NCBI RefSeq assembly: GCF_006345805.1
Contig: NC_043002.1
Span: forward strand, 110,050,001 to 110,114,000
DNA: 64,000 bases
Direction of reading: 5' to 3'
Source: Octopus sinensis
Lineage: Eukaryota
Shown: positions 1-64,000 of the stretch, piece after piece
How positions within the stretch are numbered: the first letter of the stretch is position 1
Layout of the letters: each line of letters begins with the position of its first letter
Translations under genes and position numbers: made by a program
Notes under the pieces: generated by a model
Told to the model about the DNA's origin: nothing
Databases searched by the model: none
The model's input: only the letters and a program-made list of their open reading frames with translations

Positions 1-1
1 T

Positions 2-655
2 GAATACATAAACAAGTGCCTGTCCAACAGAGATTGCATCATCCACACTCTCAACAGTGCGCCTTTAAATATGGTTTCTGATTATAAATATCTTGGGTCA
101 TACATATCATCATCTGGAAAAGACTTTCTAACTAGAAAGGGTATGGCCTGGTCAGCCTGTAATGACATGCATAAGATCTGGTCATCAAATCTAAGTAGAG
201 ACTTCAAACTTGAAATATTCAAAGCCACAGTCGAACCAATTCTACTATATGGCTCAGAAACCTGGACGTTATCAAAGAAGCTTGAGAGGCGGTTGGATGG
301 AACCTACACTTGCCTCCTTATGAGAGCTCGAAATCTCTCGTGGAAGCACCATCCAACCAAAATGCAAATATATGGGAAATTACCACCTGTGTCATCTCTT
401 GTGAAAGGTAGGAGAGTCCAGTTTGCTGGACATTGTTGCAGAGCTGAAAAAGAAGTAATTTCTACTCTTCTCCTCTGGAAGCCATCTACTCGCAATACCA
501 GAGGGTGCACACTCTCCTACCCTGATGTAATCTCCAGGGATACAGGCATCCAGCAACAGGACCTCCGTAATGCTATGATGGACTGTGAAGTCTGGCGTAA
601 CATAGTAAATTCCATTGTCTCGACCACGGTCGAACAATAATAATAATAATAATTG
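2..655 (+). mobile_element. 3' end of an RTE-clade non-LTR retrotransposon (RT C-terminal region plus (TAA)n tail), cut by the window edge
   Basis: Frame open from 2 to 640 with YKYLGS, LLYGSETWTL and FAGHC motifs typical of RTE ORF2; the stop runs straight into a (TAA)n tail. Confidence 0.9.
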
Positions 656-1025
656 TTGTGTTTTGGGATGGTCATTTTATTTATCACTATTTTTTTTTTT
701 GCCAAATAAACACACACTATATATTTTTTCTTTTTCTTCACTTGTTTATTACTGCTATTTTATTATTTTGATACCTGTCCATTGTCTGGAAATCTTTCAT
801 CACACATCTGTGACCTCTTCAGTGACACTTTTTGTTTCCATATGTGTTCTTGCTCCACTTACTCCATTCTGTTCTTCTAAGATGTGTATCCTTATGTGGA
901 CAATGGACAGATGTTAAAATAATAAAATGACGGTAATAAACGAGTGAAAAAAAAATATACAGTGTGTGTGTGTTTATTTGGCAATAAATAAATAAATAAA
1001 TAAAATGACCATCCTGAAATACAAG
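655..1025. mobile_element. MITE/foldback element with ~130-bp inverted arms
   Basis: 660-787 (ggatggtcattttattt...ctgtccattgtc) is the imperfect reverse complement of ~895-1020; spacer ~110 bp. Confidence 0.75.
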
Positions 1026-1289
1026 AATATCTGTTTCAACATACTCTTTCACATCAAGAATCTTGCAAAATGAATTGAGAAACGTATACAGTGGGGGGAA
1101 ATAAACATTGGTACATGTCAAAATTCTTTATTTATTTAATTTCTAATGAACATAAATGGGATATACCAATACTATATTTGTATACACATGCATAAACTAA
1201 GAATATGCAAAAGAAACTAATAAATTATAGTAACTAATGAATTTATATACAATTATAAATATTTAGGGGTGAAGGTGTCTGTTGTGGTG

Positions 1290-1990
1290 AAGTGAATGTG
1301 GGAGGGCATGAGGCTCTGAGGTGTGAGTGTTGGAAAACGCCTTCTTAAGTCTATTCACTGAAACAGTCTCTTTCCTACTATTAATGTCAATAGTGAAAAG
1401 CTTGTCAGTGTGTTGAAGAACCTGACAAGGTCCTGTGTATGGTGGTATGAGGCGGCGAGCTGGCAGAAACGTTAGCATGCCAGGCGAAATGCCTAGCCGT
1501 ATTTCGTCTGCCGTTACGTTCTGCGTTCCACCGAGGTCGACTTTGCCTTTCATCCTTTCGGGGTCGATTAAATAAGTACCAGTTATGCACTGGGGTCGAT
1601 ATAATCGACTTAATCCATTTGTCTGTCCTTCTTTGTCCCCTCTGTGGGTAGTAAAGAAATAGGTATGAGAGGGCCTCTCACAGAGTCATTGCGTAAGAAT
1701 ACATGAATCCAAGAAGCAATGTCCTTTGGGACAGCAAATTTTATGATTTCTAACCAAATGTTCATTGGTGGTAGATCAGAGAAGTGTGACTGCAATCGGT
1801 CAACATAGACGGAAAACTCTTGGATAGACATATCTGTTGGTGCCAACATCTGGCCAGGCAATAATAAGGGTACTCCATACAGCAAGAGAAGATGGAGAAG
1901 AGTATGGACTTCATGGCTTTGAATCTTTCAGGGAAATCTGATGGTTGTCAACAGATACTCAGAAAGCAAAACATGCAACTAATTGATAAT
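1290..1990 (-). mobile_element. Degenerate Gypsy/Ty3 integrase C-terminal fragment, interrupted by a SINE
   Basis: Minus-strand peptides LYGVPLLLPGQ..YVDRLQSH..HVFLRNDSVRGPL and PPYTGPCQVL..FTIDINSRKETVSVNRLKKAF resemble Gypsy integrase tails. Confidence 0.75.
1451..1650 (+). mobile_element. tRNA-derived SINE, family C (ggcggcgagctggcagaaacgttag...)
   Basis: Homologous to 45806-46036 and 54980-55595; Pol III A/B-box-like head. Confidence 0.8.
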
Positions 1991-2239
1991 TGAGGAAGAA
2001 AACTACCATCTGGTGTGCAAACATATGTAGGATGGACTAACTACTGATAATGCCAATCTCTTTCCCTTTTCCCAGAAGTAATAATAAATGTATGTGTGAT
2101 ATGAACAGTTTCAACAAGTTACTATTTTTCTCTAATCATTACCAATCACATCCTAATTTTAAAATCTCACAGTTCTTGGTGGTTAGGTTATAGATACACA
2201 GCATCGTAGTCAAATAAATGTTTTTCATTGTTAACTTAT

Positions 2240-2359
2240 CTACACATTGATGGCTATTCTGTAACTGGTAACCTGACCTACATCCGCATTGATAGCCCCC
2301 AATTGAATTCTTGCTGATTTGATGACAGCTACCATTTCCAGCAGATAATTCATCAATGT
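2240..2359 (-). pseudogene. Degenerate cbEGF exon (DIDELSAGNGSCHQISKNSIGGYQCGCRSGYQLQNSHQCV) with non-canonical splice sites
   Basis: Exactly 120 nt, phase 1-1 like the other exons; acceptor reads tattctaA| and donor |Ataagtt; Cys1 is TTA and Cys3 is AGC. Confidence 0.8.
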
Positions 2360-2847
2360 TTAGAATACAAAAGGATAGAAAGAAAATAAAATAATACACA
2401 GTTAAACCAAACCATGAATTGAAATTATGCACTCTCTAGAAACTGAAGATTTGAAGTAATGCAAATGCTTATCCAATGACTTCACTGTATTATGTCTTGT
2501 GCTCACAGAAGTATAGCCATCAATTTATCTGTAAAAATTGTGAGCAAGGTTAGAGAGAAAGTGTGTATATGCATCTGTCTATTGTGGATGAATATTATGC
2601 TAGGTGCATGTCTGAGTCAAACACAGAATAGATGTTTTCTCAAAGTGAGCAATGAGGAAGATATAAAATAATTATAGCTTGAAACTAAAAGAGAGAAGAA
2701 TCTTACAAAAGACAGCAATTCTTATGTGTCAAGTGAAGTGGCAGAGAAGCATTTAAAAATTAATAGGAAAACTGATGAGCCATCTCTAGAATACATGAAG
2801 TTAGGAGCAGATTTATTGTGTATTCCTCCCCCCACACAGATCATATT

Positions 2848-2918
2848 GTATATAAGTATACATACATACATACATACATACATACATACAAACATACATA
2901 CATACATACATACATACA

Positions 2919-2974
<56 letters not shown>
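2848..2974. repeat. (TACA)n followed by (TA)n microsatellite
   Basis: Directly visible tandem repeats. Confidence 0.95.
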
Positions 2975-2979
<5 letters not shown>

Positions 2980-3169
2980 TAAGGATGAGAGAATTAGATA
3001 CTAATTTAATAGTATATTTATTCAACACCAAGTGGCCTAGTGCTACGAGAAACCTGGATTATTATAATATTTTATAACATAACGTCGGATGTAATCAATT
3101 GAACCACACGCGTATTTATCGTTATGGTAAAATCTGGCGTGTGATTGAGTGGATTTCATCCAGATAGTC

Positions 3170-3247
3170 TTGGCTGACGAGCTACAAATGGATTTTTTTG
3201 TAAGTAATATTACATTTAATTCATTAATAGCGAAACAATTGTCCCAA
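3170..3247 (+). ncRNA. Type I minimal hammerhead ribozyme (Penelope pLTR type)
   Basis: ttgg-CTGACGA-gcta...tagc-GAAA-caattg-TC-ccaa: complete core, stem II, palindromic stem III (acaattgt), 4-bp stem I. Confidence 0.75.
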
Positions 3248-3398
3248 AATAATCTGTATTTTTGTTATTTTTTACTTGCCCTGTCCGTGTGAGCTAACAG
3301 TCGTACTGGCTTTCATAGGAAACATGTATTTTCGTGGTTGAAACCTTTTGGATTAACTGGTGCTAGAGTGAGCAATATAGTGACCACTCTCTTATATT

Positions 3399-3430
<32 letters not shown>

Positions 3431-3434
<4 letters not shown>

Positions 3435-4818
3435 GGAGTTAAACGCAGGTGTTATTCAAATTCTTTTACTTCCAACACATGTTTCAAAGATATCACTGGT
3501 ATTATTCCAAAGGAATTACCTACATTAATTCCATTCAATCATATTCTACCTTTACTAATGGAGATATGAAATCTAGTTGTAAGACTATAAACGATATCAA
3601 TTTTAATTTATACACCAATACCAAACAGAGGAAGGGAGATAACCCTTATTTAAACCCCTATTTTCGTTCTAAAGGTAAATCTATGCCTTTCAAAGATAGT
3701 TACACTAAAAATAAGGTAACTAATAGTAAAACATCCGGTTAATTATTCCTTATTGGAGGCAAATTAAATCTAATCTTCCTTAGAAGTTTTGTGAAGCTAT
3801 TATTAGGAATTTCCCAAAGAATTCTAGGTGTTACTCTATTATCAACTCACACACGGTTAGGATTGGGTTTTCCAACACAAAAAATCTCTTACAAATTATC
3901 TCCTCACATAATATTAGCCTGTTGAATAGGGATACATTTACTAATGCTAACATTAATTTAGCTAATACCATCCATCCCCCTAGAAATATTAATAACAAAG
4001 TTATTGAATCTGAAGTCATTTACAACAGAATCAAGTTTATGTCAAGTAACTCTAAAATTAAAAATTCTATATACCAGTGTAAAATTACTTCTGGTAATGA
4101 AGTATTTTTTTTATATAGGCAGCTCATCTTCTCAGTTATCTAAAAGGATTTCTAATCACTACTCGACATTTAGGGATAGGAATAAACGTAATGGTACAGG
4201 GCACAGTAAATTAATTTGGGATCTAAAAGACCACAATAAACAATTTAATTTAGATTGGTTGATTCTCTCAGTTTCGATACCTTATGATAAAGGCAAAGAA
4301 TTCTGTCTTCTCTGTAATTGTGAACTCTTTTTTATTCTTTTTTTCTAAAAATCCCCTTGTAAACACGGTTATAGAGTGTGCATACCGTTGTAAACATTGG
4401 CAGAAACACACCTTTAGTTCATATAAGTGATATCTATCATTATATATAATTTAAGCATTAATTTTCTTCTTACATTTCACATTCATTAGATATATCTTTA
4501 TTCAATTTACATATCATTATATACTTCTCATTTATTTAGTTTTTTTCTTTCCTTTACCCCTCCTCTTTCTATAGGCTACATCTGACGTTATATCCTGAAA
4601 CATTTTTGAAAACAAACTTAATAGCATTCAGTTAATCACTATACAAATCCATAATTTTCTGTTAAAATGTCTTATTGACGCGTTTCATTTCTTTATCTCC
4701 CTGAAGAGAAGATTACATTGTTTTACACCATTTTATTCCTTTGGAATAATGACAGCGATATCTTCGAAACATGTGTCAGAAGTAAAAGAATTTGAATAAC
4801 ACCTGCGTTTAACTCCAT
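3431..4818 (+). mobile_element. Penelope-like element fragment with GIY-YIG endonuclease remnant and ~70-bp inverted ends
   Basis: IYQCKIT..FFYIGSSSSQLSKRISNHYSTFR..SKLIWDLK..CLLCNCE (frameshifted); 3431-3498 is the reverse complement of ~4750-4818. Confidence 0.85.
4694..4784 (+). ncRNA. Hammerhead ribozyme motif with weakened stem I
   Basis: CTGAAGA(4701-4707)-gaagat...atcttc-GAAA-catgtg-TC(4776-4777); stem I has two mismatches. Confidence 0.6.
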
Positions 4819-5059
4819 TTATTTATTTATATATATTATACAAAATGTGTCATGTAAACCCAGAGTTTCTACCTTTAAAACCAAGGAGTTACACCCTCTT
4901 TACTTGTGTGATTTTTTACTACCCTGGTAACTATTTATCTATTTTTTTCCATGTTAATTGTTAACAAGGGAAAAATACACACATCTATATATATATATAT
5001 CTATATATATATATTTATAATTGTGTGTGTATATATATATTAATGTGTGTATATATAAA

Positions 5060-5109
<50 letters not shown>

Positions 5110-5559
5110 CACATGTGTGCATTTGAATACACATACAAATACATATACTTATGTAAATATAATGCAAGTTACAGATGACAGTAGAATGCTGAACTATTGG
5201 GAATGATTTAGAAGTCTACATTAAGGAGTATGAGTGTGTCACCAAAATCCTAAGACTCACTGTACTATACATACAGCTTACATCATCATACATATGTGTG
5301 CATGTATGTATGGTATGCATACATAAATATATACATGCACACACACACACATGCATGCATGCACACAGACACACACACACATACATATCTACATACATAG
5401 CACAGCACAGACTAATTTTGTTATCAACAATGAAAACTCTGACTTATCAGAAAACTATAAGGTCATTGCCTACCTTAATACTGTGCATTGATTTTAGAGA
5501 AGCTGTCTTATCCAATTTCTCCAGGACCATTGCAAGTCCAACATGGTAGCAAGTCAGGA

Positions 5560-6060
5560 ATAGTCAAAAGGTAAGTAGGGAGTGTGGAGTTGTCAAATAA
5601 CTTTCAATAGATATAGCTGTGCTGTCTGATATAAGAAATCAATGCAAAGACTTTGAGACAATATGATTTGAATACAGAAAGGCATGTGATTTCATTCCTC
5701 ACTCATAGTTACTGTAATCACTGCAAATGTTAAAAGTACTTACTATCCTAGACGCTGTCATTGAAAGGCTCAGAAAGATGTTGTAACAGAAAGTGGAATG
5801 ATTGTCTTCAACGTTATAAATATTCTAAAAAATTCTAAGGAGACAGTTTGTCTTTGCTTCTGTTTATTTTGACATGAAATCCATTGTTGTTTCTTTTAGA
5901 AAATCTAGTGGCTATATGCTAGGGTTTACAAGAGCAAGAAATTCTAATGTAACCCATAATTTTTTTGTGGATGATCTAAAGATCTATACCCAAAATATTT
6001 ATGATGTTGATAGATTTTGTAAGATTTTCAGCTGATATAGGAATGGAATTCTCTATCTCT
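5560..6060 (+). mobile_element. Degenerate non-LTR reverse transcriptase fragment (R4/Dong-like)
   Basis: Remnant motifs EYRKACDFIP, GDSLSLLLF and FFVDDLKIY, with stops and frameshifts. Confidence 0.55.
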
Positions 6061-6151
6061 CCTGTTCCATGTGAGTGCTACAAATACCTTTCACAAAACC
6101 CTATTATGCAAAGATACTGTGAAAAAAGGTGAAATAATTGAAGAATGATAT

Positions 6152-6561
6152 TACTCTTTTACTCTTTTACTTGTTTCAGTCATTTGACTGCAGTCATGCT
6201 GGAGCACCGCCTTTAGTCGAGCAAATCGACCCCGGGACTTATTCTTTGTAAGCCCAATACTTATTCTATCGGTCTCTTTTGCCGAACCGCTAAGTGACGG
6301 GGACATAAACACACCAGCATCGCTTGTCAAGCAATGCTAGGGGGACAAACACAGACACACAAACACACACACATACATATATATATATACATATATACGA
6401 CGGGCTTCTTTCAGTTTCCGTCTACCAAATCCACTCACAAGGCATTGGTCGGCCCGGGCTATAGCAGAAGACACTTGCCCAAGATGCCACGCAGTTGGAC
6501 TGAACCTGGAACCATGTGGCTGGTTAGCAAGCTACTTACCACACAGCCACTCCTGCGCCTA
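6152..6561 (-). mobile_element. tRNA-head SINE, family A
   Basis: Head taggcgcaggagtggctgtgtgg..B-box on minus strand, internal (CA/TA)n, (gagtaaaa)n tail; ~20 copies in the window. Confidence 0.9.
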
Positions 6562-6871
6562 TATATCAAACTTTAAAAAATATGTCAGTTAGAGCTTTCT
6601 GCTTACAGCAGACCATATGTCACAATGCATCTGCAGTACTAGTGCTGGCACCAGCATTTGGGATATTCAACAAGTTTCAAGAGAAAGTTCTCTCTATAGA
6701 TATTAAACCCACAAAATCCTAGCATCAAGTGAAAGTTTCCAAACAAATAATAATATTGAAAGGCTCCTTCACAGAAGATTAGTGTGGGGAAAAGATATTT
6801 CAGATCATTCCAGGTAGTCTTTTAGTGCCATTTAGTAGTACTCTGACAATATCTGATGCATAAATAAGTGA

Positions 6872-7161
6872 TCACGTGATCACGTGACCAACCAGACCAT
6901 CAGATGTTGTTACACATCGCTGGTCACAATGCGTTCGCATTGTTTTAGCCTTCGAATGATGCCACTCCGCTGGCTAAGCGAGCAGGCCGACAGAATAAAG
7001 AGTGGGAGAAAGAGTGGTGAAAGAGTACAGCAGGGATCACCTTGTGGTGCTTTTAGGTGTTTTCGCTCAATAAGCACACACAACGCCCGGTCTGGGAATC
7101 GAAACCGCGATCCTGCGACCGCGAGTCCGCTGCCCTAACCATTAGGCCATTGCGCCTCTAC
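6872..7161 (-). mobile_element. tRNA(Arg)-like SINE, family B, with alternative 3' tail
   Basis: Head and core match family B, but the tail (6872-6995) differs from the other five copies. Confidence 0.8.
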
Positions 7162-7335
7162 GCATAAATAAGTAGCATAAATAAATAGTGATTACATAAT
7201 TGAAAGTAAAGAGGACAATTTCCTACAAGCTGGTATTGAACTTCTCTTTCCTATGACTTTCCATGTGACCCCAGAATTACCTTCTGGAAAAAAAAAAACG
7301 GTCATAAATGGGTATATTTCCAATAAAATTAAGAA

Positions 7336-7497
7336 TGGCATAGGAGTGGTTGTGTGGTAAGTAACTTGCTTAAGAACCACATGGTTCTGGGTTCAGTCCC
7401 ACTGCGTGGCACCTTGGGCAAGTGTCTTCTACTATAGCCTTGGGCCGACCAAAGCCTTGTGAGTGGATTTGGTAGACGGAAACTGAAAGAAGCCCAT

Positions 7498-7534
<37 letters not shown>

Positions 7535-7735
7535 ATATGTTTGTGTGTCTGTGTTGGTTCCCCCCCCCCCAACATCGCTTGACAACTGATGCTGGTGTGT
7601 TTACATCCCTGTAACTTAGTGGTTCGGTAAAAGAGACTGATAGAATAAGTACTAGGCTTACAAAGAATAAGTCCTGGGGTCGATTTGCTCGACTAAAGGT
7701 GGTGCTCCAGCATGGTCAGCATGGTCACAGACTGA
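7336..7735 (+). mobile_element. SINE family A
   Basis: Homology to 6152-6561. Confidence 0.85.
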
Positions 7736-7988
7736 GAAGTAAATCTTATGTAGTTATAAAGATCAGCTACCCTATAGATGTGAACATGCCTTTCAAATTC
7801 AGTAAGAAAGACAATATCCATAAATAATTGCTTTGACATCTACAGCTCCCTAACTCCAGAATATGAATTCACATTCATACCTATTGGTGAACTTAGTTAT
7901 ATTAATAGCTAAATATCAAAGTGACAGTCTTGAAAAGTTGGATTTTCCAGGCGAAAAAAGGGACCAACTGAAACACAGTTTTGAGATA

Positions 7989-8369
7989 TCTTTATATATA
8001 AAAGTGAGGTTGTGTGCTGTCTGTCTCCTATGATTTAGATTCCTAACTACTCCCACATTTTGCGGTGCAGTTTAACCAAAACCGGGTATCTTATAGTCGT
8101 GATTCATATCGAGCCCTTCTGGGTATTAGCGCGCGTCTACGATGAGTCTACGATTTAAAAAATAATTTACCATCAACTTTTCCCATTTTTAATGCATTTT
8201 TGGCATATATAAGGGAAGAAAATCTCTAAAAATTTATTATTAAATCTCAGAACGTAAAAAGCTACAGTAACACCCCCCCACCACTTTGTGGTTAGCCATA
8301 TTGAGATGGCTATTATACTTTACATCTCTAAAAATGCTTATATAGTTATTTCCCTTACAAACCTGCTAG
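7989..8369 (+). mobile_element. Non-autonomous Helitron-like element, 3' hairpin deleted
   Basis: A|TC 5' end (tctttatatataaaagtg), CTAG|T 3' end; homologous to 28034, 32967, 40053 and 50289 copies. Confidence 0.75.
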
Positions 8370-8828
8370 TAGTTAATAAGTATAACAGCAAAAATATTTA
8401 AGACTTATCTTTTATTTTTCTATCTTTTACTTGTTTCAGTCATTAGACTGTGACCATGCTGGGGCCTCATCTTGAAGAGTTTTTAGTTGAACAAATCAAC
8501 CCTAGTACGTTTTTAAAGCCTTGCACTTATTCTATTGTTCTCTTTTTCTTAATCACTAAGCTATGGGGATGTAAATAAACCAACACCAGTTATCAAGTTG
8601 TGGTGGGGAACAAACATAGACACAAAGACACACACACACACACACATATATATGTGTATATGTATATATTTAAAGGGCTAAAAACTCACTATGTGGTCAG
8701 CCATATGCTAGAAGTAGATCACCTGCAATCAAACTACAAAGAAAAGAATGTTCTCTAGAGAAAAATTCGGCGGACACCAGAACAATATGCGGGCAAGACA
8801 GATGAAAATTATATAAAAAACAAGAATT

Positions 8829-8906
8829 AATCACAGACCTAGGTTTCGCCTATTAACGAATGAATCACTTATGTAATCCTCGTCCGTAGGGCTCATCAGT
8901 ACGATC
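8829..8906 (-). ncRNA. Type I minimal hammerhead ribozyme within a Penelope-derived repeat (~8685-8990)
   Basis: Minus strand: gatcgta-CTGATGA-gcccta...taggc-GAAA-cctagg-TC-tgtgatt; 7-bp stem I (3 GU pairs), perfect palindrome ACCTAGGT. Confidence 0.8.
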
Positions 8907-9993
8907 GTTCCACAGGTAATATAATTTGTAAAACTAACCACCAGTTTTCCGTATAAAAAACAGACACGTGCTTAGTTTCACCGATTTTTATATATATGTA
9001 TAAACATACATGATGAGCTTCTTTTAGTTTCCATCTACCAAATCCACTCACAGGCTTTGGTCAACCCAAAGCTATAATAGAAGACATTTGTGCAATGTGC
9101 CACACAGTGGGGCTGAACCCACAACCATCTGGCTTGGAAGCAAACATCTTACCATCCAGCTATAGACTTGCCTATAGCTTAACATTTAACACCTCACCAT
9201 TGTTATCCTCATTCTAGTGATGGACGATGACCATCACTTCACCTACAAGTGACCACACTACCAGTACTCCACCCTCCTTCTGCTATTACCATTGCTGACT
9301 CTGCTACTACCACCAACACCACCACTACCAGCTCTCTACCATTACATTGGCTGCTGACACTGCTGCTAATGTTACTGCTAGCACTGCTTCCCCCACCAGG
9401 ACCATAACTGCTGCTGTTGCCAACACCACCACCACCTCCACCACTACTTGCATTATCATCATTATCATCACCATCACTACAAACCTAAGCAATACACTGC
9501 CACCACCATCGACAGCAGCACCCTCTCCATACAAAACTATTACTAGCTGTACTGTCACCACCACACCATTACTCTCAACAGTACTACCTCCACTATCCCT
9601 CCCACTTCATCACCACCGTTATCATCACCCATCCCCAAGATAATTCACATATTCAACAATTGTTATCATTATCGATGTTCTAAATCCATGCCTGGCAAAT
9701 AAGAAAATAAAAAAAAGAAGGGATCGGGAGGTGGTGGTAGATTACATATCAATAATATTTATCAGGGCTGTATGGGGAGAGTCTTCTACCAATCCCAGTT
9801 TCTGCTCATAAACTATTAAGGTTGTCTCCCAAGACTGCATACAGCTATTCTTACATCCTTATTTTCAGCTTCTGATAGAATTTTACACGAGGGAGATACA
9901 GAGATGCATAAAAATGGTAAAACATCATTTATTTATGTTTATTCAATGGCTTTGCTTTGTTCTTCAAATTGAAAATTATATTCCATCCACAAA

Positions 9994-10392
9994 TAGGCGC
10001 AGGAGTGGCTGTGTGGTAAGTAGCTTGCTTACCAGCCACATTGTTCCGGGTTCAGTCCCACTGCATGGCATCTTGGGCATCTTGAAGGCCGACCAATGCC
10101 TTGTGAGCGGATTTGGTGGAAGGAAACTGAAAGAAGCCTGTCGAATATATGTATATATATATATATATATATGTGTGTGTTTGTGTTTGTCCCCCTAGCA
10201 TTGCTTGACAACCGATGCTGGTGTGTTTACGTCCCCGTCACCTTGCAGTTCGGCAAAAGAGACCGATAGAATAAGTACTGGGCTTACAAAGAATAAGTCC
10301 CGGGGTCAATTTGCTCGACTAAAGGCAGTGCTCCAGCATGGCCGCAGTCAAATGACTGAAACAAGTAAAAAAGTAAAAGAGTAAAAGAGTAA
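9994..10392 (+). mobile_element. SINE family A
   Basis: Near full-length homology. Confidence 0.9.
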
Positions 10393-11477
10393 ATATACAT
10401 TTTCCCCATTGGATGGATATTTTAGAATATATTAAAATACAAATTTTATGGAAAAAATGATATGTTTTTCAGTTAGGTTGATGCTTGTGATCCTACCAGT
10501 AGTGTTACTGGTTGCGGCAGTAGTAATATTGATGATCAGGGCAAGGAATAGTACATATACTTTATGTTTCCTGACAGTAGTAGCAGAACTTGTTGTCCTT
10601 GGTTAGCTCTAAGACAGCCCTGAGTGAGCAGACCTATGACCAAAAGGGATTCCAACTGTAACTACATACTTTTTCCTATGTGTGGGGTCCCATCATTCAA
10701 TATGTTCTTTTCTGAGATTGTTGAGGTGTGATTTGAGAGAAATTTGATTACTATTGTAGCAGGTCTTATGTAGAAGCTTCTTGGCTTACATGGTTTATTC
10801 AATGGCCATGGTAAGGAATAATAGTAATAGTATTAATGGTGAATAGTACATGTTTGTTATTTTAATGTTTTTTTATTTTAGCCCCAAATCGGATGCCTAG
10901 TTTGAAAACCACTATGTGACCTTTGGGTTTCTTTAGAAGAGTTACAAGCATTCAGACCAAATCTATGATCTGAAGATACTTTGACATTTTGATTTACTAC
11001 TTCTGATTGCAGTAATCCAAGAATGAAAATTTCTGCTTCTCATTCTCCACCCTACCTGTCTTGAAGGCCTTACAAAAGGTAACGAGTATTGTCTGTTCCT
11101 CCTTGGAGACTATAACAAAATAGAAAAATGTTTTGGTGATGTGCACTTAATTTATTAAGTTTTACTTTCATATAATCATTGTTGTTTAGTACCAGACCAA
11201 CTTTGTTCCAATACATTTATGATCAAAGATACTCCAGTCATGACCATCCCATCTTTGCAGGGTATGTGAGATTATATTATCTCATTCGGATAGGATTTGC
11301 TTTTGGAGTAAATTTTGTGGTTATTTTTAGCAGATTGACTAATTGTGTAGAGGATCTTTTGTTGTCTCATTTGAAATGATTATGATGGAAAGGCTGAGTG
11401 GTCAAATTACTGACCTACAGAGGCCATGTGTTCAAGCAGAAGGTACTGCATTGAACTACTACCACATACACACATAT

Positions 11478-12080
11478 CAATCATCATCATCATCATCATC
11501 GTTTAACGTCCGCTTTCCATGCTAGCATGGGTTGGACGGTTCAACTGGGGTCTGGGAAGCCCGAAGACTGCACCAGGCCAGTCAGATCTGGCAGTGTTTC
11601 TACAGCTGGATGCCCTTTCTAACGCCAACCACTCCGTGAGTGTAGTGGGTGCTTTTTATGTGCCATGGACACAGGTGCCAGACGAGGCTGGCGAACGGCC
11701 ATGCTCGGATGGTGTTTTTTATGTGCCACCGACACAGGTGCCAGACAAGGCTGGCGAACGGCCACGCTCGGATGGTGTTTTTTTTTTGTGCCACCGACAC
11801 AGGTGCCAGACGAGGCTGGCGAACGGCCACGCTCGGATGGTGTTTTTTTTGTGCCACCGACACAGGTGCCAGACGAGGCTGGCAAATGGCCACACTCAGA
11901 TGGTGTTTTTTTTGTGCCACCGACACAGGTGCCAGATGAGGCTGGCGAATGGCCACGATCGGATGGTGTTTTTTTTACGTGCCACTGGCACGGAGGCCAG
12001 GCTAGGCTGGCACGGCCACGATCGGATGGTGTTTGTTATGTGCCCACAGCACGGAGGCCAGTCGATGCGGTACTACGGAT
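11478..12080 (-). mobile_element. RTE LINE 3' tail with tandem ~63-bp units and (GAT)n end
   Basis: Matches the 3' UTR of the RTE at 57631-59220; 5 core units plus 2 variant units. Confidence 0.85.
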
Positions 12081-12695
12081 GAAAATAGTTTTGAAGATAA
12101 CAAATACAGGTACATATACATTGGCATCTAATGATGAACAGAGATGAACTACTAAATAGTCAGAATAAGCATAAAACTGAAATAACACAAAAAATCCCAA
12201 CCAATAAATAAATAAATAAACAAACTGAAAGAAAATAGTTAAAAGTTTGAAAATTCTTTTATCAGCACTAAATATTACATGGAAAAATGCGAGCAAGAGA
12301 AATAATATTGTTAAGGTTATAAACCTGGAAAAGTACAGGACAAGTTATTACACTTGGAAAAGTTCAGGACAAGTTATTGCCTGTGTTCCATAATATAAAA
12401 ATTGATATATGAAAATCCCTTTAAATTAATTTTGATATTAAATAATAAGTTTAAAATATAATAACTTTATAACAATGCCTTTTCTGGACAGCCTTACTAC
12501 ATGCCTTCAGGTCTGCCTATAGAGACACAGCCAAAAATGACTATTCTTTCCCCAATAAAATTAGATGTATATAGCTGAATCATATAACACATTAATGAAT
12601 TAGCCTGATTAAATAATTAACTAAAAAGAAAAAGGAAAGCAACTGAAAAGAAATTAGCAAAAACTGCAGAAAGCAAGTAAGGCTGAAAGAGAAAA

Positions 12696-13205
12696 TCTAT
12701 ATATATAAAACTCAACTTGTGTGTCTGTGTGTGTATCTGTGTGCGTGTCTGTGTGTTTAACTTCCCGGCACATCTCCTCCTAGCCAACAAATCGTAGAAC
12801 CACCAAAAATGGGTCACTTAACGTTTAGGCGAATGAAAATTGAACTGCGCTATTTCTGTTCTGAAATTCATCTCACAAGTGCAAAAATCGATAATGTGTT
12901 TGTTTAGGCCTTATCCCATGCATTGAATAGTGAACTTTTACTTAGTCAGCTGTTTGACATGAACTGTGTTCACCACATGTGCAAGCATGCGTAAATTGCA
13001 TGAAAAATAAAAAAATCAAGATATAAAAACGAATTGCCGTAAAGATTGTAGAAATTCGGCAAAGAAATGAATTTTCGGGATGTAGCCTCGAGGGTTTTTT
13101 TGTATTAATCATTTGGACTTTGTGAACACATACCAATTGTTTTCATAACATTTTTAACGCTTGAATTAAATGTGACCATTTTGCAAAGCTGGGCAATATT
13201 GCTAG
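12696..13205 (+). mobile_element. Non-autonomous Helitron-like element (second family)
   Basis: A|TC tatatatataaaa 5' end; gcaaagctgggcaatattgCTAG|T 3' end. Confidence 0.6.
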
Positions 13206-13254
13206 TTAATGATAAAAGTTAAACTTACTGAAGTGCAATAGCATATTAAATATC

Positions 13255-13632
13255 ATCATCATCATCATCATCATTTAGCGTCCGCTTTCCATGCTAGCAT
13301 GGGTTGGACGGTTCAACTGGGGTCTGTGAAGCCAGAAGGCTGCATCAGGCCCAGTCTGATCTGGCAGTGTTTCTACGGCTGGATGCCCTTCTTAATGGCA
13401 ACCACTCCGTGAATGTAGTGGGTGCTTTTTATGTGCCACCCGCACAGGTGCCAGACAAAGCTGGCAAACGGCCACGAATGGATGGTGCTTTTTATGTGCC
13501 ACCGGCATGAGGCCAGTCGGGGCAGCGCTGGCGAACGGCCACGAACGGATGGTGCTTTTTTTACGTACCACCGGCACGGGGGCCAGGCGAGGCTGGCAAC
13601 GGCCACGAACGGATGGTGCTTTTTACGTGCTT
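13255..13632 (-). mobile_element. RTE LINE 3' tail
   Basis: (CAT)n followed by tttagcgtccgctttccatgctagcatggg; homologous to the 57631 copy. Confidence 0.85.
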
Positions 13633-14734
13633 TTATTAATTAAACACTTTTGATCAATGCCTTTTCTGAACAGCCTTACTACATGATTTCAGTACTGCCC
13701 ATAGACACACAGCCAGAAATGTCTGTATTCTATCAAGTGAATTTGGAATTATAAAGAAAATAAAGATGAAATAAAGTTACTTTTTTATGCAAATTTATTT
13801 TATTTTCTTGCAATTATTCATAGATTATATGTATTTTTATAAGTAAAAAATGATTGAGTTCATAACAAGGAACAACAACTACAATATAATCATCATCATC
13901 ATCATCATCATTTAACGTCCATTTTCCATGCTAGCATGGATAGGACAGTAACACAAGTGCCAGCCAGGCCGAAATCTGTACCAGACTTCTGTGTCTGTTT
14001 TGGCAAGATTTTTACAGCTGGATACCCTTCTGAACACCAACTACTTTACAGTGTGGACTGGGTGCTTTTAAGTGGCACCTGCATAGACAGGGTCACCAAG
14101 TACTTGCAAGACATTTAAAAAACTTTTAAGAAGTGGAGGAGGCATTGGTGGAAGTGATGATGAAAAGGTCATAGTCAGAAAGATACAGGTGTCTTGCTGT
14201 AGAGGAAGTACAAGGTTACCTGGTCAGAGAGAGCAAGAGAAAGATCCAGAATGAAGACAGAAATAGGTGTGCTACCACAAAGAAAATACACGGTTGCCCA
14301 AATTGAGAGAAGTGCAGGAGAAGGAGAGAGAGAGTGGGAGGCTGCAGGATAGAAATGGTGGCAAAATGCCAGGCATACTCAAAAGGAAAGGTAACCAGAA
14401 TAGAGAGAGAGATAGATGGTGGCATGTGCAGGGCATACCCTTCAGGTTCAAATGCTATAATATAAGTGGCTGGATATTGTGAAGGGAGTGTGATTAAAGA
14501 TTGTGAGTAAGTGGCAAAAGACTTGGGTATATATAGAGTTGGAGGGACTACTGGGTAACAATGATACAAAGGAACAAGGATGTGAGGACAGGATTGGGGA
14601 ATGAGAGCTAGGCATAGAGTATGAAGGAGGTAATGTGAGGAAGAGGAGAGATGTAGATTGGTTTGTTGGGGGTAGAGTGAGGGAAAATTTTCTTGTTATG
14701 TGTGGGTGGAACACCCAAGTCAGGGGCTAGCAGA

Positions 14735-15410
14735 TGTCAAGAACATTATTGCTGGCAGAAAAGAGTTACAGCCAGATTGAAAAAGAGGCATTAGCTATTA
14801 CATTTGGTATGGAAAAGTTTCACAGGTTCATTCACTGCAGACATTTTTGGTTTCAAAGGGACCATAGACCTCTAATGACGATATACAGATCCAAGAAAGG
14901 AATCCCAACACATACTGCAAACAGACTGCAGTAGTGGGGTACCGTTCTATTTAACTATGATTATAGAATGGAATATCTGCCTTTAGGAAAGTTGGAGCAT
15001 GCTGATGGTCGGTCTAGATTAATTTCAAGAAATAACAAACTGTTGGAGGACACCATAATAGCAGTACTAAGAGTGGAGGCGAAAACAAAAAAAAAAATGA
15101 TGTGGAACATTGTGCGTGAAGTACCAGTAACTTTGGAAGAAATAAAAAGAAATGCAAGAAATGACAAATTTATTGATGATACAAAAAGAAAACTTGTCGA
15201 CAAAAGGAAATAAAGAAAGGTCTGATGCAAAGAACTGCCAAGATGTGAGCATGAACCCTATATGTGATGGTGTACTAATGTAAACTCAGAGGGTGGTCAT
15301 ACCACAGACATTACAGAAGAAAATGCTAAAAGAGTTCCATGTGGGGCATCCAGGTATCTCTAGAATGAAAGCACTGATGCGAAGCTTTGTATATTGTATA
15401 TAAAAGTAGA
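14735..15410 (+). mobile_element. Degenerate Gypsy pol fragment (RNase H to integrase zinc-binding region)
   Basis: AEKSYSQIEKEALAITFGMEKFH..DHRPL..TANRLQ, HADGRSRL, and LKEFHVGHPGISRMKALMRS. Confidence 0.85.
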
Positions 15411-15879
15411 CCCTAAGAAAAAAAGATATTGAATATATATATATATATATAAAGGAGAAGGTGGGGTGAATAAAAGAAATTGATTGTTAAATATGATAAT
15501 TAAAAGTGGAGATTTACTGTATGCCCCTCCTGGTAAAAAGGAGCCAACCATTATAAATAGACCAGTAGCCAGTAGTCAAGGGAGGGTCGAGAGTCGACAG
15601 TTGTAGTTATTGTCTTGTGGAGCTATCAGTGATAGTAAGACAGAAGAAGTTAGTGTATTACTATTCCTGTATGAAGAGATACAACAGTATCCAATGACTA
15701 GTAACTATTGTGTCTACTAACATAAAACAGCATCTACAGTACAATTACAGTCATACATCACACCAGTGGGAGGAAACCCACTTTACAATGGGTGCACAAA
15801 GTAAAAATGGTGAAAAATTTTAGAAAAGTAAGTGTTGTAAGAGAAGAGGACAAGTTATGCAAGAATTTCTGTTTTTTAT

Positions 15880-17372
15880 CACAGAAATGCTAAGATTTTA
15901 TGGAGTCCACTTGATGGTTGACACAAATGATTTTTAGACCAAAGAATATTTTTGTATAAAAAGGAAATTTACTTTGAATGTGATACTAAAAAAAAAGGAT
16001 AGTAAATAAAGTTAATAGCATACTGTAACCTGAAGCCAATATCCTTTGCAATAGCTTCATCAGGAATGCAGCAACTTTGGGACATTGCATTTCATGCTAA
16101 TGTGTGAATGTATTAACAATGATATTATTACTGTAACGTTATTTACAAGAACATTAAGCAATTGTTTGAGATGAAAGCATTATATCATATTTGAATTTGT
16201 GACTGTTGATAGAAAATCTTAGGAAATCATATTTGTATCTGATTTCTTTTCTGACAAAAGGAACAAAAGAAGATAAAGTTAATGACGGAATAAAGGCCTA
16301 GTAAAGTAATGCTGTAGATGCTGGGAATTTTTCAAAGTTACTTATAACAGCTGGCAAGAGAGAAATAGTCCCAGTTGTCGCAAATGGAATGATAGATTTT
16401 AAAGAAATATGTGGTATGTTGGATAACAACAGAAACTGAATTAGGTAAAAATTCTAGCTGGTTTTGGAAAAGATAAATTTCAGCTAATAGGTATTACAGT
16501 CCAGATCATTGATTCTGAAATCATGAATGAAATCTTTTGGCAAAAATATGAATATGATTTCATTGATATAGAGAGTGGCATCGCAGTAAATAGGAATTGA
16601 TTATTTTACTGAATTTAAAAATTTCTTGAGAAATACTGAAGATTAATGCTCCCATAATGTTATTTCAAAAATGTTGATGCTACTAAACCAAGTGTAAAAA
16701 ATACAAAAAAAAAAGGAAAAATCAGGCAAGTTACAAAGCAAAAATGTTTCCATTCCAAGAACTCCAATAGCGCCAACTGATTATGGAATTGAACTTTAAA
16801 GAATTTAGGATTTCTGTTTGAATAGGCTTTGCAATGTCAATTAATAAAGCCCGAAGTTGGAGCTAAAAATGCTGACCTTTATCAGTAATTCATGTAATTT
16901 TAGATTCCATGTTTAACAGTTGGAAGAACAGAAAACCATTATATATCATTGTAAAATGGAAAACCAAGAATAATTCTCATCATAAAGCTCTTTAGTATTA
17001 TTCCTTATATTATATTCCTCTTATCTAATATAAGTAATTACATTATTTCAACTGATTTTATATTGCAAGAAAACAGTATGAAAAAATATATTTTCCATGA
17101 TAAAAATATGCATTATATATATATTATATATATGTGTGTGTGTGTGTGTGAGTATATGTGCATGCATGCAGAAACACACACACACTCCCACACACATACA
17201 CAAACACATACACGCACACAATAGGAGGATGGGCACAAATAGCCTGAAACTGTACGGGCTAGTGATCCTGTTGTCTGCTAGAAGATAGTAGGGTTTACTC
17301 CCCAGCTTGCAATATATATTTTAAAATTTCATTATGCTCTTTAATCCAGGCAAAGCCAGGTATTTCTGCTAG
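15880..17372 (+). mobile_element. Heavily decayed Helitron helicase (PIF1-like) C-terminus ending in a Helitron 3' terminus
   Basis: Remnants IASSG, AGNFSKLL..NGMIDF and IGFAMSINKA (cf. LAFAMSINKAQGQS); ccaggcaaagccagg hairpin-like motif then CTAG|T at 17369-17372. Confidence 0.6.
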
Positions 17373-17398
17373 TATATATATATATTCTAGTATATCTA

Positions 17399-17454
<56 letters not shown>

Positions 17455-17456
<2 letters not shown>

Positions 17457-19029
17457 ATATAAAACTGAGAATATGTGTCTATCTGTCTGTCTGTGTGTTT
17501 CCCTAAAACTTGAGAACTACACAACCAATTTCATTCAAATTTTACACATGCCTTACTTAGGGTCCATGTAGTTTCAGGGGCAAAAAAATGTTCAACTTCT
17601 TGTCTAGGGCGAGCCCATAGCAATATTATATCTTCTTCACTTTCAGTATTACGTGTTAAAAGTGAAACAAAAACATTTCTCTATTTTATGTCAGATACTT
17701 TCACTTTAACAATAAAAATTAGAGATAATAATAACAATTGAATTATATGTAGTAAGTAATAATTAAAATCAAACTAAAGTATAATATAATAATTAAATCG
17801 TAATATAACAATTAAAAGTAAAAATAGCAATTCGCATAAAATTGCATCAATGACTTGAACTTGAATAAGTGGTTTTACATGAAGGGGAATAAATTAAAAA
17901 TAAAAATAGTGTGCAGAAATGGAATAGTCAAGATGGAGCTGTGCACATACCCTTTACCATGGCTTTTACATCAGATTATCTGCTAATTAGCTAGCATTAA
18001 GTATCTATACGAAGTTTGGATGCATGTAATGTCTGTTTTCTTGAACATCCGCTTCTACTGAGTACTGCTGTTGGTTTATTTCTTATACATAAAGACTATA
18101 GCTTCAACTGCGTACTGCTTTTTGATTCACCGTAAGGTTTGTTATTATTATTACTGTTTAACTATTGTTATCAAGTTTGTTGATTCCTCGTAAGGGAAAC
18201 GTTGTTGTGTTGCATTTGTTAAATAATTGTAAACCGTAACCCTCCCCATTTGGGAGAAGGAGCTTTGGTTATTGTTTAAAAATTGAATTGTGTCCCTGTT
18301 TGGGGAAATTGACAATATTTTCACCGTTTATACGGAAGCATTTTTGTTAGAATGCCTTCGATAGAAGAAAGTCCAAAAATGAATTTCGCTGCAGCCGTCG
18401 GCGGGCGTGAACTCATTTAAATTGAAATGGAAGAAATACAAATCTAATTCGGATTGATCACCAACAAAGACGGTGAATCTAGGATAACACCACCAAACGA
18501 AATAAAAAATTAAATTAAAAGAAAAGACTATTGTCTATAAAGTATACAATGTAGAAAAAAAAAAAATTTGAACACCTGGAGGAAAGCACCATCGAAAAGT
18601 GTCTTGGTGCCACTATGAAAGATATCAAGTATCTAACCAGAGGCGGTAAATTTGCCACAATAGAAGCAAGGTTCGAGTCAACAGAGCGTGCAAAGGAGTA
18701 CTCGACTCGAACCTTGCAAAGTGGAAATATCTTATTTTTACCTTTATATCTGGGACGTAGGACATCCTGGATAGAAATTAAAAATGTCCCCCCAGAAGTA
18801 GAGGTAGGCTGGATTGTAGTCACATTTCTATACAAGAGTGAGGACAAGATACAATTGATCGAAATTGCAAGTCTGTTATATATTTTGAGTATTGTTATCA
18901 CTAGCGATATCAAGATATTTGTATTTTGTATTTTATGTGTAGATGTAAATATATAGATGTACATGTAATATGTACACATATATACATGCACTAGCACTAT
19001 GACCCAGCAACGCCGGGTCATAATGCTAG
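17455..19029 (+). mobile_element. Helitron-like element containing an internal ORF-like fragment (18352-18875)
   Basis: 5' tatataaaactgagaat..tgtctgtctgt resembles the other Helitron starts; 3' gacccagcaacgccgggtc hairpin plus CTAG|T. Confidence 0.6.
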
Positions 19030-19135
19030 TATATATATATAGACTTTTTCTATTCCTGAGTGTTATGCTAATACATCTGTTTGTCTTCATCTTTTGTTTT
19101 TTTCACAAACTCTCCCTACATATATATATATATAT

Positions 19136-19735
19136 CATCATCATCATCATCATCATCATTTAACGTCCGCTTTCCATGCTAGCATGGGTTGGACGGTTCA
19201 ACTGGGGTCTGGGGAGCCCGAAAGCTGCACCAGTCCAGTCAGATCTGGCAGTGTTTCTACAGCTGGATGCCCTTCCTAACGCCAACCACTCCGAGAGTGT
19301 AGTGGGTGATTTTATGTGCCACCGACACAGGTGCCAGACGAGGCTGGCAAACGGCCACGCTCGGATGGTGTTTTTTTATGTGCCACCGACACAGGTGCCA
19401 GACGAGGCTGGCAGACGGCCACGCTCGGATGGTGTTTTTATGTGCCACCGACACAGGTGCCAGATGAGGCTGGCAAACGGCCACGATCGGATGGTGTTTG
19501 TTACGTGCCCACAGCACGGAGGCCAGTCGATGCGGTACTGGCTACCGCTACGTTCGGATGGTTTTCCTGTGTGCCACGTGCCACCGGCACTGGTACCACA
19601 AAGATACAAATTCCATTGATGTTCATCTATTTTGATTTGTTTTGATTTTCACTTGCCTCAACAGGTCTTCACAAGTGTCACAAGAAGGAAGGTAAGCACA
19701 GGTGGACTGACTACGTCCCAGGTAAGGGTCACGGG
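19136..19735 (-). mobile_element. RTE LINE 3' tail with three 63-bp core units
   Basis: Homology to the 11478 and 57631 copies. Confidence 0.85.
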
Positions 19736-19739
19736 TTAT

Positions 19740-20655
19740 ATATATATATATATATATATGTTCTATTTTATTAACATATTATATGACTAAACGCACGCAC
19801 CCTATTAAGTAAGATTGTTCTGTTTATCAAGTTAGCCTTGATATTAACTCTCACGCGACTCTGCATCTTTCTTTCTTTCTCTCCCATTCCCTTTTTCGTC
19901 TTTTTTCCCTCACTTAACTTGTCTCTTCCTCTCTCTCTCATTCTTCATTCTCTCTCTCCCTTTCACCATTCTTCATGGTCTCCTCGCACCATTCCCCTTC
20001 TTCTCTCTCTTCCTCTTGCTCCTCCTCCCCCATTCCCGTCGTCCATCTGCGACGATACTTCCGTCGTAACTGCTATCCTGTCTTTTCTCGCCCGCCTTCC
20101 AAGGCTACTGGTCGACATTTTTTCTCTCTCGTCGTCCACTATAATCCAGCGTTTGCAATACTTTTTTCGTCTGGCGTTAACAGCCCTTCTTATCTTGTTC
20201 TCCTTGTCCTGTCTCTCACTGTTATATATTTATTTTTCCACTGTTTATATATATATTTTTTTTACTATTTATATGTTTGTACTGTCGTTACCGTCTTGCT
20301 TTTTTTACCCCTCTGCGAAAAGATCTCAGAATTTTAATTGATTTGCTTTTCGCAGGAAGGAAGTTTTCTTCGAAGTATATGTCTCGCTTTTATCCTTCGA
20401 AACGTTTAGTAGATGAAACCTTAGCGACTGAAGAAGGGGATTTTTCGTTGTGCTTATTGTCCTGTATCTCCTTTTTTGCTTGTCTTGTTCCTTGGTTTGT
20501 GTCTATGTTTTTCGTCTCTCTATGTGTTCGACGTCTTTTTGGTGTCCTGTACACATATATGCGTGTATATGTACATGTAGAGGTAGGTACGTACATATAT
20601 GTTTATATATATGCATATGTTCTATTTTATTAACATATATATATATATATATATA
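19740..20655. mobile_element. Interspersed repeat, probably Penelope-derived, bounded by (TA)n
   Basis: Direct repeat tatgttctattttattaacatat at both ends; 20270-20640 is homologous to the reverse complement of 60855-61315. Confidence 0.5.
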
Positions 20656-20957
20656 CTGCATCAGATTTCTGTCTGAAAAATAAAAAATAAAAATAAGAAA
20701 TAAGTGGAAATTTTACCAGTGAGTGTGTTAAATAATAAGGCACTAAAAGAGAATGACTCTCCCCAGACACAACAGTATATATATATGTATATACATATAT
20801 ATCTTTTAAATTTGTTTATTGGAAGCGTTTTGAATATGCAAATAAAACTTCTGTTGTAAAGATGCTGACTGGTGAACCAATTGTTTGGGTTTGCATCAAC
20901 CTGTACCAATATAATGTAGGATAACCATTGTAATAATAACAATAATCCTTGGATGTG

Positions 20958-21329
20958 TGGAGGCGCAATGGTCCAGTGGTTAGGGCAGTGGACTCGCGGT
21001 CATAGGATCGAGGTTTCGATTCCCAGACCGGGTGTTGTGAGTGTTTATTGAGCGAAAACACCTAAATCCCCACGAGGCTCTGGCAGGGGGTGGTGGTGAT
21101 CCCTGCTGTACTCTTTCACCACAACTTTCTCTCACGCTTACTTCCTGTTTCTGTTGTACCTGTATTTCAAAGGGCCGGTCTTGTCACTCTCTGTGTTCCC
21201 CGAGAACTACGTTAAGGGTACACGTGTCTGTGGAGTGCTCAGCCACTTACACGTTAATTTTACGAGCAGGCTGTTCCGTTGATTCGGATCAACCGGAACC
21301 CTCATCGTCGTAACCGACAGAGTGCTTCC
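20958..21329 (+). mobile_element. tRNA(Arg)-like SINE, family B
   Basis: Head tggaggcgcaatgg..ggactcgcggtc..gtttcgattccc; six copies in the window. Confidence 0.9.
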
Positions 21330-21359
21330 CCAATCCTTTGATGGAATTTATAATATTTT

Positions 21360-21632
21360 AATGCATTGCTACACATGTTTCCATATATCACATGTCTCTT
21401 AAGATCACAGTCCATATTCCTGGGATGATTACAGTGTAGTCTGTAGTATCTGTGGGTGTTGGGTAGAGCATCTTCATTTGTTCAGGCGTTTAATGCTATA
21501 TCATCTGAAGAAATGAATCCATGAAGATAAATTACCTAATGCCCATGGGTTCTATGGACTACATTGTAATTGTCGCAGGAATATGGACTGTGATCTTAAG
21601 AGACATATGGAAATGTGTGTAATGATGCATCC
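21360..21632. mobile_element. MITE with ~75-bp inverted arms
   Basis: tgtctcttaagatcacagtccatattcctg (21393-21422) versus caggaatatggactgtgatcttaagagaca (21576-21605). Confidence 0.75.
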
Positions 21633-21690
21633 AAAGATTATTGTTGTTATTACTATATATATACATATATGTATGTATGTAACAATAACA

Positions 21691-21773
<83 letters not shown>

Positions 21774-21864
21774 CAAAAAGGGTGAAATATAATTAATTCA
21801 ATAAAAATTAATAAATTTCACCTAGTAGTTTTATCGGTATGGAAAAGACAATATTTGGTAAGGA

Positions 21865-21984
21865 TTATATTAATTATAATAAAGGGTTAATTGCAACAAG
21901 TTGCTCAAAACCACATACCGAAAATATTCGGTATGTGGTTTTGAGCAACTTGTTGCAATTAACCCTTTATTATAATTAATATAA
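21865..21984. repeat. Perfect palindrome: 58-bp arms, 4-nt loop
   Basis: 21865-21922 is the exact reverse complement of 21927-21984; loop is AATA. Confidence 0.95.
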
Positions 21985-22025
<41 letters not shown>

Positions 22026-22494
22026 ACTCTATGTATCATTAACATATATTCAATATGCTATGTGCATTTATATATACTCTTATTTCAGTTTTAATCATTC
22101 TACTTCATATGTTCCACTATATTCTTCTATTACCTTTTATGTTCAAACTTACTGACCAGTATCATGTTTTCAGCTTTAGCCTATTTACTTATTACGCTGC
22201 TCACATGTATTCCTTACAAAAACCAGAGATAATTTGAAATAGCAGAAAATTCAGAAGGCCAAGGTTTGTTGGTGCCTCCTCCTGTTTAATATTATTCTGC
22301 AGGAATTTTGACAGTGGGTGTGAATAATAATGAAAATGGCATGCATTTTCAGCTTTTGCAAAGAATATATCATATATGTTGTAAATGTACAGCTTTTACA
22401 TAAATTGAACTTGCTGTCCTTTGAAGACCTTTAGAAAATATTTGTAACCTGTTTTTAAGACCATGTACTCATGTGTAAATATACATATATATTT

Positions 22495-22864
22495 TGGAAC
22501 CAACCACATGGTTCCGGGTTCAGTCCCACTGCGTGGCATCTTGGGCAAGTGTCTTCTGCTATAGCCCCGGGCCGACCAATGCCTTGTGAGTGGATTTGGT
22601 AGACGGAAACTGAAAGAAGCCTGTCGTATATATGTGTATGTGTGTGTGTGTGTGTTTGTGTGTCTGTGTTTGTCCCCCTAGCATTGCTTGACAACCGATG
22701 CTGGTGTGTTTATGTCCCCGTCACTTAGTGGTTCGGCAAAAGAGACCGATAGAATAAGTACTGGGCTTACAAAGAATAAGTCCCAGGGTCGATTTGCTCG
22801 ACTAAAGGCGGTGCTCCAGCATGGCCACAGTCAAATGACTGAAACAAGTAAAAGAGTAAAAGAG
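22495..22864 (+). mobile_element. SINE family A, 5' truncated
   Basis: Homology to family A. Confidence 0.85.
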
Positions 22865-23399
22865 TATACATGTACAACATTTGTGAAAATAGGTGGAGCA
22901 TTTATTGTAGAAAACAACATAATGTAGAATAATGAGTGAATCATTGACAACAACACATTGTACATGTTATGACTTGTATAATATTTGGGGAATGATGAAT
23001 ATAAGTTTCTTACATTCCTGTTATTTTCTTATTTTGGCATTTTTATTTACATCCTCATAGTCTCATTAGTAAACTTCATCATGTATACTTTTCAACAATA
23101 CCGCCAACTGGAAAATTCAAATATTTGTACATGCAAGCAAACTATTGTAATTATCACAAAGTATAGAAAAACACCTGCCATCATTATTGACACCTCAGGT
23201 ATTTTAGTAGATATGTATTATGTACACACACACACACACACACACACACATGTTACATAAATACATCTGCATGTACATATATATAAGCACATATTTATAA
23301 CATATATGTGTATGACTATTTCTTAATTATATCTATCTATCCACCCATCCATCCATTCATTCATCCATTCATCCATCCATTCATCCATCTATCCATCTA

Positions 23400-23525
<126 letters not shown>

Positions 23526-23564
23526 TACATAAATACATATACACACACACACCATAGCTCAGCT

Positions 23565-23885
23565 CTGTATAGAGATAATGGCCTGGCCTATGATCAGCTA
23601 CATCATTGACGCATTCAGGAGGGATCTGATAAAGATCTTCAAAGAATTTTGCATGATTATAACAGTTACTACCAATTTGACAAAGGTCAACTTCCTGAAT
23701 GTAATCTAAACTTGAAGACAGTTAACTTTCGCCCTTACAGAAAGCCCTTTGATCAAACTGTTTACATTCATAGAAACTTCAACTACTTCCCAGCTGTAAT
23801 TAGAAATCTTGTCACATGTAGAAGAATCTCTAAACTATTAGTGGACAGAGAAGTCTTTAACATGGGCTCCACCCCATAAGCTAAA
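23565..23885 (+). mobile_element. Penelope-like reverse transcriptase fragment
   Basis: [45 protein letters not shown], matching the Penelope RT C-terminal pattern. Confidence 0.75.
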
Positions 23886-24010
23886 AATTAGTAATTAGTG
23901 GCTTACCAAAAAGTTAGTATACAAAGACACTCAGCTCTGAATCTGAAGTGAATCAGAAAGAGAAAGATAATCAGGTTCAATCCTTCATCCAACCTAGAAG
24001 TGTCAACTAA

Positions 24011-24414
24011 TAGGCGCAGGAGTGGCTGTGTGGTAAGTAGCTTGCTAACCAACCACATGGTTCCGGGTTCAATCCCACTGCGTGGCATCTTGGGCAAGCG
24101 TCTTCTGCTATAGCCCCGGGCCGACCAATGCCTTGTGAGTGGATTTGGTAGACGGAAACTGAAAGAAGCCTGTCGTATATATGTATATATATAAGTGTGT
24201 GTGAATATGTTTGTGTGTCTGTGTTTGTCCCCCTAGCATTGCCTGACAACCGATGCTGGTGTGTTTACGTCCCCATCACTTAGCGGTTCGGCAAAAAGAA
24301 ACCGATAGAATAAGTACTGGGCTTACAAAGAATAAGTTCCGGGGTCGATTTGCTCGACTAAAGGCGGTGCTCCAGCATGGCCGCAGTCAAATGACTGAAA
24401 CAAGTAAAAGAGTA
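24011..24414 (+). mobile_element. SINE family A
   Basis: Full-length homology. Confidence 0.9.
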
Positions 24415-24519
24415 AGGGTAAAGAGAGAGAGTAACATAGCTTGGAGTTCTCAGACACTAATTAAAAGACATTTGCCTAGATCCCATATGTATTATAAACT
24501 CTTCTATCCCCACGGTGTT

Positions 24520-25440
24520 CATCATCATCATGATCATCGATTAAAATCTGCTTTCCATACTGGCAGGGGTTGGACGGTTTGACTGAGGACTGGTGAGCCA
24601 GAGGCTGGACCAGGCTGAATCTGGTCTGGCAAACATTCTACAGCTGGATGCTCTTCCTAACATCAACCACTCTGAGAGTGTAGTGGGTGCTTTTTACGTG
24701 CCACCGGCACGAGGGCCAGTCTGGTGGTTCTGGCAATAACCATGCTCAAAAGGTGTTTTTATGTGCTACCTGCACAGGAGCCAGTCTGGTGGCACTGGCA
24801 ACGACCATGCTCAAATGTTTTTCATGTGCCACCGGTAAGGCAACACTGGCAATGAACATGCTTGAATGGTGCTTTTCATGTGTCATCAGCATGAGAGCCA
24901 ATCCATGGCCCTGGCAACGATCATGCTCGGATGTGCTTTTAATGTTCCACTGGCATGAGTGCCAATCGGGCGGCACTGTCATCGGCCATGTCAGTAATTT
25001 TGATTTTGATTTCTCTTACCTCAATAGGTTTTCACAAGCAAGGTTTATTGTCCAATGAATGAGGGGTATTCATAAATGGGCTGGTTACACCTACTGGCAT
25101 AGGCATTGGGCTATGGTCTCACTTGGCTTCTCGGGTCTTCTCAAGCACAGTGTATTTCCAAAGGTCCCGGTCACTAGTCATTGCCTCAGTAAAGCCTAAT
25201 GTTCAAAGGTCATGCTTCACCACCTTATCCCAGGTTTTCCTGGGTCTACCTCTTCCACAGATTCCCTCAACTACTAGGGTGTGACACTTTTTCACACAGC
25301 TGTCCTCATTCATTCATAACACATGACCATACAAGTGCAGTCGTCTCTCTTGCACACCACATCTGATGCTTCTTAAATCCAACTTTTCTCTCAGGGCGCT
25401 TACACTCTGTCATGTATGCACACTGACATTACACATCTAG
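24520..25440 (-). mobile_element. Older 5'-truncated RTE copy (3' UTR plus decayed ORF end)
   Basis: 25140-25440 aligns to the ORF end of 58155-58480. Confidence 0.8.
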
Positions 25441-26116
25441 CAACGTAAGGTTAGTTATTCCTGCCTAGACAACATTGCTTCAAACCTTGCACACAACAAG
25501 AGACAAAAAAAACACACACTTACACAGCGTACAATCCATACCTCTGCCTGTAACTTCTGTAATCGTACCTACTACCCATTGGGAGGGTCCTACATCTCAA
25601 AAGTTAGTCTATTGAGCCACTTTCACACTAAGTTCATATGGAGACAGCCGGAGTATCTTAATTCTCATTGGTGGGAATTAACATACTCTACATCAAAATT
25701 CGAACTCATTGGCAACCTGGCTTTGTCCACTGGGGAACTTATCTCCCTTGCCAATCATTAAGATAGTGCATTTGGGGCTACTGAACTGTTTTGACTCCTA
25801 TTTCTAGCAATGCCAGTACCACTTAGTACCCTCTGTCACTTTAGTGATGTTTATAAATTTGCCTTTAGATTATTAAATTGCTAATAAGCCACCTATATTA
25901 CTTATATATATATATATGCACACACACACACACACACACACAAAAACCTCTTTGATTATATTGCTTCCAACTTTAGACATAATGAAAAATGACAGGAAAT
26001 GTCAAAGAGTTAGTGACAGTGCATATATGTTGGAGAAACGGTTGAAGAGAGCAGTGGTAGGAGGGAGAAGGGACAATCATTAAGGAAAAGGTGATGTGCA
26101 GAGAAAATAAAAGCAA

Positions 26117-26475
26117 TAGGTGCAGGAGTGGCTGTGTGGTAACCAACCACATGGTTCTGGGTTCAGTCCCACTGCGTGGCATCTTGGGCAAGTGTCTTCT
26201 GCTATAGCCCCGGGCCGACCAATGCCTTGTGAGTGCATTTGGTAGACGGAAACTGAAAGAAGCCTGTTGTATATATGTATATATATATATGTATGTGTGT
26301 GTGTTTGTGTGTCTGTGTTTGTCTCCCTAGCATTGCTTGATAACTGATGCTGGTGTATTTACGTCCCCGTCACTTAGTGGTTCGACAAAAAGAGATCGAT
26401 AGAACAAGTACTGGGCTTACAAAGAATAAGTCCCGGGGTCGATTTGCTCCATGGCCGCAGTCAAATGACTGAAAA
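26117..26475 (+). mobile_element. SINE family A
   Basis: Homology, with small internal deletions. Confidence 0.85.
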
Positions 26476-26714
26476 AAAAATAAAATAAGGGAAAGAGAAT
26501 GGTAGAATGGAAAGCAATGGTCTGCTTTAGGAGGAAAGTGATTGTTTTTGATTGCCAGACTTGTGAATACATGAATACATGGGAATATTCCCTGCCTCAC
26601 ATACACACATCTGGCTAGCAAGAACACAGACACTCACGTATGTACATGGGGGTCACACACACACAAAAGAAAAAACTGGGGTAACACTTGCACACCAGTG
26701 CATATGTGTTTATA

Positions 26715-26929
26715 TACTCTTTACTCTTTTACTTGTTTCAGTCATTTGACTGCGGCCATGCTGGAGCACCACCTTTAATCGAGCAACTCGACCCCGGGAC
26801 TTATTCTTTTGTAAGCCCAGTACTTATTCTATCGGTCCCTTTTGCTGAACCGCTAAGTGACGGGGACGTAAACACACCAGCATCGGTTGTCAAGCAATGT
26901 TGGGGGGACAAACACAAACACACAAACAT

Positions 26930-26964
<35 letters not shown>

Positions 26965-27137
26965 CATATATACGATGGGCTTCTTTCAGTTTCCGTCTAC
27001 CAAATCCACTCACAAGGCATTGGTCGGCCCGGGACTATAGCAGAAGACACTTGCCCAAGGTGCCATGCAGTGGGACTGAACCCGGAACCACGTGGTTGGT
27101 TAGCAAGCTACTTACCACACAGCCACTCCTGCGCCTA
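26715..27137 (-). mobile_element. SINE family A
   Basis: Full-length homology. Confidence 0.9.
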
Positions 27138-27429
27138 AATATAATAATATTTATATTAGAAATATGATAAAACTAGATGAAAATTACTGAAATAAAATGG
27201 AAAAATAAAGATAAATGTATTCTTAAATAGATATTGCATTAGGCTGTCAAATAAATTCCTTTGTTTTTTCCTAATGCTATTTGAATTAACAAGAAAAATA
27301 TTTTTATCATTGTGTTTTATGGGAATTTTTCGTAGCTCTATTCTTCCTACAATTTTTGATCATTTTTGTAATTTGAATAAATTTTATCTCTTTTCAGACA
27401 TATGATGATGGAGAGCGTTAAATAGAAAG

Positions 27430-28025
27430 AAAAATTAGCACCTTTGACACCTGCTTCTCTTCACTTTCAATCAAGGTTCCAAAGCTGATAAAACCATTTG
27501 AGATATTTGTGCTGTGTATGGAGGAGTTGCTATTAATGAAAGAGCTGCACAGAAATGACTTTAACACTTCAAAGAGAGAAAAATTCAACTTGACAGACTC
27601 CCCATATTTTAACCAATCTGTACAGTCCAATGATGATTGATTGAACAAACTCATTCACAAGGACCCTTAGTAGATGGGATGCTCTCATGATATTGTTTGC
27701 CTGTTACCTGCACTCAACGAGTAAGGTCTATTCAGGTGAAACAACCTGACTGGTGACATGACATGCTTCTTAAACACAACGCTCACTTCGTGCCGCTAAT
27801 TTTGACCAAAAGCTTGGGTGGACAGTTCTATCACACTCACAATATTCTCTCAATAGAGTGTCTTCAGATTATTACCTTTCATGTTTGCTATCCAATAATC
27901 TGAAGGGCATTTCATTCAATGACATGGAGCTGAAAATGTAGATTGATGAATCCTTCAACTTAAGACATCTGCTATCAAAGTATAGGACAAGCTAGTTGAA
28001 TGTTGGCAAGAAGTCATGAACAAGG
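27430..28025 (+). mobile_element. Highly degenerate, internally deleted mariner transposase
   Basis: DICAVYGGVAINERAAQK (HTH region) and SSDYYL..LSNNLKGISFN..LVECWQEVMN (C-terminus) remnants. Confidence 0.7.
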
Positions 28026-28033
28026 AAAGAAAA

Positions 28034-28431
28034 TCTTTATATATAAAAGTGAAGTTGTGTGTCTGTCTCCTACGATTTAGATTTCTAACTACTCCCACAT
28101 TTTGTGGTGCAGTTTAACCAAAACCGGGTATCTTATAGTCGTGATTCATATCAAGCCCTTCTGGGTATTAGCGCGCGTCTACGATGAGTCTACGATTTAA
28201 AAAAAAATTTACCATCACTTTTTTCCATTTTAATGCATTATTTTCGCTATTATATAAGGGAAGTAACTCTCTAAAAATGTCTACGATGAGTCAACGATTT
28301 AAAAAAAATTTACCATAATTTATTTTCCATTTTTAATGCATTTTTTTGCTATTTTTTGGCTATAACTCTCTAAAAATGCTTATATAGTTATTTCCCTTAC
28401 AAACCCGAGCAACGCCGGGCGATACTGCTAG
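28034..28431 (+). mobile_element. Non-autonomous Helitron-like element
   Basis: A|TC start; cccgagcaacgccggg hairpin; CTAG|T end. Confidence 0.8.
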
Positions 28432-28791
28432 TATATTATATAACAATGAAAGCGAATATTATTGACTGATTTATTAAAATTAGTGATGGAAAATAGGGAT
28501 TAAAATAAATGGGAAAAAATGAATTAATTATCTGTCAACCCAATACATAACACACATACATAAAACAAGTGGTGGGTCGGTGCAGAATTTGGAAAAGAAG
28601 AAATGTTTTTCTCTGAAAGGAACTGATGTTTCCTGAAGTGTGATGCACCATGGCAGGACAACATACCAGACATCAAGAAGTATTTAATGGAGTGGCCGGT
28701 TTTACACTGCTCCTTAAATACACTTACATGCTCAATTTGAAGCTAGTGTTTGCAATAATATGAAAAACAAAAATTAACATTTAACTAACAA

Positions 28792-29200
28792 TAGGCGCAG
28801 GAGTGGCTGTGTGGTAAGTAGCTTGCTAACCAACCACATGGTTCCGGGTTCAGTCCCACTGTGTGGCATCTTGGGTAAGTGTCTTCTGCTATAGTCCTGT
28901 GCCGACCAATGCCTTGTGAGTGGATTTGGTATACGGAAACTGAAAGAAGCCTGTCGTATATATGTGTATATATATATGTATGTGTGTGTTTGTGTGTCTG
29001 TGTTTGTCCCCCTAGCATTGCTCGACAACCGATGCTGGTGTGTTTACGTCTCTGTCACTTAGCGGTTCGGCAAAAGAGACCGATAGAATAAGTACTGGGC
29101 TTACAAAGAATAAGTCCTGGGGTCGATTTGCTCGACGAAAGGCGGTGCTCCAGCATGGCCGCAGTCAAATGACTGAAACAAGTAAAAGAGTAAAAGAGTA
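28792..29200 (+). mobile_element. SINE family A
   Basis: Full-length homology. Confidence 0.9.
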
Positions 29201-29844
29201 TTCACTAAAAAGGGATTTGTTATGTTATTAGAGTCTGTAACTTCAAAATTTCACTGACACAATGATCACGAGAAAGTTGGTAGCTAGTATACATATAGAA
29301 AATGGGAAGAATTGAATATTAAGAGGATGGCTATAGAGTTTAGGAGTTGCTGAGATAAACAAAGGCAGATGATTAAAGAGTTACAGAAATAGAAAGATAG
29401 GAAGAATTTGCGTGAAAATTGGCAGAAGAGGGAAGACCAATACAACATCAGATGCAAAGGTTCATTATAAAAGCACAATAAGATATATGTATATATACAA
29501 AAACTTGTACACAGGTTCATAGATTCATGTGTGCATGCAACTCACACAAACATTTAGTAAAAATATATGAAGGTTATGATGAAATATATCGAGAGATTTT
29601 TTTTTATTCTGTGAAGAAGATTAGGTTGATTGGAACAAAACAAGAGATTCAAAGATATAGTGCAAGATGAAAAAAAAAAAAAGGAACATCACATATAGCA
29701 ACAAGTTCACACACAACATTGTTTGTGTTCACAAGAATGGATAAGCAAAAAGTGTTCATGAGAAATTAGCAAGATAAATCAAGAAACAAATATTGCAAGC
29801 ATAGAATGATGTCTCTGTCATAATACTTGTGTTCATGCATGTGC

Positions 29845-29971
29845 GTTTGTGTGTGTGTGTGTGCACGCGCATGCATGAGTGCTATCTGTGTGTGTGTGTG
29901 TGTGTGTGTGTGTCTGTGTGTGTGTGTGTGTGTGTTTGTTGTGTGTGTGTGTGTGTGTGTCTCTCTGTGTG

Positions 29972-30024
<53 letters not shown>

Positions 30025-30031
30025 GTCTGTG

Positions 30032-30066
<35 letters not shown>

Positions 30067-30129
30067 GTTTGTGTGTGTGTGTGAGTGTGTTTGTGTGTGT
30101 GTGTGTGTATGTGTGTGTGTATGTGTGTG

Positions 30130-30164
<35 letters not shown>

Positions 30165-30265
30165 ATTTGTGTGTGTGTGCGTGTGTGTGTGCATGTGTGT
30201 GTGTGTTTTTGTGTTTGTGCATGTGTGTGTGTGTGTTTTTTGTGTGTGTGTGTGTGTGTGTGTGC
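29845..30265. repeat. Long interrupted (GT)n microsatellite
   Basis: Directly visible; source of the spurious poly-HT/poly-CV ORFs. Confidence 0.95.
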
Positions 30266-30473
30266 ATGCCAACAGTTGTGTGGATTTATTTTGCAACTAT
30301 TCAACTCGGTTGAAATGATAAAGAATTACTTTGCTTATAGATTTTACTAAGCTCCGAATGAATCTTTCTGTGACAAATGAGCATGCTAAAAGTATCAATT
30401 GTGATTGGCTGGAGATAACCACAAACACAATGTAATCATGTAAGTTCCCTGCAAATTCTCTGATATGTTCATG

Positions 30474-31733
30474 TATCAGGTCATCCCATAAGTTCTATCC
30501 AAATTTTGAATAAAGAAAACAAGTGATCAAATGTTATATTTAATTGAAATTTAATCATCAATGTACTTTCCCTGATTCTCTATGACTTCCTTCCATCTAT
30601 TTACAAGCTTTTTAATCGCATCAATGTAAAACTCTTTTGGTTTCAAAGCGAAGAACTCTGAAGTGTCAGTTTCAACCTCCTCCTGGCTTGCGAAAGTTAT
30701 GTCCCCCAAATGATTCTGTAAACTACGAAACAAATGGTAGTTTGAAGGAGCAAGGTTGGAAGAATAAGGTGGATGAGGAATTTTTTCCCAACCAAGCTCT
30801 TCAATCTTTGTAGTGCGGCGTCGTGAATTGTCCTGATGAAACAACACTCCTTTTCAATTCACTAAAGCACGTCTTTTTTTTTCCTTCAAAGCTTGGTTCA
30901 AACACTGTAATTGCTGACAGTAGACTTGAGCATTGATTGTTGCATTAGGTGGTAACAATTCAAAGTGAATTACTCCTTTGCAATCCCACAAGATAGAGAG
31001 AAGAAATCTTTTTTCCATGAAGTTCCCTTCTCGGTTGTGATTGAGCTTTTTCCCTTTTACCAAGCCACTGTTTACAACGTTTAACATTTCGATAGAAGAC
31101 CCATTTTTCGTCACCAGTCTATCCAAAAAGGGTGAAATGAGGTCATGAGAATGGAGAGAAGAACAGATGTCAACTCAGGGTTTGCAGTTGCTTTTGGACA
31201 ATTCATGAGGCAGCTATTCTCCAAGTTTAGGGACCTTTCCAAGTTGTTGAAGATGATGATGAACATTTGATGGTTGGAATTAAGCTTTATTGCCAATTCT
31301 TCAACTGATAATGCAGAATTTTCTTCAAGTAATGCCTCAAGGAGCTTATCATCAAACTCAACAGGACGTCCTGTTCGATCTTCATCTTCAAGGCTGAAAT
31401 CTCCACTTTCGAATTTTGCAAACCATCTTCTGCAAGTTCTTTCATTCAAGCATTCTTTCACATAAACTGAGTGTATGTTTCAAGTCACTTCGGCTGCAGA
31501 GTTTCCTTTTTTGTACCCATAAAGCACTATGTGCCTTAAATGCTCTTTAGATACTTCCATGTTAGAAAAGGGTTTTAATCAAAGAAATTTTAATTCTATT
31601 ATTCTGTAAAATAATATTTAATTAGTTTAAATGTACACAAATGCATGAAAATAACTTTTAATTCCATTAGACATTCTAAAATACTATTAAATTTCATTCA
31701 ATTTTAAAAAAGGTAAAATTGGGAAAACCTGAG
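30474..31733 (-). mobile_element. Mariner (Mos1-like) transposon, inactivated
   Basis: Transposase 31560 to 30551 (MEVSKEHLRH..., WFAKFESGDFSLED, HQDN, HPPYSSNLAPSNYHLF) with stops and frameshifts; left TIR TA-tcaggtcatccca, partial right TIR tgggaaaacctga. Confidence 0.9.
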
Positions 31734-31839
31734 GAACAAAGGAGAGATTGGAAGAAAAGGGATATGGCCCAAAAGGAAAGAAAAAATACTGGCATACATA
31801 ATCCCTACACACAAAACATATGGAAGAAACCAAACAAAA

Positions 31840-32720
31840 AGTACAAAGATTCTGAAGTCCTATGGTATAATTCATTTTTGGACTCCAAATATCGTCCCAG
31901 ATTGGTAAGCAATTCATTGCACCATTAAATAGATGCTTTCCTAAAACACATAAATACTACCATTTATTCAACAAACACAGTGAAATTATCGTATGCAACA
32001 TCTCACAACATGGAGTACTACATACACAAATACAACAACCAGAAATTGAACACACAAACAACGTCTGCTGGTAGAGAACAAACAAATCAAAACTACACAG
32101 AATTTAACAAGAATAACCAAAATAAACAACAGATAGACTGCAAAATCTCAGAGAGCATAAAAGACGGTGACAATATAGTTGAAATATATAATCTAAAAGA
32201 TCCAACAAAACAGATTACTGATTAAACAAAGCCTCAGGTACTAGAAATCAAACGGAACAGAATCAAAAAGCCACCAGATAAACATAAGAATGATAAGAAT
32301 ACGATTCAATGCACATGCCATAGAAAATCCGCATGTCCGCTCCTGAACCAATGTGCTCAAAAAAACATTGTATATAAATGCATAATCTATACTTCTCAAC
32401 ATATTTACATGTACAATAAGTGCCACTGAAAACCAATTAAAAGTCCGTTATTGAAACCACATCTTGTTATTTCTGAAAAATAGACGGCATATGACCTCGC
32501 TGGCAGACTTCATATGGGGACTGGAAGAATCAAAAATTAAAGACCAAATAGAATGGCCAAAAATTAAAAAACGCACATCCATGTACTTCACTATCCGGCA
32601 AATGTGACCCTTGCCTTGAGGAAGCACTGAGTATTCTACTGAGTAATGAAAATCTAGTGAATAATCATGATGAGAAAATTGCTACATGTAACCACCGTGC
32701 CAAATATGCATTTTCCAGAA
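31840..32720 (+). mobile_element. Decayed Penelope-like ORF (RT C-terminal linker to GIY-YIG region)
   Basis: VLWYN..RCFPKTHKYYHLFNKH..VKLSYA and ATENQLKVRY..TSLADFIWGL remnants. Confidence 0.65.
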
Positions 32721-32966
32721 GGAACAGTGTGTAAAGTATAATTATTATTATTATTCTATCGCGCTAAACCTATTTTTTACCGCCTTCATCTATGTATAGG
32801 AGTGTATTTATGATGGAGCATTCAGCAATATAACTATGTAGATATAACTATGTACGTGGAAATGAGTAGATAACTGTATAAGCGTCCATGAATAGGTGTG
32901 AATGTGTTTATTGATATGTAGGCGAGTATATGTATGCGTATGTGCATCTGAATATATGTACATATA

Positions 32967-33360
32967 TCTTTATATATAAAAGTGAGGTTGTGTGCTGTCT
33001 GTCTCCTACAATTTAGATTCCTAACTACTCCCACATTTCGCGGTGCAGTTTAACCAAAACCAGGTATTTTATAGTCGTGATTCATATCGAGCCCTTCTGG
33101 GTATTAGCGCGCATCTATGATGAGTCTACGATTTAAAAAAAAATTTACCATCAATTTTTCACATTTTTAATGCATTTTTTTCGCTATTATATAAGGGAAG
33201 TAACTCTCTAAAAATGTCTACGATGAGTCAACGATTTAAAAAAAAATTTACCATAATTTTTTTCCATTTTTTTGCTATTTTTTGGCTATAACTCTCTAAA
33301 AATGCTTATATAGTTATTTCCCGAGCAACAAACCCGAGCAACGCCGGGCGATACTACTAG
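32967..33360 (+). mobile_element. Non-autonomous Helitron-like element
   Basis: Same termini as the 28034 copy. Confidence 0.8.
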
Positions 33361-34233
33361 TATCTATATGAAATGCTTCTTTAAAGAAAATACCATGGCT
33401 TTCAGCAGTATATCCACGTTAAGTAAGATATGCAGAATGCTTTCGACATATCTTTCTATAAACACTTGCCAATTACATCTTTCTTTGAACAATTAAACTA
33501 TTTCTCTCTTCTTGAGTTTTTACCTGAAGCTAATCATACTTATTGAAAAACTAATGATGTTGAGCACGACATTGTTATTGAATCTTAACCCTTTCGTTAC
33601 CAACCCGGCTGAAACCAGCTCTGGTTCTGTAGTACAAATATCTTGTTTTCATAAGTCTTGAATTAAAATCTTCTACCAAACCTTAGTCACAATTTATGTT
33701 CCTAACACTAGTTGAATGATAACTAAGTTATTTTACTAAATTCTTTGTTATATTTAAAGTAATTGAAAGAAACACAGAGCATCTCAAAATAAACACAGTA
33801 ACAAAAGGAAATGTAACCATAGCAATTCTGTTTTTGTTGTGTTTGTGAAGAATAAATTCGATATTTTGCATCAAATTGATGTGCAGTGAGTCACTATATT
33901 TTTGCCTCAAGGAAACATTCTAACAATGTTGCACCAGCATTTTAAAATATATACTGATCATACAAAATCTCATCAATCAGGCAATGGTCTTCATGGGTCA
34001 CAATCTGCACTTTCTTAATGTGATCATCACCAGGGATGGATTTATAGGGGGTAAAGGGAGCAACTGTTCTGGGACCCCTGATAGATACTGGTGTGTGTGT
34101 GTGGGGGGGGGTCCCTGCTATGAAGAGTATACAACACTCAGCACAGGAAAGTCCTACCTCCCAGCAATCAGGCAAGAAGAGGCTCTCTTTCAGCATAGAA
34201 AGATATTTTGCCTTCTTAACGTAATGAATTCTC

Positions 34234-34819
34234 GAAAAACTGTATGCAAGCAATAATAAATCTCTGAACGAGATGTAAACAGTAACTGCACAACAATGTG
34301 AGGTATACTAGCCATCTCAATATGGCTAACCACTAAGTGTGGGTGTTACTGTAGCTTGTAGCCCCAGGAGATCATCGTCTCCAGCTGGCTTTAGGCACAC
34401 TTTCTGTGCCCTTATGGTATTTGCAAAGGGAGGTCATCCCTCCTTCGTCAACCTAGGTGACATGCACGGACTGCAGTTTCTAGGTATTTGCCTGTCTTAA
34501 ACGTACAGCAGTCACTGGATGTCGATGAAGGGAGTCCCAATGCAAATCCTTATATCGTTTTTCCAGTAACTTTTCGTCACTGATCTCGAAAAACTGTATG
34601 CAAGCAATAATAAATCTCTGAACGAGATGTAAACTGCACGACAATGTAAAGTATACTAGCCATCTCAATATGGCTAGCCACTAAGGGTGGGTGTTACCAT
34701 AAGGGCACAGGAAGTGTGCCTAAAGCCAGCTGGAGACGATGATCTCCTGGGTCTACAAGCTACAGTAACACACACCCTTAGTGGTTAGCCATATTGAGAT
34801 GGCTAGTATACCTTACATT
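34234..34819. mobile_element. Repeat family F insertion: 354-bp direct repeat plus terminal inversion
   Basis: Period 34231 to 34585; 34700-34820 inverts ~34290-34420; gtaatgaattctc on both flanks; another copy at 40800-41175. Confidence 0.65.
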
Positions 34820-34988
34820 GTAATGAATTCTCTTTTATGGTAAATAACCATAGATTTTGTCACTTTAGAGACACCAATTAATTCAATTAAAAAACAGTTC
34901 CAAAGCAGCTTTTGGGACAACAACAGAGAAAAGAGAAACACCAGAACACTCCTGAAAATGTTTGTATGTATATGTGAGTGTGTGTGTG

Positions 34989-35071
<83 letters not shown>

Positions 35072-35115
35072 GTATGAGTGTAAATAAGGAGATTGATAGA
35101 AAGAAGTTATTGTCT

Positions 35116-35328
35116 CTCTTTACTCTCTTTTACTTGTTTCAGTCATTTGACTGCGGCCATGCTGGAGCACCGCCTTTAGTCGAGCAAATCGACCCTGGGA
35201 CTTATTCTTTGTAAGCCCAGTACTTATTCTATCGGCCTCTTTTTGCCGAACCGCTAAGTGATGGGGACGTAAACACACCAGCATCGGTTGTCAAGCAATG
35301 CTAGGGGGACAAACACAGACACACAAAC

Positions 35329-35365
<37 letters not shown>

Positions 35366-35537
35366 CATATATACGACAGGCTTCTTTCAGTTTCCGTCTA
35401 CCAAATCCACTCACAAGGCATTGGTCGGCCCGGGGCTATAGCAGAAGACACTTGCCCAAGATGCCACGCAGTGGGACTGAACCCGGAACCATGTGGTTGG
35501 TTAGCAAGCTATTTACTACACAGCCACTCCTGCACCC
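35116..35537 (-). mobile_element. SINE family A
   Basis: Full-length homology. Confidence 0.9.
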
Positions 35538-37475
35538 AGGTCAAATTCCTTCTTTCAACATAAGATTGAGCAATGACCTTGGCTTGACTGCTTGTAGTTA
35601 AAGGCATACACATACACACACATGCACACATACACCCCCACACACACATACATACATGCACGCATACATTGCTCCTTCTAAACTCAATTATTTCAGTGAG
35701 GCATTGAAAACTGGTCTTATTTTATGAAACAAGTAAAGAATATTGTTCCATAATGAATTTTGAATTTAGTATAAAAAGCACTTTTTTTCTGCTTTAGAAT
35801 TATTACAAACATGTTCAAGTATTTTTCATTAAATCAAACATTTTTTCTTATTTTTTTCCTATACTTTACATCATTTTGTCAAACACTTGAAATTACTATA
35901 TGGGAGTGGGGCAAAATGAATAATTTCCAATTTCTTGTTATTTTTTCCCTTTCTATTTTCAACCATTACATTGCAAGTATTGCATTCCTATTTTTGTACC
36001 TTTACATCATCTGTTGGAGTAACAATTGGTCATGTAGTCGTTGAAGTTGAGAGAGTTTGAAACAGGTGACAAGAATTTTTTCCTCAACTTTCACCTAATT
36101 ATAATTGAGGAGCCAATAAAGTATCTGGGTAATTTTTGGTGTTTAACCACCAATATTCTTTTCTCTGTTGGATTTTACATCGATTTTTTTCTGCGCTTTT
36201 ATCTGATTTGATAATTTTCAAGTTTCAGAAAAAAAAAATGTCTAAATTGGGGCAAAATAACTAATTTTAATAATTTTGATAATTTTCTTTTCTCTTTAAC
36301 TGCATAGTGCATAAATATATCAGGAAGAGAGCCACTCCAGCAGCTCATGAAGAAGCTACAGAGAATATTTTATGTTGCATTTTTAGATTTTGTCAAGTTT
36401 CATTAATTTCATATAATGGTTAAACACCAAAGATTATCCTGATATTTTAATAGCTACCGCAATTACAGTCAGGTCAAAGTTGAGGTAAAATTTCCTGAAA
36501 AACAAAATTGCTTGTTACCTTTCAAACTCTCAACTTCAACATCACCAACTTTTACCTTATTTTATCTTATTCATTTTTACTCCACCTAAATTTGTCTCAA
36601 AGAGAACAGTGATAATTTTCTGATATAGTGTTCTGAATATGTTATAGGTTTTACTGCATTTAGAGAAGGCCTTTACTTAGCTGATATTCTTTTGGCAAGG
36701 TAGTAAAGATTTTTGAAAATATATTTTCTTCAGAGTCAAAAATGCAGTAAATATTACTCATTGTGCTCCACTTGCCCCACTACTGGAAACTGGAAAAGCA
36801 GACTTTCAGAAAAGCTGTTTGAATTTCCCTGTTTTTGTTGAGATATTCCCTTCTTTTCTCATGCATTGCAAGACAATGAAGAAGAATTTTAAAAGAAGAA
36901 TTTTAAAAATCCTTGTCTTTTAAGTGTTGGTATCTCCACCCACCCTTCTCGAACACACACACACACTCATCATACCTTTGGAACAGCAACAACCACTTTT
37001 ATCTCTTTTTGTAATTTTCTGTCATTTTATCACGTTCCACATGCTGAAATATTTGTAACTTGCATTAAAAGAAAAAAAATCTTACCCCCTCTTCCCTCCT
37101 TTATTGCACTTTTCACAATGAAGGAAAAGTCAAACACTGCAAGTGGATGTGTGAAAAACAAAATTCAAATTTTGAAAAATATATCTATAAAGTAACATTT
37201 TCAGTCATTTATTTAAATTTTCTCTCATCGAATTCAATTACATGAAATAAATGGGTTTTGAGATTTAAATTTGGTAAATTTAAATCCAGCCCTGATCATC
37301 ATTCATTGTCATAAAAGGGTTCAAGATTTGAAATTATCTTCAGTTATTCAGTGGATGTTCTCTGTCTAAAGTGTACTACTTGTGACATTGTTTACCAGTA
37401 AAAATGATTTTGCCCATGGCTGAAGGTCAAGTTTACCCTTTCACATCACTGCAGTCATGTATATAGTGTGCAGGT

Positions 37476-37880
37476 ATACTCTTTTACTTGTTTCAGTCAT
37501 TTGACTGTGGCCATGCTAGAGCACCGCCTTTAGTCGAGCAAATCGACCCTGGGATTTATTCTTTGTAAGCCCAGTACTTATTCTATCAGTCTCTTTTGCC
37601 GAACCACTAAGTGACGGGGACGTAAACACACCAGCATCGGTTGTCAAGCAATGCTAGGGGGACAAACACAGACTCACAAACATATACACACACACTTATA
37701 TATATATGCCTATATACGACAGGCTTCTTTTAGTTTCCATCTACCAAATCCACTCACAAGGCATTGGTCGGCCCGGGGCTATAGCAGAAGACACTTGCCC
37801 AAATGCCACGCAGTGGGACTGAACCCGGAACCATGTGGTTGGTTAGCAAGCTACTTACCACACAGCCACTCCTGCACCTA
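37476..37880 (-). mobile_element. SINE family A
   Basis: Full-length homology. Confidence 0.9.
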
Positions 37881-38051
37881 TATAAGTCCATTTCCATTAG
37901 AGAGGAAGGAGTCCTTAATTTTTCTTGTGTTACTGTTTATAAGTGTAAATCATAATATTTAGACACTGAAGCATGATTGTACAATTATTCTGTTTTCATA
38001 AATATGATGACATCAGTCAACTAAAATCATTCCCAAATTGGAAGCATACAC

Positions 38052-38173
38052 TCACCAACACAGTTTCTTTGCTACAAGCTGGTATCCTGATTTACAGGAA
38101 CATTTGTAGCTTCCAACTGAATTGAGACAGTTATGATGGCAGCCACCATTTCCTTTAGCACATTCATTTATAT
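38052..38173 (-). CDS. cbEGF exon [39 protein letters not shown](W*); 118 nt to the donor, possibly terminal
   Basis: Acceptor ttttccag|; donor |gtgagt at 38055; 2 nt shorter than its sister exons; read-through gives TGG TGA (stop at 38052-38054). Confidence 0.7.
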
Positions 38174-38299
38174 CTGGAAAATTATCATAGGAGAGAAAAT
38201 TTTATTAAAATAAAACATGCACCTATATTTACATACAAATGCATTTACTTGAATTTTGAATACATATATTATCTACTATATATATATATTCACACACAA

Positions 38300-38334
<35 letters not shown>

Positions 38335-39000
38335 GGAGTAAACAAATAAATGTGAAACAAGGTGGAAAAAAGAGTACTCAAATACCAGTGGTAGAGTAAT
38401 ATGCTTTATTTAAAGCAGCAGAAAATTCAACAAAACCTGTTACTCTGAGTTTCCCGTTGCCATTCATCGGACAGTTTTTGCTAGAATATATATCTCTTAT
38501 TATAAAAGGCAGATTTTATCTGCCTCCCTTTGGGAGTTATACAAATCTACAATATAGGATTTCTTCAATTACAATTTACCTAGCATTTTTAAGAGTACAA
38601 TGCATCGCGTCATGCCAGGTCCAGTTTTTAAAATTTAAACTCCAATTAAGCAAAATTTACAGAAAACTCACATTCTGGTGTGTGTGTCAAATGCTTTTCT
38701 TAGTCTGGTTTACACCACACGCAAACGCACACACACAGTGGGCAACGAATAAAATGAAAGTAATTGACTTACTGTAGTGAGTGATTCTTTCACTCTGCCT
38801 CCCACTTCCTCTTTCCACACATGGACACGCAAATATATAAATAAAATTGTAAGCTAACGTGCGTGTGTGTGAGTGGGTGTGTGTGGGTGTGCGCGCGTGT
38901 GTATGTATGAGGGTGCGTGTGTGTGTGTGCGTGTGCGTGAGTGTTTGACAGGAAAGTTTTTTACGACGAATATAACACCTATATCCAAGTAGCAGAAAGA

Positions 39001-39266
39001 TAAGACAGTAAGGTGTGATTTGAGGGAGATTTGGCTGCTATTTCTACCATGTCTAGCTGCCATGTAGGGGTCTCCCTCATAGGCTCATACATACATATAT
39101 ACATAGATAAGACAGTAAGGTGTGATTTGGGGGAAATTTGGCTGCTATTTCTACCAGGTCTAGCTACCATGTAGAGGTCCCTCTCATTGGCTCATATATA
39201 TATACATACATAAGACAGTAAGGTGTGATTTGAGGGAGATTTGGCTGCTGTTTCTACCAGGTCTGT
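39001..39266. repeat. Tandem ~105-bp unit, 2.5 copies
   Basis: taagacagtaaggtgtgatttg..ttctacca at 39001, 39108 and 39211; the motif also occurs at ~10727. Confidence 0.8.
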
Positions 39267-39629
39267 TAGGCCTTCTCATGTAAACTCAAGCTTTCTCATG
39301 CCTTGAACATAAGACCAAAGCAGAGAATGTATTCTTTTATTCTTCTGCTTTTTCCAGCCATTGGTCTGTGGCCATGCTGGGGCAATGCCTTGAAGAATTG
39401 TAGTTTAATGAATCAACTCCACTTTTATTTTTGTAAGCATTGTACTTATTCTATCTGTTTCCTTTGTCAAACCACTAGGTGACAGGGATGTAAACAAACC
39501 AACATTCATTGTCAAGCAGTGGTGGAGGACAATCACAAGCACAGACACGCACACACACACACATACATGCATACACATATACACACATACATACATACAT
39601 AGATATATATATATGTGTGTATATATATA

Positions 39630-39950
39630 TTGCAGCGTGGAAGGTGTTTGTAAGCCATTTAAGAAACACACAAAAACCGTTACATTCACTTCAACATTTA
39701 AATTTAATTTGCCAAAATATTTTCGTCGCTTTGAGACCGCGACCTGTTCACTGACAAAAATATCGTGCTAACAGGTCGCGGTCTCAAAGCGATGAAAATA
39801 TTTTGACAAATTAAATTTAAATGTTGAAGTGAATCTAACGGTTTTTGTGTGTTTCTTAAATGGCTTATAAACACCTTCAACGCTGCAACTGTTTTCGTTC
39901 CAGCACACGATCTCAGATCAAGTCACTTGCTATGCAAGTACATCTCTGTA
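39630..39950. mobile_element. Foldback element: 119-bp arms, 21-nt spacer, plus one-sided extension
   Basis: 39630-39748 versus 39770-39888; further copies at 41630-41930 and 59281-59575. Confidence 0.8.
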
Positions 39951-40052
39951 ACTATATATATATTTATATATATATATATATATGTATATTGGTAAAAACA
40001 GTAAGATAACAAAAGAAAGAAAGAGACCTCAATATTATGTAAATAGAGGAAA

Positions 40053-40447
40053 TCTTTATATATAAAAGTGAGGTTGTGTGTCTGTCTCCTACGATTTAGA
40101 TTCCTAACTACTCCCACATTTTGCGGTGCAGTTTAACCAAAACCGGGTATCTTATAGTCGTGATTCATATCGAGACCGTCTGGGTATTAGCGCGCGTCTA
40201 CGATGAGTCTACGATTTAAAAAAAAATTTACCATCAATTTTTCCCATTTTTAATCCATTTTTGACATATATAAGGGAAGTAACTCTCTAAAATGTATTAT
40301 TAAATCTCAGAACGTAAAAAGCTACAGTAACACCCCTTCCCCTTTGTGGTTAGCCATATTGAGATGGCTATTATACTTTACATCTCTAAAAATGCTTATA
40401 TAATTATTTCCCTTACAAACCCGAGCAACGCCGGGCGATACTGCTAG
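40053..40447 (+). mobile_element. Non-autonomous Helitron-like element
   Basis: A|TC start, 3' hairpin, CTAG|T end. Confidence 0.8.
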
Positions 40448-41629
40448 TATATTCTAAAGGCGGTGCTCCAGCTTAGCCGCAGTCAAATGACTGAAACAAG
40501 TAAAAGAGTAAAAAGAGTATATATATATACAAACACACGCATACTTATAAATTAATGTTGATAATGAACTCAAGTTTCATCTAACAATTGATTAATAGAC
40601 CAATAGGTGAAATTTGAAGTCTCAGTCAAATGTAATTCCAATAAATTTGACCTTACTAAAAATATTGAGTTCCATTTCAGCAAGTGCTCCATTGTTACCG
40701 TTAATATTTCTTTAAAATAACATTAAAAAATCAATGTGTGCAAACCCCCTCCCCCCACACACACACAGAATTTATCAAAAATAAACTACACTATGACATT
40801 AATAAATCTCCGAACGAGATGTAAACAGTAACCGCTCGACAACGTAAAGTGTACTAGCCATCTCAATGTGGTTAGCCACTGGGGGTGGGTGTTACTGAAG
40901 CTTTTAGCCCCAGGAGATCATCGTCTCCAGCTGGCTTTAGACACACATTCTGTGCCCTTCTGATATTCGCAAAGGGAGGTCATCCCTCTCTCGTAAACCT
41001 AAGTGAAACGTATGGACTATAGTTTCAAGGTTTTTGCCTCTCGTCAACGTACGGTAATCACCAGTTTTCGATAAAGAGAGACCTGTTTGTGAATATCTAT
41101 TTAATGTTTTTCCCAGCATCCACTGTCACTGATTTAGAAAAACTGTCTGAAAGCATTTATAAATCTCCGAACTACACTATGGGAGAACCATAATCCAACT
41201 TTATCTTCCTTCAGATCATTTGTATAGTTTTGTCAAGAGAATTACCATATAGGACTTAGAACTCGTATTTCTGGCTGTCATGTTTTATGTTACTATTTTT
41301 GGCCACCAAAGGGGCACACTACTTTCATGATTTAGTTGTTATCCACTCATTGCAAATAGTAGACAGGCAGATGAAAATTTAACATGCCTTTCATCTTTCT
41401 CGGAGAATTTTTTCATTCAAAGAATTTTAAAATGTTTCTTAATGTTAACAGAGTCGTTAAATATTGTAAGACACTTAGGTGAGGGTTAAGTCTGCTGTGA
41501 GAGGAGTATAATGAAATGATGTGACTTTTCCACATAATTACTGATATAATGTAAGCAATTCTTCATTAGTTTGTACTTATAGTTGGTGATAATTTGGCTT
41601 ATTTTCAATATTTTATTATTAGTAACAAT

Positions 41630-41930
41630 TATTGTAGTGTGGAAGGTGTTTATAAGCCATTTAAGAAACACACAAAAACCATTAGATTCACTTCAACATT
41701 TAAATTTGATTTGCCTAAATATTTTCGTCACTTTGAGACTACAACCAGTTCACTGACAAAATTCCATGCAGCAAATATTTTGGCAAATTAAATTTAAATG
41801 TTGAAGTGAATCTAATGGTTTTTGTGTGTTTCTTAAATGGCTTATAGACACCTTCCATGCTGCAATTGTTTTTGTTCCATCACACGATCTCAGATCAGGT
41901 CACTTGCTATGCAAGTACAACTCCATAACA
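41630..41930. mobile_element. Foldback element, same family as 39630
   Basis: Homologous arms and extension. Confidence 0.8.
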
Positions 41931-42605
41931 ATTATTGTATCTTGCAGATATACACAATTATTGGGCTCCCTAGTCTATGGCACTTCCATCTGATACACAA
42001 ATGTGTAGCGGTCTCTGATATCCTCACTGATTGAGAGACATGGCAGGAATGATCTCGTTTGAGATTACAGCCATCTTTGGCCGAGTTGTTCCTGTTGTGA
42101 CCACTGACCTGATTGGTTGACATGTGGCGCAATTTGTCTCTACTTATTCTGCGCCACTGGCCAAAGCCAACCAATCACGGCCTGTATTAGATGTAGGATA
42201 GTTTTTTGGTACATTTAAAGATAAAACAACACATCTTATATGTCAGCAAATATAGTACACACATGCATACACACATGCATGCACACACACTCACACGTGT
42301 GTGTGAGTGTGTGTATCTGGATGGAGTGTGTGGAAGAGCAAGATCCAGGAAGATATGGAATGAAGTGGTGACAGGTGATCTCAGGGCCTTGAACTTGGAG
42401 AAAATGACAGTATATGGCTCTCCAGAAGACCCACCTACCTTGGTGAAACTGAGATTCTGGAAACACAGTGATTATATGTATGCACAACTTACTCCATGCC
42501 ATTCTCACCTTAAGACATTCCTACCACTCATCATATCTCTAAATGAAAATCTTCTACTGTTATATCAAATATGAACAGAACTGCTTACTCCATCAACCTT
42601 TCCTT

Positions 42606-42990
42606 GATGGAAGCACTCCGTCGGTTACGACGACGAGGGTTCCGGTTGATCCGATCAACGGAACAGCCTGCTTGTGAAATTAATGTGTAAGTGGCTGAGC
42701 ACTCCACAGGCACGTGTACCCTTAAAGTAGTTCTCGGGGATATTCAGCGTGACACAGAGAGTGACAAGGCCAGCCCTTTGAAATACAGGTGCAACAGAAA
42801 CATGAAGTAAGAGTGAGAGAAAGTTGTGGTGAAAGAGTACAGCAGGGATCACCACCATCCCTGCCGGAGCCTCGTGGAGCTTTTAGGTGTTTTAGCTCAA
42901 TAAACACTCACAACGCCCGGTCTGGGAATGGAAACCGCGATCCTACGACCGCGAGTCCGCTGCCCTAACCACTAGGCCATTGCACCTCCA
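42606..42990 (-). mobile_element. SINE family B
   Basis: Full-length homology. Confidence 0.9.
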
Positions 42991-43725
42991 CCTTTCCTTG
43001 ATACCTCTTATCTTTCTCACTATCTGGAACCATTTCTTTTGATATCCATCTTTCATTCATAATACTCTCCTTTACATCCACATTTTACATCCATTACCCT
43101 CCTGAGCTCTCCTCCACCACCATCCACTCCTTCTCCCTATTTGCTATGTTTGTCCCTCACTCTTACAACCTGTCCAACCACATTCCACCTAGCTATCTAG
43201 CTCTCTCACCCTTTCTCCTTCTCTCTGTTTCTTCCCATGTAGTGTATTACTGCTGCTACTACTACTACTACTACTACTACTATTGCAACTCTGCTGCCCT
43301 TTATCCCCTTCTCTGTTACTTGTCCCCTCTCTCCTACTTCCTTCCTAACTCATGTATGACCCCTCAACCCCTCAACCCCTCAACACTTATTCTTCATAAT
43401 TTCACTCTCTCCCTCTACACTTCATAACTAATTTTATTTCTCTCCGGGTTTCATCCCAGTTACTGTTATTTCCTTTTTTCTATAATGTGAGTAACTCCCT
43501 ACAGCAAGAAACCTATTCTGTTCTGGGCCCTTCTCTTTCACTTTAATTTTTCATCTCCTTCTTAACTCTAACCCCTCTCATTTGAAGGGGGTCTTAGTTT
43601 TGCAGGCTTCATGGGGACCTTATTAATGCTGGTGCCATGAAAAAGTACCCAGTACATGCTGTAATGTGGTTGGCATGAGGAAAGGCATCCAGCTATAGAA
43701 TTCATGCCAAAGAAGATATTGGAGT

Positions 43726-44290
43726 ATGTGTCGGTGGCATAAAAAAAACACCATCCGAGCGTGGCTGTTCGCCAGCCTCGTCTGGCACCTGTGTCGGTGG
43801 CACATAAAAAACACCATCCGAGCTTGGCCGTTCGCCAGCCTCGTCTGGCATCTGTGTCGGTGGCACATAAAAAACACCATCCGAGCGTGGCCGTTCGCCA
43901 GCCTCGTCTGGCACCTGTGTCGGTGGCACATAAAAAACACCATCCGAGCGTGGCTGTTCGCCAGCCCCGTCTGGCACCTGTGTCGGTGGCACAAAAAAAA
44001 CACCATCCGAGCGTGGCCGTTCGCCAGCCTCGTCTGGCACCTGTGTCGGTGTCACATAAAAAACACCATCCGAGCGTGGCCGTTCGCCAGCCTCGTCTGG
44101 CACCTGTGTCGGTGGCACATAAAAAGCACCCACTACACTCACGGAGTGGTTGGCATTAGGAAGGGCATCCAGCTGTAGAAACACTGCCAGATCTGACTGG
44201 CCTGGTGCAGCCTTCGGGCTTCCCAGACCCCAGTTGAACCGTCCAACCCATGCTAGCATGGAAAGCGGACGTTAAATGATGATGATGATG
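43726..44290 (+). mobile_element. Young RTE 3' tail with six 63-bp units, nested in an older RTE tail
   Basis: Units spaced ~63 bp; (GAT)n end; flanks 43620-43725 and 44290-44340 resemble an older tail. Confidence 0.85.
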
Positions 44291-44556
44291 CAGTCTTTGG
44301 ACAAGTTGGAACCTGTCAAACTATCCAGCCTATGCCAACTCTGTACTGCAATAAATATGACCTTAACAGGTTGATGCTTGGCAGATGGTTCCAGTGAGTA
44401 TCTGCTCAATGCATATGACAATAATTCCACTTTTTCTAAATCCATGTATCACCAATTCAACATCCCATACTAATGTTAATCACTAACAATAAATTTTATA
44501 ACTTATTCAAAATCCACTAACAAACTTTGATTTAATTAACTGAACAATATTTACCC

Positions 44557-44947
44557 TTTTACTCTTTTACGTATTTCAGTCATTTGACTGCGGCCATGCT
44601 GGAGCACCGCCTTTAGTCGAGCAAATCGACCCCGGGACTTATTCTTTGTAAGCCTAGTACTTATTCTATCGGTCTCTTTTGCCGAACCGCTAAGTAACGG
44701 GGACGTAAACACACCAGCATCAGTTGTCAAGCAATGCTAGGGGGACAAACACATACACACACATATGTATATATACATATATACGACAGGCTTCTTTCAG
44801 TTTCTGTCTACCAAATCCACTCACAAGGCATTGGTCGGCTTGGGGCTATAGCAGAAGACACTTGCCCAAGATGCCACGCAGTGGGACTGAACCCGGAACC
44901 ATGTGGTTGGTTAGCAAGCTACTTACCACACAGCCACTCCTGCGCCT
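44557..44947 (-). mobile_element. SINE family A
   Basis: Full-length homology. Confidence 0.9.
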
Positions 44948-45343
44948 ATTTGTGAATTTAATCTAAACGAATCAGCTGTTCCAGGTTGTATAGTGATATA
45001 GAGATATAAAAACTGCTTTACTATAGTTACATTAATTAACTGCATTGATTAATGAGATTCAATGATATCAACTTCCATAGATTGATAGTAATTTAGTAAC
45101 TGCTATTGATAGCAAGAACATTTATTAACAGCATCACTGTTTAGTAAATTATCATTGTGGTTGAGGAATAAAATGAACCACTCTACATTAACTTGATATA
45201 ACGACTGTACTTCTAGCTATTCTGTAACCTTTTAAGTAACACATTCACTTTCATCTTTAGTAATCTAATTAAGTCCCAGGATGCAGTTGCACTTTAAGAA
45301 GCCCAGATTTAGACAAACAAGGCCAGCATAGTATAAAATACAT

Positions 45344-45728
45344 GGATGGAAGCACTCTATCGGTTACGACGACGAGGGTTCTGGTTGATCCGATCAACGG
45401 AACAGCCTGCTCGTGAAATTAACGTGTAAGTGGCTGAGCACTCCACAGACACGTGTACCCTTAACGTAATTCTCGGGGATATTCAGTGTGACACAGAGAG
45501 TGACAAAGCCGGCCCTTTGAAATACAGGTACAACAGAAACAGGAAGTAAGAGTGAGAGAAAGTTGTGGTGAAAGAGTACAGCAGGGATCACCACCATCCC
45601 TGCCGGAGCCTCGTGGAGGTTTAGGTGTTTTCGCTCAATAAACACTCACAACGCCCGGTCTGGGAATCGAAACCATGATCCTACCACCACGAGTCCGCTG
45701 CCCTAACCACTGGGCCATTGCGCCTCCA
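45344..45728 (-). mobile_element. SINE family B
   Basis: Full length; TSD taaaatacat on both flanks. Confidence 0.9.
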
Positions 45729-45805
45729 TAAAATACATATACTTTTATTAATGAGATGATTCAATATAAACAAAAGGTAAGTGAAAATGATGGATTATAT
45801 ATATA

Positions 45806-46036
45806 TTTCTTTACTACCCACAAGGGGCTAAACACAGAGGGGACAAACAAGGACAGACAAAGGGATTAAGTCGATTACATCGATCCCAGTGCGTAACTGG
45901 TACTTAATTTATCGGCCCCGAAAGGATGAAAGGCAAAGTCGACCTCGGCGGAATTTGAACTCGGAACGCAACGACAGACGAAATACGGCTACGAATTTCA
46001 CCCGGCGTGCTAACGTTTCTGCCAGCTCGCCGCCTT
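45806..46036 (-). mobile_element. SINE family C
   Basis: TSD atgatggattatatat; lies ~25 nt from an exon donor. Confidence 0.85.
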
Positions 46037-46060
46037 CATGATGGATTATATATAACTTAC

Positions 46061-46180
46061 CTACATACTTTTTACCATTGTTAAGTTTATAGCCAAGTCT
46101 ACACTGACATTGGTAGCTTCCTTGAGTGTTTTTACAAATGTGTTGACATCCTCCATTTGATTTGTAGCATTCATTGATAT
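46061..46180 (-). CDS. cbEGF exon [40 protein letters not shown] (Cys6 encoded as Tyr)
   Basis: 120 nt, phase 1-1, acceptor tattctag|, donor |gtaagt; not in the ORF track. Confidence 0.88.
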
Positions 46181-46356
46181 CTAGAATAGGACATAATGCT
46201 GAATAAATAAGCTGATATTGCTATGCACGTATACATGTGTACAATGAGAAACACAGAATATAGTTACAGACAGAAGCTTTTTGGTCACAATAAATACATA
46301 AACTTTACTCTAACTATTTAGCACTATTTCAATCATGTTTGTTTGCCTAAAAGTTT

Positions 46357-46400
<44 letters not shown>

Positions 46401-46500
46401 GACAAGAAAAATTATATGGTCAGAGGAAATGCTTTATGCACAGTAGAAAAAAGTCCATGGGGAGTAGTGAGAAATCTGCAGTTACTCCTTCCAAACAATA

Positions 46501-46715
46501 TACTCTTTACTTGTTTCAGTCATTTGACTGCGGCCATGCTGGAGCACCACCTTTAATCGAGCAACTCGACCTCGGGACTTATTCTTTTGTAAGCCCAGTA
46601 CTTATTCTATCAGTCTCTTTTTGCCGAACCACTAAGTAACGGGGACGTAAACACACCAGCATCGGTTGTCAAGCAATGCTAGGGGGACAAACACAGACAC
46701 ACAAACATACACACG

Positions 46716-46757
<42 letters not shown>

Positions 46758-46923
46758 TACGACGGGCTTCTTTCAGTTTCCGTCTACCAAATCCACTCAC
46801 AAGGCATTGGTCGGCCCGAGGCTATAGTAGAAGACACTTGCCCAAGGTGCTACGCAGTGGGACTGAACCCGGAACCATGTGGTTGGTAAACAAGCTACTT
46901 ACCACACAGCCACTCCTGCGCCT
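46501..46923 (-). mobile_element. SINE family A
   Basis: Full-length homology. Confidence 0.9.
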
Positions 46924-47744
46924 TTATATCTTTAGATTTCTTTAGATTTATATCAGTAATTGGAGCCCTTGCAAACATAGCTAACTGCTTCAGCACCAAC
47001 CATGAGATACTTGGCTTTGTAAAACCAGAAAAAAACATGGTATAATTAGAAAATTACTGTTAAATGTCATTAAAAGCACTGCTCAAATATGAAGTTGTAA
47101 AATATGTATATGTAAAACATTCCAGTTCTTTAGCATGCTTACACACATATGTAGACTTCCAAATATGTTTGTGTAAAACATAGATATATTATAACACAGA
47201 TTCACACATGTAATGACATATACACTTGCTTATGGGCATGCATACACACATACAAACACACTTAAACACCCACATACATATACATACCTACTTGTAAACA
47301 TACATACATACACACATAGATACACACACACACATACACACATATATACATACACACACACACATAGATACATACATACATACATACATACATACATACA
47401 TACATACATGCATACATACATACATGCATGCATACCTACATACATGACTAATCCATACAAATGGAAGGTCTTTGTTTCTGGGTAAGAAACCAGTTCTTTC
47501 TCCATAGGTGATAAAATTCAAAAATAAAAGCAGAATAATATACATACAAATAATGAATATCAAGTGAATGTTTCATTCACATCTTGGATTTGTGTTCTTT
47601 CCCTGACATTTTGTACAAATCTCTTCCATTATAGCATCAGATACAGACAGACATACCTATATTTGTATTTATATCTATATCCATCCATCCATCCATCAAC
47701 CCATCTGTCTCTCCATTCGTCCATCCATCCATCTGTCCATTCAT

Positions 47745-47791
<47 letters not shown>

Positions 47792-48873
47792 CATATGAGA
47801 GGGATGACCACTATGTGGACAACCCTAATGCTAGAAGTAGATCCGCTATGATCTTACCACTAAGAAATGTTCTCTAGAAAATTTAGCAAACACCAGAAAC
47901 GTAAGCGAGCAAGACAAATGAAAAGTAACAAAATATAGTTTAATCATAAACACATGTTTCACCATCAACAATTTACGTAATTTTTCTTACATAATTTATC
48001 TGTAGATCTTCAGTATGATCGTCCATACAAATATAATTTGAAGAACTACACACCAGACATCTGCACGAGGTCGAACATGTATGTAGTTCTACCTATTACA
48101 CAATTTGGCACGCTAAATTACAGGAAATAATACTGCATAAAATAATTCACTGCAGTAGCTTTTGCCGGTTTGAGAATGTCCAATATCCAATTTTTCACCC
48201 TCATTTTAATTATATATATATATGTGTGTGTGTGTAAGTGTATGTGTGTGTGTGTGTATATATATCTTCGTCATCATCATTTAACGTCCATTGTCCATGC
48301 TGGCAAGCTGGAAGGCTGCACCAAAATCCAGTCTGACAGTCTGGTTTGGCATGGTTTCTACAGCTGGATACCCTTCCTAATGCCAATCACTCCGAGAGTG
48401 TAATGAGTGTCTCCACGTACCACTGGCATGGGTGCCATTTGTGTAACAGCAGTATCTGCCATGACTGCGATCCTACTTGGCTTGATGGGTCTTCTTCTCA
48501 AGTACAGCATAATGTCAAAGTCTCAGTCATTCATCATTGCCTCCATGAGGCCCAACCCTGAAAAGGTGCTTTTTACATGCCAGTTATGTGACCCCAGCAT
48601 TAGTCACAATTTCATCTTTTTGAGTCCACTTTCCATGCTGGCATGGGCTGGATCATTTTACAGGATCCATTGAACTGCAGAGCTGCATCAGGCCCCAATG
48701 TCAGCTTTGAAATTGCTAGATGCCCTTCCTAATGTCAACTCCTTTACAGTGTGAACTAGGTGTTCTTTTGTGACTCTGGCATTAGTGAAGTCACCAAAAA
48801 ACTTGCATGACAAAGGAAAGAAAGGAAATGGAAACAGCTCTTTGACTGAGCAGGAGTGTATTTGAGAGAGGAG

Positions 48874-49258
48874 TGGCGGCGCAATGGCCCAGTGGTTAGG
48901 GCAGCGGACTCGCGGTCGTAGGATCGCAGTTTCAATTCCCAGACCGGGCGTTGTGAGTGTTTATTGAGTGAAAGCACCTAAAGCTCCACGAGGCTCCGGC
49001 AGGGGATGGTGGTGATCTCTGCTGTACTCTTTCACCACAACTTTCTCTCACTCTTACTTCCTGTTTCTGTTGTACCTGTATTTCAAGGGGCCGGCCTTGT
49101 CACTCTCTGTGTCACGCTGAATATCCCCGAGAACTACGTTAAGGGTACACGTGTCTGTGGAGTGCTCAGCCACTTACACGTTAATTTCACAAGCAAGCTG
49201 TTCCGTTGGTTCGGATCAGCCGGAACCCTCGTCGTCGTAACCGATGGAGTGCTTCCAT
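48874..49258 (+). mobile_element. SINE family B
   Basis: Full-length homology. Confidence 0.9.
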
Positions 49259-49595
49259 TCCATTCCATTTGAGAGAGGGGAAGTTGGCTTTATGCTAGAT
49301 ATTGAAGGCTAAAGTATGATACGGAAACTAGAACAAGTGTCTGGTTAAGGTGGAGATACATGCTTACCCTGCATTATGAGAGGGTATGTGAGAGATACTG
49401 GAAGGGAGGTAAAGCTAGTGGTGATAGGTTGCCAAGATAAAAGAAGGTGAGTATAAGGAAGACCGTAGACAGTGGAGAAGGAGGGAAGGAAAAGGTGGGT
49501 AGTTCCATAAGAGCGTTAGAGTAGAGTGACAAACGGTTAAAGTTAAACCTAGAGGTGATTGTAGGGGTGCTGAATATGTGTGGATGTATGCTTAA

Positions 49596-49816
49596 CCCTT
49601 TAGCATTCAAACCGGCCATATCCAGCCAAAATATTTAACCTGTTTTATATTGAAACTGACCAGCTCTCACGTCTCACCTCAGCCCTACCATGTCATTCTA
49701 AAACTAAAAAAATCACATCATTGAAATCTCTAAACTAAAAGATAATGCAGGATTAATTCAAAACAATATGAATAAACAAATATCACATTTGAGAGAATAA
49801 TCTGAACACTAAAGGG
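49596..49816. mobile_element. piggyBac-like MITE
   Basis: TTAA|cccttta ... taaaggg|TTAA. Confidence 0.75.
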
Positions 49817-50288
49817 TTAATGGTAAATATCAGCATGGAATGGGAGGTGAGAGAAACAGAAGGGACTCAGGAGAAAGGTGACAAGCAGCAGCATTGGCAG
49901 TACAAAGAGCAGCAAGATCAGAAAGTCGGGAGAGGATTTAATATCTGTTTGGCGGACATCAGTACAAATTAGCAAATAACGTTTGTTGATTTCTATAAAT
50001 AAGAACCAAAATTCCTGTTTAGATTCATTGGTCCAAGGCTCTGAAGAGACACAACCAAGTCTCCTTACCTCAATGAATTGAATATGCTGTGAACACACAC
50101 TATCTGAAAGAAGATGTTCTCCGTAAACAAACAAACAAAAAACAGTGATTAGAATTTGTGTATGTGAATCTGCTGGAATGTATTAAGAATGAACATGTAC
50201 ATCATTGTTTTGATTTTGACCGTTTTCCATGCTTGTGACAATTTATGATGTAAATTATATTTTTATTTAAAAAAAAAATTATTATTTA

Positions 50289-50578
50289 CTAGCAGTATCG
50301 CCCGGCGTTGCTCGGGTTTGTAAGGGAAATAACTATATAAGCATTTTTAGAGAGTTACTTCCCTTATAAAAAATGCATTAAAAATGGGAAAAAATGATGG
50401 TAAATTTTTTTTTAAATCGTAGACTCATCGTAGACGCATGCTAATACCCAGAAGGGCTCGATATGAATCACGACTATAAGATATCCGGTTTTGGTTAAAC
50501 TGCACCACAAAATGTGGGAGTAGTTTGGAATCTAAATCGTAGGAGACAGACACACAACTTCACTTTTATATATAAAGA
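50289..50578 (-). mobile_element. Non-autonomous Helitron-like element (short variant)
   Basis: Reverse complement of the 28034-type element, with an internal deletion. Confidence 0.8.
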
Positions 50579-51762
50579 TATTTTGGAGGATACTTTGATA
50601 TGTTTTTTTAGCATCTGGAATTAGAAACCTGCAAAAGGCTCAGCCTGCTATTGTAGATCCCAAATCTTCGGCCAGACCTTTGCTTTCCTGTCTTGTACCT
50701 GCTTGCCCATCAAATGAATTCAATTCCTCCACACATTCCATCAAGCCATCCAATCCCACCAGCATGCTATTTTCTACAACTTTCACTTTCTTCTGTCTGG
50801 ATCAATTCTAATTTATTCTATCTTTAACATAGTCTTACCTCTCTATGACATACAACTGAAACATATGTAAATACCTAGCTAGAAGTTCCTTTGCTTCTAG
50901 TCACAACCAATCTGGAGCCCTCATCTGTTCTCACACTCATCGCAATAACTATACTTTTATTTCTAACATCACAACTCTATGAGAATCTAAGTCCACATTC
51001 CAAATTTTTGTCTACATTACATGTATCTGTATAATTATATGATATGAAGAAATGCCATTAAATGCCAATTGTTTCACTACATCATGTGCATATTATACGA
51101 TATGTTGCTGAAACTGACAGATAAACTCAATGAGTATCTTAAAACTTATCACAAAATTTCCAGTTCCTGCAAACCTCTGGAACACCAATTCAACATTCCA
51201 CACCAATGTTGAAAACTAATGATTAATCTCACAAATTACTCAAAGTCAAATCACAAGATTTTTAATAAAAAAGACTCATAATTTTATTATAATGAAAATA
51301 ATTGTTTGAAGTTGTATAGGGATTTAAAAACTGCTTGGCTCTATACTTAGTAGTAACATTACTGTTGCGACTTTAATTAACAGCATCAATAAACTAAAGC
51401 CAGCAAAATCAACATTTCAAAGACTGATAGTAATTTAGTAACAGCCGTAGATAGACAGAACATTTATTAGATGCATCGCTGTTTAATAAATTCTCATTGT
51501 GATTGATCAATGAAATAAAACACCCTGTATATTAACTTGATATAACAGCTGCACCTATAGCTATTCTGTAACCTTTTAAGTAACACATTCACTTTCATCT
51601 TTAGTAATTTAATTAAGTCCCAGGATGCAGTTGCACTTTAATGGAACCACAGACTTAGACAAACAAGGCCAGTAGAGTATAAAAGACATATACATTTATT
51701 AATGAGATGATTCAATATAAACAAAAGATAAAAAAAAAAAAATGATGGATTATATATAACGA

Positions 51763-52180
51763 TAGGCGCAGGAGTGGCTGCGTGGTAAGTAGCTTGCTTA
51801 CCAGCCACATGGTTTCGGGTTCAGTCCCACTGCATGGCATCTTGGGCAAGTGTCTTCTACTCTAGCCTCGGGCCAACCAATTCCTTGTGAGTGGATTTGG
51901 TAGACGGAAACTGAAAGAAGCCCGTCGTATATATGTATATATGTATATATGTGTGTGTGTGTGTATGTTTGTGTGTCTGTGTTTGGCCCCCTAGCATTGC
52001 TTGACAACCGATGCTGGTGTGTTTATGTCTCCGTCACTTAGCGGTTTGGCAAAAAGAGACCGATAGAATAAGTACTGGGCTTACAAAGAATAAGTCCCGG
52101 GGTCGATTTGCTCGACTAAAGGCGGTGCTCCAGTATGGCCGCAGTCAAATGACTGAAACAAGTAAAAGAGTGAAAGAGTA
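51763..52180 (+). mobile_element. SINE family A
   Basis: Full-length homology. Confidence 0.9.
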
Positions 52181-52348
52181 ACTAATGTTATATTCATGTC
52201 CTCTTGTGTTCTGGTTTTCCACTGTATTATTTCAGTTTTCTTGTGTAATGTTGGAGTGAAGTGACATACTTTTTTTCGCACCTTTTCCATATTGGTTACT
52301 TTTGACACTGGAAGTAATTTTCAAAAATAGTTGAACAATACTTTAGAA

Positions 52349-53084
52349 CAGGGGTTCTCAAACATTTTTTTTATCTATACTCTTTACTCTTTTACTTGTT
52401 TCAGTCATTTGACTGCGGCCATGCTGGAGCACCGCCTTTAATCGAGCAACTCGACCCCGGGACTTATTCTTTTGTAAGCCCAATACTTATTCTATCGATC
52501 TCTTTTGCCGAACCGCTAAGTGACGGGGACATAAACACACCAGCATCGGTTGTCAAGCAATGCTAGGGAGACAAACATAGACACACAAACACACATATAC
52601 ATATATACATATATATGACGGGCTTCTTTCAGTTTCCGTCTACCAAATCCACTCACAAGGCTTTGGTCGGCCCGAGGCTATAGTAGAAGACACTTGCCCA
52701 AGGTGCCACGCAGTGGGACTGAACTCGGAACCATTTGGTTGGTAAACAAGCTACTTACCACACAGCCACTCCTGCCCACTCTGGACCCCTTTGATTACTA
52801 TTATATTTTGGTGGACACCCATGGCCATTTGATGTTTAAAAACTAGTTTTATAGAAACTTCTTTCAAAATCCCTAGTTTGTTTTTCACCCATTAACTTGT
52901 GTAGGTTGAACTACGTAAAATGCTGGAGAAAGAAATCTGGCTGTTTCTTGCAATGCATACACCTAAAGTAAAAGTTTTTCAGGGCCCTTACAATTCTGTT
53001 GTGGACAATTCACTTAATTTGTTGTGTGGAGCCCCCACCAAATCTTGTATGGACCCTCAGGGGTCATATGGCTGAGAACCACTG
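52349..53084. mobile_element. hAT-type MITE with a nested family A SINE (52378-52776, minus strand)
   Basis: TIR caggggttctca / tgagaaccactg; exact 8-bp TSD ctttagaa at 52341-52348 and 53085-53092. Confidence 0.85.
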
Positions 53085-53576
53085 CTTTAGAAAATGAAGG
53101 CAGATACAAAATATTTAGTTATTGGTCACACTTCTTATTGACCTGAATGTAAACAATAATAGAATGATGTTGATAATCAGGAAAAAATATTTGGTGAAGT
53201 GGAAAGTTGGGTCTGCTAGACTACTGGATACCTGGTGAATGGAATTTTACTGTAGTTATGATGTTTTTGTATCTTGGAATGGTCGTTATACCAATAATAA
53301 CACACACAAACACTAATGAGTGTGTTATTATTATTGGTGTAATGACCCTCCCAAGAAACAACAAGATTTTTTTTCAACTCATGAATTCACATGAAGAATT
53401 TTGCAAGCCAAATACCAAAGCAAAGTAAAATGTTTTTCTTATTCTTGAGTTGTTATTTATAAATATAAACCATATTATATGCATACTCATGTACTCCAAT
53501 ACAATCATTCAAAATTCTTCCACAAATATAATGACATAAATTACGAATCATTCCAAAATTAGCACTACATACTCAC

Positions 53577-53696
53577 CAGAGCACTGCTTGTTGTTCACAA
53601 GCTGGTATCCTGATTTACAGGAACATTTGTAGCTTCCAACTGAATTGAGACAGTTATGTTGGCAGCCACCATTTCCTTTAGCACATTCATTTATAT
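53577..53696 (-). CDS. cbEGF exon [40 protein letters not shown]
   Basis: 120 nt, phase 1-1, ttttccag| and |gtgagt; six Cys and the D-x-N-E calcium-binding consensus. Confidence 0.92.
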
Positions 53697-53726
53697 CTGG
53701 AAAATTACCATAGGAGAGAAAATTCA

Positions 53727-53783
<57 letters not shown>

Positions 53784-53786
<3 letters not shown>

Positions 53787-54021
53787 TTGTGAGTGGATTT
53801 GGTAGACGGAAACTGAAAGAAGCCTGTCGTATATATGTATATATATGTATATGTGTGTGTCTGTGTTTGTCCCCCTAGCATTGCTTGACAACCGATGCTG
53901 GTGTGTTTATGTCCCCGTTACTTAGCGGTTCAGCAAAAAGAGACCGATAGGATAAGTACTAAAGGTGGTGCTCCAGCATGGCCGCAGTCAAATGACTGAA
54001 ACAAGTAAAAGAGTAAAGAGT
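53784..54021 (+). mobile_element. SINE family A, 5' truncated, following (TA)n
   Basis: Homology to the 3' part of family A. Confidence 0.85.
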
Positions 54022-54415
54022 TAATCCAAACATGAAAACACAAAGAGAAAACACAACATGAGGATGTGAAACAAGTATAGTGTTATTGGACGCTCAGGAA
54101 AGGAAAGAAAGAAGGAGGATTTAACGTTTCGAGCAGAGCTCTTCGTCAGAAACACAGAAAAAGGAAAGATCCAAGGAAGGGAACATGGAGGAAAAAAATC
54201 ACCAACAGTACACATGTGGTCATAACGTATATATATATATATATGTTATCATCATCACCATTATTGTTCAACATCTAACTTCCATGCATGCATGGGTAGG
54301 ACATATATATATATATATATCCAGCTGTATAAAAGTAAACACATTTTTTTTCTTCTTTCTCTCTTCCTTCTTCCTTTCATTCTCTTTTCCATTGACACTT
54401 CTTTCAGATACAAAG

Positions 54416-54453
<38 letters not shown>

Positions 54454-54979
54454 TCTCTCACTTTCTCCCCATTCCTCACCTTCTTTTACAATATTATATC
54501 TCTCTCCACCCCTACACACTCAATAATACTATAAAAAGAGACAAATCTCCTGAAAAAATTCAATCTGAAGACTCCACTAGAGTGGACACAAGCGCTTATA
54601 TATGATTTATAAAAACATGTGACATATTAATAAATATCTGTAAATATAAAACCATCCAGATTTCTGAGTACCTTATTTCTTCTAATATATAATACCTGTA
54701 CATCTACCAAATCCACTCACAAGGCTTTTGTTGACCTGAGGCTATAGTAAAACTTGCCCAAAGTGCCATGAGTGGGACTGAACCGGGAACCCTGTGGTTG
54801 GGAAATCCATCTTTACATTCTGAGTTCAAATTCTGCTGAGGTTCACTTTGCTTTACATTCTTTCAGGGTCATTAAAATAAGTACCAGTTGGACACTGGGG
54901 TCAATGTAATTGGCTTATCCCCTCCTCCAAAGTTGCTGGCCTTCTGCCAAAATATGAAATGAATATTATGTTACAGAGA

Positions 54980-55213
54980 AAGGTGGTGAGCTGGCAGAAT
55001 CATTAGCATGCCATGCAAAATACTTACTCTTTTACTTGTTTCAGTCATTTGGCTGCGGCCATGCTGGAGCACCACCTTTAGTCGAGCAAATCAACTCCGG
55101 GACTTATTCTTTGGAAGCCCAGTACTTATTCTATCGGTCTCTTTTGCCGAACCGCTAAGTGACAGGGACGTAAACACACCAGCATTGGTTGTCAAGCAAT
55201 GCTAGGGGGACAA

Positions 55214-55247
<34 letters not shown>

Positions 55248-55595
55248 ATACATATATACGACAAGCTTCTTTCAGTTTCCGTCTACCAAATCCACTCACA
55301 AGGCATTGGTCGGCCTGGGGCTATAGCAGAAGACACTTGCCCAAGATGCCACGCAGTGGGACTGAACCCGGAACCCTGTGGTTGGTTAGCAAGCTACTTA
55401 CCACACAGCCACTCCTGCGCCTACTTAGTGGCATTTCATCCATCTTTATGTTCTGAGTTCAAATTCCACCAAGCTTGACTTGGCCTTTCATCCCTTTGAG
55501 GTCAATAAAGTAAGGACCAGTTGAGCACTGAGGTCAATCTATTCAACTTACCCCATCCCCAAAATTCCTGGCCTTATGCCAAAATTTGAAACCAA
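54980..55595 (+). mobile_element. SINE family C with a nested family A SINE (55022-55423, minus strand)
   Basis: Family C head at 54982-55021 resumes at 55424. Confidence 0.75.
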
Positions 55596-56161
55596 TAATG
55601 TTACAAAGTGCTAAAGACTTTATCTCTCTATAGCATGATGCAAAATAATGTTTCCCGATGATCTACTGTGGTTAAGCATCCAATTGCACTTGGAACCTTT
55701 GAAGCATCCAATGTAGAGTTCCACGCAAACTCAATGGTGAAACATCCGTAGAAACAGATGATGTAAACTTAAGTTTATTGTAATTTCTCCTAGATATTCA
55801 CTCTGTATATGAAAGCTAGTAATACTAGTAAGTATAGTAGTAGCTAAACCACTATACTAGAAGCAGACTGGACGATGATAATTGATGTGGCGCTCTAAGC
55901 TCAACAGTAGCATTCGAACATCAATTTGTATACACATAATATACCATGTGTGTGTGTGTGTATGCACATGTAATTGTCTATATATTTCATGAGTCAGAAA
56001 GAATGGCTATAGTATTATATATCATTTATACTATATCATTGTATACTTTATGTTAAGTATACTATTCCATTCAGTCATATCAGATAATTACTGAACTTGC
56101 TTCTCCTTTCTTGGCATTAATCCCATTTGGTCATATATTGGCTGTCATGAAACAGTATTAT

Positions 56162-56562
56162 TACTCTTTTACTCTTTTACTTGTTTCAGTCATTTGATTG
56201 CAGCCATGCTGGAGCACTGCCTTTAATCAAGCAACTCGACCCCGGGACTTATTCTTTTGTAAGCCCAGTACTTATTTTATCGGTCTCTTTTGCTGAACTG
56301 CTAAGTAACGGGGACACAAACACACCAGCATCGGTTGTCAAGCAATGCTAGGGGGACAAACACAGACACACAAACACACACCCGCATATATATATATATA
56401 TATATACACGACGGGCTTCTTTCAGTTTCCGTCTACCAAATCCACTCACAAGGCTTTGGTCGGCCTGAGGCTATAGTAGAAGACACTTGCCCAAGGTGCC
56501 ATGCAGTGGAACTGAACCCGGAACCATGTGGTTGGTAAACAAGCTACTTACCACACAGCCAT
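56162..56562 (-). mobile_element. SINE family A
   Basis: Near full-length homology. Confidence 0.9.
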
Positions 56563-56969
56563 GTAAATAATTATTAGATATATGTATGGGAGAGCTTATG
56601 TGAAATGAGGTAATTTGAGAATAAAGCAAGTGAATGAAATGATGTGGCCTCAGAATAGCAAAAGCACAAGTTCTGCTGAGTTAGACATGAGTCAAGGTCA
56701 ACAGACAAGTAACTGATGTGTCTAGTTGCCAAGTGGTATTAAAGAGAACAGAAAAAGCCACTTGAAAGGTTTCCAAAATGATAAGAATTTAGTTAAATAA
56801 TTTGACCCAATATGGCAAGAAAGGTGCAATCAAGAAAGAATTGGAAGCACTTTGTGATCAGCAGTATATAACAACATCCAATAGTTTGGGTGATAAATAT
56901 ATATATATATATATATTGAGAAGAAAGGAGGTCACGGAATTTTGGAAAAAGAATTTTTTTATTTACACT

Positions 56970-57365
56970 TTACTCTCTCTTTTACTTGTTTCAGTCATTT
57001 GACTGCGGCCATGCTGGAGCACCGCCTTTAGTCGAGCAAATCGACCCCGGGACTTATTCTTTGTAAGCCCTGTACTTATTCTATCGGTCTCTTTTGCCGA
57101 ACCGCTAAGTGACGGGGACGTAAACACACCAGCATCGGTTGTCAAGCAATGCTAGGGGGATAAACACACACACACACACAAACACATACACACATACATA
57201 TATATATACATATATACGACAGGCTTCTTTCAGTTTCCGTCTACCAAATCCACTCACAAGGCATTGGTCGGCCCGGGGCTATAGCAGAAGACACTTGCCC
57301 AAGATGCCACGCAGTGGGACTGAACCCGGAACCATGTGGCTGGTTAGCAAGCTACTTACCACACT
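56970..57365 (-). mobile_element. SINE family A
   Basis: Near full-length homology. Confidence 0.9.
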
Positions 57366-57630
57366 AGCAGTTTTGTTCATTTTTTGAACTTGTCAAATAA
57401 AATTTTTTTTGTCAATGTACAAAAAAATTTTATTTGACAAGTTTGAAAAATGAATGGAAGTGCTAATAATAATGACTAAATAAAAAAATTCTCTTTCCAA
57501 AATTCTGGCGACCTCCTCTTTTCCCAATATTCAATATCTGTACCCCACTTCTAACACTCTATACATATATATATATATATATATATACAGAAATCCCTCA
57601 CCATATTGTGGTTTACCTATCACGGTTTAT

Positions 57631-59220
57631 TCATCATCATCGTTTAACGTCCGTTCACCATGCTAGCATGGGTTGGACGGTTCGACCGGGGATCTGGGAA
57701 GCCAGAAGGCTGCACCAGGCTCCAGTCTTATCTGGCAATGTTTCTACAGCTGGATGCCTTTCCTAACGCCAACCACTCCATGAGTGTAGTGGGTGCTTTT
57801 TATGTGCCGCCCGCACAGGTGCCAGGCAAGGCTGGCAACGGCCACAGTCGGATTGGTGCAATTTATGTGCCACCGGCACAGAAGCCAGTCGAGGCGGCGC
57901 TGGCATCGGCCACGATTCGGATAGTGCTTTTTTACGTACCACCAGTCCAGGGGTCCTGGCATCTGCCAGGTGCCAGTCATAGGATTGGTTCAATTTCGAT
58001 TTCGATTTCGATTTCACTTGCCCCAACATGTCTTCGCAAGCAAAGGGGGTTGGCATGGGTGCCTGTCGTCGGATGAGGTTCGATATCGACTTCACTTGCT
58101 TCAACAGGTCTTTGTGTGTCCAAGGGAGGAAAGGCATGCATAAGTGGGCTGGACTCACTTGTCCTGCCTGGTCTTCTCACGTACAGCATATTTCCAAAGG
58201 TCTCGGTCGCCGGTCATTTCCTCAGTGAGGCCTAAAGTTCGAAGGTTGTGCTTCACCACCTCGTCCCAGGTTTTCCTGGGTCTACCTCTTCCACGGGTTC
58301 CCTCAACTGCTAGGGATTGGCACTTTCTCACACACCTATCTTCATCCATTCTCGCCACATGACCATACCAGTGCAATCGTCTTTCTTGCACACCACAACT
58401 GATGCTTCTTAGGTACAACATTTCTCTCAAGGTACTAACGCTCTGTCGAGTATGTACACTGACATTACACATCCATCGGAGCATACCGGCTTCATTCCTC
58501 ACGAGCTTACGCATGTCCTCAGCAGTCATGGCCCATGTTTCACTGCCATGTAGTATGGCTGTTCGTACACATGCATCATACAGTCTGCCTTTTACTCTGA
58601 GCGAGAGGCCTTTAGTCACCAGCAGAGGTAAGAGCTCCCTAAACTTTGCCCAGGCTATTCTTATTCTAGCAGTTACACTTTCAATGCACCCACCCCCACT
58701 ACTGACTTGGTCACCTAGATAACGGAAGCTATCAACTACTTCTAGTTTTTCCCCCTGGAAAGTGACGGAAGTTGTTTTCTGCAGATTTTTGGAGGTTAAT
58801 GCTCCCGAGCATCTGCCACATACAAAAACTATCTTCCCAGTTAGCCTACCTTTGACATTGCTGCACCTCTTATGTGTCCATAGCTTACACTGGGTACATC
58901 TTATAGAGTTTCTACCTACACCTTTTCTACAGATCGAGCAGTGCCATCTTCCTGAAGACATTTGTGGATTGTCTACCTTCCTACTTATTAGTACTTTGGT
59001 TTTAGCTAGGTTGACTCTAAGGCCCCTCGATTCTAAACCCTCCTTCCACACCTGGAACTTCTCCTCCAGTTCTGATAGTGACTCAGCAATTAGAGCAAGC
59101 TCCCAGGGGCAACCTGTCTTGAATTCCTCCGTAATTGCTTGGAGGACTATGATAAATAGGAGGGGGCTGAGTACTGAACCCTGGTGGACCCCAACCTCTA
59201 CTTTGAATTCTTCTGTGTAT
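57631..59220 (-). mobile_element. 5'-truncated RTE-clade LINE: open ORF ~59219 to 58155, long 3' UTR, (GAT)n tail
   Basis: GVHQGSVLSPLLF, VNLAKTK, FRYLGD, ILHGSETW, WYGHV and GRGRPRKTW motifs; YADD absent; PHD-like Cys-rich insert. Confidence 0.92.
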
Positions 59221-59280
59221 TATTTAAGCTTATGTCATTTCCTCCATTGTGTTGTTTTTTATAATAGAATAAATATATAT

Positions 59281-59575
59281 TACGGAGATGTACTCGCATA
59301 GCGAGTGATTTGATCTGAGATCGTGTGCTGAAACGAAAACAATTGCAGCATGGAAGGTGTTTGTAAGCCATTTAAGAAACACACAAAAGCCGTTCGATTC
59401 ACTTCAACATTTAAGTTTAATTTGTCAAAATATTTTCGCCACTTTAAGACCGCGACCTGTTCACTGACAAAAATCTGTGCTGCATCTGTGCAGCACAAAT
59501 TTTTGTCAGTGAACGAAAATATTTTGACAAATTAAACTTGAAGTGAATCGAACGGCTTTTGTGTGTTTCTTAAAT
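59281..59575. mobile_element. Foldback element, family of 39630, opposite orientation
   Basis: Homologous extension and arms. Confidence 0.75.
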
Positions 59576-59719
59576 AAATATATACAAATTATGAAAATAA
59601 TAAAATAAACATACAGTAGAGTAGTTTTTACTTTGCGGATTTTCACCTATCACAGGGGTTTTTGGAATGTAACACAATAACAGTTGCGGGATTACTGTAT
59701 GTATGTATATATATATATA

Positions 59720-60075
59720 TCATCATCATCATCATCATCATCGTTTAACGTCCGTTTTCCCTGCTAACATGGATTGGACAGTACGACTGGGGTCTGGGAA
59801 ACCAGGAGGCTGTGCCAGGCTCCAGTCTGATCTGACAGTGTTTCTACAGCTGGATGACCTTCCTAATGCCAAACACTCCATGAGTGTAGTGGGTGCTTTT
59901 TACGTGCCACCAGCACAGGGGCCAGAGGAGGCTGGCAAACGGCTATGATCAGTTGGTGCTTTTTACATGTCACTGACACGGACACCAGTCAAGTGGCACT
60001 GGTGGTGCAACTCCCTGGCTTTCCAGTTCTCAGTCAAACCATCCAACCCATGTCAGCATAGAAAATGGATGCTGA
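59720..60075 (-). mobile_element. RTE LINE 3' tail
   Basis: (CAT)n followed by the family 3' end. Confidence 0.8.
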
Positions 60076-60209
60076 TGTTTATATATATTGATTATATATA
60101 TTTGTTTATATATATATATATACCGGAGTAAACACATAAATGTGAAACAAGGTGGAAAAAAAGAGTACTCAAATACCAGTAGTAGAGTAATATGCTTTAT
60201 TTAAATAAA

Positions 60210-60318
<109 letters not shown>

Positions 60319-60360
60319 TATGTAGTAGAATTGTAAAGAGAAAATACTTGGTACAGTATT

Positions 60361-60853
60361 ATATCCATTTGCACGAATGAGTTGAGATGGCTTTTTGAGG
60401 GATAATTTTTATTTTAATCTTAATAATAATCTTTACACTGAGTTACTCTATGAGTTTCAATCTTCAAAGTAGTCATTTTCAAACTGAAAAATATGTTGTA
60501 CTGATTGCTTAAATAGCAAAAGATATTCTTATAAGTATACATACAAAAAGAAAAAAAATAAAAAATAAAAAAGAATTTTATTTTTATTTTATTTCTATTT
60601 TTCATTTTTTATATTATTTATTTATTAGTTTTTCTTTTCCCTTTTGTGTATATTTTTCGGCATGTATACTTATAAGAAAATCTTTTGCTAGTTAAGCAAC
60701 CAGTCAAACCCTTTTTTTTTTGCAGTGTGAAAATGGCTACTCTGAAGCTTGAAACTCATAACAGAGTAACTCAGAGTAAAAATTATCATTAAGATTAAAA
60801 CAAAAATTATCCCCTCGAATAGCCATCTCAACTCATTTGTGCAAATGTCTATA
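60361..60853. mobile_element. MITE with ~190-bp inverted arms and AT-rich spacer
   Basis: catttgcacgaatgagttgagatggct (60366) versus agccatctcaactcatttgtgcaaatg (~60821-60847). Confidence 0.8.
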
Positions 60854-60866
60854 TATATATATATGT

Positions 60867-60901
<35 letters not shown>

Positions 60902-61315
60902 ATTTATTAATAAATAAAATATATGCATATATATATATACATATATGTACGTACCTACCTCTACATGTATATATACACACATATATGAGTACAGGACACC
61001 AAAAAAACGTCGAAAACAATGAGAAACGAAAACATGACACAAACCCAAGGAACTAGAGATTTTACTTAAACAACAAAAAAATAGAGTACATGACAAATAA
61101 CACAAGGAAAAAACCCCTTCTTCAGTCGCCATGGTTTCATCTACTCTACGTTTCAAAGGTGAAGGTGAGACGTATCTTCGATAGAAACTTTCCTTCCTGT
61201 GAAAAGCAAATCAAATAAAATTTGAGATCTTTTTGCAGAGGGGTAAAAATGGTAACAAAAACAGGACAGTAACGACAGTACAAAATATAAGCAGTAAAAG
61301 ACAGGACAAGGAATA

Positions 61316-61765
61316 TATATTGAGGGCATTACTATACATAAATGCCACACACTAGGAGGGACTCTTAAAGTCAAAACTACCAAAATAGATAAACACATTG
61401 TACCGAATACGAAGGACTGCACGTTGTACCGAGATGCAATTCTAAAAAAAAGCCACCTTTTACATAGATATATAAGGATGAACAATTCTGTATACTACGC
61501 TGGATACCTCTTGGTGTTCGTCGGGTATGTTGATTTTTGTTCATTCTCTATGTATCTTAAATTATGCTTGCACTGAAGATTAAAAAGTGCATTTGTGCAC
61601 TAATTATGAAATCATATGATATGCAGCTGAATTCTGTTTTTAAAAGGCTCGCTTCGAGAGTTGCATTCCCTCGAATTCGGTACAATGTTTATTCATTTTG
61701 GTAGTTTTGACTTTAAGAGTCCCTCCTAGCATGTGGCATTTATGTATAGAAATGCCCTCAATATA
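61316..61765. mobile_element. MITE with ~95-bp inverted arms
   Basis: 61316-61412 versus 61672-61765 (tgagggcatt..ggagggactcttaaagtcaaaactaccaaaat). Confidence 0.8.
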
Positions 61766-61867
61766 AATAAATATATTTAAGAGGAAAAATTGATAGGTTT
61801 TTACCTTATGAGGTTTTTCATGTTAACTACTTGATAAATTCTTATAAAGATTTTATCCTATTTTTCA

Positions 61868-61924
<57 letters not shown>

Positions 61925-61926
<2 letters not shown>

Positions 61927-62612
61927 CACCATCATCATCATCATCATCGTCATTTAACGTCCGTTGTCTATGCTGGCATGGGTTGGACGGTTTGACTGGG
62001 CTGTTACACTGGAAGGCTGCATCAGACTCCAGTCTGATTTAACATGGTTTTCTACAGCTGGATACCCTTCTTAATGCCAACCACCCTGAGAGTGTAATGG
62101 GTGCTTTTACATGCCACCAGCATGGGTGCACTTGGTTTGACAGGTCCTCTCAAGGACAGCACATTGCTAAAGGTTCTTGGTCATTAGTCATTGTCTCTAT
62201 GAGGCTCAAAGTTTGAAGATCATGCTTCTCCACTTCGTTCCATGTCTACTTCTATCACAGGTTCCCTCCACAATTAGAGATTGACACTTCTTTACACAGC
62301 TGTCCTCGTCCATAAACACCACATGACCATACTAGCACAGTCATCTCTCTTGCACAACCCATCTGATGCCTCTTATGTCTAACTTTTCTCTCAAGATGCT
62401 TACACTCTGTCAAACATGCACACTGACATTCCACATCCAGTGAAGCACACTGGCTTTATTTCTTTCAAGCCTGTGCATGACCTCAGCTTTCATAGTCCAT
62501 GTTTCACTGCCATGTAGCATAGCTGTTCACACACAGGCATCAAACAATCTGCTTTTCACTCTGAGAGAGAGGCCTTTTGTTATATCTAGCCATAGAAAAT
62601 CTGCTTCAGCGA
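61925..62612 (-). mobile_element. Older RTE copy (3' tail plus decayed ORF end)
   Basis: GLSLRVKSRLFDACV etc.; homologous to 58155-58620. Confidence 0.8.
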
Positions 62613-62802
62613 CACATGGAAACATGGAACAGGGATTATTAAATGACAACGGTAATGATATAGATACCACACACATTCCCACACACACATGCCCCCCACA
62701 CACACACACTCACACACTCAAACACACAATCATTCAAACTATTTTCATAAATATGATGACATCTGTCAACTAAGATCATTCCAAAATTACAGGTACACTC
62801 AC

Positions 62803-62922
62803 CAGAGCACTGTTTGTTGTTCACAAGCTGGTATCCTGATTTACAGGAACATTTGTAGCTTCCAACTGAATTGAGACAGTTATGTTGGCAGCCACCATTT
62901 CCTTTAGCACATTCATTTATAT
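62803..62922 (-). CDS. cbEGF exon [40 protein letters not shown]
   Basis: 120 nt, phase 1-1, canonical splice sites; 119/120 identical to 53577-53696. Confidence 0.92.
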
Positions 62923-63387
62923 CTGGAAAATTACCATAGGAGAGAAAATTCTTGAAAATAATTCACACAAAGACACACGCAGATAGACATTTTCTATAAA
63001 AGAACGTATTTTCTTATTCTCAAAAGTACCTATATATATTTCCTTCAAACCTCCTGGATTAACAATGTGCAAAAAGGCTCAGGTCCTAAACCATTGTCCA
63101 CTATAGCCCATCCACCAACTGTGTTCAATTCACCTTCTACTCTACCACTCAACTTCTCCAGCATGCAACATGTCACAACATTCAGTTTCTCCAAGTTGAT
63201 TTAACTACATTTCCAATCTTTCCCAAATCCTGCCCCACTCATACATGAATACCTGATTTGCCGTTCCTTTGCTTCTAGTCAATCTCATCATGGAACCTCC
63301 ATCTTCCTACTCTCACTGCAAAAACTAACTTTTTGTCAACATCACTCCACAAGTGTAGATTCAAAATGTTTGGCTTCATTATGGATG

Positions 63388-63770
63388 GATGGAAGCACTC
63401 CGTCGGTTACGACGCCAAGGGTTCCAGTTGATCCGAATCAATGGAACAGCCTGCTCGTGAAATTAACGTGTAAGTTGAGCACTCCACAGACACGTGTACC
63501 CATAACGTAGTTCTCGGGGATATTCAGCGTGACACAGAGAGTGACAAGGCCGGCCCTTTGAAATACAGGTACAACAGAAACGGGAAGTAAGAGTGAGAGA
63601 AAGTTGTGGTGAAAGAGTACAGCAGGGATCACCACCATCCCCTGCCGGAGCCTCGTGGAGCTATAGGTGTTTTCACTCAATAAACACTCACAACGCCCGG
63701 TCTGGGAATCAAAACCGCGATCCTATGACCGCGAGTCCGCTGCCCTAGCCACTGGGCCATTGCGCCTCCA
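63388..63770 (-). mobile_element. SINE family B
   Basis: Full-length homology. Confidence 0.9.
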
Positions 63771-64000
63771 CACTTTGGCTTCATTAGTAGCTCCATTGTA
63801 CAATACCACTGTGTACTGCACAACAAAAAGCTGTAATTTGTTTGATACCTAGCAGACAGCTCCAGATAAAAAGTTTCCAATGTTCATTACAAGAGCTCCA
63901 ATTACCCAAATTTATACCTCACCATTTCAACAATTCATTTCACAAATTATTTGGGATCTGATTACAAGATTTAGATATACTTAATTGAACATCATCATCA

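Follow-up and report, generated by a model that had tools for sequence, protein, structure and literature searches.

The question raised by this locus is what becomes of a calcium-binding epidermal growth factor (EGF) exon that has lost two nucleotides near its 3′ end, so that its splice donor reads as a stop codon in the frame of the exon while all six cysteines are kept. Single symmetrical phase 1-1 exons encode calcium-binding EGF modules in fibrillins, fibulins, SCUBE, MEGF6 and genes of the LDL-receptor family. An earlier note on this DNA had suggested that here the frameshift may have created a new C terminus with an intact EGF module. We analyzed the whole 64,000-nucleotide stretch of Octopus sinensis DNA that holds the exon (the window) together with the corresponding locus of Octopus vulgaris, and find it most probable that the exon is an ordinary copy, redundant or in decay.

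An EGF exon with an asymmetric exit

The B-type calcium-binding EGF exon for which we use the shorthand E38 runs from 38173 to 38056 on the minus strand and is 118 nt long, as the earlier note had it, against 120 nt for its sisters. On that strand, ttttccAG precedes an exon start of ATATAAATGAATGT (also given as ATATAAATGAATGTGCT), and the exon end CAGCTTGTAGCAAAGAAACTGTGTTG is followed by GTGAGT. The acceptor AG (38174-38175, minus strand) has a polypyrimidine tract one nucleotide off those of the sisters, and the donor GT (38055-38054) sits in an intact hexamer; the splice signals of E38 are equal in quality to those of its sisters, and the splice-signal loss by which pseudoexons are recognized is absent.

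Read from its start, E38 resembles the EGF exons of fibrillin, fibulin, SCUBE, MEGF6 and LDL-receptor genes in its opening DINEC motif, its C-x-N-x4-Y-x-C motif of the hydroxylation type, its six cysteines in canonical EGF spacing, its phase-1 entry and its layout of one module per exon. The cysteines fall at residues 5, 12, 16, 25, 27 and 39, which are the indices found in the 120-nt sisters E62 and E53, and the claim that all six were kept is thereby upheld. The peptide matches Pfam EGF_CA (PF07645) at 42.3 bits, against a cut-off of 27; the alignment covers residues 1-32 of 40 and ends before an atypical loop between the fifth and sixth cysteines, whereas the sisters are aligned to the end. 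Judged from this predicted peptide, the calcium-binding EGF module of E38 is complete through Cys6. Where E38 parts from classic symmetrical EGF exons is in its length, 118 nt instead of 120, and in its asymmetric exit, in which two bases of a codon are carried over instead of one. Use of its donor would therefore shift the frame downstream, as had been pointed out before. An in-phase alternative donor four bases upstream (GTTGGT, found by eye) would bring back phase 1 at the cost of Cys6, and it is weak; inspection by eye from E38 down to the TGA revealed no in-phase alternative donor. A-to-I RNA editing, considered as a rescue, cannot mend a change of two nucleotides in length.

The EGF exons of the window were located by a pattern scan and tblastn over its whole length, which gave four further exons on the same strand as E38, namely E62, E53, E46 and a relic at about 2240-2359. 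The concatenated exons have a sole close protein match, a 255-residue O. vulgaris product (P0001) named "epidermal growth factor-like domains 6 isoform X1." Its locus (L001; GCA_951406725.2, OX597819.1:11,032,813-11,133,624) is collinear in blastn with positions 23514-64000 of the window at 94-97% identity, with 2.7% substitutions and 0.6 indel events per 100 bp over 33.6 kb, a divergence consistent with O. sinensis as the source of the window. The two species split about 2.5 million years ago (PMC10700109). P0001 is laid out as a signal peptide, a Cys-rich N-terminal region, EGFa, EGFb (E62), EGFc (E53), a frameshifted EGFd (E46) and an 18-residue tail exon, and the window holds the 3′ two-thirds of this gene on its minus strand, with EGFa lying outside. 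L001 carries the orthologous gene, in which E62, E53, E46 and the tail exon match exons of P0001 and the E38 orthologue is missing from the model.

Word-indexed protein searches with the concatenated EGF exons, or with full P0001 plus E46 and E38, returned P0001 as the sole octopus match, and no annotated orthologue from any other cephalopod was found in the protein collections searched. An exhaustive HMMER search with the N terminus plus EGFa was swamped by multi-EGF proteins, among which only P0001 covers residues 1-80, and was thereby uninformative. Pfam detects no EMI domain in the N-terminal region of P0001, and the label "EMI-like/MEGF6-like" goes back to a CCPGF motif spotted by eye and to a name assigned automatically. 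The MEGF6-like name itself stems from automated Blast2GO labelling (PMC10700109).

The five exons of the array follow the order A-B-B-A-B (EGFa, E62, E53, E46, E38). EGFa and E46/EGFd, of A type, are 89% identical; E62, E53 and E38, of B type, are 92-99% identical (93% for E62 and E38), and the two types share about 60-70% identity. The likeness extends into the introns of O. vulgaris, where L001 58617-59262 (EGFa) has a collinear match of about 77% to 77839-78897 (EGFd), and where EGFb and the E38 orthologue match at 90%. A two-exon unit, A+B, was therefore duplicated, with E46 and E38 as the distal copy.

E62 (62803-62922, minus strand; B-type, 120 nt, phase 1-1; orthologous to EGFb) and E53 (53577-53696, minus strand; B-type, 120 nt; orthologous to EGFc) both end in ...LVNNKQCS, differ from each other at a single nucleotide and are intact in both species, with 1 and 0 between-species changes, respectively. 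E46 (46061-46180, minus strand; A-type, 120 nt; orthologous to EGFd) shows exactly two differences between species, and both are damaging. Here, Cys6 has changed from TGT to TAT (Tyr, at 46067-46065), and in O. vulgaris EGFd (L001 ~78026), Cys6 is kept and one A has been lost from an A5 run, as a result of which P0001 ends in out-of-frame residues. The two lesions are independent, and comparison with EGFa shows both to be derived. The O. vulgaris assembly is ONT R9.4.1-based (PMC10700109), and the 1-nt deletion in the A5 run might be an ONT homopolymer error. P0001 is the only available gene model, with only the longest product per gene on record; it lacks the E38 orthologue, and its 3′ end uses a cryptic donor inside the frameshifted EGFd exon, so that real splicing cannot safely be read from it. 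It deserves to be flagged that, for this gene, the public protein model of O. vulgaris ends in a frameshifted exon.

Origin of the donor stop and of the retained cysteine

The phase-1 reading of E38 ends in Trp (T38057 and G38056 from the exon, G38055 from the intron), which is followed by a TGA inside the GTGAGT donor (38052-38054, minus strand) that comes into frame only on read-through of the intron. The Trp-stop described in the earlier note is therefore read correctly, and what does not follow from it is a selected new C terminus. When two exon bases are carried over to a GTRAGT donor, the result is N-N-G and then T-R-A, which is an instant TGA or TAA, and all four donors of the array in the window give such an ending when read in that phase (W-stop for E62, E53 and E38, R-stop for E46). 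Any shift of -2 or +1 in these exons would thus turn the donor into a stop.

A similar argument applies to Cys6, which had been proposed to be rescued by a TGTGT run that supplies a cysteine in the shifted frame. MAFFT puts the 2-nt gap of E38 relative to its sisters at CTGTG--TTG. When all gap positions are enumerated, those at or after the Cys6 codon give 7 mismatches and those between Cys5 and Cys6, where the rescue would place the gap, give 9-11; the margin is modest because the last ~24 nt of E38 are 29% diverged from the sisters. In the favored alignment, GTA GCA AAG AAA CTG TGT followed by TG stands opposite GTG AAC AAC AAA CAG TGC followed by TCT G. As far as these alignments tell, the two bases were probably lost at or just after Cys6, and the cysteines were probably never out of frame. 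With the gap in this position, retention of Cys6 is expected and a rescue by the TGTGT run is probably unneeded.

Reading E38 backward from its donor gives ...TAG CAA AGA AAC TGT GTT G (QRNCV). The letters of the RNCV reading in phase 1 are present as noted earlier, but the same frame contains a TAG at 38074-38072, so that at most five codons of it could be ancestral. When up to four mismatches are allowed, neither the window nor the O. vulgaris locus contains another copy of the divergent 22-nt end of E38, and a local donor for a micro-conversion of this end was rejected for that reason. For scans of genomes for such events, the lesson is one of caution, since by-products such as a donor stop and a cysteine kept after a small indel are to be expected and are no signs of adaptation.

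Age of the loss and upkeep of the exon body

The O. vulgaris orthologue of E38 (L001 82059-82176) is also 118 nt long and has the same end, GTAGCAAAGAAACTGTGTTG followed by GTGAGT, the last 26 nt of the exon being exactly alike in the two species. Finding the short exon in two assemblies from different individuals shows that the loss is not an assembly error, the O. vulgaris assembly being that of another individual and probably of another species, and finding it in two genomes 2.7% substitutions apart shows that the loss is older than their split. The idea that the length of 118 nt reflects a consensus indel error of the present assembly, in place of a true exon of 120 nt, can be dismissed as having next to no probability in view of the identical exon end in an independent assembly and of a sequence context that is not a homopolymer. 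The frame-disrupting lesion expected of a pseudoexon is thus present in both lineages. E38 with 120 nt of flank (238 nt in all) shows a single between-species difference, CAA (Gln) in O. vulgaris and CAT (His) here. Since divergence is only 2.7% and equal conservation between the species is found in 8% of random 238-nt windows, such conservation carries no power on whether E38 is constrained.

Nucleotides 1-95 of E38 and about 28 nt of the upstream intron show 0-1 differences from the intact sisters, whereas the 3′ intron flanks of the B exons are 13-15% diverged, and about 12-14 differences would be expected in nucleotides 1-95 (P below 1e-4, Poisson estimate). This is too similar for neutrality and indicates that E38 has not been drifting freely since the duplication. 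The stretch contains no synonymous difference from the sisters where about three are expected. Either selection or gene conversion from the sisters would maintain the body of E38, and the lack of synonymous differences leans to conversion, although purifying selection could also be the cause. The shared stretches lie within 62803-62950, 53577-53725 and 38056-38201 (minus strand) in exons 9-15 kb apart, and suggest concerted evolution by gene conversion.

Fate of E38 and of its gene

The tail exon (32464-32520, minus strand), with which coding sequence ends in the O. vulgaris model, keeps its acceptor AG. Entered in phase 1, as from a normal EGF exon, it encodes V-P-I-stop; entered from E38, with two nucleotides carried over, it encodes CPHMKSASEVICRLFFRNNKMWFQ-stop; and entered as in the O. 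vulgaris model, it encodes SPYEVCQRG.... Between the species it has acquired 3 substitutions and two indels (-4 and +1, which sum to -3) in 57 nt. Such fast change suggests that little beyond the first codons is constrained, which fits V-P-I-stop followed by untranslated sequence. An AATAAA lies about 550 nt downstream of the tail exon in both species.

The relic at about 2240-2359 (minus strand) lies some 30 kb beyond the tail exon. It has lost Cys1 and Cys3 as well as both splice dinucleotides (AG has become AA and GT has become AT). At only 63-67% identity to the B-type exons, it is far older. The earlier note had taken the frameshift of E38 to explain the decay of this relic, an idea weakened by the great divergence of the relic, by the tail exon at 32520, which sits between the two, and by the fact that E46 is damaged too. 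There is no other exon of this gene type near the relic, which stands alone. A paralogous gene around it was considered and rejected, because N-terminal-type exons are found nowhere in the window.

We give about an even chance to the view that, as the distal A+B pair erodes, E38 is a redundant cassette, either skipped or tolerated. According to this scheme, two bases would have been clipped from the last codon of E38, the distal B copy of the duplicated A+B unit, changing only its exit phase, from 1 to 2, after which the donor stop follows automatically. The distal pair would be redundant, under relaxed constraint and drifting. Phase 1-1 exons being skippable without penalty, the usual product would join an intact EGF exon to the tail exon (V-P-I-stop) with E38 skipped; inclusion of E38 would merely shift the frame within a short last exon, and gene conversion from the intact B exons would keep its first 95 nt pristine. 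E38 resembles decaying duplicated exons, or pseudoexons, in carrying a frame-breaking lesion shared by both species and in being omitted from the only gene model, and the gene resembles decaying exon arrays in that the neighboring duplicate, E46, is damaged and an older relic lies further along. Unlike a typical long-dead exon, E38 still has perfect splice sites and a perfect stretch of 95 nt at its start, unless gene conversion is what refreshes them, and with splice signals as good as those of its sisters, the spliceosome should recognize E38, which argues against skipping. Redundancy of the distal pair would have little meaning beyond this gene, for which it would offer a clean, dated case of a tandem array of symmetrical EGF exons eroding distally.

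It is possible, but distinctly less likely, that E38 is a working last EGF exon whose donor is used and spliced to the tail exon, giving a protein of five EGF modules. Its product would replace V-P-I with an alternative C terminus of 24-27 residues (CPHMKSASEV[I/L]CRLF...KMWFQ), and since the stop would lie in the last exon, the transcript would escape nonsense-mediated decay. This possibility is consistent with the intact, sister-grade splice sites, the complete EGF module and a body whose first 95 nt are kept like those of functional copies, and with a tail exon that is open in that frame in both species despite two indels, as these sum to -3. It sits less well with the rapid change of the tail exon in those same 57 nt, with the omission of E38 from the one available gene model and with the damage to the exon upstream, E46. 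Should E38 be in use, it would be a modest example of how a frameshift can give a protein a new tail.

Rather improbable is the notion that the whole gene is dying, with E38, E46 and the relic at 2240 as successive stages of pseudogene decay. Three damaged EGF exons, a lone gene model that ends in a frameshifted exon and the failure to find any other annotated cephalopod orthologue in the protein collections all point in this direction. Against it, the signal peptide, the N-terminal region and EGFa to EGFc are open in O. vulgaris and have good splice sites, and neither species shows damage in E62 or E53, which have 0-1 changes.

We are equally doubtful that the 2-nt loss has been co-opted as a new C terminus, whether by read-through, ending in ...KKLCW, or through the last exon, with a Cys-containing tail of about 25 residues. 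If this were true, selection and not gene conversion would keep the body of E38 identical to its sisters. The first of these two routes is the one originally put forward; along it, the donor would be left unused, the transcript would be polyadenylated within the intron and a truncated protein with an intact EGF module would end in Trp-stop. Truncated secreted isoforms such as soluble receptors do arise by skipping of a 5′ splice site combined with an intronic poly(A) site, and E38 resembles them in that an in-frame TGA comes directly behind the exon-intron boundary and that, in both species, an AATAAA follows within the intron at about 500 nt (495 nt past the donor). It differs from them in that its donor is strong rather than weak, being a perfect GTGAGT like those of the spliced sisters, and in that its stop is a by-product of the donor consensus, generic for this phase. 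Moreover, AATAAA is common in this DNA, which has 30-46% G+C; both the TGA and the AATAAA are expected by chance, and none of the proteins among 5.8 billion sequences contains the words of QLVAKKLCW. We therefore regard the read-through product as quite unlikely.

Outside its EGF exons, the window consists of SINE and other repeat DNA. A SINE-like repeat of ~400 bp occurs at least 20 times, at 85-95% identity and in both orientations (e.g., 6150-6560, 22498-22866, 37477-37884 and 56977-57368), and the E38 donor has one of these copies about 170 nt downstream. A 63-bp unit is repeated in tandem (about 6 copies, 88-95% matches) at 11648-12044 (plus strand) and, inverted, at 43727-44130, within a larger repeated element, and shorter arrays occur at 13421-13630 and 19305-19509. 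Long microsatellites are found at 29887-30264 (about 190 copies of TG) and 23398-23520 (about 61 copies of TA), and many further TA runs flank the exons. Two transposon remnants lie on the minus strand: an ORF at 31111-31461 that matches the helix-turn-helix (HTH) domain of Mos1-type transposases (24.9 bits), and a 298-residue ORF at 58155-59051 whose match to a PHD finger stays below threshold (22.8 bits, cut-off 24) and which is probably part of a retroelement.
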